Shown: positions 1 to 64,000 of the stretch, one piece after another
Layout of the letters: each line of letters opens with the position of its first letter
How positions within the stretch are numbered: position 1 is the first letter of the stretch
NCBI GenBank assembly: GCA_965644295.1
Contig: CBFFRP010000285.1
Coordinates: forward strand, 62,001 to 126,000
From: Paraphysomonas bandaiensis
Taxonomy: Eukaryota > Protista > Chrysophyceae
Length of the DNA stretch: 64,000 bases
Reading direction: 5' to 3'
Position numbers and translations under genes: made by a program
Notes under the pieces: generated by a model
What the model was told of the DNA's origin: nothing
Seen by the model: the letters and a program-made list of their open reading frames with translations, nothing else
Database searches by the model: none

Positions 1-122
1 GTATGTATGTATGTATGTATGTATGTATGTATGTATGTATGTATGTATGTATGTATGTATGTATGTATGTATGTATGTATGTATGTATGTATGTATGTAT
101 GTATGTATGTATGTATGTATGT
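1..122. repeat. (GTAT)n tetranucleotide microsatellite, truncated by window start
   Basis: Pure GTAT array ending ~180 bp upstream of the ATG at 304. Confidence 0.98.
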
Positions 123-303
123 AGGTGGGTATGTAAAATTGAGTGTATCTGATGAGCGCATCTATCCTCTTCTCTCTCTCTAACATGCATAGAGCACATT
201 ACCTTCAGGAGATTATTTAATGAATCATTATAATAATAAATTCATTATTCTCTGGGGTCAATCAGTGTAATAAGATGCATTGATTGTTATTATAGTGGGT
301 GAT

Positions 304-3300
304 ATGGCTGATAACAAATGCGAAGGCTCGCTATATATTGAAATAGATGATAAATGGAAAAATCTTTTTTGTTGGATTAGAAATGGAAAGTTTCAAGCAT
401 TTGATAAACAGAGAGTTGTATCAGTATCAAATCAATAGAGTAAAAGACGGCCTGTATTTGAGGTATTGTATGACGTTATACAGCGTGATAGTGCTTTGAT
501 AAGACTCTATTTCAATAACAGTTTGCTATTAATCCATCAAGTGTCAGTTGTAAAGCTCTTAATCCTGGTGCCGGCATATTGAATCGTATAGCTCTTACAG
601 CTGGTTCTACCCTACCGGATTGCCCTGTGCTCTTTGAAGTATGTGCTAGGCTACAGAGTGTATTTTGTCCTAATATATATCTAGATAATATCTGGCGACG
701 ACACGTATGTCTTAGCATGTGCTAATGAGAGAGATCGTGACCGTTGGATTCACGCTTTTGACGCGATATTGGTATGCTGCCACTGCATTCTTGTCCAGTA
801 TCTAACCTGTGCACAGCAGGAGAAGAGCAGTGGGTTTACTTCCATGCTACTGGGTGGCCGCTCAAAGCCATCTGCGGAGCGTGGCATCCAGGATAACACG
901 GTAACTACCTGAGAGAACAGATTTCAAATAATTTGGATTGACATTGTAACTCAGGCACAGGATACATTGCGTGATGGGGAAGGAACGGGAGACTTCAATG
1001 TGCGCGACAGGATGACGTCCATTCATCGCTTGGAATCTATATCCGAGGAAAGGTGTTCCATGGCAGGCAATGCACACGATATGGCCGATGATGAGGATAA
1101 CCAGTACTGTTGCCGAAAGAGCAGCATTTTCCGTATGAAGGTGGATACAATGCAGCGACTCTTTAAGGTTGTCTCAGCCTTCCCCTTTGTGATTGTGGTC
1201 GCCACGCTGAACATATCGAATGCACACTACATATTTCGGTAAATGCTTTCCAAATATGTACATTGTATGTGCTAATACCTATTCCAGGTCAGTCGCATTC
1301 ATCCGACTGATGAATCTTCTCATTTATATAATTCCGTTCATATTCGGTGGGTGTTGTCCGTCCTTGTGTTGTATGTGGCTTAGCCTCTCTTCTGTGCAGT
1401 GGACGTCCTACTATCCAAGGTAAATTCCCTCCGCCTGCAGACGCTCTTTATTGGAGTGTACATTTCTATATACCTTATACCTGTGGGGTACGTTGTCGTG
1501 CAGAAGCTAAAGGTCCGTTATATCACTTATAAACCGTCGTGGTGATTGTTGTGTGGTGCGTTGCAGACAGCTGCTGCCACACATAAAATCGAAGAGGGCA
1601 CATTCTGTTTTCGTCCAGCTCGAGCAATTCGGTGAGTTAGTGTTTTGTATCATATTTCCCTGGATCATCATGTTCTAGGCTTTCTTTCCCCAATGTGTTT
1701 GCGATTCAGGGGTTTGTTCTCGAGTTTGTGCAGCACTGTTGCTATTGCATGCCCCTAGGTATACTTAATTTATTCACTCTGTACAATGGGCTCCGCTCAC
1801 CCTGAATGTAGGTATTTTTGGTAGTGAAGATCAGGACAACACCGTCGAGGACATACCACCATATATACAGTTCAAAATATATTTCTGGATGGCTGTGGCA
1901 TCGGTGTTCATCTGTGCACTCTTGATTGTTCTGAATGCTGTGCTTCGGGTGGGAAAATATATTCTACAGCGTAGGTTTCATGTTAACATTGAATTTCACT
2001 GAGTAGGGGAAGAAACATTACAAATTACAGAATGCCCCGCTAATTTGGCTCTTTCTTTTTACTGTTGGGGGGCCGGGGTGTGTATCATTCTTTATTCTCT
2101 CTATTTCTCTCTAATTCACAGTGTTGTTACTGTCTACTCAGATACGTATCTGTGATAACTATCTTATTCATGGGACTCTGGTGCGACTACTCGGAGGACC
2201 CACCCTTGCTTGTGCAGGATAGAAGTATTGTGTGTTGGGAACGAACTCATACGCGAATGGCCGTTGCTGCGCTCATTGTGAGTTAAGATACTGTCACTAC
2301 GCTTGAAATAATACGTATATCATATGCTCAGTGCTTGGCTGTGTACTTGGTCCAGATGACGTTGCTACCATCTGGAACTTATAAAGGTTTGTATTTGGGA
2401 ACATTGATATATATATATTACTCATGGCATGCAATGTGCAGAGACTATGCGCCAGGATGAACTAGACATTATGTTTGTGCCGGTCTACCTTCAAGCGCAT
2501 TTCTTGTTGAAGGCTATTTTCTGGTAACTAATGGTATGGCTTGCACACTTCAGCTTATTGTTCCATAGTGGGGTGTATGTTTGCTTCTATCTTGACGACT
2601 GGACGAGAGTGGTGACACTGACTGTGCTAAATATCGCGCTGTTAGTGCTCAATAGGTATGTATTTCTGGTATATATCTTTTGGTGAGAGTCTTTCGTGGC
2701 TAGTCATATGAAACCGTGCTCAGTACACTCTGTTAATGTTGCCCGCGATACTTTCTTCATTGGAGCAGTTCTCTCTGGTAAGAATGCATGCGTTACTTGC
2801 CTCGATTTAACCTGACAGTGTCTATAGGCCTGCAATCGCTGAACTATATTGCGAACGCTGAGATAGGAAAAGAGTCTGAAGCACAGACAGGGTCTACGAA
2901 GGCCCTGTACTTATCTACGTTAGTGACCAATATAATATTTGTATGCATAGGTGAGTTTGCATGTGCTGTGCGATTGAACCTAACTAAGTTATGATGCGCC
3001 CCGCATAGCTATGTATGTCTACTACCTTCATAGTTCGAGGAGTACGAAATTCCAAATCGCCCGTACCTTCCTCGATCTGGAGTGGCAGGTACTGCGTACG
3101 TGTGCCGCTAAGTATTGTTGGAAGTTATTTGCACATGTTACATAGGTCGCCAAGGGAGGGTCCGTGCACCCTCGCGTACTTGAACCTCTGATATCTTTAA
3201 CCTTAAGGCAAGTTCAATTGAAATTGCGCTGAAGCGTAGATTATTGTGTGTTTTTACAGCCCCGAGAGGCCGGATCTGGAACTTGCGAAGAACTACATCG

Positions 3301-5438
3301 AGCAGCTAGTGTGGTTGATATCTTATCCAAATATACGTGTTCAATTTCAGTCTGCATGGGGTCTAGCTAATATCGCTCTTGGTAGGTGATTAAAGGAGGA
3401 TTTTATACCAAATAACTAAAGTTTTTGTGTAGTTGATGAAGATGCAAGGAGAAAGATACACGAAGCAGGTGGTACCAAGAGTCTATTTGAATGGTATATG
3501 GACATGGATATCGTTGTCCAGATGGAAACTCTTGCTGCACTGGTAATCGAACATTATACTCGTTTGGTGTATTGTGGTTCATATTGTGGCCACAGGTCAA
3601 TCTGACGCTATCGTATGAAGTTGCCGATGACATGGTGGAGAGGTAAAATAAGTAAAACTTTTTTTTGTAAACTTATGTGGTGGCTATCAGATATAAATGC
3701 ATCCCGTTCTTTATTTCCCTTGTGTCTGGAACGAAGTTGAAGCATGCACAGTTTTCTGCTATTGCTGTGGGAAATTTGGCACGAAAAGAGGTAATATGTT
3801 TTCCTTACATCTGTGCCAGCATCATGTGTATAATTTAGAGCTTTCGTGAACAAATACGTAAACACGGCGGAATACCAGTGCTTGTTGGATGTATAATGTC
3901 GTCTGACTATCAGAAGAAGAGGTACTTAGCATCATATTTACTCATTTTGTTTAAATAGCTGTGCAGATACGGTGCACTGGCCCTAGCAAACATGGCCCTG
4001 TCCCCTTCTCTAGAAATAGTGCAGGTTTACTGATAATATGGGTGACGCAATCGATTAATAAACTGTCGTAGATCTTCACATCTAAGGGGCTTCTGGATAG
4101 AATCATAAAGGTATTTGCATGAGGCATTTTCTTCTGAAATTCATCTGGTTTGAACCTGTGGTGTATTTGCAGATGGCTGTTAGAAAGGAGATTGAAACAC
4201 AGAGGGAAGTAACCGCGTTGATTAGGTCCGTAGCACGCGATGGGCTTCTTGGTTCTTCAAATAACATTACTTTTCAGGAACTTATCTTGTCATGCTCACC
4301 TCCGCCCAATTTTACTGGAGAGACGTGTCATCGATGCGATTAAAGCAGCTGATGTGGGCTTATATTATATTTTGTTGCGTGGGTAGTCTGACGTTATACG
4401 TAGAACTCAGTTTTTCCGGAGGTTGTGGAATGGGCTGATGAAATTCTTAAACTAATGGAGAAGGATATCGTGGTGCGACCATTATGTTAATATTATTTTT
4501 GACTTATAGGATGTATATTTCAGACGAAAGATTCAGGCCAACGTGTAAACTTTATGTCGAAGGTTGTCATTGTGCAATGTATATTATTTTCTCATCGAGT
4601 GGTGTAGGATACTTCAAAGGTTCTAGGCAGAGTTGATCGTGTTTCGCAAGCGGAGTACGATTTACTACAGAAGATGACACCGTTGGAAGGTACTAGTTAT
4701 AACTGCATCATCGTTGTTTCTTGTCACGCGTACCTTTGTCATAGCATCTGTGACATGGTCTACTTGGGGGTCGAAATTAGAAAGTATATTTACCCCTATA
4801 TTTGCTACCCTTCCTACATTGCAGGCGAGTTATGAGTTCATATTATGGTAGTCAAACTAACTACATGCACACAGGGCATTCAGATATATACTCACATGAA
4901 TAGTCCTGTGGATGTATACTTGGCGAAAGGTCTGTCGAAAGGAAGCGCTGACAAATATAGGGACTCCATGGTGTACATAATTATGGGTAATGTGGAAATA
5001 TAACGAAGCATCGTAAACATTTATTGCACTAATTTCAGAGCGTCCATCACATGGGAGGTTGAATGAGTATTCAACATCTTCAGATTATGTAACTTACACT
5101 CCGAACGATGGTTTGTAATATCTTATATATAAACTTGACTCATACCGTTGGTAGATTACTGCGGTACTGATTTCTTCACGTTTCGCGTTCAGTTGGGGTC
5201 ACTATCGAGCGCGGCAGCTACAGTAGCGATAACGATTGATGACGAGGCTGCTCCTAGTGGCCCGTCCAGCTCGAACCAGCAAGGATTTTCTAGATCTAAT
5301 TCATCTGGCAAGGGAAAGCAAGAGCAATACTTGACAAGTTTTCCTAGTACTGCAGGCAAGCTTCCCGAAATGTCACTTCCGAGCCGGATGAAACAAAGTA
5401 GACCAAAGGCAAACTTTGATCCATCCTCAATGTTGTAA
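304..5438 (+). CDS. Highly intron-rich gene: N-terminal PH domain, multi-pass TM region, armadillo repeats, C-terminal Ig/cadherin-like (Big_9-like) domain
   Basis: Manual splicing of ~50-nt GT-AG introns: MADNKCEGSLYIEIDDKWKNLFCWIRNGKF...YVLACANERDRDRWIHAFDAIL (PH); hydrophobic exons ~1150-3030; ARM-like QFQSAWGLANIAL, GGIPVLVGCI, YGALALANMAL, QREVTALIRNLS; HGRL..YVTYTPND.YCGTDFFTFRV. Exon boundaries approximate. Confidence 0.7.
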
Positions 5439-5884
5439 TGTTTTTGTACACGTGCACGAAAGTGTGATAGCGGCTATAAATGGCTTCTGAATCATTCTGC
5501 AGGTGTTAGCGGTTTTAATTATAGTTTTTGAGAACAGAAATTATAACATGAATACAGCTTAGGTATTGTTTGAAAGTAGACTTTGGTAGCACAGTAGTGA
5601 CGGTGATACATATAAAACAAGTATATTCAGAATCAATGGAGAGAACTTCTGTGTTTTGTTCACTATTTGTTACTGTGGCTGTATCAGTGTATGAGCTTCA
5701 CATGTTGCATTGATACATCTATCTCCGCTCGTGGGTATGTACCCCTAGGGACATTCTTAAACTTTAAATCATATCATGAATGGTGTTTGAATATAATTAT
5801 GAACTTATGAACACTATTTCTCGACAAATCAGCTTTATAAAGCTGAACTACAATAGAGATTCTGGGCACTAAAGTTGATGAGAA

Positions 5885-6147
5885 TGTTGGAATACGTTAA
5901 ATGCAATGTGAAAATACGTAGTCAAAAATACTATATGCTATAGCTGTGAAACTGAAGTATCATGACGATTCAAGATACGGAAGTTGTAATTAGAGGTTGG
6001 TATGAAAGAAGTATAAAATTATGTTGCTGATGTGTCTGACATGATAACGCATAATTGCCTATGCAATAATAATTAATAATCTATCTAGTGTAACAACTTG
6101 TCTTTCCTTTCACGATCTAGGCAAATAAAAATGTTCAATAGTTAATA
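5885..6147 (+). mobile_element. Solo LTR (copia-related family)
   Basis: TGTTGG...GTTAATA bounded by 5-bp TSD GAGAA (5880-5884/6148-6152); similar to 38248-38530 and 19565-19713; shares GAAACTGAA..AAGATAYG core with the intact copia LTR. Confidence 0.8.
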
Positions 6148-6165
6148 GAGAAGCGGCAATCACAG

Positions 6166-6472
6166 TATTAATTTACGCTTTTAGTTAGTGCAATATTGAC
6201 TGATTGATATTATAGGAGATATAGTAAGTTTATGATGTTGTAGCCCTGTGAGTTAGGAACCACGTCATTCACCAACATCAACATTCTGTTCTACAAATCA
6301 TATCTTTAACAGCTACTATATTTTCAGTTTCTTTGTATACTTGTAATAGCTACTCCTATACTGTAGTCATGTATATTCTGTATTTCATTGCTACATAGAA
6401 TACAGGATAACTACTAGCGATTGACTTTACCAAACTTCAAGTACGCACGTAGGAGTTGGTTGTAGTTCAATA
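6166..6472 (-). repeat. 3' LTR of copia element
   Basis: Direct repeat of 11038-11344; TATT...AATA termini. Confidence 0.95.
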
Positions 6473-6520
6473 CTCCCACTCAATGAACATATCAGAATAT
6501 ACTGTGATGAGCAAGTCTAC

Positions 6521-9500
6521 TTAGTGCGATACCATAGTGTGCACATGCTGATAGTGCAGCTTCTCGGACAAGGCTTTAGTCATCACGTCTGCTGTCATCT
6601 CTGCCGTTGGCACATGATTCAGCCTGACGATACAGCCTCCCACTTGCTCTCGAATCCAATGATACTTGATCCGAATATGCTTGGAACGTTTATGATTTAC
6701 CGGGTTCTGAGCTAGATCAATCGCACTCTTGCTGTCCATATTCAAGATTGTTGGAGACGCATTCTTACTGAGCTCAAATCCACGAATTCCGAGCTCTGTC
6801 ATCACCCCTCGTATCCATACAATCTCCTGAATTGCAGCATATGCAGCCATATATTCAGCTTCCATAGTCGACGTAGCCACTGTTGGCTGCAGTCTGGACT
6901 GCCATGCAATTGGAGCACCCCACAGATATACGATATACCCTGTAGTGGATCTGCATGTATCCAGATCTCCGGCCCAATCTGCATCAGAGTACACACATAG
7001 AGGGTCTTCATCTGTGAAATTAGGAAATATGATACCTTGATCAACTGTATTTTCTAAATACAATAAAGTATGCAGAGCAGCTTGACATGCAGCGTACGTG
7101 GGTCTTGTGGTGAACCGGGAGAGAAGATTTACTGTATATGCCATGTCTGGTCTAGTATGCACTGCCAAATACATTAAGGCACCAATAACAGATTGATAGG
7201 GAAATGCATCAACGTATTCTCTCTGTTTTCGAGTTTCTTCCTCTTTTGCATCCTTGGACAACTTTAGGCCAGGTGGTAGAGGTGTGGTTGCCTTGCACCG
7301 TCTCTTCTTTTCTGACAACAAGTGATTGAATCTGGCCACAACATCTTTAGCATATGCAGACTGATGTAACTTAATCTGGCCATTATGACGCTCAATGGTA
7401 AGACCTAAATAATGCTTAAGGTCCCCCATATCTTGCATGGCATATTGAGTCTTAAAGGCGCTGATGACTTCTTCAATATGACGGCTGTCAGAGCTGAGCA
7501 CAATGATATCATCTACATACACAAGTATCATATGTAGGTTATCATCAGTACCCTTGAGTACAAATAAACATGGGTCAAGAACACATTGTTTATACCCCAT
7601 CGCCTTTATACTGTCCTTCAGCATTGAATGCCAATTTCGAGGCGCTTGTTTTAGGCCATACAAACTCTTCAGAATCTTCAAACAACAGCCTTGTGGAATA
7701 TCTATTCCTGCAGGTGGAGACATAAACACGTCTTCGTCCAGATCTGCATACGGAAATGCCGTTTCTACATCGAGTTGACGGAGTTGCAGATTGTATCGCA
7801 GAGCCAGTGCTAGTGCTAGCCTAAATGATACACCTTTAGCTACTGGGGAGAATGTCTCATTATAGTCGACTCCTTGTTCTTGAGTAAACCCTTTCGCCAC
7901 AAGTCGAACTTTGAACTTCTTAATTTTTCCAAGATGGTCGCGCTTTACTTTAAAGACCAATTTAGATTTTATGATTTTTCGGTGTTTCGGCCTTCGGACA
8001 ATCTTCCAGCATGTCCTTCGTTCAAGCTTGTGCACCTCCTTCCTGGTAGCTTCAATCCAGTATGTTCTCTGTGGAGTCTTCTTTGCTTCTGCCAGCGTCT
8101 GTGGCTCTTTAATTGTGCTGTTGGAGGAATCAAGAAACAATGAGACATCGCCGAGGACACCAACGTTAACAATGTGCCGTTTTTTTCGAGGTCGTTTTTC
8201 AGTTCTGGGATTTCGATCTGCCCCACCTGTTGAAGATGCGCCCCGATTTGAGCGGTCAGGAGTCCTCTGTTCATTGTCACTGTCATTACAAGTCTGATCC
8301 AACTCATTTCGCAAACTATTAAACTTGTCGGTCTGACACTTTGTAGAGTGAGTCATCTTTACTACATCTTTGATATGAATTGGAGTTTGCTCCTCGGTAG
8401 TATTTCCTTTCATATCTAATCTCCTATATGCAACAATGACTCCTCTTCTCTCTATCACTCTGGTGGTAACATAACACAGGTGTCCATCAAGATGTCTGAG
8501 GCCCACCAGGTACTGATAGTCATTTACACTCTCTGCTGTTTCTGAGGTGTCGATTTGTAGATTATCTATTTCGTCGAAATACTCCTGTGAACGCTCTGGA
8601 ATTGACTCATCAAACTGTGCATTGACTGCAACAATAATAGCATTCAGGTCTGGAATATATATTTGGTGTCCAACAGGTTGTTGACATTGTCCCATATAGT
8701 ATCCAGGTTTTCCCTTTTCTTTCCACTCTTTGCGGCGCTGCTCCTTCGGCACAATAGCCCATGCCTTGCAGCCCCAGATCTTCAAGTCACTCACATCTGG
8801 TGCGGTTCCAGTAATATACTCAAAAGGTGAGATGTATCCTTTCGTTGTCTTCGTAGGTAACCTGTTGATCAGATATACAGCATGCAAGACTGCTTTGAAC
8901 CAAAATACTGATGGCATGCCACTATCGAGCAATATAGCAAGGGCCATCTCCTTCACTGTACGATTAGTGCGTTCCGATAGCGAATTCATTTCGGGTGTGT
9001 CACGTGGAGTCCAAGTAACCTGTACAGTCCTTGTGCTGGTGGTTTCACGTAAGTACTGCCTGACATGTTGCCCTACTAGTTCTCCTGCGCCATCTGCATG
9101 ATATCGTCGTAGTTGCAATCCTTCTTTGACAAGTTGGGTCTCTACCATGTCCTTCATACACTTTAACACTTCACTCCCAGTCTTGTTTTTCAACCCATAA
9201 GCCCATACATGTTTTGCATCACTGTGCTTGAATAGTAACACATGTTTGTAGCCTTCCATCGATGGCGTGTTTAGGACTTCCATCGTATCTGCACTGAGCA
9301 CCCCTCTCTCCTTTGGGTTGTTGTCTAAGTTCATCAACTGGCGTGGAGTCCTGAAGTTCTTTCTCGTGAGTTTCGATCGCATGCAGGTATTACATTTGCA
9401 TATCGTTTTTTTGTGTTTTTTTCTGAAATATTTCTTGTCCAGATTTATTCCATCAACTAGGCCTCGGCGGTCGGACTCAGTCAGTTTATCATAGTTGACA

Positions 9501-11038
9501 TGGCCAAGTCTTTTGTGCCATAGAATTCGCTGGTCATCAAACCCCTGCTCCTCAAGTGCTGCTGAGGATTCTTCTCCAAGCTGAAGTAAGTCTTCGAGTC
9601 GAACTGGATATAATCCATTAACACTTCTCTGTCTAATGAGTGTCTTGTTCGTAGTCTTATTTCGAATGACGACTTCATCATTATCGAACGTCACAACACA
9701 ACCCCTATCTGTGATGCTCTTCATATCTACGAGGTTCTTACTTGCTTCAGGTGCGTAGTACACCTTTTTAAAGCTTCCTACATCGCCAACACTGTGTATT
9801 GACAGTTTACCTTTGTTCGCTGTGGACATCTGCCTATCAGCGCGCTGAAGGTTGGTCATGTGGTTTTTGGAGGTAAGGATCATCTTGTTGCACCCGCTGT
9901 CTAAATAAATAACATCTGACATGCTCTGTGCTAGATTCACCTCTTCTTCCACACATATCATCGATTCGTATCCCGCTTCATCTTCTGAATCATGTACAGA
10001 CACTCGCGGTTTCTTCTTGTTCTTGTAGGGTGCCGTTTCCCTTCTAGAGTCTCGCCCCCGTTTAGAACTGACCACTGCAGCTTTAGCAGTCTTCAAGTGG
10101 AAGCAGTCTTTAGTCTGATGGCCTGGGATGTCACATATCTCACACACAGGTAGCTTTGTTTTGTTATCACCCCTGTTTCTGTGATCTCTATCTTTTCTCT
10201 GTGATCTTGTCCCCTTCATCCTCTTTATGACATGCTCTGGAGTCTTGCACTCCCTAGCAAAGTGGCCAAGTTTCTTGCACTTATTGCATCTGCCCTTTCT
10301 CTTGTGCTCTTTCCATTTACTGTCATCCATTGCTTGATTGACACTGTCTTCCCCTGAATTTTGCAACGCATGCTTGCCGAATGATGTGTTTTCATACCCT
10401 TTGATTAGGCTGCTTGCTCTTGCGTATGTCACATCGTTTGCTGTATACAGGCTGTGTGCTAGTTGGGAATATCTCTTGTCTGTGAGACCTTCCTTTAGTC
10501 GAGTGAGCTTGTCGTCTTCCGTGACTTCACGACCTAGATTCTCGAGAATCTTGGCCTGGGCTTCAACGCTGTCGACGAACTCTGCTCCTGACTGACTTGA
10601 GGTAATCTTCATTGAATTGAACTTTGTGACCTCTGCCTGTACTGTATTCTTTTCAACATTGAGAAATCTCTCTTCCAGTGCCTGTAGTAACCCTTTTGCT
10701 GTACTTCCTTCGTAGAGAGCCGCTGTTGTGCCTGCTTTTGGGTGAGCATTGCACACTTCCATCAGGAAGGAGTACGCGGTCTCGTTCCGGGTGTTCCAGA
10801 GTTTCTTCGCTTTGCGTAGTCGCTTCTTCTGTGCATCAGTCATATGAGCTCCCGCTGGGACTGTAGAGTCTAGATCATGAATGTGCCTTGGTTTATCCTT
10901 TGAGAGGACAAGATGAGCTCGATTGTGTCTCATGAGGAATGAGGTGAAGAACTTCTTGAATTTCTTGAAGTTCAGTTCCTCGAAGGGAGGTACCTTTGAG
11001 CCTGAGGCGACATTCGTGAAATTTCCATCCGCTGCCAT
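6521..11038 (-). CDS. Copia Gag-Pol polyprotein (Gag, 2 CCHC knuckles, protease, integrase, RT, RNase H), 1505 aa
   Basis: CNKCKKLGHFAREC and CEICDIPGHQTKDC; YLDSGC protease; LWHKRLGH..CNTC; D..DGAGE..ERTNR integrase; KVRLVAKGFTQ, LYGLKQA, VYVDD RT; YSDADWAG RNase H; PR-IN-RT-RH order. Confidence 0.97.
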   Translation of the reverse strand: MAADGNFTNVASGSKVPPFEELNFKKFKKFFTSFLMRHNRAHLVLSKDKPRHIHDLDSTVPAGAHMTDAQKKRLRKAKKLWNTRNETAYSFLMEVCNAHPKAGTTAALYEGSTAKGLLQALEERFLNVEKNTVQAEVTKFNSMKITSSQSGAEFVDSVEAQAKILENLGREVTEDDKLTRLKEGLTDKRYSQLAHSLYTANDVTYARASSLIKGYENTSFGKHALQNSGEDSVNQAMDDSKWKEHKRKGRCNKCKKLGHFARECKTPEHVIKRMKGTRSQRKDRDHRNRGDNKTKLPVCEICDIPGHQTKDCFHLKTAKAAVVSSKRGRDSRRETAPYKNKKKPRVSVHDSEDEAGYESMICVEEEVNLAQSMSDVIYLDSGCNKMILTSKNHMTNLQRADRQMSTANKGKLSIHSVGDVGSFKKVYYAPEASKNLVDMKSITDRGCVVTFDNDEVVIRNKTTNKTLIRQRSVNGLYPVRLEDLLQLGEESSAALEEQGFDDQRILWHKRLGHVNYDKLTESDRRGLVDGINLDKKYFRKKHKKTICKCNTCMRSKLTRKNFRTPRQLMNLDNNPKERGVLSADTMEVLNTPSMEGYKHVLLFKHSDAKHVWAYGLKNKTGSEVLKCMKDMVETQLVKEGLQLRRYHADGAGELVGQHVRQYLRETTSTRTVQVTWTPRDTPEMNSLSERTNRTVKEMALAILLDSGMPSVFWFKAVLHAVYLINRLPTKTTKGYISPFEYITGTAPDVSDLKIWGCKAWAIVPKEQRRKEWKEKGKPGYYMGQCQQPVGHQIYIPDLNAIIVAVNAQFDESIPERSQEYFDEIDNLQIDTSETAESVNDYQYLVGLRHLDGHLCYVTTRVIERRGVIVAYRRLDMKGNTTEEQTPIHIKDVVKMTHSTKCQTDKFNSLRNELDQTCNDSDNEQRTPDRSNRGASSTGGADRNPRTEKRPRKKRHIVNVGVLGDVSLFLDSSNSTIKEPQTLAEAKKTPQRTYWIEATRKEVHKLERRTCWKIVRRPKHRKIIKSKLVFKVKRDHLGKIKKFKVRLVAKGFTQEQGVDYNETFSPVAKGVSFRLALALALRYNLQLRQLDVETAFPYADLDEDVFMSPPAGIDIPQGCCLKILKSLYGLKQAPRNWHSMLKDSIKAMGYKQCVLDPCLFVLKGTDDNLHMILVYVDDIIVLSSDSRHIEEVISAFKTQYAMQDMGDLKHYLGLTIERHNGQIKLHQSAYAKDVVARFNHLLSEKKRRCKATTPLPPGLKLSKDAKEEETRKQREYVDAFPYQSVIGALMYLAVHTRPDMAYTVNLLSRFTTRPTYAACQAALHTLLYLENTVDQGIIFPNFTDEDPLCVYSDADWAGDLDTCRSTTGYIVYLWGAPIAWQSRLQPTVATSTMEAEYMAAYAAIQEIVWIRGVMTELGIRGFELSKNASPTILNMDSKSAIDLAQNPVNHKRSKHIRIKYHWIREQVGGCIVRLNHVPTAEMTADVMTKALSEKLHYQHVHTMVSH

Positions 11039-11344
11039 ATTAATTTACGCTTTTAGTTAGTGCAATATTGACTGATTGATATTATAGGAGATATAGTAAG
11101 TTTATGATGTTGTAGCCCTGTGAGTTAGGAACCACGTCATTCACCAACATCAACATTCTGTTCTACAAATCATATCTTTAACAGCTACTATATTTTCAGT
11201 TTCTTTGTATACTTGTAATAGCTACTCCTATACTGTAGTCATGTATATTCTGTATTTCATTGCTACATAGAATACAGGATAACTACTAGCGATTGACTTT
11301 ACCAAACTTCAAGTACGCACGTAGGAGTTGGTTGTAGTTCAATA
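11038..11344 (-). repeat. 5' LTR of copia element
   Basis: Direct repeat of 6166-6472, followed directly by TGGCAGCGG (putative PBS). Confidence 0.95.
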
Positions 11345-12096
11345 CACAGAGTCCATGTCGACAACACATACTAATATATACAGTAAAGTATGGATTCGAG
11401 ACTAATAATAAAGTACTCGTGCTAGTTTTTATTACCATTTGCTCCTGTCTAGTTACCGATGATAAGAAATAATGGTAGTGTATAGTATAGCCAACCCAAT
11501 TAAGGTACATTTTACAGTTGATTTTTATAGCTAACGTGAATTGATTTTTATAGCTAACGCCTGTTGCTAATAGGAAGACATAGACTACTCCCTTTCGCCT
11601 ATTTTCACTACTCATATATTAATAGAATTACATGAACACCAACTGTTGCTGGATTCTATTTATGCTACTGTATATCATAAAGTGACAGTCTGCTTTAACG
11701 TAAAGGGTTACGAGCTGTTCATGTCACAAAACATTAAATAAAAGTACACACGCATCCTCACTGCTACCTTGTCGTTAAGTTTTTTATAAGTAATCATTTT
11801 CTTTCTTTCTTGAAGTTCAGAGTATTGTATACTATGAGCATGCATGTTAGGCTTTATATTTCAGACCAGTTACAAAAGCAGCCATCAGGCAATAGGCCTC
11901 ATATGACTTACGGTCTTGCAATGAAGCCACTGAAGACATGACGTGAATGTCCAGTTTCATGAAATCAACGACCCATGTAGTTCCGTTTCATGCATATTCC
12001 CAAATTCCGTTTCAACGACCCATGAGGATACGGCGATTGAAATCAAGATTAATGCGATTTCGTGGACAACTTGTGTCCCAATAACAAACAGAGTCA

Positions 12097-12221
12097 ATAC
12101 ATACATACATACATACATACATACATACATACATACATACATACATACATACATACATACATACATACATACATACATACATACATACATACATACATAC
12201 ATACATACATACATACATACA

Positions 12222-12253
<32 letters not shown>

Positions 12254-12647
12254 CATACATACATACATACATACATACATACATACATACATACATACAT
12301 ACATACATACATACATACATACATACATACATACATACATACATACATACATACATACATACATACATACATACATACATACATACATACATACATACAT
12401 ACATACATACATACATACATACATACATACATACATACATACATACATACATACATACATACATACATACATACGTACATACATACATACATACATACAT
12501 ACATACATACATACATACGTACATACATACATACATACATACATACATACGTACATACATACATACATACATACATACGTACATACATACATACATACAT
12601 ACATACATACATACATACATACATACATACATACATACATACATACA
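12097..12647. repeat. (TACA)n microsatellite, ~550 bp
   Basis: Near-pure array with a few TACG variants; ~110 bp upstream of WW gene ATG. Confidence 0.98.
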
Positions 12648-12757
12648 CGCATGTAGCATGTAGGGTTATATGTTATGTTAATGTGCCTATACTGTCATTC
12701 ATATAGTTGAACCTCTCTACAAGACCATACATTAATTTCATTATCTCATTGGTCAGT

Positions 12758-13365
12758 ATGTCTCTGCGTGGAATGTGGACGAAGCATTATACGTTAGAAG
12801 GGTCAGCTTTCTATTACAATGCATCTCTAAGTAAATCAAGATGGACCCCACCTGTTGATGGTGTTGTTCATGAAGCAGAGAAATTGAAACCACCTACAGA
12901 TGATAGTGTGGCTCCTGAAGCAGGTGAAGTATCGTTACAAGAAGTTTCTAGCAGTGAAACTACTGAATTACCCCCTGAACAAACCAAACCTGTCGATCCT
13001 AGTGAAACTACAAGGTTTATATGACACAACACAGAGATTAATGTCCTCTGAAACTTTTTGTTTAGCAATAGTGATAAAAATGTAGTTAATAGTAGTAAGA
13101 AAAGAGGGTGAGTGGTATAGTCGTGCCTGACAATGTCTAATTGATACGACGCTATAGCCCTGATCCTGCTGTAGAGGATATGACTGATAAATTACTTCAA
13201 GCAGTGGCAAGTCAACAACAACAGATAAAATCAAAGAGGTCGAAAGGCGATTCAAAATCTGTTGGCTCTAACTCTCAGAAATCTGATTACCAGAAACTGG
13301 TGAATACATACGAAGCTATGGCAGGGGAAAAAGCTGAGGAAGGGTCGAAGTGGCTCGTTAGATAA
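12758..13365 (+). CDS. Small WW-domain protein (multi-exon)
   Basis: MSLRGMWTKHYTLEGSAFYYNASLSKSRWTPP (WW pattern); GT-AG introns; last exon ends EEGSKWLVR*. Confidence 0.75.
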
Positions 13366-14109
13366 TCAACACAGGAATTATATTCGTCAGACTCTTAGAT
13401 TGACTGTTCAGGTTGTAATAGATTGTGGAGTATCCGTTTGGATGGCATTGAGCTTATTATGCGATACTTTTTTGCAGCTATGCTGCTTTATTTTTTCTGT
13501 AGGTTTTCTTCAATTTAGTAATAATTATGTCTTTGATGAAAGAATTATGTGTTCTGTTGTAGAGGAGTAACGATGAGATATACTCTTCCTTGCTATCGCA
13601 TATAACATGTCATATCACGCAATAAGAAATACACAGAAATCATAACTATAGAGCGAGGCAACATTTTGTAGGTGTAATATTTCGATACACGATACACTGT
13701 TAAATATTCTTTACTGCTGAAACATTAGAATGTCATTTCGATATAAATAACTGATCAGGATCACTAAGCAATGATTTCTATAGTTATTATGATTACAAGG
13801 TATAAAGTATAAGAACAATTTCTATCGAATATACAAGAAGCAACTTTACACACACAGAAAGATGACAAAAGTATTAAAAATACTCATAAGAATTACCCTT
13901 TTATGTTAAATTAAAAAAAGTAAAATAGCAAGGAAATTGATTTTTTCCGTCGTCGTTCTGTGTGTGTTCATTTATAGGGTTATGTACTTAAGGCTTTTTG
14001 TGTAACACACACAAAACGACATTTACGTTTCAAATACTTTAACTACATCTAGACTACTCTTAGGGAACAATGTAATTGATACGAAATGTAATATGTAGTA
14101 TATAGATGT

Positions 14110-14221
14110 CGGGACTGCGTATCAATTATTGTCAATTATTAGAATTGCAATTGAGACAGCAAATATTAATTGAAATTTTAATTGGCTACAACCTGCGCCA
14201 ATTACTTGATACGCAGCCCTG
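14110..14221. mobile_element. hAT-type MITE
   Basis: Imperfect TIRs CGGGACTGCGTATCAATTATTG / CAATTACTTGATACGCAGCCCTG; 8-bp TSD ATAGATGT (14102-14109/14222-14229). Confidence 0.8.
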
Positions 14222-14424
14222 ATAGATGTATAGTGCTTAGTACTTAGTAGTATGTAGCATGTAGTATAGTACAATACATGAACTAGTGAAAGATGTATTG
14301 TATTGCCAGTATTGGAATTTCATCAATTGTGTTTCAACGGCAGCAATTCGTAATGCTATATACTTTTCTTTGGTCTAAACACTTTAATCGTACTTTACTT
14401 GCAATCATATTACTACAAGACTGG

Positions 14425-16747
14425 GAAAAATTTAATTTTGGCCCTTTTTGGCCCTCGGCCCGCTAGGGCCCTCGGCCCGCATTTGGCCCTCTACTACAAC
14501 TAACAATAATAACAATAATTCTTAATTAAAAACACACACAACACACACTACAACCACAAGCAACAATAACGCACAAAGCAAAGGGCAGTATTACGCACAA
14601 AGCAAAGGGTCAAATTTAGCAAGAGTTATTAATATCTTAAGCAAGAGCAACTTTATACCAAAACATTTTTCGGAGCTGGGGGCTCCCCACGCTTCGACTC
14701 TACGAGCCGGCGTCCACTGCCCCCAGGCCCCCGCCCCTAAACAACGCCGGGGCCGGCCCCACCGGCCCTATTCCGGCGTTTGGCGCCGGTCTGAGCCCTG
14801 CCGGCGGCAACACAGCATGTCTCAATCTCCTCGGTGAAAGCACAGTCTTCGGCTGTCACTGTAGACTCCTTGCCACATCCAGTGTATTTCACTATCTCCT
14901 CAATTGAAATACAATCATCAGTGGGTACATCGACAACATATCCATTCTGCAGTCGGCACTGCTCGCGATAGCCAACGATGGACCCCTCGTAAAATCCAAC
15001 TCTCACCACCTCGTACATGCACCCATCCTCAGGATCATAGTGGCTCTTCCCAATCAAAAACTTGTATTGGTTGAGCTGCGCAAACTTAGTCCTTTGGACT
15101 GACCTGTCCATTTCAAATGCAGCGTAGTCCTCTGGCAATGTGAATTGCTGGAATGGCAGATGTTTCGGCCGGGATGCATGACCCCTGAGAATTTTGTTTC
15201 GAAGTTCGACGTATTCTTGACTTAGCTTCCGAATAGTACTCACATATAACACCACGGAAGGATGCGCAGTGGGAAAAGCCTCGTTCAGCTTTCTGTTAAA
15301 CCTTTCCAGTGGATTGTTGGTTCTATTAATCAAGCGGGATGTTGATGACTCGTCTGTTACAATGCCATGCACATTCCAATCATTAGGATCGGATCCAGTT
15401 ACAGGCTTGCCCTCAAAGTTCCGTTTGATAGCATTCATCAGACCCTTCTCGAAATCCACTGAGCCATTGATGATCTCCATCATGAAATCTGTTGAGGCCT
15501 TACTCAAATAAAGAGCCATGGAATACACTTCTTCAAACTTCGATTGCAGCAATATATAAAATACAGGAATGTATAGGGACGAGGCGTAGTCATATATCAT
15601 AATTACTAGACACTGAGAAAATCCCTTTGGCACACATTTAAAAGTACAGTCTATAAACAGATGGACCGGACCACCCTTTACAATATTGATTAAATCAGGA
15701 TGTGCAAAGCCAATTATCTTCTGCATCTGATTGCTAACATTGATTGAAGTATTGAACTGTAAAAATAGTCTCTCGTCGTCATCAGCACAGTTCACAAGCG
15801 GATACGACGATATAATTCCTTCCCAATCATTGAACTCTAAACGTCTACACTGATACACCAAAGCTTTGAGTTTCGACGTTTCGAGATATCTATATGGCAT
15901 TCCTACCGAAATAAGCAAAAGAAAATGAAGTGAAAACAGCAAAAAGAAAAAAATATCAATTTTCTCACCGAGCTGCTTATATTTCGCTCGCGTTGTTTCC
16001 GCAACTTCATTTGCAATCGCAATGGAGGACTTCGAAACATCTTTCAACGCCATTGCTTCACAAAGTTGTTTCATTTCACCACTTGCGTCATATACACCTT
16101 TACAAAACGACGACCTCTCCTTGGAATTATCATCAGATGTTGGTGAATCTGAAGGCAATATAAAGATGGCGGCACCACATTTGTGCTCCTCTTTCCCCTT
16201 TGAAATTATCAGTTTTTCATCAGATTCTTCTGCTTGCTCGTGAACAAGAATTGTCAATTTAGCTGGACAGCCACATGTTCTTCCTTTCCGGTGTTTTGAG
16301 CACCGATAATAACCCTTCAAATTTCCTAAATATATGGATCAGTGGCTTACTGATAGAGAATATATTATACCGAACCATCTTGAAGCCTCTTCCTCTGCTT
16401 GATAGTGTATCTGAAACCTTCCCACTGAAAAGTTGTAGGGAGATCATCGCTATTACAACTATCTTTTCTCCCTGATTCTTCTGAATTAGAATCATGCATT
16501 ATTAATCGCCTGCTTGATGACAAAATTATTAATGAATTTGTATTAAGTTTTCAAAAAGTCGAAATTAAAAACTAATCACATTAGTTTTTTCAAAACTCGA
16601 AATCTTTAAAAGACAATAACTGAAATAATATAACAAATCAAAATCTTCAGGAGGCAAAAACTGAAAAAAATTAATTTTAGAGGGCCCGCGGGGGGCCGCG
16701 GGCCCGCGAGGGCCGAGGGCCCTGGCGGGCCGCAAAAAAACCTTATC
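14425..16747 (-). mobile_element. Mutator-like (MULE) DNA transposon, internally deleted
   Basis: 9-bp TSD CAAGACTGG (14416-14424/16748-16756; 10 bp if the terminal G is included); imperfect ends with inverted GC-rich GGCCC subterminal repeats; MULE transposase inside. Confidence 0.88.
14737..16499 (-). CDS. MULE transposase (FLYWCH/WRKY-like Zn finger + DDE), in-frame internal deletion
   Basis: Exon 1 MHDSNSEE..FQWEGFRYTIKQ spliced to GYYRCSKHR..CPAKL..HKC; LFIDCTFKCVPKGFSQ, VDFEKGLMNAI, RTNNPLERFNRKLN; introns ~16327-16376 and ~15903-15968; CxxH segment missing. Confidence 0.8.
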
Positions 16748-16770
16748 CAAGACTGGGCTAGCTCCGTTGT

Positions 16771-17064
16771 TATTGAGAAACGCTCATTTTACACTAGATC
16801 ACAGAGAGAATTTGTCGTAAGACTAGATAGATTTATTAATATCGTTTACACGAAGTTGTGATAACCAACACTAACTCATTATAATCCCTGCATAATATCC
16901 TACATATGCGAACCTCTCGTTACTGAACATATCTTGAACGATCAAACTATTTCAGTTTCTCAATATCATCACAGCATTTGTACATCACTATATTTCACTG
17001 TATTCTCGTACATTGTCTTGAAGTGACATACTGAATATACTAGAATAAGATCCATATTCTAATA
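16771..17064 (-). mobile_element. Solo LTR (copia-related family)
   Basis: TATTGA...CTAATA termini, 5-bp TSD GTTGT (16766-16770/17065-17069); reverse strand has GAAACTGAAATAG..TTCAAGATATG core. Confidence 0.78.
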
Positions 17065-17368
17065 GTTGTTGTGAAAACGTGATATCACGTTCCTGTGGGA
17101 AATAGTTGAAGTTGGAAGTGCAGACGTATAAGATATGTAGGAAATAATACATTACATATCGGCTCAACACTAAGAAGAAAATAATATAAGTTTGCACCAG
17201 CTCATTTTCGCACAGATATGTAGTATTATATTATGCAATGGTGCATTGGAATCAATCTATGAGGTCATGGCAGTATCTACGAAATATTTCATCACAGCAT
17301 GATAGTTCCTAATTGAATAACATTTCGGTCAGATACAGTTGACAGAAGGTCTACGCTACTTCAAGATA

Positions 17369-17982
17369 TTATTTTACAGAATTTTTGTTTCCTGATTTTC
17401 TCTTTCCCGCCATTACTCCCTGCATTATTGTAGAGTGATATGAGAGATAGATTTAGAGAGAGTAAAGACCAGACCTGACTCGGGCCACGGGGAAGACCGA
17501 TTAAAGTATCGTATCTCTCTAACATTTCTTCGTCGCTAACTGTGCTGTGCTTACTGCGTTTTTCCATTTTACGATCTAACCTATCGCTGTTAATAAGTTG
17601 TGCATACTGCCGCTCCACTATGGAGTTGCATCCTCCAAAAGATCGACGACCAGGACATGATTGATAAACAACATTTTCATCAATCTCACAACATACCAAT
17701 CTGTCTTCAGGAAGATGAGAAGAGGTCTCACCAGTTGTCCAATCAGCTTCATTTAATTTCCGTCTCTTCATTGCTTGCTCTTTCTCTTGTTGTTTCTCTT
17801 CAACTTTTCTTGCCATAAACTAAACACTTTATATTAATAATAAAACAATATACATTCAAATAATACACCTTCATAGACATGACTGACTTAGAAAGCAGTG
17901 GTTTGGTATCATTGGAAGGCAATGAGCTTTTAATAGGCTCAGTCTCTGTTGTAACAGGTTTACGAAATTTTTTTGGTGCCAT
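17369..17982 (-). CDS. MPP6: M-phase phosphoprotein 6-like exosome cofactor
   Basis: LLSKSVMSMK|FMARK and PGRRSFGGCNSIVE motifs; 2 introns. Confidence 0.75.
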
Positions 17983-18049
17983 AAACTAGCTATATATGAT
18001 GTGTATGTCTACTAATATGTCTACTTCTGATGTGTCATATAATATGTGG

Positions 18050-19419
18050 TTAGTTGAGTAATGTATGTGTCATGAGGTTTAATAAGCAGTCGGATGAAGA
18101 GGCAGATAGATGCAAGAGGAAGTGGTCACTGGACATCAGTCTCCTCCACAGCATACTACAGGCAGAGAGTACCTATAATTAATTGTACCTATGTACGTGT
18201 TTGTACCGGTGTACATGTACTTGAATATTTCAAGAAGCCATCACTGTATATGTATATCAGTACAGACACATAATAAACCTGCTGCGTACCTCCATAAATA
18301 CACTATGAACAACTCACACACATATGTACTTCTTTACATACACTCCTCCATATACAGCAGTACATCTCCTCACAACATACCATCACATCAAACTCCGAGT
18401 CCACTTAACTAAACCACATTCATTCCATACCATACCATACCATTCATATATAAAACATGTCATCCTCATCAAATGAAACAAGTGATAAGTCTAATTTTCT
18501 TAATGAAGTAAGTAGTTATACTCCAACAGTCCCTCATGCTGTTATACAGTATGAATTATCGAAATGTGGGATAAATATAGAGGACCCTAAAATACTCCAT
18601 CTTATATCTATTGCAACTGATAGATTTCTTGCTGAAATTATATATGAAACAAAACAATTATCAATAATGAGAGCAAAAAATATGAAAGGAAAATCAAAGC
18701 GTAAAGCAGAGGAGATTACGGACACTATGCAGTTAGAAGATCTCAGTAGAAGTTTAAAAAAACGGAGAGTATCATTACGTACACGTACCACTGGTATGCT
18801 CAAATAATGCTAGCATGTTGTGAAGTTTACATATGGTGGAACGGTATGTTGATTGGATCGTGGTGGAGTCCTGTAGTTCTCTTGCCGTGTATTACGTGTA
18901 ATATCTAGAGCAAGTACCTTGCCTTATTAATTGATATAAAATTTGATTGTTTTGTACTTGTAATACATCTACGGTGGTACGCAGGGTGGCCTGTACCTGT
19001 AGAGCTTTCCATGTCTTTCCCATTATATTTGAGATTTTATTAAACTTTAGACTACGACAACACCACAAGCAACTACATGTTTGTTTATCTTAGCCATGTG
19101 TCGAATTTCTTACTGTCACAATGGTTTTTGAAACAAATTGTTTGGTATGAACACATCACCGCCGTTGGTCTCGTGGAAGAAAACGATATCTTGTAGATGC
19201 TGCTTATCAATATTTCAATTAATTGAAATTGGGACATTCTAAAATTGGATAGTTGAATATTTAATCCATCTAAAATTTCTACAAGTAATTGCAATAGTTG
19301 AGAATTAATTGATGCGTTAAGAATACCATCAGTTAGATCGTGGCAAGTTATAATTGGAGTAAGGATATTAGTTATTACACAAAACCCTCAACAAAGTCGG
19401 ACTCGCACCTTTTCGTGGT
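18050..19419 (+). repeat. Segmental duplication copy 1 (TAF10 locus)
   Basis: Colinear similarity to 22406-23791, near-identical over 18724-19419 vs 23139-23791. Confidence 0.9.
18457..18807 (+). CDS. TAF10: TFIID subunit TAF10
   Basis: YTPTVPHAVIQYELSKCG..DPKILHLISIATDRFLAEII..TMQLEDLSRSL histone-fold pattern. Confidence 0.88.
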   Translation: MSSSSNETSDKSNFLNEVSSYTPTVPHAVIQYELSKCGINIEDPKILHLISIATDRFLAEIIYETKQLSIMRAKNMKGKSKRKAEEITDTMQLEDLSRSLKKRRVSLRTRTTGMLK

Positions 19420-19564
19420 ATTCCGTAGAATAAGTACCAGGGATATTTCTCCGAGAAAGTAACGTGAGCCGCATATATAGTCAGCATATAGCAGATTGTA
19501 TTCTGGCCACTGATTGCCAAATGCTTGTGTGGTAAAAGGGACAGTAATTTGTGTGTTGATCAAC

Positions 19565-19930
19565 CAGAGGTTGATATAGAGTATAAAACTATGCTGGTGA
19601 TGTGTTTTTTATGACAACGCTTAATTACCTATGCAATAATAATAATCAATCTAGTCTAACGACTTAACTTTCCTTTCATGATCGAAACAAGTTAATATGT
19701 TCAAAAATCAATATAGTAGCGAATGCGGAGGAGAGAAGGAGGATAGAGCCGACGTACCAATGGTTCGACGAGAACAATGTCGCGCAGTGGATTGAAGACT
19801 TGGAGGCTTTCTTGCTGCATAAGGAACAGAATGAGGTTGCGCTTGAAATGCCACCAAGGGAGGAGGACTTCGGGATCCCTCCGCTGAACAAGATTGAAAC
19901 CAAATCATTTAAACAAGCTGAAAAAGATTT
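19565..19930 (+). mobile_element. Degenerate copia fragment: LTR 3' half plus gag N-terminus
   Basis: 19565-19713 resembles 5990-6147, ends TCAATA; followed by (M)VANAEERRRIEPTYQWFDENNVAQWIEDLEAFLLH, like the Gag start of the intact element. Confidence 0.65.
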
Positions 19931-20884
19931 ACCCCATTCCGAGGGCGTGGTCATAGTGTAGGCTCGCTGGTACACAACCTTTAACGCCGAGATTTTGCAC
20001 TGATTCTACCACCGGCCTACCAAAGTAGCTGACCTCATAGATCACGCACAGATTCTGTTGCCGCCCCGCCCGTGTTCACCTGTGCTAAGATTACGCGGGA
20101 TTTTTCATAGCTATGCATGATTTATATATGTAATCTTGTTATGAGGCCATTGTTGTACTGTGTGTGGTCTCCATATCCCTTTGGTGTACAGGGGACTATA
20201 ACTTATGTTATTTATGGTTCTTGGAGCCGTAACTCCCCTAGAATATGTGTCATCATAGACTTGACTACTGTACCAAATATGAACATTAATAATTAACCAG
20301 TTATGGAGCGCTGGTATGTGTTTGCGATATACCTTCAGGGCGTCTTTTAAGTAAGTTAGTTTTTCTCGTATCGGCATCGTTTGTATATTTTTGTTCAAAG
20401 ATGCCTCATATATTGAGACAACAATTATCTGTATTTCAGCTGTACTTGTATATAGGTACTATAGAAGTGTTTTGCTTCAATTTATTTCCGAAAAAATAAG
20501 ATGCTACGCACAACTGTTTCGTTGTGTTACTGTATACACTGTATATACTGTATACTCCAGGATGATACTCTCGTATGCCATGATAGGAATTCCAAGAGTA
20601 ATACGAATAATACCGTGTAATACGTAAGAAGGTAACATTCTTCTTGTATCTTCAACCAACTCACACTCTACATACATACATACACATACCATACACCATA
20701 CGGTCGTAGATACAGCAGTGTGTTCCATAGATATGCATGCATACATGAATGGGGTACATACATATATATCTGCTGCATATCCATATCCATATATAGCAGT
20801 GTGTCTTTCATTGTTATCTCAAATATTGAAGGTCAGTGTAACTTCATCTCGTCAACCAAACAAGTACAGCAGGCCGTAGATATA

Positions 20885-22172
20885 ATGGTAAGTGATATTA
20901 CATATAGACATTCTCACTCGACAATAATACTCTTGCCATATCTATCATATTATATAGATATCAATACCACGAATCATACAGCGCTTTACCAACCTCCCAA
21001 AACAGTCCAAGAACACCATGAACGAATGTATTTCCGAGGTTTTAGACTCAACAAATCAAGAAAATCGGAGAATATGGTGGAAAAGTTACGTGGAATCAAA
21101 CCAGTACGATCTTAAGAACTTTTTTCATGAGTGGTTGATTTACATTCCTGTCCCACCTTCATCTCAGCATACAACTGGAAATCCTGACTCTCCTGGATAT
21201 TATATAGAGAAGTGGGACTGGCTTGCAAACACTGAGAGCGGCTTAAAATTGACAGCACATGATTGTGATTTCCGTGCCTGGTTCGTTGATTTTCTTAACG
21301 CACATGGTGAGTATGTCAAGACTTCGGTTGATCTTCTTCCTCCATCTGGACAAACCGCTATTGAATCGTGGTACACCTTTCCTGGCACTGAGGCACACCC
21401 ATTTGATATCAATGATTACATCAAGCCACCGGGTGGGTTTGCGTCGTTCAATGATTTTTTTCTGCGTAAGGTGAAAAGTGGATTGCGTCCCGTGGACAGC
21501 TCAGATATTGTATCTCCTTCTGATGGTGGCATATTCTTCTTGATTGACCCACGTCAAGAAAACCAACGCAATCTGTATGATGGCGTCGAACTTCCTGGGA
21601 AATACAATGACCAGTTTACCATCACAGATGGATTTCCCTACTGGGAACATTTTGTGGGCGGTGCTGTGCTTGATATCTTGCTATGGTTTACAGATTACCA
21701 TCACTTTTTCGCCCCAGTCACCGGGACTGTAGTATGTATGGCGGACTATGCAGGCTCTTACAATTATGATTTCAACAATTTTAATGCCAAGGTCCCAACA
21801 GCTGCTGCTCCGCCCCAAGAAAGCGACCGAGTTGGGTGGTACCTCAAATTTGCGAAACACCGACGATTTGTGTGGATCATTCAGACGCCTACAATGGGTC
21901 TCGTGGCCATGTCTGCTATTGGTTTTTGGGGCGTAGGATCGATTGTCACACGTGATAATGGGGACGGCACATGGATGACCGGTGCTCGAGCAGTAATGCC
22001 CGGGGATAAGGTGAAAAAGGGAGATTATCTGGGTCATTTTGGCTACGGTGGCTCGTCGATAGTTCTTGCGTTTGAGAAAAATCGAAACATTGATTTTCTG
22101 GTTGGATCTTCACCAGATCATCCAAGGCTGATTAAAGCGGGCGGCTCAATTGGAAATTATGATACTCGTTAA
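20885..22172 (+). CDS. Phosphatidylserine decarboxylase-family (pyruvoyl-dependent) enzyme
   Basis: FNDFFLRKVKSGLRP, SPSDG, DYHHFFAPVTG, HFGYGGSSIVL; main exon 20958-22172; probable ATG-only first exon (ATG|GTAAGT 20885-20887, intron 20888-20957). Confidence 0.85.
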
Positions 22173-22405
22173 GCACCTTGATCGCCTAGCGATTTATGGG
22201 CAATACACATTTGTTGTGTGGCTAATTAGTTTATTATATTTATACTAGCTTCAAATGTAAGCATAAATCATTTAAATTAAAAATAAAGGAAACCGAAACA
22301 AGCGAATGTTCCTCTGTAGGAGTGTTTTCGTAGACATGCTACCAGGAAGTTACCCATATTTCGTAATTCTGTTGTGAAATTTGAGCATCTACAAGGGCAT
22401 TCACT

Positions 22406-23791
22406 TTAGTTGAGTGATGTATATGTAATTAGCTTTAATAAGCAGTAGTATATGTGGTCACTGAACATCAGTCTCCTCCAAAGTATATACTACAGGTTCT
22501 ACAGCTGTACCTGTCAACCTGTACTTGAATATAGCAAAAGGTATTAGGATTCATCTTAACATAAGGTAGTATATGTAAAATATAATGTTCAATGAAATAT
22601 ATCATGAACTGAATTAATGATTATATTGAATTGAAGATACTTGATCGTCATCATAATGATCGTCATTTCCGTTACACCTCTAACTATTCTACAATGATCG
22701 CTGTTCTACATTATTATGCACTTTCTCTACATTATTGTGTTATTCACTTTACATTCAAATAATCACAACATTAGAAGTCGTCATTGTATATGTACCACTT
22801 TTATCGATAGTTGTCTCTGTTGTACATGAAATGTAAATACAGTGTACATCAGTACACTTAAACTACCTGCTGTGTACCTCAATAAATATGTTCCTTGACC
22901 TATCCCACCTACTTCAACTCTACACACAGATGTACTTCTTCATATACACTCCTCCATATACTACAGTACATCCCCTCACAACATACCAGCACATCAAGTC
23001 CGAGTTCTCTCTCAACTAAACCACAGTTATTCCATACCATACCATACCATTCATATATGAAGCTTGTCATATCCTCATCAATCCTCATCAAATGAAGCAA
23101 GTGATAAGTCTAATTTTCTTAACGAACTAAGTAGTAATACTATGCAGTTAGAAGATCTCAGTAGAAGTTTAAAAAAACGGAGAGTATCATTACGTACACG
23201 TACCGCGGGTATGCTAAAAAAATGCTAGCATGTTGTGAAGTTTACATATGGTAAAACGGTATGTTGATTGGATCGTGGTGGAGTCCTGTAGTTCTCTTGC
23301 CGTGTATTACGTGTAATATCTAGAGCAAGTATCTTGCCCTTATTAATTAACAGGTCTGTGTCTGTAGAGCTTTCCATGACTTTCCCATTATATTTGAGAT
23401 TTTATTAAACTTTAGACTACGACAACACCATAAACAGCTACATGTTTGTTTATCTTAGCCACGCGTCAAATTTCTTACTGTCGAAGTGGTTTTTGAAACA
23501 AATTGTTTGATATGAACACATCACCGCCGTTGGTCTCGTGGAAGAAAACGATATCTTGTAGATGCTGCTTATCAATATTTCAATTAATTGAAATTGGGAC
23601 ATTCTAAAATTGGATAGTTGAATATTTAATCCATCTAAAATTTCTACAAGTAATTGCAATAGTTGAGAATTAATTGATGCGTTAGGAATACCATCAGTTA
23701 GATCGTGGCAAGTGGCAAGTTATAATTGGAGTAAGGATATTAGTTATTACACAAAACCCTCAACAAAGTCGGACTCGCATCTTTTCGTGGT
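22406..23791 (+). repeat. Segmental duplication copy 2 (TAF10 locus)
   Basis: Copy of 18050-19419 with an LTR-like insert (~22542-22770) and TAF10 internal deletion. Confidence 0.9.
23064..23222 (+). pseudogene. TAF10: TAF10 pseudogene
   Basis: ATG changed to TTG, 204-bp deletion (18523-18726 equivalent) at ACT microhomology, stop codon lost. Confidence 0.85.
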
Positions 23792-24140
23792 GTTCTGGGA
23801 TTATATTAGATATTATAATAGATGTACATTGTATGCAATAATGCAAGGTAAACTCGAGAGTAATGTCCAATTTAAACACAGCACATTATAACATGTCATG
23901 ATAGGTGATTAATTTCGAGCAACGTAGTATGTAGAAGTATTATTAAAGCACTTTCTATGTAAGAGATACTTCACACTGATATATACAGCTTTCTTGGGTT
24001 GTGCGGTATAATCTACAAGAGCACTTCATGCCTAAGTAGGTAGCACACAGTAAAATTAGAAACGAATGTATAATCTTATTTACATCAAAACAAGTAGACA
24101 TCGAACACAATTCGTATGGACACAGGCACAAGACATGATA

Positions 24141-26757
24141 TTACGATGGCAAGGGGTCATACAGATTTGCAGTGAGATCAGCCATAGCCTCTGTCTGTGT
24201 TTCTGATAACGTGTAATTATGCTGAAGTTGATATTTGAGGTCTTCGAGTGCAAGCTGGTGAGTCCAGTGGAAAACGTTTATCCATCTATTCGAATGGGAC
24301 AAACACAAACGAGCTATTTTTCTAGCATTCTGGCTACTTTTTGCTGCCGCATCTGGGACTTGCATCCTCAGCTGTATCACAGCAAGGTTATGATAAGCTA
24401 CGGCGACCATACATAATTCCTTCGGTTTTGCTTCTTCAAAGGCAAGTCGACCTTCTTCTATCATATCCAGAACCTGATAAAGAACCTAGCAAAACAGTTT
24501 CAATATAAATCACTATGAACCCAGTAAGTATATATACCTTATGTGCCGCTTTAAAATTAGAAATTTGGTATTTGCAACATGAGAGCATTAGTAAACACTG
24601 AGCAACATACGAATCGTTTCCTAGCTTTCTGTGGGTGGCCAACGCCTGCTCGGTATGAGACAGAGCCGCACTAGTCATTTTACGCTTAAAAAAATAGAAT
24701 GCTAGAGTGATGGCAATGTATGACTTCAATTCAGTGCGAGTGTCAGAACTAAATATATCTTCCCGCGCTGTCCAAGTTTCTGCGATTCGTATCATCTGCA
24801 TGCTTTTGTCAGATTGTTTATTCTCTAATGCCAGTGTTGCAAACGCATTGGCAACAATTACAAGCTGGTAGCAAAGCGGTCGTAATTCTTCTTCGCTTAA
24901 TCCTTCCTCATCCTCAATTTCAATTGCATCGACTTGCATTCGCCGAGATGACGATTTCGATTTTCCTCGACTTGCTGTCGTACTTGACATCTGCTTCGCA
25001 TGCGTTCGTCGATATGTGGCATCTATCCAGCACGAATCAAGGATACTAGATACTATTTCAAGGTATTGCATATAGTTCTTTCGCTCTCTTAAGGCATCAA
25101 GTGAATTCTGAAGTTGGTGTCCGTTTGGAAGGGAAAGCCACTCTGCATACACATCGCCAGATGAATAGAACCATATCGGGAAACACTTAGGTGGAGCGCG
25201 TACAACAGCAAGAGCAGTGCCAGTTCGACCAGTGGCTTGAATCTCGTCCCGCTGCTTTCGGTCTGATACTTTCATTTTAGTTTCTCCACTTCGGGCAACT
25301 TTCTTTACAGGATCGTTTTCCAAAGCGCGGAACCCGGCAGTCGAAATTTTACCTGAAGTTGATTTTTTCCTGCTTAACTTACCCTTTGGACTGCCATCGC
25401 TGTCTGTGGGCGCAGTTTTCGCTCCCCCGGTACCTGGCCGTTTAGATTTCTGCTCAACGGCCTCACGCTCGATCCGCAGATCTTTAAACATTCCTTGTTC
25501 CTTCAGATCACTCGGCTTGGTGGAATCGCCGTTGTCAATGAATTCAAAAACAGCAGTGCTCTGCGATTTACTAACAGGCACCTGTGAGCTTGCGAAGACC
25601 GATAGTATATGTCTCGCCAAATGATTCTCCCAGCTAAATTTATTTAGATACCCATCTATCTCTTCCTGTTCACTGTCGCGCCTCGGAAGGGTGACATACT
25701 GTTGCCCTTGTTCGTGTTTCACTTCGTCTGCATCAGCCACGACTTCTTCCTCTTCGTAAGAGTAAGTTTCCTCCACTGGTGGAAGGTGGCGATCTGGGGA
25801 TCCTGCTGCAGCTGGGGCCACATTTCTGGATCCACTCACATCAACCGTGCGCACTTTTGGAAGAGTGGAGTGGGATTCAGTGGGAGGGGAGGATCTGTCA
25901 TATTTATGCTTCGGCATCTTCCCAACCCGCTTTTTATTACTCTTATAACCCTTCATACCTTTCACTTTTGAAGCTTCACGAATCATTTCTCGGGATTTCA
26001 TAAGGACGGATTGTGTGGTGTCTGCCATGCGTTTCTCCAGAGGATCTAGTTCTTCCGAGCTGGTGGCAGAAACAGAGTTTATGATTCGTTCTTTTTCAGC
26101 CAATTCAGCCATAAATTCTGCTTTAGTTAGGCGCTTTTTCTTAGATTTCTGGGCTGAGACAGGAACAGGTGGGGCCACTGACTCAACGTATACTCTCAAG
26201 TGGTCTGGCACTGGACTTGAAGCATTAGCTGGACCATCACAAGTTTCGCCCTCTTCCCTGACAACAGCGCCTGTCGATGTTATAACAGCAGGCTTAATAG
26301 CATCTGCCGTCTCTCTTGAGGCACGAACTATTGCCTCTCTCGATTCACCCCGGTAGATATTCATTTGTGGGGCTGTATCATGATGGTTGCACGCTTGAAA
26401 GAATGCGTCATTCATCTCATCTGCGGCCTCGTTATCAATCTTCTGTCTCTGTGAATGAGTATTTGACTCTGTAGAGGTATCACTAGATATTTTCATATCT
26501 TGTAGCATCTCTTTCATCCGGTTTTCAAACTTAACAAAATAATTCATACCATCAGATACACAGTTATATGCATATATAACATCACACACCTCTGCTTCCA
26601 TTTTTTTCTTATATTCTTGAAGTATGGCCTCATTTTGCCTCCTCAAATCCTGTGTAATTATCATATCTATCAATACAATACACATATAACAATAATAGCA
26701 TCATACTTCTAAGAAGGCTTTCTTCTCTAATTCTGTTTTGTCAATTCCGTCGCTCAT
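24141..26757 (-). CDS. Uncharacterized protein with C-terminal TPR-like repeats (multi-exon)
   Basis: 749-aa ORF plus 107-aa last exon; AALSHTEQALATHRKLGNDSYVAQCLLMLS and VAVAYHNLAVIQLRM TPR-like helices; short 5' exons from ATG 26757. Confidence 0.7.
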
Positions 26758-27404
26758 AATAAACTATCAATTACTATATAATCAATCGTAAACTACGGTC
26801 AACAAGTAAACTATATGGTAATAATGATACTACTAGATAGATCTGCGATGCATTCAGCATGCCATGTATCTGGCACCATGCCCAGCTAGAGTTTGCAAGA
26901 TGCATATGAATGTTAAGTTATCTCATGCAACCTCATCTGCATACATACATACAGCCATATGCATATATATGACAACCGCCGTTACAAATTCGATATGTTA
27001 GTAATACAGAATAAATACAGAGTATACCGTCCATTGAAATTATAAAGTTTATGTTAAAACCATGTATTTTTCTATTAAAACTCTAGAATCTGGTATCACA
27101 AGGCTATAAATACCAGGATTTATAGCATACAGATCACACTGGCAGTATACTGCATGAGTGTGTACACCTATACTACCATATACTGCTGTACAGCAGTACA
27201 TAGAGCAGAGCTGTACTGCTGTATATAGAGAGCAGACAGCTGAGTCTGGCAGTACAGAGTGCTGTATAGGAAGTCCCTCCATTCTCTACCTTCTCATACA
27301 TACATACATGCATGGCATGGTACATGTATATGTATATGTATATGATCCAATCAATGCAAGTATAGAAGGTTCATAGCCTCTCCTGACTATATATATACTA
27401 TACA

Positions 27405-28086
27405 ATGAATGCACTTGGACTAATCAATTATGACACAGACTCAGATAATGAGAGCACTGTAGAGACAGATAATCCACAGCAACAACAACAATCAGATCAA
27501 TTACAAGAAGTGAAACATAATCATATAGCAGCATTAGATAATACACATAATACACGCAGTGATACTATTGATAGTGTATCGAATGATACAGTGACATGTG
27601 ATCCAGAAACAGTGGACAAAATACGACATTATATTTCCTTGAAAGAGAAAAATAACTTCTCTTTAACAGAGAGCATTCGCAGTAAAAAAGATTTTGGAAA
27701 TCCGTATATACTTCAGAAAGTTGTGGACTTCTATCATATTGATCAGGTACGGATGTTATACTCGTTGTATATCATTTGAACTATATCCCTATAGTACGGC
27801 TCTAATTATCCGAAGGAGATCTGGGACCCGTCAGCATACAAAAAGGTAGATATCACAAGTTCACACTTGAGAATATAATGTGACAATTATGTATATCTAG
27901 TTTGATTTTGACAATGGATCTGTACAAATTGCTTCTCAACCTCAACAAGAAAGCAGTGACAGAGTCATTAAAGGTAGCGAAAATGAGGGTGATAGCGCCC
28001 AAGGTTTCGGGAGAAAGAGGAAAAGTAGATGGGACAGCACTGAAGCAGACGAACAAAAATCAATCTCATTGCTGTCAAAGAATTAG
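27405..28086 (+). CDS. SAP30BP: SAP30-binding protein / HCNGP-like
   Basis: LGLINY N-terminus, SIRSKKDFGNPYILQKVVDFYHIDQ|YGSNYPKEIWDP, RKRKSRWD; 2 introns. Confidence 0.85.
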
Positions 28087-28461
28087 ATTTTATGCTATCT
28101 ACGAGTTGTACCTATATTAGTTTGTAGATTCTACTGTCATACTTCCTTGACCATGTATCAGAATTAGGATTGTAAGTAATGTACTTGGTGTTGGAAGTAT
28201 GCAGTATTTGTCTTCTTATTGTAAGTGTACTCTGCAGAGTTTATTGTAGTTATAGTGAGCGATGGTGAAGGCTTGTGGTCAGGATTGATGGACCTAAGTA
28301 AATATCTGAAATCTGAAAGATATATTTCTACAATTGAGTCGTAGTGCATGTGTGCATGTCAAATATCAAGTCACAGTTCTATAAACGCTACAATTATTTT
28401 TTTACAACACAAATATCTGAGTTGATATACCCGTAAGCCTAATGGGTATATCGCTCTGATA

Positions 28462-30162
28462 TCAACTGTCGAGAAGAATATTGATTATATTCAATTTCTC
28501 CTCGTCATCTGCTATGAAATAATTACATCTCATGTAGTCATTCCTTCTTATTGTTTCTACAGCTTTACAAAATTTAAACAAGCTCGGCATTATATGAGTA
28601 TTCCAGTGTTGGGAGTGGTAATATGGAGGCCCATGTAGATTGATTCGGCTGATGCGGAAGCGGTCTGTGCCACTTTGAATTTGCTCGTTGTCATCGCTTG
28701 TCTCCGACACATACTCCACGAGATCGCCTGTAGCACACCCAGTCATATGCATGTAAACAACCATCTGAATCTGGTCGTAAAGTGGAGGCTGTGGAGCAAT
28801 CCTTCCAACCCGTGATTTGGCTTCCACGACTACGGAGTGGCGACTCCACGTTTGTGCATCATCAAATGACATGTCTAACTGTTCACTAATACCATCTACA
28901 AACCCCACAATATAAAAGCGTGGGAACACTGGATTTAAAGAGAATAGCGAACTGGAGGGTGGTGACATCACGGGTGAAGTAGACAAAAATTGAATCTTCC
29001 CTGCGTGACAGGATGAACAAGAAACCGATCGGTTAGGGTTGTTCGGGCTAGATGTTACGCTATCCACCCGAGTAACTGTCACTTGACCTCGAAATTCTGA
29101 CCAGTACAGTCTGTGTCCCTCACACACCGCTCTCAGGTCACTAATAACTGCTTCGCTATTCCATTCCGCAGTGGTATCGATTTCACATACAATTACCTCG
29201 ATCCAATTGTCACTTTCGCCGCCCACACGAGGCCGCTTCGGTGCATTATGCACTGCACATTCACATATAAGCGTTTCCGACGCTGAAGAAAATTCGCCGA
29301 CACCAGCCAGCTTCTCAACCATGCCCAAAATAGTATGTAGTACCTCTCCGTCTACCACACCACCACCTTCGACACAATTGGCGGGAAGTCGCCGCCGCTG
29401 GTGTCGATATGATATTGGTTTTGATAAAAGGCCTTTATCTAACGCCGAGACCCGCTCTACGGAATATTTCATAGAGACAGGGAGGTCAAATATGTGTTTC
29501 AGTACATCATATAGTCCACACCGCCTCAAAAAAACTGCTTCCTGCTCCATCAATTTATTCCAGTCTCGTTCCGTCCGGAATCGCATGAAACCTGTGTTCG
29601 AAGAAAAGACAGGTGAAGGTTGGTGATTATCATCGTATACAGGCCATACTAGCATATAGTCATTTCGGCAATGGACAGGAAATCCAACCATCGATTCGTA
29701 CGTATCAATGGCACGTTCTTCACAAGCATTCCCATAACTAGTGCGAATTCTTGAACCTAAAATCTCATTAACAAAGGATACTTCATCTTCATCAAGAGCG
29801 AGTTTGGCATCAAAGCTATCAAGTGTCTTTTTGATACAATTCAATAATTCTGTCGATTGTTTTTGACTTGTTGTAACTTTACTATCACTCATTTTATCTA
29901 TAACGGATTGTATGGTAGCCTGTGAAGTGGGAGGAAGCTTGCTAAGAGAACTATAAACAGCTTCATCATCAGTAACTAGCTCTACACCAGTTATACTGAC
30001 ATCTAAATCGAGAAGATCAGGTAGATCTTGGTATATATATTTATCGAAGAGAGAGATTTTAGATTTCCATTTATTGTATCCAGCGATACCAGCAACATCA
30101 CTAGCGGATATACGTATAATATGAGACTCTATTTGTTGAGCTATATTGTCTGGAGGATCCAT
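28462..30162 (-). CDS. YqaJ-like viral recombinase / lambda-exonuclease-family nuclease with large insertion
   Basis: ISASDVAGIAGYNKW, YGNACEERAI, VGFVDG, VVVEAKSR, YDQIQMVVYM; intronless. Confidence 0.8.
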   Translation of the reverse strand: MDPPDNIAQQIESHIIRISASDVAGIAGYNKWKSKISLFDKYIYQDLPDLLDLDVSITGVELVTDDEAVYSSLSKLPPTSQATIQSVIDKMSDSKVTTSQKQSTELLNCIKKTLDSFDAKLALDEDEVSFVNEILGSRIRTSYGNACEERAIDTYESMVGFPVHCRNDYMLVWPVYDDNHQPSPVFSSNTGFMRFRTERDWNKLMEQEAVFLRRCGLYDVLKHIFDLPVSMKYSVERVSALDKGLLSKPISYRHQRRRLPANCVEGGGVVDGEVLHTILGMVEKLAGVGEFSSASETLICECAVHNAPKRPRVGGESDNWIEVIVCEIDTTAEWNSEAVISDLRAVCEGHRLYWSEFRGQVTVTRVDSVTSSPNNPNRSVSCSSCHAGKIQFLSTSPVMSPPSSSLFSLNPVFPRFYIVGFVDGISEQLDMSFDDAQTWSRHSVVVEAKSRVGRIAPQPPLYDQIQMVVYMHMTGCATGDLVEYVSETSDDNEQIQSGTDRFRISRINLHGPPYYHSQHWNTHIMPSLFKFCKAVETIRRNDYMRCNYFIADDEEKLNIINILLDS

Positions 30163-30289
30163 ATACACTGTAGGAATTCCTAGTTAGATGGCGTTTACTT
30201 TATACATTACATACAATGACAGTTCTCGAGTTCAGAGTGAAGATATGGAATGATGAGGAGATACTACGTATATTCATGCACTGTAGGTT

Positions 30290-30291
<2 letters not shown>

Positions 30292-30321
<30 letters not shown>

Positions 30322-30668
30322 TGTATGTATGTATGTATGTATGTATGTATGTATGTATGTATGTATGTATGTATGTATGTATGTATGTATGTATGTATGT
30401 ATGTATGTATGTATGTATGTATGTATGTATGTATGTATGTATGTATGTATGTATGTATGTATGTATGTATGTATGTATGTATGTATGTATGTATGTATGT
30501 ATGTATGTATGTATGTATGTATGTATGTATGTATGTATGTATGCATGTATGTATGTATGTATGTATGTATGTATGTATGTATGTATGTATGTATGTATGT
30601 ATGTATGTATGTATGTATGTATGTATGTATGTATGTATGTATGTATGTATGCATGTATGTATGTATGT
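30292..30668. repeat. (TATG)n microsatellite
   Basis: Near-pure array between divergent start codons (30162 -, 30751 +). Confidence 0.98.
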
Positions 30669-30750
30669 TTAAGTTAATCTTGTCCACACCATACTATTAA
30701 CTCTTAGAACTCACCCGTCACTGTGACGGAACAAGTGTATCGTCAAACAA

Positions 30751-33154
30751 ATGATCCACTTCAGCAATACATTTGTGACATCTCTCCTTATATTTCTTTG
30801 TATATTAGCCTCTATAGATCTATGGCGACAATACATATCCAGATACGATGATGTACTCTTCTACCAATATTCAATGGGTTTACAATCCAGTAATGAGTTC
30901 TGGAAGATTGGATACCGTCTGGAAAATGCAGAGATTAAGCTTGAGAATCAGAGGAATTATCATGCAGCTGTAAGAGATGGGCTCAGGTCTCTATCATTGC
31001 CTTTAAGAGGACAGTCAAACGACTTCACTGGTAGACGACGTGCACGTCATATGCTTGAAGAGCTCGAGCATAATATTAATAATACAGTGGAAATTAAGTG
31101 TGAAGCAAATAATGAAAGGCTCCGAGTTGGCTCCAGTGACTACCGTACAGATGCCAGGGATTCGTGCTTAATATATACTGGCTCTTCTAGTACAACTCAG
31201 GGCCCTGACACAATGTTCGAAATTGTAGATTTAGGAGATGAAGCCTTTGGATTGAGGTCTTTATCGAATGAAAAATATGTTCAAGTTATACCGCCCGGAT
31301 CAGGAGACTCTTTTGATCCATGGAAGTTATCAGTAGGTGGAGTCGTACCGGGGGCAGCAGAGAGGTTTCGCATATCTCCCGATGGGTATCTTTATTCTGG
31401 CCTCGTGGGTGGGTGTTCAGAGCGTAATATTTGCTCTTAGTGTTCTCATTTAATGATAGGTGGATTTTTTTCGTGCTCTCCTAATAATGCTGTTACTGGT
31501 ACCAGCTACTCCCACATGGGGTCTAGGTTTCTTGTTGAACGCGTTTCTGATAAGGCTGGCGCAGCAGCTCGTGATCTCGCATCCCTTTCGGCTGAAATAA
31601 TGACCATACAATCTACCGCTATAGAGCGTGCTAAAGTAGACCACGCATCTAGGTAGCGTAGCCGTGATAGATGTTGTTTTTGTGACTGATGTGTTTATCC
31701 GGGTACTTCGTAGTGTTGCTTCTGCCGATGGTGCTGCTGAAGACGCTGGAAAAAATATACCTGCTACAAAAATATGTCTAGGTGGGTGGTGTGATATTCT
31801 TTTAGATATACTGCGCTGATGGGATCATTGATGGACTCAGGTGTTCCCATGACCTCTAAAGGAACTGCTATGAAAGAGATATCAGAATCACCTGTGTGGA
31901 GTAATCTATTTGACTCGTTCATGGAGGTATAGGATGAGTAGTGTTTTTTTGCTCTCTTAAACTTCTACAGTCCATCGACTGGCACAGCAATGAGCTTCAT
32001 TTCGGATTTTTCTTTGGTTTTGATAAGGCGGATGAGATGTACGACACTGGTGATGCCTGGTCAGACATACGAGAGTACTTCAGGGAACGGTATGAAAACA
32101 TCTGTAATGCCATTCACAATATATTTTTATTCGGCCTGTATATAGTGCTACTCAGCGTCTTCGAGATCAACTTGTAGATAACAGGTATGTGTTCGGTTGT
32201 TTAGCAATATACCTCCCATTGGATAAATGTTTTATAGTGCTATTGAGAAGATACTGAAGGAACAGCTATCTATAAAACTATCTCACTTTGACCATTTGGA
32301 GGTAATGATATAGATTCTCCCATGCTAGATTCATAGAAAAATATTGTAGGGGTCACCTACTCAAGTTGTTAGTCAGCTGATGCTCAAGGCTTATGCAGAA
32401 GGTTACGACTATTTCTACCAGGTTATTTACTTCCACATTTTCTCCATGCTTTTTCATGGTGTGTGCTACAGGTCAATGACGATACACAAATTATATCTCC
32501 GAATTGGGCAACTACTTTCATTAGTATTCTGTCGTCCAATCCCGTTGCACCTAACGTAGGGGTGACCGGTCCCTTAGATTTGAATAACGACAAAATATTT
32601 ACTCATAGTTTTGTGCATCGCACCCATATTGAGGTGGGGTTTGCGCTGTGTGTATGATTATGGCACTAACCATCAATAGATATTCGGCTATCTTTTCCCC
32701 CCGTCATTTAAGAACTGGTGGTCAGATGACTGGATATCTACTGTATATGGCGAAACACATACATTCAGGTGTGCAACATTTTAATCTGCGACATCAGTAA
32801 TAGATATTTTCTTGTGAGCAGGCCTGCAGATATTCATATTCAACACAATGTTGGCGCCCAAAAATTGGATGGTTATACAAGATATGCCGTAGACGAGGTG
32901 GGTACTCTTGTTGCCCACGATATTTTACTCATCGTGATGCTCAGGGTGCTAAGCTACGATTAGATAGAGAACTCATGGTCGGTTTTGTTCAGGTACGCAA
33001 TGTTTATCTCGTTAATGATGACATAAATACTTTTTACCAGATTGACAAATGGTTGGCAAAGCATTCCTTTCCTCGACTTCCACTTCCTGTTGTTTGTGGT
33101 TACATTCCTCTAGTGAGACATTTGGCAGATTCATTCGCCACGAAACAGAATTAG
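30751..33154 (+). CDS. Type II membrane glycosyltransferase (GT-A-like) with fascin-like beta-trefoil segment
   Basis: N-terminal TM; FEIVDLGDEAFGLRSLSNEKYV..ERFRI; GYDYFYQVNDD, GVTGPLD, THSFVHRTHIEIFG..KNWWSDDWISTVYG; many short introns. Confidence 0.75.
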
Positions 33155-33694
33155 CCATTGGTACAATGTAATAATAATTTTTTGTAGTGTATCATGTGCA
33201 TTAGCAGTAATAGCCTATTTGCCGTTTATCTGAAATTTTGTGTTTGGTTTATCCTTTTCAGTGTAGCCACATAGATACTGATATTTTAAGTATACGGTAT
33301 TCAGTATTCAGTATATCAACTCGATTAGTACATGACAGCATGTAAGCGTTACATGTAATGTTCAACAGTCAACAGCACTACGTAAATACCTATATAATTA
33401 AGTTAGTTACACAGACAGCTAGTTAGCTGTATTCTTAGTATTGACACTACTGTATACATAATACATATCATCTGCTATTTCCAAAGTAAACATACATTTC
33501 ACAAATATCATATTTATTCTCAGCGCTTTTTATTTTTTAGAGTCAATGGCTTAATAACTTTTGTAATGAATAGATATCTCAATGAGAAATGACACTTAAC
33601 TTTTGTCTTTCTCTGAAACTTTGAAGAATTTACTGATACACGTACTTGGTAGGATTGAAGGATTGAATATAGAGTGTGTATCTACATAAGGTAT

Positions 33695-33875
33695 ATTGAA
33701 GGTCTTTTTATTTAGCAATAGGCGTTAAAAACTCGTTCCCCCGATACAGTGGCTAGTTGAATGCTAGATCTACTAGTTAGACCTCTACCCATAACTAATC
33801 AGCACAAATTCTATTATCCTACTATTTAGCGCTACAGAAGCTGCTTGTGCGTCGTTGCAAGCACCAAGGTTCGCA
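33695..33875 (-). mobile_element. 3'-end remnant of the non-LTR retrotransposon family
   Basis: Reverse complement aligns with 56150-56321. Confidence 0.8.
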
Positions 33876-34227
33876 GCTGCCAGCTGCACGCTTTATTGTA
33901 TCATCTAATTGGTTTATATATTTATTCAAGTATTTAATCGTTCTAACTTAATTTTTCATGCAAAAAAGCAGAGCAATCAAATGCATCCTTGTAATCTTTG
34001 TCTACCAATAATTGGGAAACACAGAAATTAAAAGATCTAAACATCACTATGGTATGAAAAGTTTATGAATATGCTAAGATACAACCAGAATATGCATATC
34101 ATGATAATATAGAACCGAATCCTTATCGTGTCGTAAAGAAGGAAGAAATTATTCGCCAAAAATTACAATAAAGCTCATACAGCATACAGTACATAATAAA
34201 AACACACTACCTCTACGTTAACGAAAT

Positions 34228-35688
34228 TTACTTCTTCCTTCGTTTATCATATGATACTGAATACTCTAAGCCTTCATTCAATTTATTAAGGTCATTCTTG
34301 TACCACATCCCATCATAATTTTTGTCAAACAGATCGAACACAGCATTGACTTCATCATCGCTAATTTCTTTTGTTCCTTTAATAGACGCAAAGAGTTCGG
34401 CAAACTCCGACTTGGTAAGTTTTCCGGCACTACCAGGCTCATTAACTCGTTGATGGGCAAAATTAAGGAGAACGTCAATAGTGTGAGAGTCTGAGAAAAC
34501 ACTCTCCAATACCCTTCTCTCAGCCACTTGCAGTTGCTCCGCGGACTCAGGCGAGTCCCCACGCATATATCGCAGCAGTCGGTAAAACACAATTAACGAA
34601 GCACCAACGGAGCCGCCCGTCAGTGCGTAAAATATATGCTCCTGCTCCTCCAGTCCTGACAGAAGGTTCATGCCAAAGGCGCTAAAAACAGCACTGCACA
34701 CGCTCACACACACAGCGGAGGCAGCAAGGCTGGCGTTCAGCCACAATAACCGATTCCGCCGAATCTTCATGCTCAAGTCCGCGAGATCTTGCTTACTCTT
34801 AATCTTATGCTGTAGATGCATTACGTCGTGAAGGGAAGACGATAACCTCAGAGCGTAGTTTTCTAGGAGCAGTTCAGCATCCTCGTGCATGGATATGTCA
34901 AACTTCAGATCCTTAGCAGTAGCATTGGATCTGGCTGTCAGAAGCATTCCGGCCATATCCTCGTCATTATCAAGAATATTCTCAAGACTGGACTGGGCTT
35001 CTTTAAGCTCTAACTCGAATTCATATAGCAGATCAGCAAGTGGAGATAGTTTGTAGATAACATCGTCACTACTATTTGACCTGTTGGATCCATTCCACAT
35101 AAGTTTCTGTAACCATGATAAACGTTTTCCATTAGACTGAATTCCAAAGTTTTCACTACCATCTAAAGTAGCATTATGTAATAATGTATTATATAATGCT
35201 ATACGACGATCAAAATTATCACATATTTCTTTAAAAAGTTCTTCTAGTATTTGTAATTCAAAATCTTGATTTTCAGATCGTTGTGTTTTAACAAGCCGAT
35301 GTATCCATGCCTGTACAGCAGGTAGATGAGGATCAAATACAAGTGTTTTATCAGATAATAATATTGCTTTAATATTCCCTAATGATGCTAATACACATGT
35401 ATGACGTGGTAATAATACAGGTGATATTTTTCTACGTGTATATTTCATTTGTAATAAATGAGTATCATCAAATGACATTCCTAATGCTATAATATCACGA
35501 TAATGTAATGAAAACTGGGTTTTAATGCTCTTTAATGTAGTTTTCTTCTCATAATAATTCCAAAATTTATCAACAATAACTACATTAATTTCATTAGTAC
35601 GTAATTCAGATGAGAATTTTCGATATCTAAACAGTTGTTTCCATTGATGGATGATAGTAGAGAACATATGTGATCGATGTAATGTCAT
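34228..35688 (-). CDS. MRS2: MRS2/CorA-family Mg2+ transporter with C-terminal EF-hand-like segment
   Basis: LHYRDI, FELQILE, DNDEDMAGM, AELLLENY, RNRLL..SAFGMNL and second TM; FDLFDKNYDG. Confidence 0.9.
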   Translation of the reverse strand: MTLHRSHMFSTIIHQWKQLFRYRKFSSELRTNEINVVIVDKFWNYYEKKTTLKSIKTQFSLHYRDIIALGMSFDDTHLLQMKYTRRKISPVLLPRHTCVLASLGNIKAILLSDKTLVFDPHLPAVQAWIHRLVKTQRSENQDFELQILEELFKEICDNFDRRIALYNTLLHNATLDGSENFGIQSNGKRLSWLQKLMWNGSNRSNSSDDVIYKLSPLADLLYEFELELKEAQSSLENILDNDEDMAGMLLTARSNATAKDLKFDISMHEDAELLLENYALRLSSSLHDVMHLQHKIKSKQDLADLSMKIRRNRLLWLNASLAASAVCVSVCSAVFSAFGMNLLSGLEEQEHIFYALTGGSVGASLIVFYRLLRYMRGDSPESAEQLQVAERRVLESVFSDSHTIDVLLNFAHQRVNEPGSAGKLTKSEFAELFASIKGTKEISDDEVNAVFDLFDKNYDGMWYKNDLNKLNEGLEYSVSYDKRRKK

Positions 35689-36291
35689 GTTGATTTAAGA
35701 TGGTGATATTATGGGATGGAATTAGAGGCAGTCAGTGTATTGATATGATGATACATGGCATGGTACTGCTGTATATACAGTACAGTACAGTGACATCTTG
35801 AAGAGGTACTCTAGTGTCAACTGCTATAGATATACAATAACAGAATATGTATGTACTTCTTGTCCTGTATGTACAGTACAACCACTCTAGATTTTCCAGA
35901 TTTTCTAGATTTTAGACACCGATTTTGTTTTAAAAGCTGGAAAAGAGTATAATAATTTCATTATTTTCTTGGGTTTTTAGTATACTGTAATTGGTCGTGT
36001 TATTTCTGGACTGCTTTTGTACATATACACCAGCACCATATGTATGGTCTTGTACTTGTATACGACTGTATGTATGGTGTACACATGTATATGTATGTAT
36101 GTACAGAGAGTATATAGCAGTTAAGTCTGTGGTCTCATCTACTTGAAATAAGCCACCATCGACTATACATACATACTGCATAATAACCATAGATAAATGT
36201 AGATAACCTCCAGTATAACTTCTATCATCCTCAGCTATCTATATAGCGGGAGTTATCACACTATAATCACCACTCAAAGATGAGTATTACG

Positions 36292-37543
36292 ATGCATACG
36301 AGTCTCAGGTATGCATTCATATATTTCAGTTATTGTAACTAATAACTAAATCAGTGATTCGATTTGGTACATAATCATTATGTGTACTATATGTACTGGA
36401 GTTTGGTGTTTGTTTACTGTATTCATGCCTCTTATTAAGACGTTTACCAAACCATATCAACACCCTGTCATAATTGACTTGAATGGTGTACATTACCCCG
36501 TTTCGTACTGGACAGAGAAAGGAGGGCGACCATACCAGGTTACTTCACTATGGAAGTCGCATATTGCTTTGTGTAATTCAATGTTTACAGGAGGATAGAC
36601 ACGATGCGTTGAAAGGGCGTGGTGCAGACGATAGTTCATTATACGGTGTGTTTGATGGACACGGTGGACATAGAGCAGCACAATACTGCAAGAAACACAT
36701 GTTAAATACAATACTTGCTGATGAAATGTTTGAATCGAACCCAGCTGAGGCTATGATCAAGAGCTTTCACAGGTTGGTAGATTTGTACAAACTTACATTC
36801 AAACTGTCAACCAATGGATTCTGGGTAAATAGGATTGATAGTGAATTTGTGGGCGTGTCAAAGAAATGGGGGTATACGGACGGCACCACGGCCGTAGTTG
36901 CTCTCATTAGCAACAAACATATAGTGGTTGCGAACGCCGGTGACTCGCGTTGCATGATAGTACAGAGGGAAGGGAGAGCATATGCACTCTCTGTCGATCA
37001 CAAGCCGTCACGGTATGACAAGCAAACGTCTTTGCTACTTTCTAAAATACTTATGTAGAGAGGATGAGGAACAACGTATTAAAGACCTAGGAGGAAAAGT
37101 AATTTTTTGGGGTCGGTGGAGAGTGGAGGGTGTGCTCGCTGTCTCAAGAGCAATTGGCGACATCAACCTGAAACCATACGTTACTTGCGACCCCGAAATT
37201 CAGACAAAAGAAATTACCGATGAGGATTTATACATGGTCATAGCTTCTGATGGCCTATGGGATGTGATGACGAATGATGATGTTGCTTCCTTTGTAATCA
37301 GGTGGGTGATTTCTTCATTCATGCTTCTTTATGTATCCTCATATGTGCACCCGCGGAGTAGAAGTTGTCAGCGACAGGATTTTAAACACATCGCTAGGGA
37401 TCTTTGCTGCGAAGCATTTCTGTTAGGCTCCACAGACAACGTAACGGTCCAAGTGATTGATTTAAGGTTAATATGACAGAGATTGAATCTGTAGCAGCTC
37501 TAACTTGATTACGACATGCAGGAAGAAATGCAGTGTTACATGA
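36292..37543 (+). CDS. Protein phosphatase 2C (multi-exon)
   Basis: GGRPYQ|[53 protein letters not shown]. Confidence 0.92.
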
Positions 37544-37651
37544 CCACAGGGCCTCTTCATAGTTATGTAAATATATTTGGAGTATCGTCGTTAGAATTTA
37601 GAATATCTCTAATTTAAACATAAAATGGTTATTGTTTTGTATTTAGTTGAC

Positions 37652-37776
37652 TAGTAGTGAATGTCTTATTATTAGCAATAGGCGTTAAGAGTCAGTGCTT
37701 AACTCTGATAGCCTACTATGTAACGCTACGAAAGCTGCTTGTGCTTCACCGTAAGCACCAAAGTGCGACCACTTTC
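37652..37776 (-). mobile_element. 3'-end remnant / SINE-like relative of the non-LTR family
   Basis: Reverse complement matches 56143-56325 with a shorter middle; ends GACATTCACTACTA. Confidence 0.75.
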
Positions 37777-38247
37777 GCTCTATTACTCAAAGCAAACGCA
37801 GTGAGAAAGCAGAATGTTGATATACCTGGCATCTGCTGACTTTAGGATTTTTGAGTCCTTAAGGTGAACAGCCCGGATGCTTGACATCAGCAGGCAGCCC
37901 AATACCCCAGACGCCCTTGAGGTGGTCACATTCCCATTGCCTGTTTATTCGTTAGGGCCCAAAGACGTCTACAAAAGTGACATATCTTAATAGTGTTCCT
38001 TATATCACACAAGCATTAGGCTATGTGTGGACAGAAAATTATCTGCTGACTATACATGTAGAAAATATCTCCGGTATTTATTATTTATCCCCCAGAACAC
38101 CACGAAAAGGTGTAAGTCCGACTTTGTTATGGGCAATAATTGCTAATTGACATTTAATAGAATACAATTAAGTGCTACGTAACCCTGTAGAGTAGGTCAC
38201 TTTTGAGTGCTCAGTGTTAGAATACGTATATTTTTCTAAGATAGTAC

Positions 38248-38530
38248 TGTAGAATACGTTAAATACAATATGAAAAACAGTATTATGTAGTCAAAGATAC
38301 TATATAGTATATAGCTATAACAGTGAAACTGAAGTATCATGACAATTCAAGATACGGAAGTTGAGCAGTGGTTGACATGAACGAAATATATATTATGCTG
38401 TTGACGTTGACATGTTTTAGATAACAACACACAATAGTGTGTCCAATATAATAAAATAGTCTATCTATAGTTTGATACAACAAGCTTCTCTTAACGATCT
38501 TAATTATGTGAAAATGACGTTAAGAAAAGT
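38248..38530 (+). mobile_element. Degenerate solo LTR of the 5885 family
   Basis: Shares GAATACGTTAAAT and GTGAAACTGAAGTATCATGAC.ATTCAAGATACGGAAGTTG with 5885-6147; no clear TSD. Confidence 0.65.
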
Positions 38531-38673
38531 TGCGTCGTTGGACTATATAGTATATAGGGTATAATTAAAGGTTAATGGTAATGCCATTATAATTGCCGGG
38601 ACATTCTTCATTAATGCCGTTATAATTGCCGTGAACTGGACTACCATTAATGGTTACCAGGCCCTTCAGCTCT

Positions 38674-38775
38674 GTATCTTTAATCATCACGATACTTCAG
38701 TTTCACAGCTCAATAGCTATACAGATTTGACAACGTAATACTTTTCTATCTCAGGGAAACATACTTATTCCAACA
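38674..38775 (-). mobile_element. Partial LTR of the same family, inverted
   Basis: Reverse complement starts TGTTGGAATA and contains GTGAAACTGAAGTATC. Confidence 0.6.
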
Positions 38776-39062
38776 ATCACTGGTAGCAAAAAGTTCAGTT
38801 GAATTGGTGAAATAGTAAATATCAGCGAAACAATAGTGAGCAGTACTGACGCACATTGCTTTATAATTACATATCATCCTATTCAAGTTTATATTATTGA
38901 GTGAATGAAATGTTACTACGTGCGAAAAACTGTCAAATTAATAGTGCCTAAAATACGCACAAATACTTCCAGAATGGGAATAAATATAACAAATTTGAAA
39001 ATCTGATCGTCGCAATGAATGTTTGCTTACCATATATGGCTTCTAAATTTGGACGACAACTA

Positions 39063-40619
39063 CTACATTTTCCAGTTCAAGCTATCCAATGAGGACGGTG
39101 CAGTCTGATTCTGCGGAGGGGCAGCGAAGCCTCTTCCTCTGCCCATGGCAGGGGCGGTCCCAGCAGACCCTAGACTAGAAATCGCAGCGCTATTCGACGA
39201 GTACATTCCTCCTCCCATTCCCATATGCTGCTGCTGTGGCTGAGAAGAAGTGAAGGATGCGAAAGGGTCAGCGGACTGGCTTTGCCGAGGCTGCTGTGGC
39301 TGTAAGTTTTGAGGCGATAACACAGGGAACCCTCCACCTCCAGAACCACCCATGTGAGTCACGCCAAATGGCACAGATGGCTGCTGACTGGCCGTTGCCT
39401 GTGGCGATTTCATTACACTGGGGCCAGTTCCACCTGAAGTAGTCATCTGGTTTAAAGAGGGTCCACTCTGAGCTGTCGAAGTTTGTGGCCTGGGCCCGTT
39501 CCCCTTGAGATCCAGGTCCACCAAGCCCGACCACTGGTCTTTCTTTTGTGGAGGGGCTGGTGCAGGGGTAGGATCAGGGTTATTTGCGACAACAGTCGCA
39601 CCAGTGTCATGGGAAGTAGGGGGAGGGGGGGGCATATCGAATGTCAATCCTGAGAACTCGTTAAGAATATCATTGGAAGTCTTCTGGGGCTGGTTTTGCG
39701 AAGTCGAAGGTGTGGGATCAGAAAAGAAATCGAATTCAGCAGCAGTTTGGGCCTTGGGCTGAACTGCCGCTGACTGAGAGGGATGCGAGAAGGGGTCAGA
39801 GGACTGCCCGCTGGACAACGTCCCGAAAGCGTCGAAGCCATCGCTCTGCGATGAAACCTTTTGATCAGTGCCGAATGCACCGCCGCCGAAAGCGTCAGTG
39901 GTGGCACCTTGGGTCGGCTCAGAGGAGCCGAATGGGTCGAAAGATGCTGATCTCTCTGTTCTCTCTGAGGAAGAAAAAGGATCGAATGATCCAGATCGAG
40001 TGGCCCTTCCAGTAGGAGAGAAAGGGTCAAACGTGCCGCCAGTCTCCTGCTTTTCAACTTTCTCTGGTGCTCGAGTCACAGGTTTATTCTTGGTGGTCTC
40101 GGTTGCCTGCTGTGCAACGGCAGGCTTGTTCAAAGTTGTTGGCTTTCTCTGAAAGTCTTCAAACCGGACACTGTCAATAGTGAAGACGTACGTGGGGTCC
40201 GTAGCAACACTTGTATCTGCTTCTACACGAAACAAATGACCGGATGACTCCCATCCATGAGAAAAGTCACTCGAAAATGGGTTGCTCGCAGAAGTGATCT
40301 CTCTCCCATCTTCAGATATCACCTATATGAATTTAAATTGTAAAAAAACAATAGTCACAACGATGGAAGCTATACCCTCTTTCCAGATAACACACTGTGG
40401 ACGAGCAGAACTTCATGTTCTCTATCGCTGTCACACCATCCAAATCTCCATGTAACTTTTCTTTTAGTACCTGATAAAACAGTGAATAAATCACACTATA
40501 ATGTATACTAGATCCATATTACCTGCGATGGTTTTACCAGTTTGTTGATTAGAGTGTGTGATCCTATAGGGAGTGGGCTTTGGAACAAATTTAATAGAAC
40601 CACGACGAGAGGATGACAT
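39063..40619 (-). CDS. FAIM-like N-terminal domain plus DPF-rich disordered tail (putative endocytic accessory protein)
   Basis: KRKVTWRF..HEVLLVHSVLSGKR|VISEDGREI; repeated FDPF/DPF/DAF motifs, WSGLVDLD; 2 introns. Confidence 0.65.
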
Positions 40620-40862
40620 TACACACAAAATAAAATATTAATTTCTTATAAAAATCTGGAGTGATATGAGTGTTAATGTGTGTAATATGTGCATATACAC
40701 TTGATGCAACAATTGATCGCAACCCCCCTCCTTACACAGAGAGAGGAATCATATGCAGCAATGGAATGCCGCCAAAAATAGCATCCAACACATGTTTTAG
40801 ACTTCTAAAAAAATACCTATAGGAGAGTCCATACAAGTACATCCCTAGCTACATATATCTAC

Positions 40863-41558
40863 TACCTACCTACGTACATACATATACATACATACATACA
40901 TACATACATACATACATACATACATACATACATACATACATACATACATACATACATACATACATACATACATACATACATACATACATACATACATACA
41001 TACATACATACATACATACATACATACATACATACATACATACATACATACATACATACATACATACATACATACATACATACATACATACATACATACA
41101 TGCATACATACATACATACATACATACATACATACATACATACATACATACATACATACATACATACATACATACATACATACATACATACATACATACA
41201 TACATACATACATACATACATACATGCATACATACCTACCTACCTACCTACCTACCTACCTACATACATACATACATACATACATACATACATACATACA
41301 TGCATACATACATACATACATACATACATACATACATACATACATACATACATACATACATACATACATACATACATACATACATACATACATACATACA
41401 TACATACATACATACATACATACATACATACATACATACATACATACATACATACATACATACATACATACATACATACATACATACATACATACATACA
41501 TACATACATACATGCATACATACATACATACCTACCTACATACATACATTCATACATA
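40863..41558. repeat. (TACA)n/(TACC)n compound microsatellite, ~700 bp
   Basis: Array between divergent start codons (40619 -, 41918 +). Confidence 0.98.
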
Positions 41559-41917
41559 GAGCCGTTTTTGTGTATGTGTGTTTGTTTTTTTGGTGGATGT
41601 TACAATTAAAGAAACGAATATATATACATGTACATATAGCATAGAGTCATCACGATACATTCCCCTCATTGTAGTAAGGTTTCTCACTTTAAAGTATTCA
41701 AAGGTTGTAGTTGTCTTGATTATTTCATGGTTAGACTTGTCGTTTGAGTTCACAGTGTTCAGAGTCATACAGCTAATGCAATAAGCCTAGTAACCTTCCA
41801 TCTCTGATCTACTTGCTCTAATTACATACAATACATTGAACACAGACCTCTGTTGTATAAAGGGATACACATATAATTATCAGATAAGCAAGTTGTTGTT
41901 TCCTCGTCATTAGCAAG

Positions 41918-43692
41918 ATGAATCCACGAACTCTGGAACCTATTGACCCGGCAGTTGTACGTCCATCAAGTGTGGAAAAAAAACGTCACCGTAAATTAAA
42001 ATTAGAAAAATTGAGACAAGAGAAACACGCCACTACAATTCAGTCAATATGGCGTGGTGCAAAGACCCGCAAGGAACTAGAGAAAAATACTACAGCTGGA
42101 AGCCCTTGTAGTGGGCCAACGAAGTGTGATAATGAGAATGTCGATGGGCCTGCGTCTAGTCAGTCGGACGAGGAGAATAAGGAGGCTATAAGCGAAGACA
42201 TCGTTTTACCAGCGGATGCTCAGAAAGAAATCTCTTCTGATCGGAAACCTGAGGACGAGCCTCAAACTTATTCGTGGCCGGAGACAATGCACGATACGTT
42301 TGAGTACTGCGAGAGCGATCAGTGGCACAATTTAGAGACTGCCAGCCATCACGATATTATGGCATGGGTATTAGACAACAAAAAGGTGTTGTTCCGGGCT
42401 GTGACCTGGAATATGATGGCCAAGAAGCCACCACCTGCTGAAGATATACAGCGCAAGCTGCTACCTCTTAATAGGTATAAGACACTGTATGTGGATCCTG
42501 CTGTTGTAAAGTATACTTCCAATAAGGTTTCATATTATTGCTTTCGGAACGGAGGAGTGTGAGAGATCCATCGCGAAGTCTGCTGTCAACCCAAGCAAGC
42601 GCATCTGGGAGGCGTATTTGCTAGAGGTCGTGGGCGAAAAATATGTGCCGCTTCGCTCCCACACACTGCAGGTGAGATGTGATTGTATTTAAATTTATTA
42701 CTTTAGAGGTAAACATTCAGTGCAGGCCACTCACATTATGGTGTTTGTTCATGCCGCAATTATGCCGATGGTATCAGAAGTGTCATCTGCTGCGGTTGCA
42801 TGCGGTGTGGCTAACAAACTCGGAAATAAAGGCGGTGTCGCAGTGTCAATGAAAATAGCAGATAGTCGATTTGTGATAGTTAACGCTCATCTAGCTGCTC
42901 ACCAGAATGATGTCGATGAGAGGAATGCTCAAATAGCGAAGATATTTGCTGAGCTTCCCTCTCTATTGGTGCGTCGGAGCGCAGCAGATAAAGTCATTGC
43001 TGTAGATCCAAGTGTGGAGGTCGATGCTGATAACAAGAATAATGATGCTAAAGTTCCAGAGAATGGTAGTGTTGAGTATGATGTCAGCATGGAGACGTTT
43101 GCAGATCGACTGGTGTTTATGGGAGACCTTAACTATCGCATAAACGGAAACAGGTTGCAGGGTCAGTATGTTGCAACAGTCATCGTAATTTTTTCTTGGC
43201 AGATCTGTAGTGGATAAGCTTCTTCGAATGAATATGTACGAAGTCCTTCAATCCAATGATCAACTGCGGTGAGTTCTGTTTCTTAATTTACGCATGCGCC
43301 CACGTACATTGTCCAATTTTTGCAGGTTAAGTAAAGCTGCAAATAAGATTCCGACTTTCCTTCACGGTAACACTTGTTCTTAATAGTTCTCGTAGAAGAC
43401 TAATATGATTTCAGAGGCACCGGTTCACTTTTTTCCAACTTATAAACTTGATGCTGGAAAGGACGATTATGACACCGGGCCTAAGCAGCGCATTCCTAGT
43501 TGGACTGACAGAATTTTATACAAGCAAGATGGAATGGAAGCTATTGCATATGACTCTGTTCGTGATGTAAGAACCTCGGATCACAGGCCAGTTTTTGCAT
43601 CTTTTATTGTAAATATAGATGCGATGAAAGATAACTACATGGAATCGTCGCATGCATTTAGCTCTGAGAGTCAAGTATGCCGCATTATGTAG
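41918..43692 (+). CDS. INPP5E: Inositol polyphosphate 5-phosphatase, INPP5E-like (IQ motif, C-terminal CaaX)
   Basis: IQSIWRGAKTRK; VTWNM; GNKGGV; NAHLAAHQ; GDLNYRI; PTYK..PSWTDRIL..SDHRPV; ends CRIM. Confidence 0.85.
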
Positions 43693-44278
43693 TTTTTTTA
43701 TTTACACCATGTTTATCTCGAGTGTAAAGTGTAGTAAACTGTTATATAGAGAGTACTATTAACTCACAGAAGTTAACGGTATACTAGATATATTATATAC
43801 ATTGGGTTTAAGTGAAGAAACACTTTGGAGCAGTTTTATTTTTACTATGTATATCGCAGTAAATTACTCTTCCTACAACGAGGCTTCATGTGTGTAGGTT
43901 AGACAAAACCATGGTGTGATGGAGTGTGATGAATGAGATTATAAAATTATCCGTTATATTTATCATTCTAATTTAATTCCGCTTAGTTGTGATGAACAAG
44001 CCGTATAATAAGAAATATAAAGCAGAAATGCAGAGTAATTTGAAGTGCAAGTATGCAGCTGGAGCTAGGGAACAATATAGTGTAATATTCGACCGTATAT
44101 AACCAATATACCCACGTTGTTATTGTTAATGCTAGAAAAGTTTATATTAAAAGGCGTCGTGCGTATATGATAAATGATTCAGGTAAGTCGTACAAAAGTA
44201 TCATATATGAGATATTAGTGTATGTTGTATGTGTGATGAAGGTAATGTTGAATGTTGACGACATAGGTATGTATGTAT

Positions 44279-44386
44279 CAGGGCTGTGTAACAATTCAGA
44301 TTAGATGTGATGAATAAGCTGTATAATATAAAAGTTAAAGTAGAGATTAGTGTTTAATAATTGCAATTAATTGTTACGCAGCCCTG
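44279..44386. mobile_element. hAT-type MITE, same TIR family as 14110
   Basis: CAGGGCTGTGTAACAATT / AATTGTTACGCAGCCCTG inverted ends; TSD not clear. Confidence 0.65.
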
Positions 44387-44515
44387 CATAGATTTGACGT
44401 ATTCAAACTTAAGAAGAAAAGTAAAACAGAATATTCGATTCTTAATAATAAGATGTTTTAGACGTAAATATATTGCAAAAACTCTTTGTGAAACAAACGA
44501 AATTAAATAATTCAT

Positions 44516-45376
44516 CTACACAAGAGGTGGCAAAGGGGGTGGAAGGGGAATGGATTTTTTATCGACAGGTGAAGAAGATGTACAACTGGAATCTAATCTA
44601 TCAGCGGGAAGAGAAGAACAAGATTTTTTCTCTCTCTTCGTGTGCTTGTAATATGTTGCATCGGCATTACATACACTCAGAGCTTCTTCCTCGCTAGCAT
44701 CACATGGTACTATTGCAGTGCCAATAGGAATCGGCCTCGGATGGTAGGATCCCGGAGGCGGATGAATCCAACTCTCATTTATTGGGCAATCTTGTGAAAT
44801 GCTGGCCTTAGCTTCCGCCGTAACGATGTGTAGATATAGGCTTAATTCTGCATCATCACCCAGCCACACACACAACGGCGTCCAGTAGGGTCCAACAGGA
44901 TTCCCAACAGTGACCACACGTGTCCCTATAGGAAAAACGTTCAATATATTGTGACCCATGATCTCATATCCAAAATAACTCAGAAACATGTATACAGATA
45001 TATCAGTGAAGGCGCCTGGATTGAACTCTTTGCAGAACTGTTCGGCATCACACTGCAACACTGCGACCGATGTATCACTTTTATATTGAACTCTCTTTCG
45101 TGCACGTTCAACAAGTAAGGGATCGTTTTCTACTCCCATACAAGTGCAGTCATAATTTGTGGTAATGTATTCAATGACATGACCTTCCCCGCATCCTATA
45201 TCAATTACAAGAGAATTGCATGCATTGGGATTCAATAGAGTCAATGCTCGGTGTAATAAGACCTTCGATTTAGATTCTTTGAAGCCAGCTAGTACACGAC
45301 AGTTTTCCATTGAGGCTTTGTCATATATTATGCAATTAACTATTAAACTATGCACACTAACAGACCATACATGCAT
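44516..45376 (-). CDS. Class I SAM-dependent methyltransferase
   Basis: VIDIGCGEG, CMGVENDPLLVERA, GTRVVT; start may be at 45310. Confidence 0.8.
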   Translation of the reverse strand: MHVWSVSVHSLIVNCIIYDKASMENCRVLAGFKESKSKVLLHRALTLLNPNACNSLVIDIGCGEGHVIEYITTNYDCTCMGVENDPLLVERARKRVQYKSDTSVAVLQCDAEQFCKEFNPGAFTDISVYMFLSYFGYEIMGHNILNVFPIGTRVVTVGNPVGPYWTPLCVWLGDDAELSLYLHIVTAEAKASISQDCPINESWIHPPPGSYHPRPIPIGTAIVPCDASEEEALSVCNADATYYKHTKREKKSCSSLPADRLDSSCTSSSPVDKKSIPLPPPLPPLV

Positions 45377-45951
45377 GCATTGAGGGCAAGAAGTGTTGTA
45401 TTCTACGCGGTTTTTACAAGATTTCGGAATATATTGCTAAAATTTACAGATTGCAAGCAAAATATGGAAAATATTGAGATAAACTCCAATTTTTACTGAA
45501 TTTGTTCCAGTACTTTCTGTGTACTGTACTCAGAAAAGATATTATGAAAAGCACTGTTTTCGTACTCAGTTTACCAGTGACTCATATGTCCCCTCTCAAT
45601 ATCAGAGTTTTTATAGCAGTATATGCACTATATAGCAGTTTGTCCCTATAAAAACTATATATAGGAAATTATATATATAAAAACTAGTATAAATATGCAG
45701 TAGAAATCAGTTTCATTTTTTTTATTATATCTTTCATATGTATTGTACGTAGACATACATATACACACATATACATATACATAAACACCAGCATGTACAG
45801 CAGTATATACATACATACATACATACACATAGAGATACACCACACCACACTCTACTATACTCTTAACAGGATCATATCATACACTCAATGAACCCTTAAT
45901 CTTCTTATATAATCCTCTAATAATCTTTCATTATAATAAAACAACGATACG

Positions 45952-48900
45952 ATGGGTAATGAAATATCAGCTGCTAAGATTGATATCATTGAAGACTCTC
46001 GTAGTAGTGAACGTAAACGGACTGTGATTGCAGATGCTACGAAATCATTAGCAAAATCACAAATTAATCATCAATTTGTATGGTATTATCCAAATTGGGA
46101 ATCTTATTTAGATGAATCTGGAAATACTTATTATTATAATGATCTTACCAAAGAAACCAAATGGGATCCTCGTGAATTAGATGATGGATATGAAGGACAA
46201 TTAGAATCTACTCAAGAAGATATTGAATGGGAAGGTCCAGCACCTACATTAGGTGAATCAGGGAAAACATTTTCACGAACAAGTAGTCTTGAAGAATATT
46301 ATGCAAAGAAAACACAACAAATGGAAGAGAGGAAAGAAGAACTTAAAGCTGATCCATTTGCTCATTGGAAAGAGCTCAGTAGAGTTGGAAAAATTGATTA
46401 TTTGACTGTTGAGGAGCATGTGATCGAGTCAACTGACGTTGTTGCCGAGGTATCACAAGGCTCATTTGAACCTGAACTCCTCTACAAGCTACCATGGGCT
46501 TATAAAGTTCAGCAACTAGGTGCTGCTGTGAAGGCATGTTATCTTGAAGTTGGAGATATGTTTGACTCGTCCAAGTATGATAACTGTAATGATGTCCCGC
46601 GCTATGATGACGGTGGATTGGTCATGTGGTGGTCTGATTTAGAGGAAATGCATATGGCAGTGAATATTGTCATCGACAGTGGGGTGGTTGGACAAGAAGC
46701 GGAACACTATTCCGAAGAAATGAAGAAACTACAAGAAATCGCATCAACAGGGAACGAAGAAGACATGCTTGAGGGATTTCTCGCCAGAAAGATTCAGGTG
46801 GATAATGAGCTGACCAGTCTAAGAGCAAGGTATTTAGTAGAGATGTGGCTAACAAAGTGCGTGTGATTTGCTTTCAGGTGTTTTGCTGCTGTTTGTATGG
46901 ACAATGGGCCAACCAGGGAGCAGTTGGACAATATTTACTCGTACGTCGACTGTGCTATGTATTTCTGCGTCCGTGATTGTTTTTAGGTATCTCAAAGAAA
47001 ATGTTAACAGTGATACAGTTTTGGATGACATTCAAGACGAGGTGATGACAGTACATGTTTGCTTGCTTGTGTCATATTTCTTGTTCTTAGATGGAGGAAG
47101 TTGTTTCCACAGTGGTAGAGCAGAAGCATCGATACATGGTGGATGTTGTTTTAATGATGGGCTTGCTGGAAGATGAAGAGGAGCGTCTTGAGAAACGCAT
47201 AAGGAACTTCAAGGGTGGAAGACGCAGGCTTGGCGCTCAGAGCGATGACCAGGAAGACAGTCAGGATGAGTTAGATGAAGAGCAGCTTGGAGTAGGTGAC
47301 AGCGCCGCTTTAAATGAGATGACAGGTCAAGTCGAAGAAGGTCTTATTGTTGAGTGTGACCCTGAGGGAGGATCGATGCCACAGAGTGTTAATGGAACCA
47401 TTGACGATAGCGAGCTTCTAGCAGCGGCTGATAGAGCGACTGTGAAATCCAAAATAGCCGAGCAAGCCAGTGAAGCGTCGAAACTATCCGAAGAGTTGAT
47501 GCACCAAAAAAGTCAGAAATCAAAGGCTCTCCAAGAGCGTTTGGCAAAGAAGAGGGCAGAGCGAGAGAAACAGTTGATGGAAGAGGGTCTCAGTTCCGAA
47601 GAGGTGGTGGCTAAAGTGGAGCTGGAGATTATTGAAGAGAAGGCTGCTGCTGAAGATGAAATGGATAGAATGGTCACTGAGGCATTGAAAACCAAAGATT
47701 TGGAAATTAAAGAGAAACTAGATAAAGTTGCTGATGAAGAAGCTAGTCGTATTAGTAGTGAGATCGAAGAGGAGAGAGTAATGAAAGTAGAAGCTCTGAA
47801 GCACGATCTCGATGATCAGCGCAAGCGTAGGGAGGAAGAAGTCATGAAGGAAATGAACTGCGGAGCAGCTGCAGCTGCCGCAATCGTCGAAGATGAAATA
47901 GCTGAAAAAGAAGCTGAAGAGATGAAAAAAATCGAAGACGAGCTTCGTCTGAAAGCTGAGAAACGGAGAATGGCAGTGGTTGAATCTATTAGAGATGAAC
48001 ACTTGAAAACTGCGGAACAGTTAGAAAGTGAACTTCAATCCCAGAAGGAACGAAAAATTAAATCTCTCAAAAATCGATTGGAAAAACGTAAAGAAGCCCG
48101 AGCCAACGAATTGATGAATTCCGGTGTTTCCGTAGATGAGGCTGTTGCAGTTGCTGACATAGAGGTGAAGGGAGAAATCGAAGCAGAGATGAAAAAAGTG
48201 GAGGAAGAATCTCAAGCGCAACTTGAAGAAGCGAAGATGGCCACAGTGAATGCACTGAAGGCAGTTCAAGAAAAAGAAGCTGCTCGGTTAGAGCAAGATC
48301 TTTTACATCGAGAATCTCGGCAGAAGCGCTCGCTACATGAGCGGCTGGCGAACAGAGAGAAGAAGAGGGAAAAAGCCCTTCAAGAGGACGGTTTCAGTGA
48401 AGATGAAGCAAAGCAAATTGCTGAAGAGGAACAGAAAACAGCCGAGGCAAAAGCACTAGAGGCGATTGAGATGGAGATGAAGACAATAAAAGATGCCCAA
48501 GAGGCCGAATCGAAGCGGCTTGATGAGTATCACTCTGTCAAAAGGGAGTCAAACAAGAAAAGTCTTGAGGACAGATTAGCCAAAAGGAAGGCCAAAAAAG
48601 AAACTGAGTTGACCCCAGAAGAAAAAATGGAGCAATTCTTGAAATCTGTACGTGAACGACAAAAACAGAATTTAGACAAATTATCTGCCTTTATTGATGC
48701 GGAAAAGTCTAAGGCTATCGCAGCTGCAGAGTCGAATATGTCCTTAGAATCTGAGAACCATACTGATCCTATCCATACGGCGATGCTTTTTGCAGTTGTT
48801 AAGGAAAGCATGCTTACTGGCTACAAGAAACAGTGTGTGTACCAAGTGCGAGCTATTAAAGATAATCAACAACCACGTGACCTCTCTCCAGAAGAACATA

Positions 48901-50568
48901 GAGCTGCAATGGTAACGGCTTCGGAACAACTTATTTCTCGCCATGCCCGCGACCAGAAGGGCATGATGGACACTCAGATTGCAGAGCAACAGCGAACGCG
49001 GGTCAAGCTGGAGGAGGACTGTGCACCTATAGAAAAGATTATGGATATGGAGGAAAAATATTACAAACGAAATGTGGACTCCGTTCGCAAACAACAGGCG
49101 AAACTGTTTCTTGCGCTTGCCGGTGTCCACGTTGATGTAAGCTTGCTTGCAAATACAAGTTCTGCTGCCGATCCTGATGCCCTTGATGATGAAGACGATA
49201 TCTTTGGCGATTCTCATGCAGCAAGTACCGTTTTCAGTGAAGATGCCTGTGCCTGGTTTTCTGGAGTTATGGGCTTATATTCTGTATATGACAAAGTTCC
49301 AGACGCTCTCATTTCTAAACTACAACATGTGATGATGCAGGTACTGTGAGAGTTCTTATTAGTTGTGTAATTTACGCTACTCCAGATAAAAGTTGAAGTT
49401 CAAAAAGGAAATGCCAAAGCCCTCGAGGTTGCACCTGCTGGGGCGGTGCTCTATCAGCTGAGCTTGGCAGTTCTTAAAGCAATATGTGACGCCTTTGAAC
49501 AGCAGATTAGTAACGCATTGCTTGTTCCCTCATACTCTTCTGTAAGTCTTTAATATTCTTTAATAGTTTCTAATATGTTGTTGTAGGCAAGCTCTAGAGA
49601 TATTAAAGAAGCTATTTCGAAATCTGTTGATAAAATGCGGTCAAACTTAACACTTGAGGCTGCCTTCAATGCAGGAGAGGCCAGCGATTTTGTCAAAACG
49701 CATTTCAAAACAGCCCTGGATCAGTTTTTGGAGAATCCAGTGATTCCTACCCACGCCTTCCTTGAAGCATTGAAATCGATGAAGTCCATGCAGTCAGCTA
49801 ATGCAAAGACGACTGGTTCCGGAGAAAATCCAACAGCAGCAGTGGACGAATTACGAGATAGGAAATCTCGAATGATAAAGAGCATAGAGACGAAAGTTGA
49901 AAGGAAAAGGCGAGATATCCACGAAAAATTTAGGAAGCGCTTGTGCGTAGTTCCGTATCTATCAATCGATTGTGTTATTCATACTTTGTCTTTTCAGGGA
50001 GCATAAAACTCATGAATGCAAAGAGGCAAAGATTGAACTTCCAGAAGATTTTTCCTCGTCAGAAGAATCTGCACAAAGGGAAGAAATCATTAATTTAGAT
50101 TTGGCTTTTGAAGAGGTCAAGGATATTATAAACAGCAGTTCTGCAGATAACTTGAAGCTGGTAGTTCATGGAGCCATTGCTGATAACTTGTTTTATACTG
50201 TGCGTTCATATTGTAGGTAAGTGTTGATGGTTTAATGCTTGCATTGGAAAAGAAATTGAAAGGAGACTCCGTGGAAAGCCTTGATTTCAAGCAATTAGAG
50301 GTTTGTATTGCTGTATATATGTAATGCGGTTTAACGAAGGTGATAGCTTGAAGCTCAAAAAGAAAACGAGAAGTTGGAAGCCAAGCGTCTAATGAAAATG
50401 CAAAAGGATGAAGCTGAAAAGTTGGATGTCATGTTAAAGGTATACAATAATGGTCCTGATACCATACTTCTGATTTACAAGCTGCATTAGGTCCAGCGAG
50501 CACGTGAACAGCAAGCTCTTCAGAAGCGCCTGTTGGCGAGAAAGTCAAAATCAAAAAAGTCTGCGTAA
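45952..50568 (+). CDS. Large WW-domain plus coiled-coil protein (multi-exon)
   Basis: WESYLDESGNTYYYNDLTKETKWDP; E/K-rich repeats (SLxxRLAKK); exons joined by ~50-nt introns; ends LQKRLLARKSKSKKSA*. Confidence 0.75.
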
Positions 50569-51188
50569 TGTGATATACGATGTAAATTATGACATCGAGT
50601 TTTATTCCAATTCGTTCACCTTTGTGTTTGATCAACTGGTTTTGTTGATTTACTGTCACTCTTTTATTTAAAGTACTATATGTAAAACTGGAGTAGATAA
50701 ATGGTATGTTTCGTGATATATTTAAGTCATGATGTGCTTGTTTGTCGAGTATATGGGCCTATATTGTTGGTACGTCATTGGATTTCGTTGTCTTTGGAGT
50801 AGAAGTTTTATTCTATGAATCAACAATCAAGTTTAATCAATCTTTCGTCATCAATACTGTAAGATAAATACTAGCTATCTGGTTGCAATACATAGGATAC
50901 GTACAGAGATATAAACTCAGTTATGTAGTGAGCTATAGCTGTAAAGAAAATTCATTCTGCTTGTACAACTTAATGAATTGAACATTTCACTACTATTCTT
51001 TTCATCGTTCCACATTGAACAATGTAAAGTATTTTTGCAGAATAGAATTGACATTTTGATCTTCCTTTTCTAATATATGCCGAAACCCGGTTTGACAACC
51101 TACATCTGACAAGCAGCACATATAACGCTATCATTAACATCGATTCTATTAGTTGAGCAAAGATGATTTTATGTTACATCGATTCTAT

Positions 51189-52513
51189 CAGGGATAGGGA
51201 ACAATATATTGCAATACTATTGTTAGGTAGCGTTCCATCAATAGTATTGATGGATTTTTTAAACCGGCCCTACAATACTATTGCAATATATTGCAATATA
51301 TTGTACAATATATTGCAATATATTAGTATGACTAATCAGTAAGTAAACACATCCGTAGTTTTCATTTTTAGTACTTGCCATATTTTATAAGGTCTAAGGT
51401 CACTTGATAATCAAACCCACTACTCTTAACTAATTAAAAGTTTCCTCATACTCATCCTCTGAGCCATCATCGGTGACATCATCATCACCATATTCATTCA
51501 ATATTGATTGAAATATGCTTGCATCCGGCCACAACTGTCGGTTAGCTTTCAGAAACAACAGCATATTAAGTGTAGTAGGATGCATACGTTTGCGCAACAC
51601 TGATATAATCAGTTTTGCTGCGCTGAACAGGCGTTCACACGTATTGGAAGTACATACTACATGACTCGTGCACCTGTACTTAGATATTTCAACTTTTCGC
51701 TTCTTAAGTTTTTGAGCTGATTGAAGAATTTTTTCCGCATAGCCAACTTCAGCTTCATCATCCTCTGTATTGTTGCAATAATCACTGTCTGAACGGAGAT
51801 ATATTCTAACAGCATCTTTCTCAGATCTTGTCAAGTCCAATTCTTCGCCTGCTTGGAGTTTTGCAATTCCATTCTCGAAATTCGGATCATTAAGTCTGAA
51901 GGCTGCAGAACAAAAGCATCCATGGGACCATTGGTGCAGACAGCCCGTAAATACCTCTTCAATGTCTCCTCCCACACATCATGAGAGAAAGTGTGATCCT
52001 TTAGATTGTTGTATCCATTCCGAATATTCTGTTGTCGTTTACGTCCGCAGATTTTACACTCGTGTTTGTTCGGGACACCTTCGACCGGACTCCAAAAACA
52101 GCGGTAAATGTCCCTACTCTTGTATGCACTCATCATTCAGTTGTCTCTTCTTGTCACTATAGGATATATATACTATATTAAGAGAAGTACTGTACATACA
52201 TGTGGAGAGGTGTAGAGTGCTGTTTGAGCTGGCGATACATAAAAAATAGAAAATAACATCAAAAATAGGCTTTTTTTCTTATTTTCCGGATATTTGTATA
52301 CAGAGGCGTATATTTTGCACCATACAGTTGAGGATCTTCTCTTATATGACTATCATAATATTGATTGCAATATATTGCAATAGTATTGTGAGCTCTATTA
52401 ACAGAAACACTATTGATGGAATATTTGACCAGTCCACCAATCAATATATTTTACAATATATTGCAATATATTGTACAATATATTGCAATACAATATATTG
52501 TTCCCTATCCCTG
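51189..52513 (-). mobile_element. hAT DNA transposon, internally deleted (non-autonomous)
   Basis: Perfect 23-bp TIR CAGGGATAGGGAACAATATATTG; 8-bp TSD GATTCTAT; CAATATATTG subterminal repeats. Confidence 0.93.
51430..52136 (-). pseudogene. hAT transposase remnant (BED finger and C-terminal dimerization domain, core deleted)
   Basis: CKICG..NLKDHTFSH in one frame; TSNTCERLFSAAK..MHPTTLNMLLFLKANR in another. Confidence 0.85.
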
Positions 52514-53028
52514 GATTCTATTAGTTGAGCAAAGATGATTTCTGCCCCATGATGACTGCGTAACTAATCACCGCGTTTAACCATCTAGTGAGTGTTACAC
52601 ATTGCTTAGTTCAGCAGCGCTTACCCACCCGGGTTCTCACGTTCTCACTGCATATTCAGCGCCAAATACCGTATGATATTGATGTAGCACTGCAACCACA
52701 CTGACGGAATTAATGTAATAATCAGCTATTTAGTTATTTTATATTTTATACTGTGATATCTATATTATATATGCCTATGGACTATGGATGTAGCTAGAGT
52801 CCACTTCGTTGATAGAGTTTTGAGGGGATCACTAGAGAAATATATTCCTACTATCTCCACAAAGATCAGATAAGAATTGTGGGCAAGACAACTTGATGAG
52901 ATAGGTCAAGATGTCCTGGCATAGCATTTACTACGATGCAGGGCTGCGTAATAATTAATTGCAATTAAATTGAAATTATTAGGTATAGCATTGTAGTACG
53001 ATGCACTGTTCTGAGTATATTAGTAAGT

Positions 53029-53207
53029 ACTACGATCTACATTATCATGGTCGACCACAGTCATTGAGTATACGAGTATGCAACATGCAACAGTACGTCA
53101 GCACATTAAAAGTTATTCTTGTGACTTGTGAATATGAATAATCCTTAGAATTATGATGTAGCCGACAAAATATAATTTTAGTCGTAAATTTCAAGCCTGT
53201 GTATTTC
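53029..53207 (+). repeat. 179-bp direct repeat, left copy (putative TSD)
   Basis: Identical by eye to 56322-56500. Confidence 0.95.
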
Positions 53208-56084
53208 AACGATGTAGTTGACTGGTTTGGCAACTTAGATGCCGGCGGTCTAACATTTCCCTGGACACCATTCATGGCAAACAACATAGAGCCACGTTCT
53301 CTCCTTGACCTCCTGTCCGCAGACGGCCACTTCATTGCACTATTCAGTCTGGGTTTCGAAGCCGAAAGGGGTATCACCCAAGGGGGCACAGAATCCACAT
53401 GCGCCTGGGTGGCACTCTACGACATCCTTCTCACGTGGCTGGACATTGAACTGTCAACAACGAGTCCAACGTTACCAACTATTCAACTCACGACTCCGAC
53501 TACCGGCGAAATAAAGATCTCCTTCGCGGATGATCTTAACACAATAGCTAAATCCATACACGCTGCCCAACTCATTGCCCAACAAATATCTGCGTTCTGC
53601 GTACTTTCGGGAATGGAGCTCTCTATCCCCAAAGTAGTTTGCACAGTGTTTCCGATCCTACAAGATTCCAACAAGTCCTCCGACCCCATTGGCTACATCA
53701 TTCTCTACGACTGGTCGTGGCGTCCACACCCAGTCCCTATCCAAACATCACTAGAGTCGATACATTACCTCGGAGCAGACCTTCCTCTCACAATCACAGA
53801 CAAGGCCTCCCATGATTGGTGTCTAAAATACCTGAAAGTCGTGACCACACACCTAGGGATTAAACAGGCCTCAGCCGGCTGTAAAGTCATGGTTATCGAG
53901 ACCCAAATCATACCGACTTTGCTCTATAGAGCCACCAAAGCTTCATGGCCGCTACACTGGTACAGAGAAATTGACGCTGCTTGCGCAACCCTCTACAGAA
54001 AGGCCCTCAGTCTAGGCCCTGGATACCCCACGGAACTGATCTACCTCTCACTCAAGCACAACGGATTAGGTATGAAACGTTTCTCAGACTCGGCGCAGGA
54101 GCAAAAATGGGGATCTCTACAGCGCGCAATAACCCTCGGGGGAGAAGCAGGTCAAGCAGCACATTTTCTACTCACTCAGACAACAGAGCCACAGCCCCAA
54201 TACCACCACTATGTTCTCAGCCTCAGGGAATGGGGAACGGAATTGGGCCTTACCCTTCAGGAACCTGAGCCCCCCGAACCACAGGATGAACACATGCTGA
54301 CCAACCTAAAACAAGAACTCGGCCTTAATAGTGTCCAACCAGATACTTTCAAGGCTATCTTCACAGATGGATCATACACAGCCAGTGCGCTCTCCACTCG
54401 TCGCCTCACTCATGTCAATCCGCGAACCCGATGGACACACCGAGGAGGTGCAGCGGTCGTCTACTTACCCCCAGAAAATGCCTGGGAAGATGGTACAACC
54501 ACAATACTACGACTAGATACACCCTTTCGTGACGTGCCCGGTTTGGACTCATACGCATACGAACTCATAGGCACAGCCATGGGGCTTATACTCTCAACAC
54601 GTATTCCCGAACACATACGAAGCCACACAGACTGTCAGGCAGTGTGCACCCGCACTGAGGAAGCACTCTCCACAAGACGCAGAGCTCTCGGTCACCGTGC
54701 AAAAGGGGTACTACTCGAAAGCATCGCAGCCAGCAGAGATTGCAAACGACAGGTGACCTGGGTGAGGTCCCATCCCGAACGACGTACCACAGATGAAACG
54801 GAGTGGACGTTTGAGGACAAGGGCATCTATATTGCGGACGCAGTTGCGGGTGAAGACTGGCATGAAGTCGATCGCATCCTTGGAAAAAATAACTACACTG
54901 TCTGCACAATTGCGATTGACAGTGCCATCGAACGCTTACTAACTGCTGGATTATGGCACTGGCGTATGCACAGTACAAGACGGCCATACTACTCTAGCCC
55001 ACTCCTTACTAATTTCCAGGATCTCTGCGACCTAAGGACACTTGAGAACTACACTTCAACCAGAGATCAACGCTACGGACACAATCCTGATCGAGCGCCT
55101 GGCTACTGGACCAATAGCGGAGTACACCTCCCGCGCAAACTAGCTCAAGCGGATGGCAGTGCATCCAAAGACAAACTCAGCTCAAATCTACGCCAAAGAA
55201 TACTCAACACGGCACTGACATGGGACAAATCTTTCTGCATAGGGAGGAACCGGGCCAAAACCAAACAGGGACTTGACCTGACCAAAGCCGCATGCTCTGA
55301 CTGCGGGTTTCGACTAGATTCCCTAAAACATATGTGCCTCGACTGCACACATGAATCCATCACCCAAATAAGGGAAACTGCATTTCAATCGCATAAAAAT
55401 GTGCTCCACGAAATACAGAGAACTCAGACCTTACCCAACTGGATCACATCTGCACTACGGAGACTCTCCAGCAGAGCCTGGAATCCCTCCATCCCACAGG
55501 TCGAGAGATACTGGACTGGAACCATCACAGCAGCCCAACTGGAAACGGTCTTCGAAGATGCCATACACAACCACCTGACGGCACACAGTCTACGGAACCT
55601 AGAAACAGCGGTTATTAATCTCCTGCAACCGCTTTACACTGCAGCGAAGCTTATGCTACAGGATCGCGGTTGTCGCTATATCACCATGTCCAAAAGGCCG
55701 CCCAGACTACTCCCGAGACCCCGTCCGAAACGCAGTCAGTCAAGACAACGTCCGAGAGTCCTTCGACTACTAGGGGTCCAACGAAGACCCCCCACAGCGT
55801 CCCCGACTCCAGACACACGTGCACACCTCACAGGTCCTACCCGACAGAGCACTGGACTGCCCAGACCTCCACAACGCCGACGGCTTCGACAACTCTATCT
55901 ACACCCGCGGCCCCACAGGAGCACAGTAACACAGACTACAAACCCAACTCCTCCTCCCAACAATCCCCACCACTCTCAACCCACACATCTGGAACTAGGT
56001 GCACTCAGGACCCTAATCCAGAACGCTGAGCCCCCTCCAACACCAATGGAGACCCATCCCAAAGGGAGACCCCCAGATCAATAG
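53208..56084 (+). CDS. ORF2 fragment: non-LTR RT C-half, RNase H, CCHC Zn finger, Arg/Pro-rich tail
   Basis: GITQGG, SFADD, HYLG, NGLG; IFTDGS..AYELIG..TDCQ..WVRSH..IADAVA; CSDC..KHMCLDC. The ORF-track start (53199) lies inside the flanking repeat. Confidence 0.88.
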   Translation, partial: NDVVDWFGNLDAGGLTFPWTPFMANNIEPRSLLDLLSADGHFIALFSLGFEAERGITQGGTESTCAWVALYDILLTWLDIELSTTSPTLPTIQLTTPTTGEIKISFADDLNTIAKSIHAAQLIAQQISAFCVLSGMELSIPKVVCTVFPILQDSNKSSDPIGYIILYDWSWRPHPVPIQTSLESIHYLGADLPLTITDKASHDWCLKYLKVVTTHLGIKQASAGCKVMVIETQIIPTLLYRATKASWPLHWYREIDAACATLYRKALSLGPGYPTELIYLSLKHNGLGMKRFSDSAQEQKWGSLQRAITLGGEAGQAAHFLLTQTTEPQPQYHHYVLSLREWGTELGLTLQEPEPPEPQDEHMLTNLKQELGLNSVQPDTFKAIFTDGSYTASALSTRRLTHVNPRTRWTHRGGAAVVYLPPENAWEDGTTTILRLDTPFRDVPGLDSYAYELIGTAMGLILSTRIPEHIRSHTDCQAVCTRTEEALSTRRRALGHRAKGVLLESIAASRDCKRQVTWVRSHPERRTTDETEWTFEDKGIYIADAVAGEDWHEVDRILGKNNYTVCTIAIDSAIERLLTAGLWHWRMHSTRRPYYSSPLLTNFQDLCDLRTLENYTSTRDQRYGHNPDRAPGYWTNSGVHLPRKLAQADGSASKDKLSSNLRQRILNTALTWDKSFCIGRNRAKTKQGLDLTKAACSDCGFRLDSLKHMCLDCTHESITQIRETAFQSHKNVLHEIQRTQTLPNWITSALRRLSSRAWNPSIPQVERYWTGTITAAQLETVFEDAIHNHLTAHSLRNLETAVINLLQPLYTAAKLMLQDRGCRYITMSKRPPRLLPRPRPKRSQSRQRPRVLRLLGVQRRPPTASPTPDTRAHLTGPTRQSTGLPRPPQRRRLRQLYLHPRPHRSTVTQTTNPTPPPNNPHHSQPTHLELGALRTLIQNAEPPPTPMETHPKGRPPDQ

Positions 56085-56321
56085 CGCCGGTGAGTCCACG
56101 GACACACGATAAAGGCGAATTTCATATCACACAAAAGAACGGAAGTGGTTGCACCTTGGTGCTTGCGGCGACGCACAAGCAGCTTTCGTAGCGTTAAATA
56201 GTAGGATAAAAGAGTTTGTATTGATTAGTTACGGGTAGTGGTCTAACTAGTATGACTAGCATTCTTCTAGCCACTAATTGATGCAAGGTCTCAACGCCTA
56301 TTGCTAAATAATCAGACATTC
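53208..56321 (+). mobile_element. 5'-truncated non-LTR retrotransposon (RT, RNase H, CCHC finger)
   Basis: Starts mid-RT; ~240-bp 3' UTR ending GACATTCACTA; 3' UTR homologs at 33695 and 37652. Confidence 0.9.
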
Positions 56322-56500
56322 ACTACGATCTACATTATCATGGTCGACCACAGTCATTGAGTATACGAGTATGCAACATGCAACAGTACGTCAGCACATT
56401 AAAAGTTATTCTTGTGACTTGTGAATATGAATAATCCTTAGAATTATGATGTAGCCGACAAAATATAATTTTAGTCGTAAATTTCAAGCCTGTGTATTTC
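56322..56500 (+). repeat. 179-bp direct repeat, right copy (putative TSD)
   Basis: Identical by eye to 53029-53207. Confidence 0.95.
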
Positions 56501-56748
56501 CTAATTCATAAGAATTTAACTGCTACAAATCCGCAACGGCCAATGTTAAATTACCATGTAGCTTGTGCCCATAACATACTTTTTCTATTTGAGAATCAAA
56601 CTCTATCAATAATCTTGACAACTATGCATGCAAAGGAAGAATCATTATAATCTTAAGAAATTAGGTAAACGATTCAAACTAAATTGAGCTAAGTAATTTT
56701 TCCAATTAAGACAATTATTCTCGCATTTCTGCCGATGATATCGAAAAA

Positions 56749-57445
56749 TCACTTTTCCGCTTTGACCTCTGATGCTGCCTCGTTTCCCCCCTCTTCTTCA
56801 TGATCTATTAACTTGCGGAACACGTAGCAATGAGGAGGATCAATTCTCTTATAATAATTTTCTATCATTCCAGTTTCTTCAAATCCATGTGCACGATAAA
56901 ACTCCCGGGCGTCGTTGTTACTAAGAAAATAGTAAAACAATAAGAGCATATTGTGGTTATTCAATGCATGCACCTGATTTGGACGTGCAAATAGACCTCA
57001 GTTACTGAGGCATTGCGCCTTGCATTCTCCATCACATGGTGCAGAAGTTTCGAGGCTAATATAATAAATATTACAAATCTTCTACCTCAATTATTATCAT
57101 TCATAACTTACCTATTCCACGTCTTCTATACGCCGGAATAACTCCAATAGTCATAATATATATTCTGTTCTTCTCACTATCCGGTAGAGGCTCAAGACGT
57201 GAACATACAGACCCAATAGCAAAACCATTCCAAAAAGCTAATAATAAAAATTATTAATATATTCATATTTATATATAAAACCAACCAAATTTGATATATT
57301 CTGGTGGTGAATTTGCTAATAATTCACGATAGAATTTATCAGAGTAACGTACTGGTAATGCAACCATATTAAGTGTCTTTAATTGTAATAAATTATGATC
57401 TGTAACATCACCAAGTTCAATATCAAGTGGTTTTATTACTGTCAT
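56749..57445 (-). CDS. NAA50: N-alpha-acetyltransferase 50 (NatE, GNAT)
   Basis: IELGDVTDHNLLQLKTLNMVALPVRYSDKFY, YIMTIGVIPAYRRRGI, YLHVQI|SNNDA..FY, NYYKRIDPP; introns. Confidence 0.9.
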
Positions 57446-57534
57446 GATGAAATTGTTATAGTTATAGTTATAGAAGTTAGTTAGTTTGAATGTATGTATA
57501 TATATGTGTGAGGTTTAAACTATTGACTTATGTG

Positions 57535-57570
<36 letters not shown>

Positions 57571-58782
57571 CAGCGTACAGCATAGATATATGTACTATGT
57601 ATATCACTATACACTTGTGTGGTATACCACTCATAGATGGACATAGCGGACCATACAGATATACAGTACACCCTAATGGGTATACGGTCCTCTATACAGC
57701 AGCAGTCCACCGCCACTAACCACTCACAACTAAAAAGCAGGATATTTTGAGTTTCAGGGTCAAATTTCTGGAGTTTATCAACCACCAATGAAATATTACA
57801 ATTACAAATGCTTCTAATATGATTGGTTTTCAAACCATGCAGACAGCCTGACAGCCTGATACTGCTGTTGTATCTAACCTCATGCATATCTATCCACATA
57901 CTGTACCAGAGATTGCAGAAGTAGCAGTAGCACATACATTGTTGCATATTGCCGCCAAAGAGAGTTAGACTATTGCAGTATAGGGCGGGATAGTACACCA
58001 TCACAGCTGCAAGAATTATGTATATAGATATATATGAGATAGATTCCACTTCAATAAAGTACTTCAATAAACCATTTTAAGATAATATTAAAGCACATTG
58101 AAGAAATAACATCCTAACATGAAACTAAGTTTCAAGTCACTACACGCGTTGTTATCACAGATTGAGTGAATGTAAACTCTAGAGTCACATAGTGTTTTCT
58201 TCTTTTTCCAGTTTATTACAATACGTCGTGGTACTCTCAAACTCTAGCAGCCATAATAATACTGTAAGTTAGTGAATAGTCCAGGTCTATCGATGGTGCT
58301 ATTTAGTCTGTTGTTTGGAGTGCGTTCTGACCTTAACAAATAGATATAAGTTATAAGTCATTATGAAAAATAATATCTTCCTTTGCCAACAATTCTGGCG
58401 CGAAGCATGAGTTTATTAGACTTAATTTTCGCCAAATATGCATTTTCCTAAATATATTCAAGTTGAAGGCCTGACTTGCTTATCACTATTACTATAGAAT
58501 CCTAATGGAGTGGTTGGTACGTGACGTATAATTTAAAAGACGTGCTCGCCTCAATTTCCTTGGCAACAATAATGACTCCGCCTATTAACAGATAAAAATA
58601 AACTCATACGTGCCTACAATGCTGATTATTACAGTGCAGTTGATCTGAATAAGTGCTATCAGAATTCATTATTTCTTAAAAAAATTACGCTACTTGAGTA
58701 CACAGCAATTATATACACAGCTACTAAGGCGAATCATTCATTCCCTCTCTCAGATGTGAAAAAAGCACCGGAACAGAACGTA

Positions 58783-61700
58783 CTAAGCCGCCTTATCGCA
58801 TATAGTCTTCACGGTATCCTCATCCACTATAAGGTTCAACTGATAACTCATTTTTGCCACTCTGTCAATGACATTAAACATTTTGCAGACTTCAGTTTGA
58901 ATCAACTTCCACAACCTCGGAACAACATTCAATCCCTGTATCAATGTCAATGGTACTTGGATAGAAAATACAACACTCATACCGACGCATCCAGAAAGCC
59001 GCTAAAATGCTTATCCAGGCGCTTCCTGGCTACCATAATTGAGGACTCGATCGTTTTCCTGTCCATCTTCGACACGGCGCGGCTAACTTCCTCTCTGAAA
59101 AAAAGGTGAGTATAGATCACACTCCAACAAAGAATACATACCTGCGTATATACAGTCCCATCTCCTCAGTGGTGGCTCTTCGGCCAAGCTCCTTGACCCG
59201 GTCCGCTAGGCCAGCGAAAACAGGAAACTCGTAGGATACCATCCACTCGACGTACCTCCTCTCCGCCTCTGCTTTCTGCTCTGCAGCTTGTTGTGCCACA
59301 CGCTCCAAGGCCTTCACCTCTCCCCGTACAGATAGGCTCTCGACTAAAAACTCAAGGTTGTGAATCATAACTATATTAAAGTACTTTTCATTCTGAGAAG
59401 CAACGTCGTGTAACCATGAAAGGAGTTCCTTTCCTACTTTCGAAAGGATGTCATCGACACACTCAAATCTCTGAAATTACAATCACATGTTACAGATCAT
59501 TTAAACTTCGACAAAGACGCACCTTATCTCCTGAAAACTCCTTCATTTGATCAACAAATGCTGGAAATCTTAAGAAAGGCATCAGAACGCTAGTCTTCTT
59601 TGGGTCTTCTTTTGACTGCCTGATCCACGCTATTTGCGCGGTGCAAAACTCCTGTAACCTATCTTGCAGGGTCGCCCTGGCATTGAAAAGAAGAGACTCA
59701 ATTAAGTCAAAAGATGATTCCTCTGATGATGACACAACACTACTATGCTGCTGATGCCTATCCACTAACATCGAAATCGTTACTTGCATGGCCACGACCT
59801 CAATACCATCTGCATAGTCATTTCCCGTAACCAATTTCATCATCTTGTCCCGAAAATATTCAAATAGTTTAGTAAGGATCATAGATACCTGCCCGTAATC
59901 TGAAGCTGCCCTGTCGTTATGAATTGGGAGTATCACTCTTTGGAGAAATACTTTCTCTTTAGCAACAACATCCTCTGCAATGGTCAACGCTACAGCGAGG
60001 ACTGTCCAGGGCGAGGCTACTAACACCCCGCCTGCTCTACACAGCGAGGGGTGCTGGAACCGAAGAGATGGGTTTGTATGCTTCCGCGCTAGAGATCGCG
60101 GTGCGGTTCCGAGTGTAAAAACAGGGCCTTGTCGGTGAGGAATAGAAGCGAAGAGATTTCGAAACATTTCTTTGAATAGGGGGCCGTATAGGTGACTCTC
60201 AGTGGATTCCACATAAGTGCTGCGAATGGTTTCTGCAAGCGAAGGACTCAGCGCTGACAGATGCACCAGGAGCGGAACAAAAGGGGTCACAGAGCTGTGA
60301 TATGATTGTTGAGCAGCAAGAAGCTGGTTAGTGGATAGGTCGGAGAAATGTATGTCGTTAGTGTTGACGCCAGCCCCAACCTCGTTTCCCTCACTCGCCA
60401 CAAGGTAGCGTCCCTGTTGCTCCTTAACGCTATTTGTCAGAGAGCTGAACGAAAACTTCCTCACTATTACAGTACGGGAACCATGTGCCTGCCCTTTACC
60501 CGGAGCTTCAGATAGTGCCCTATGCTGAAGAATTCCTTTGAAGAGTGTAGAACAAAAATCGAACAGACCATGACAAACGTGTTCTGTGAGCTCTACAAGT
60601 TTATGACGCTGATGAGACACCACTGACATGCTCTGCAGCTTCTGCCACTGTGCCTTATCAAATGCCGTATTAGTTCCTTTGATTGCCTCAAGCCCATCAC
60701 GGAGAGACCCAAGGGCAGTCACTAAAGGTAATAAGATGTCAGCGCTGTCACGGAGGTCTCTACTGTCAGCTAGGGATGCTTGAACCACTGGTCCAGGATC
60801 ACGTAATAGTTTTTCATGCTCACTCGCCAGTGCAAGAGGTCCTACTAGAAGGTCAGTAATCATTGTCTTAACTGCAGATAGATTGTGCCAGCTGGTCTCA
60901 AGTGCACCGTTCTCAGCCTCGATCTGAAAGAGTTCTGCTTGCACCCCCGACAGATATCCCACCTGCGCACCCAGCCACTCGTCCACGCACCGTAGCTCCT
61001 GGTCCACGCTGTCAAGAACACTAAGCAGCTCCAAAGTTTCCCTGGCACCTGAAGTTGTACTTCCGTCCTTTGTCACTTCGTCATCCTCCCACTGCAGCAG
61101 GAAATCACATATTTCTACGTGCAGGGAGTCAGCCTCATTCTTTAGTGTGCGCTGCAGGTGCGCAGGATCCGCAGACCCATCTGATCCAACCATGCCCCAA
61201 TGAAGCTCATCGAAAAGCTTCTCTGCATCAACTTCCTCCGGAGTGAACGCAAGAACATCATTCTGAGATGTTTGACGATTGATCTCCTCGAGATTATCCT
61301 CAAGATACTTCGCCAATGGAGGGTGTTTAGTTAGCGTATCATTCGTCACAATTGCAGTACCCAAACCCTGAATATCTATAGCTTGAAATTTGGCATCATT
61401 GTCACATAAATATTTGCAGACATGAATTAAAACCCAGACGACCTCATCACGTTCAACACTACTAGCTGCCTTCCATGTATAATCAATCTCAGTTGACCAT
61501 ATGAACGTGTTTAAGTCATTGCCTAACTTAAGATTTCTAATATCAGACATATTCCATGATTGCTTTATTTCCATATGTTTCCCTCGGTTACTAATAGAGA
61601 CAATATATGCACTTGCTATCTGAGAGTTGTAAAATATAAATAAATAGTGATCTGTATGATGTTTCTTTATATGAGTGGATTTCTTACTAACGGGTGTAAT

Positions 61701-61910
61701 TGCCATATAATAAATAATTTCATATGATCTCCATATTTTATCTTTTGATAAATCAATCACTTTATCTTGTAATGATTCCATTGTTGTCTTTGTATCATAA
61801 TCATCATCTGTATAGAGTTTAAGTCGTCGAGATGTTCCTTTATTAGAGTTCTTAGATAAGATACCAGGATTACGTAGAAATCCATTCTTATCTTTTTTCT
61901 TTAATTCCAT
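58783..61910 (-). CDS. SEC3: Exocyst subunit Sec3 (EXOC1)
   Basis: N-terminal PH-like region (KQSWNMSDIR, TWKAASSVERDE), coiled coil (IEAENGALETSWHNL), C-terminal PFLRFPAFV, KYFNIVMIHN, KRLDKHF..LW. Confidence 0.75.
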
Positions 61911-62470
61911 AGTAAAATTATAATGATTTAATTGGTTCGTATTGATATTACTTCATAACTTCGACTTCAATTGATATATAATATGAAATGATATGCATCT
62001 TATGAGTACACTTCATTGTTGCTATGACAGTTAGGTAGACTACATACTTTGATAGGGTATATGTATAGCAAACTAGTTGCTGTGTATTTTCAGTTTTAGG
62101 AACATTCCATATTATTCTTGATGTAAGTGAATTCAGCACCACACATTTTTTCGAAATTTTTTTCGAAACGAAACGAAAATCAGCGAAGTCGAAGTGACTT
62201 CTACTTCCCTCCTATAAATCACATACACATTCCTACATATACATACATATATATACCATATGGTGGATATAGTACTTTAGTGTTGTACTACACTGTCTTG
62301 AGCTTCCATCTGTCTGTCTCTATACACTCTACCATACTATGGACTAGAAGGAATAGATAAATTGCACAGTAGAATCATATATATACATATTCATTGTACT
62401 CATTAGCATATTCTTATCAAATCCTTCATATAATCATATAGATTGAAAGTTCTTTTCTTCTTGAATATTC

Positions 62471-64000
62471 ATGCAAGGAGTTATGGATGACTCTGATATG
62501 CTGAATGTATTATCAGGATTATGTAATGATGAAGAGAATGGATGTCTATTATCCTCATTACAAGGTAGTTCTATTATCTTATAATCAGTCTATTGTCTTA
62601 TGTATGTATGTCTGTATGTAGACTATGATCAGAGTTATCAAGTTGGTGTATGTTGGCCTGCAGAGCAATTAGGATCATCGTCATTAGATCATACGAATTA
62701 TAATGACAATATGATACCTTCTGCAGAGAGCAGTGCACCGGTGGTACAGAGTGTTAGTGGTGGGAGTTGTTCACAAGTATCATTCAATGATACAACGGCA
62801 ACTGTTGCCACTAAAAAGCGAAAGTGTACCGGCACCCCGATGACTGAGTCGCAACTCATTGATGAGGCTACTGACGAAAACTTGCGTCAAATGAATATTG
62901 ATCCGGATAGCAAGGAGGGGAAGAAACAGAGACGCAGAATTCGAAACCGCATGTCTGCCCAGATGCATAGAGAACGCAAGAGAGCTTATATCGAGACTCT
63001 CGAGGGTGAAGTGCGTCAGAGAGATGCTATGATTTCTCAGCTTCATGGACAGCTACAACGAGTCCTCAAGGAAAATGAAATGCTGCGCTATCAAATGGGG
63101 CTTACTCTGTCGGCGGCGGAGAATGTACAGCCTCCTCGTGGAAATGTCGAGGAGCAAACAGGCGGAGTCGCACCAATATCAGCGGATGCCTCCGTCCTTG
63201 CAGCACAAGGCCTATGTGCGAACGTATTAGACCTTCCTTTGCCCGGGGTGAGAAGACTACGTGCTGGCACTGCTGTTACATCCAATGAGGGTAGTGGTAG
63301 TGACTCTGAGTGCAGTCTGCCGGACACGAGTGCCCTCTGGAGAAGTGAGGAATCTGAAAATGATGGGCGTGAGTCTAGTGACTCACCAATGGGCATGACA
63401 TCACCTTCTCCTACTCTCTCATCTTCCTCTGCGTCATCAAACCAGTCTAATACCTACTCTCGCAGTCCCACCTTCTCGTTATTCTCCTTGGTGCTGATGC
63501 TGGGTATGAGCTTCTTTTCAGGATCATTTTTCTCGACTCTACCCCCTTCTCCAATCCCCGCGCCCTTGTCCCTTCCTCCCTCGCCACTTTCTGCCACTTT
63601 ATCCGATGCTCCTGTGGGTGGTCGTGTACTTCTCTCTCTCGCGACGGGCCAGGATGACGAAGACAACGATACGGACGCCTGGAGCACTCTTTCAAGTGAA
63701 AGTCGTGTTTATTATCCCAGTAAGAACACCAAACGGATCCCGGTCACCAACGAGGCGCAGAGTAGTGCTCCTGTAGTGTGGAAACATCAGACGCATATCA
63801 CCAGCATCTACCCGTCCATTCAGGTAGCACCGAAGCTGCGTAATTCTACCACAATGTCTACCGAGTCTGGTAGGAGATATCTGCGTGTTGGAAATGAGAC
63901 GAGCTTAGAGTCTTCCTCTGTGCCCTCCGGCCATGACCGGAGCACAAAGGATTTAGCGCTTTACTACGACAATACTTGGCCCGCCCCAGCTGCAGCTACT
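62471..64000 (+). CDS. Membrane-tethered bZIP transcription factor (partial, runs off window)
   Basis: KKQRRRIRNRMSAQMHRERKRAYIETLE plus zipper; in-frame TM FSLFSLVLMLGMSFFSG (~63473); RVLL at 63623; one intron ~62565-62621. Confidence 0.85.

Follow-up and report, generated by a model that had tools for sequence, protein, structure and literature searches.

A long target-site duplication around a young, 5'-truncated LINE copy in a chrysophyte protist

The step in which LINEs break the second target strand and prime on it is poorly understood, and long target-site duplications (TSDs) are one of its few natural traces. For L1 in HeLa cells, TSDs longer than 100 bp accompany fewer than 10% of events; they are strongly increased in NER-deficient cells, where the median TSD is 1495 bp, with lengths up to 5.3 kb, and a 'distal unrelated nick' model was given for these long duplications (Servant et al. 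2017, PMC5223499). Insertions of L1 that are 5'-truncated and flanked by extremely long TSDs are attributed to Gilbert et al. in the summary given in PMC2912911. ZfL2-2 produced a 1228-bp TSD in one of 25 insertions in DT40 cells (Suzuki et al. 2009, PMC2666801). In Chlamydomonas reinhardtii, more than half of the insertions of Dualen-4b_cRei carry duplications, with a median of 900 bp, and the authors suggested the presence of two endonucleases (APE plus RLE) as the cause (Lopez-Cortegano et al. 2023, PMC9977147). A TSD of 126 bp is the rule for R9 of bdelloid rotifers, an element that is site-specific in rDNA (Gladyshev and Arkhipova 2009, as cited in PMC9977147). Finally, tandem duplications of 1-10 kb have been treated as large TSDs resulting from break-induced replication (bioRxiv 10.1101/2024.12.14.628481).

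The copy described here lies in a 64,000-nucleotide stretch of a Paraphysomonas bandaiensis contig (the window), and comprises the following features.

53029..53207, no strand: left (5') target copy, 179 nt, 34% GC, 100% identity to 56322-56500
53199..56084, + strand: open remnant of a single giant ORF, 961 codons, from the ORF list and its translation
53208..53208, + strand: extra A at the 5' junction, templated by neither target nor element
53209..56321, + strand: truncated LINE body, 3113 bp, matching reference positions 6446-9559 (full-length copy in L033)
56085..56321, + strand: 3' untranslated region, ending in ...AATCAGACATTC, conserved in all copies
56322..56326, + strand: ACTAC, common to the target start and the element tail (in most copies ACTACT)
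56322..56500, no strand: right (3') target copy, adjoining the element 3' end and identical to the left copy

Pairwise comparison showed that the two 179-mers, at a spacing of 3293 bp, are 100% identical, and a search of the whole 62.5-Mb assembly returned these two occurrences only. The left copy, which also begins with ACTAC, is preceded by unrelated DNA and adjoins the 5' truncation point, with the extra A at 53208 and family sequence from 53209. At 53208 the reference copy has a G and the target would go on with C, and all other copies align from 53209 onward, not from 53208. Because the first 5 nt (ACTAC) belong to the family tail as well, the true duplication measures 174-179 bp, and at this length the duplication of target DNA at this locus is real. 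The assembly yielded no empty allele, and a gapped pattern across the insertion site had no match in metagenome contigs.

The element is a 3.1-kb copy, 5'-truncated in the middle of the RT, of an APE-type LINE of ~9.36 kb. Its truncation point, reference position 6446, corresponds to about residue 2055 and falls within the RVT_1 match (1951-2244). At least 40 other copies, whose 5' truncation points vary, match the LINE body at 98-100% identity, and the body has no private substitutions in 3113 bp; given this absence and the perfect TSD, we consider the copy to be very young. What remains of the ORF encodes the C-terminal half of the RT, including the FADD box, and an RNase H-like region with TDGS...; it also holds a Cys/His motif, a C-terminal region that is conserved and a Pro/Arg-rich tail. 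The RVT_1 match is weak and partial, and the nearest named Atlas clusters are RNase_H. The start codon, the endonuclease and the N-terminal RT are missing, and the copy was therefore dead on arrival.

In the full-length copy, a single 3016-aa ORF contains SET, Exo_endo_phos and RVT_1 (E 1.1e-14) domains, the endonuclease (residues 1257-1494, E 2.4e-9) being located upstream of the RT, and the best solved-structure matches are to the L1 ORF2p RT (E 3e-8). On the evidence of the RT, the upstream APE and the structure matches, the family is an APE-type non-LTR retrotransposon. A second, restriction-like endonuclease was sought in the region that follows RNase H, where Pfam had no match up to E 10 and the AlphaFold2 model is poor (mean pLDDT 42). 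Three homologues were found among 5.8 billion proteins, and a homologue with 44% identity was aligned. Copies of the family have a common 3' end, variable 5' truncation and TSDs of variable length, with neither LTRs nor TIRs. The terminal 26-mer of the 3' untranslated region has 266 genome matches, which sets the number of family 3' ends at 266 or more. All 30 other 3' ends that we checked read ...CATTC and then ACTACT or something close to it (ACTAC(T) in most, ACTAT, ACCAC or ACCGG in a few), beyond which the DNA is unrelated. The flanking DNA differs at every copy and the insertion sites are dispersed.

These results agree in part with an initial sequence-only reading of the window, which had proposed identical 179-mers abutting the 5' truncation point and the 3' tail of a non-LTR retrotransposon, a microhomology between tail and target (the 5-nt overlap ACTAC), an uninterrupted ORF (the frame at 53199-56084 is indeed open) and a very recent insertion. 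Its view of the 179-mer as target DNA is borne out by the uniqueness of that sequence in the genome and its absence from the 30 other 3' ends. The same reading had placed the 3' ends at 33695 and 37652 in this family, but they prove to be tails of other elements, 82-93% related. An LTR or other terminal repeat was rejected, because the 179-mer occurs at no other place in the genome and does not accompany other copies, as was a 5' or 3' transduction, since the truncation is in mid-RT and the 179-mer has no source locus.

Our TSD survey, in which loci L001-L053 were read, covered about 26 of the at least 266 copies. Among 25 copies sampled blind to their TSDs, 19 had short TSDs, four, of full-length type, were without a long TSD and two had long ones, so that long TSDs make up about 8% of insertions (2/25; 95% CI 1-26%). 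The short TSDs measure 9-18 bp, 18 of them scored automatically (median 12.5) and one, the 12-13 bp TSD of the full-length C440 copy, read by eye. In L049 (C43) the family copy is flanked by an exact TSD of 473 bp and shows a 7-nt microhomology at the 5' junction; this 473-mer occurs at 100% identity at its two flanking places only. The copy in L026 (C143) has a TSD of ~1640 bp, of which 1355 bp are visible at 99.93% identity; both of its outer ends lie at exactly the predicted coordinates, and the pair differs at one position. All three long-TSD loci (179 bp at C285:115029-118500, 473 bp at C43:55513-57239 and ~1640 bp at C143:105448-111656) are situated well inside their contigs. With the other two at 473 and ~1640 bp, the long TSDs have no preferred length. 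Six loci without a clear TSD (L027, L034, L036, L037, L045 and L053) were left unscored, L035, with a possible 9-bp TSD and ~27 nt of filler, stands outside the count, and L029 and L031 are broken up by further insertions. A long TSD is thus a minority outcome beside a short modal one, and it exceeds the 100 bp above which L1 TSDs are counted as large.

One close likeness is to L1, in which a canonical first nick and 3' junction are likewise combined with TSDs of more than 100 bp to kilobases that adjoin both element ends, in a minority of events (<10% in repair-proficient cells, ~8% here). Large-TSD events of L1 are also mostly 5'-truncated, with filler bases or microhomology at their 5' junctions. 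The differences concern the host, a protist in which the insertions are natural and fixed whereas those of L1 come from cell-culture assays, and the element itself, which has an ACTACT tail instead of poly(A), one giant ORF (SET, APE, RT and RNase H-like region) and a usual TSD of ~12 bp compared with ~15 bp in L1. Dualen-4b is similarly a LINE of a unicellular eukaryote, with duplications of hundreds to thousands of bp that its authors interpreted as giant TSDs, but these occur in more than half of its insertions and not in ~8%; it has APE plus RLE, whereas the protist LINE has APE and, after RNase H, a region with no Pfam match (model pLDDT 42). ZfL2-2 is alike in that most of its TSDs are short and a kilobase-scale one is a rare outlier, although that observation is experimental, in a heterologous host and from another LINE clade. 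R9, also a non-LTR element with a TSD above 100 bp, differs in that the sites of the protist LINE are dispersed and its long TSDs exceptional and variable in length; an obligate long-TSD element of the R9 type was rejected on the grounds that flanks differ at each copy and TSDs are mostly 9-18 bp. The sequence-only reading had cited R9 as a noted exception to short TSDs, correctly as to its 126 bp but incompletely, since L1, ZfL2-2 and Dualen are documented too.

We favour a very recent TPRT event in which an active APE-type LINE inserted a 5'-truncated copy and a distant top-strand end completed the insertion, and give this reading a probability of roughly 80%. The tail-target microhomology and the anatomy of the junctions point to TPRT at this locus. 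The bottom strand would have been nicked between 53028 and 53029, with a canonical first nick and canonical priming, in which the target ACTAC would pair with the 3' end ...ACUACU of the element RNA, a 5-nt microhomology probably used in priming. The top strand would have been broken between 56500 and 56501, 174-179 bp downstream as against the usual ~12 bp, and because the top-strand end lay so far downstream, the stretch between the breaks would have come to be present on both sides of the element. End-joining may then have linked the truncated cDNA to the DNA upstream, with one untemplated A left at the junction. The distant break was probably non-programmed, for instance an unrelated nick farther along the DNA or an end associated with repair or replication, in line with proposals for long L1 TSDs. 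Across copies, the nick sites show a weak TA at the TSD start (in part the tail overlap) and a weak T-rich end at the second nick, and this weak preference does not explain the distant break. A twin-priming-type nick was rejected as the origin of the top-strand break, whose 3' end ...TATTTC would not be complementary to the RNA tail.

The alternative that survives best, although we hold it unlikely, is that no second nick was made: the TPRT intermediate would become a one-ended break, for example at a replication fork, and its repair from the reciprocal end, through break-induced replication or template switching, would re-copy 0.2-1.6 kb of target. Such a route has been proposed for L1-associated tandem duplications of 1-10 kb (bioRxiv 10.1101/2024.12.14.628481), a 1.6-kb duplex between two nicks would be unable to melt unaided, and the 5' junctions resemble those of end-joining or MMEJ (1 nt of filler in the window, 7-nt microhomology in L049). 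In sequence, however, it looks the same as a distal nick followed by strand-displacement synthesis, and it is best seen as a variant of the explanation that we favour. It is improbable that the second 179-mer was made by an assembler or polisher at an insertion whose real TSD is a normal one of ~12 bp. Duplicated loci do exist in the assembly, where L011 and L012 show one insertion and its flank twice, on separate contigs, but the same architecture recurs at three independent loci, all well inside contigs, the boundaries of each repeat fall exactly on a canonical tail and on a 5' junction that has a typical filler base or microhomology, and the ~1640-bp pair differs at one position, as two real copies should.

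More doubtful still is the proposal, made in the sequence-only reading, that the two nicks lay one nucleosome repeat apart, through the endonuclease or chromatin access, which would make ~180 bp characteristic of the family. The 179 bp are near the typical nucleosome repeat length, and the SET domain of the full-length element hints at chromatin interaction; yet the normal stagger is ~12 bp, with TSDs of 9-18 bp in 19 copies, and the other verified long TSDs measure 473 and ~1640 bp. The check suggested with that proposal, a peak of TSD lengths at ~170-190 bp, revealed none among the surveyed copies. Nucleosome phasing was accordingly rejected as a family property, our data give no support to a chromatin-ruler mechanism, and a measured or chromatin-phased second cut would have no part in the favoured reading. 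Least credible of all is an insertion exactly at the junction of an older tandem duplication, or a duplication of the flank after insertion, since the repeat boundary would have to match both element ends at three loci with unrelated sequences (179, 473 and 1640 bp) and no additional ~12-bp TSD is present.

The long TSD reported here is a rare outcome already known from other LINEs, to which our results add a non-model protist lineage. Fixed insertions of this young, high-copy LINE show a sharp mode of ~12 bp and a tail of 0.2-1.6 kb, the same two-part pattern as in L1 cell-culture assays, which supports the interpretation of long TSDs as a general by-product of TPRT and, with it, the view that they are not confined to human cells in culture or to elements with two endonucleases. 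Each long-TSD insertion duplicates up to 1.6 kb of host DNA. We suggest tentatively, at somewhat less than even odds, that the two strand breaks are loosely coupled in this SET-domain LINE lineage, such that about one in ten insertions, those of dependent non-coding elements included, duplicates 0.04-1.6 kb of target. If so, retrotransposition in this protist would steadily generate small tandem segmental duplications, and the genome would be a natural system in which to study second-strand breakage (host repair nicks or replication versus an element nuclease). One minor observation concerns the 10-mer TAATTCATAA at 56502-56511, just past the right TSD copy, which is also found within the 12-bp TSD of the C440 copy; because it does not lie at the same place with respect to the nicks in these two copies, we treat the recurrence as chance.

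A perfect 179-nt direct repeat is present at window 53029-53207 and 56322-56500, with a spacing of 3293 bp; the repeat finder and self-BLAST both recover it, and reading the two junctions directly in the sequence confirms it as the sequence-only reading had described it. The whole 62.5-Mb assembly, in which the window is contig C285:62001-126000, contains the 179-mer nowhere else. It therefore represents single-copy target DNA, belonging to no repeat family, and its earlier interpretation as a target-site duplication (TSD) is upheld. No empty allele of the site was found in the assembly or in the metagenome contigs searched.

The 3114 bp between the repeats have at least 40 other matches in the genome at 97-100% identity, with a common 3' end and many different 5' starts, and 266 genomic sites match a 26-mer taken from the LINE 3' end. 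The full-length reference copy (L033; L numbers denote other genomic loci that match the LINE) and the domains of its product are as follows:

L033:671-9721, contig C440, minus strand: full-length LINE copy, ~9.36 kb, one 3016-aa ORF
Residues 1087-1191 of the ORF: SET (Pfam), immediately N-terminal to the APE endonuclease and the reverse transcriptase (RT)
Residues 1257-1494 of the ORF: Exo_endo_phos (Pfam)
Residues 1951-2244 of the ORF: RVT_1 (Pfam)

The best solved-structure matches of the LINE are to the RT of L1 ORF2p. A Pfam search for a second endonuclease like that of Dualen gave no match, and the structure model, at pLDDT 42, was too poor to use. The window copy begins at reference position 6446 of L033 (about residue 2055, mid-RT), and its 961-codon frame is still open, retaining the FADD box, an RNase H-like region, a Cys/His motif and a conserved C-terminal region that is common to a 44%-identical homologue. 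The named Atlas clusters nearest to this frame are RNase_H, and the nearest ones without a name come from diatoms. The domains, the mid-RT start and the common 3' end with variable 5' starts show that the window copy was dead on arrival, a 5'-truncated member of an active APE-type LINE family, in keeping with the non-LTR retrotransposon identity first proposed.

Family 3' ends had also been suggested near 33695 and 37652, which we do not find: the retroposons there (window 33694-33870 and 37650-38050, minus strand), one of which ends ...CATTCACTACT, have 3' tails only 82-93% similar to the LINE tail, and are probably LINE-dependent non-coding elements rather than copies of the LINE family. Two genuine LINE copies, L029:294-1500 and L031:156-1500, are broken by inserts of ~1.2-1.3 kb, and the duplication of element sequence at the insert ends (13 bp and 5 bp) suggests that other elements inserted there secondarily.

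Each of the 30 other 3' ends that could be read has ...CATTC plus ACTACT (or nearly so), beyond which the DNA is unrelated. Since other copies end in ACTACT, the ACTAC that forms the first 5 nt of the 179-mer is common to tail and target, and the duplication proper is therefore 174-179 bp. Read in this way, the target would have given 5 nt of complementarity to the 3' end of the LINE RNA, which agrees with the microhomology claimed at the outset. At the 5' junction, a single untemplated A separates the left repeat from the element, and there is no microhomology. Apart from this extra A, not one substitution is private to the window copy in a comparison with 19 other copies over 3.1 kb, which, together with the perfect TSD, supports the proposal of a very recent insertion.

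The usual TSD of the family was obtained by reading the junctions in every copy with both flanks available and scoring them with an exact-match script, a survey that covered about a tenth of the LINE copies. TSDs of 9-18 bp were found in 18 copies (9, 10, 11, 11, 12 in five, 13 in five, 14, 14, 16 and 18 bp; median 12.5 bp), and that of the full-length C440 copy, read by eye, is 12-13 bp. Four long copies (L004-L007) have no long TSD, because 781 bp of their 3' flank are not repeated elsewhere on the contig. TSD starts tend toward TA, in part through tail overlap, and second-nick sites are weakly T-rich. Four copies (L042, L044, L047 and L050) are internally deleted, their first ~1.2-1.7 kb being joined straight to the last ~350-470 bp; as their TSDs are normal (11-13 bp), they probably moved as non-autonomous elements. 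The 10-mer TAATTCATAA, which occurs once in the window, directly after the right TSD copy (56502-56511), is also found in full-length C440, inside its 12-bp TSD, probably by coincidence.

Two copies that were sampled without regard to TSD have long duplications:

L049, C43:55513-57239: 783-bp LINE copy with an exact 473-bp target duplication adjoining the tail and the 5' junction
L026, C143:107094-110016, minus strand (whole structure C143:105448-111656): 2.9-kb LINE copy with a ~1640-bp duplication

The 473-mer of L049 occurs at 100% identity only in its two flanking places; 7 nt (TGGTAAC) are common to repeat and element at the 5' junction, and the tail is aberrant, with ACCGG instead of ACTAC. 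For L026, a 1355-bp repeat is visible at 99.93% identity, lying 146 and 145 bp away from the element ends, which is the geometry expected of a ~1640-bp repeat that adjoins both ends and overruns the 1500-bp flanks. As predicted, the sole other copy of the 146 bp adjoining the 5' end is C143:105448-105593, and the sole 100% copy of the 140 bp after the ACTAC tail is C143:111517-111656.

The assembly does hold duplicated loci or haplotigs, because L011 (C434:136564-139677) and L012 (C562:3437-6550) are a single insertion found, together with its 3' flank, on two contigs, but it is unlikely that the duplicated flanks are an assembly artefact: three independent mid-contig loci are built in exactly this way, their junctions are biologically typical, and the two copies of the 1640-bp repeat of L026 differ at one position. 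Tandem duplications already present at the insertion sites would require three exact coincidences.

The share of unselected copies with a long TSD is thus 2 of 25 (8%; 95% CI 1-26%, computed on the near-identical 2/26), or 3/26 when the window copy is counted. With a usual TSD of ~12 bp and long ones of 179, 473 and 1640 bp, which have no common unit, the suggestion of nucleosome-spaced nicks is not sustained, and the copies sampled show no TSD peak at 170-190 bp.

The window insertion fits the known LINE "large TSD" class. TSDs >100 bp arise in <10% of L1 events in HeLa, and in NER-deficient cells they range from 5 bp to 5.3 kb (median 1495 bp), for which the authors proposed use of a more distal, unrelated nick (PMC5223499). 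Extremely long TSDs are associated with 5'-truncated L1 insertions (PMC2912911), and a 1228-bp TSD was found in 1/25 ZfL2-2 insertions (PMC2666801). L1-associated tandem duplications of 1-10 kb, termed "large TSDs", have been ascribed to break-induced replication (bioRxiv 10.1101/2024.12.14.628481). Dualen-4b differs from the LINE studied here in the frequency of long duplications, with more than half of its insertions in Chlamydomonas mutation-accumulation lines having flanking duplications (median 900 bp; PMC9977147). R9 also differs, since it regularly makes a 126-bp TSD, at one rDNA site. Our case adds a further lineage to those in which this known outcome has been seen.

The 3' junction is canonical, with tail microhomology, and the stagger is normally ~12 bp. 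A minority of insertions are completed from a top-strand end situated 0.2-1.6 kb downstream. At the 5' junctions there is a filler base or microhomology, as is typical of end-joining. In the long-TSD events the nearby second-strand cut may have failed or been pre-empted, and a distant 3' end would be used in its place, perhaps one left by an unrelated nick or by replication or repair. Strand-displacement or break-induced synthesis would then copy the intervening target on both sides. The route may be a distal nick or break-induced replication, and the sequence does not separate the two.

A probable non-autonomous DNA transposon of ~1.3 kb (window 51189-52513) lies some 500 bp upstream of where the LINE inserted; the inverted repeats at its ends, ~32-45 nt long, are rich in CAATATATTG units. 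Another element of the window is:

Window 6166-11345, minus strand (1505-aa ORF): Copia-type LTR retrotransposon with gag-pre-integrase and RVT_2

It is very young, since its 308-bp LTRs are 100% identical. Direct repeats at window 18724-19423 and 23139-23795 (94-96% identity, ~4.4 kb apart) have a phosphatidylserine decarboxylase gene (window 21018-22172) between them, and 8-bp tandem repeats form long arrays at window 11944-13200 and 30178-30700.
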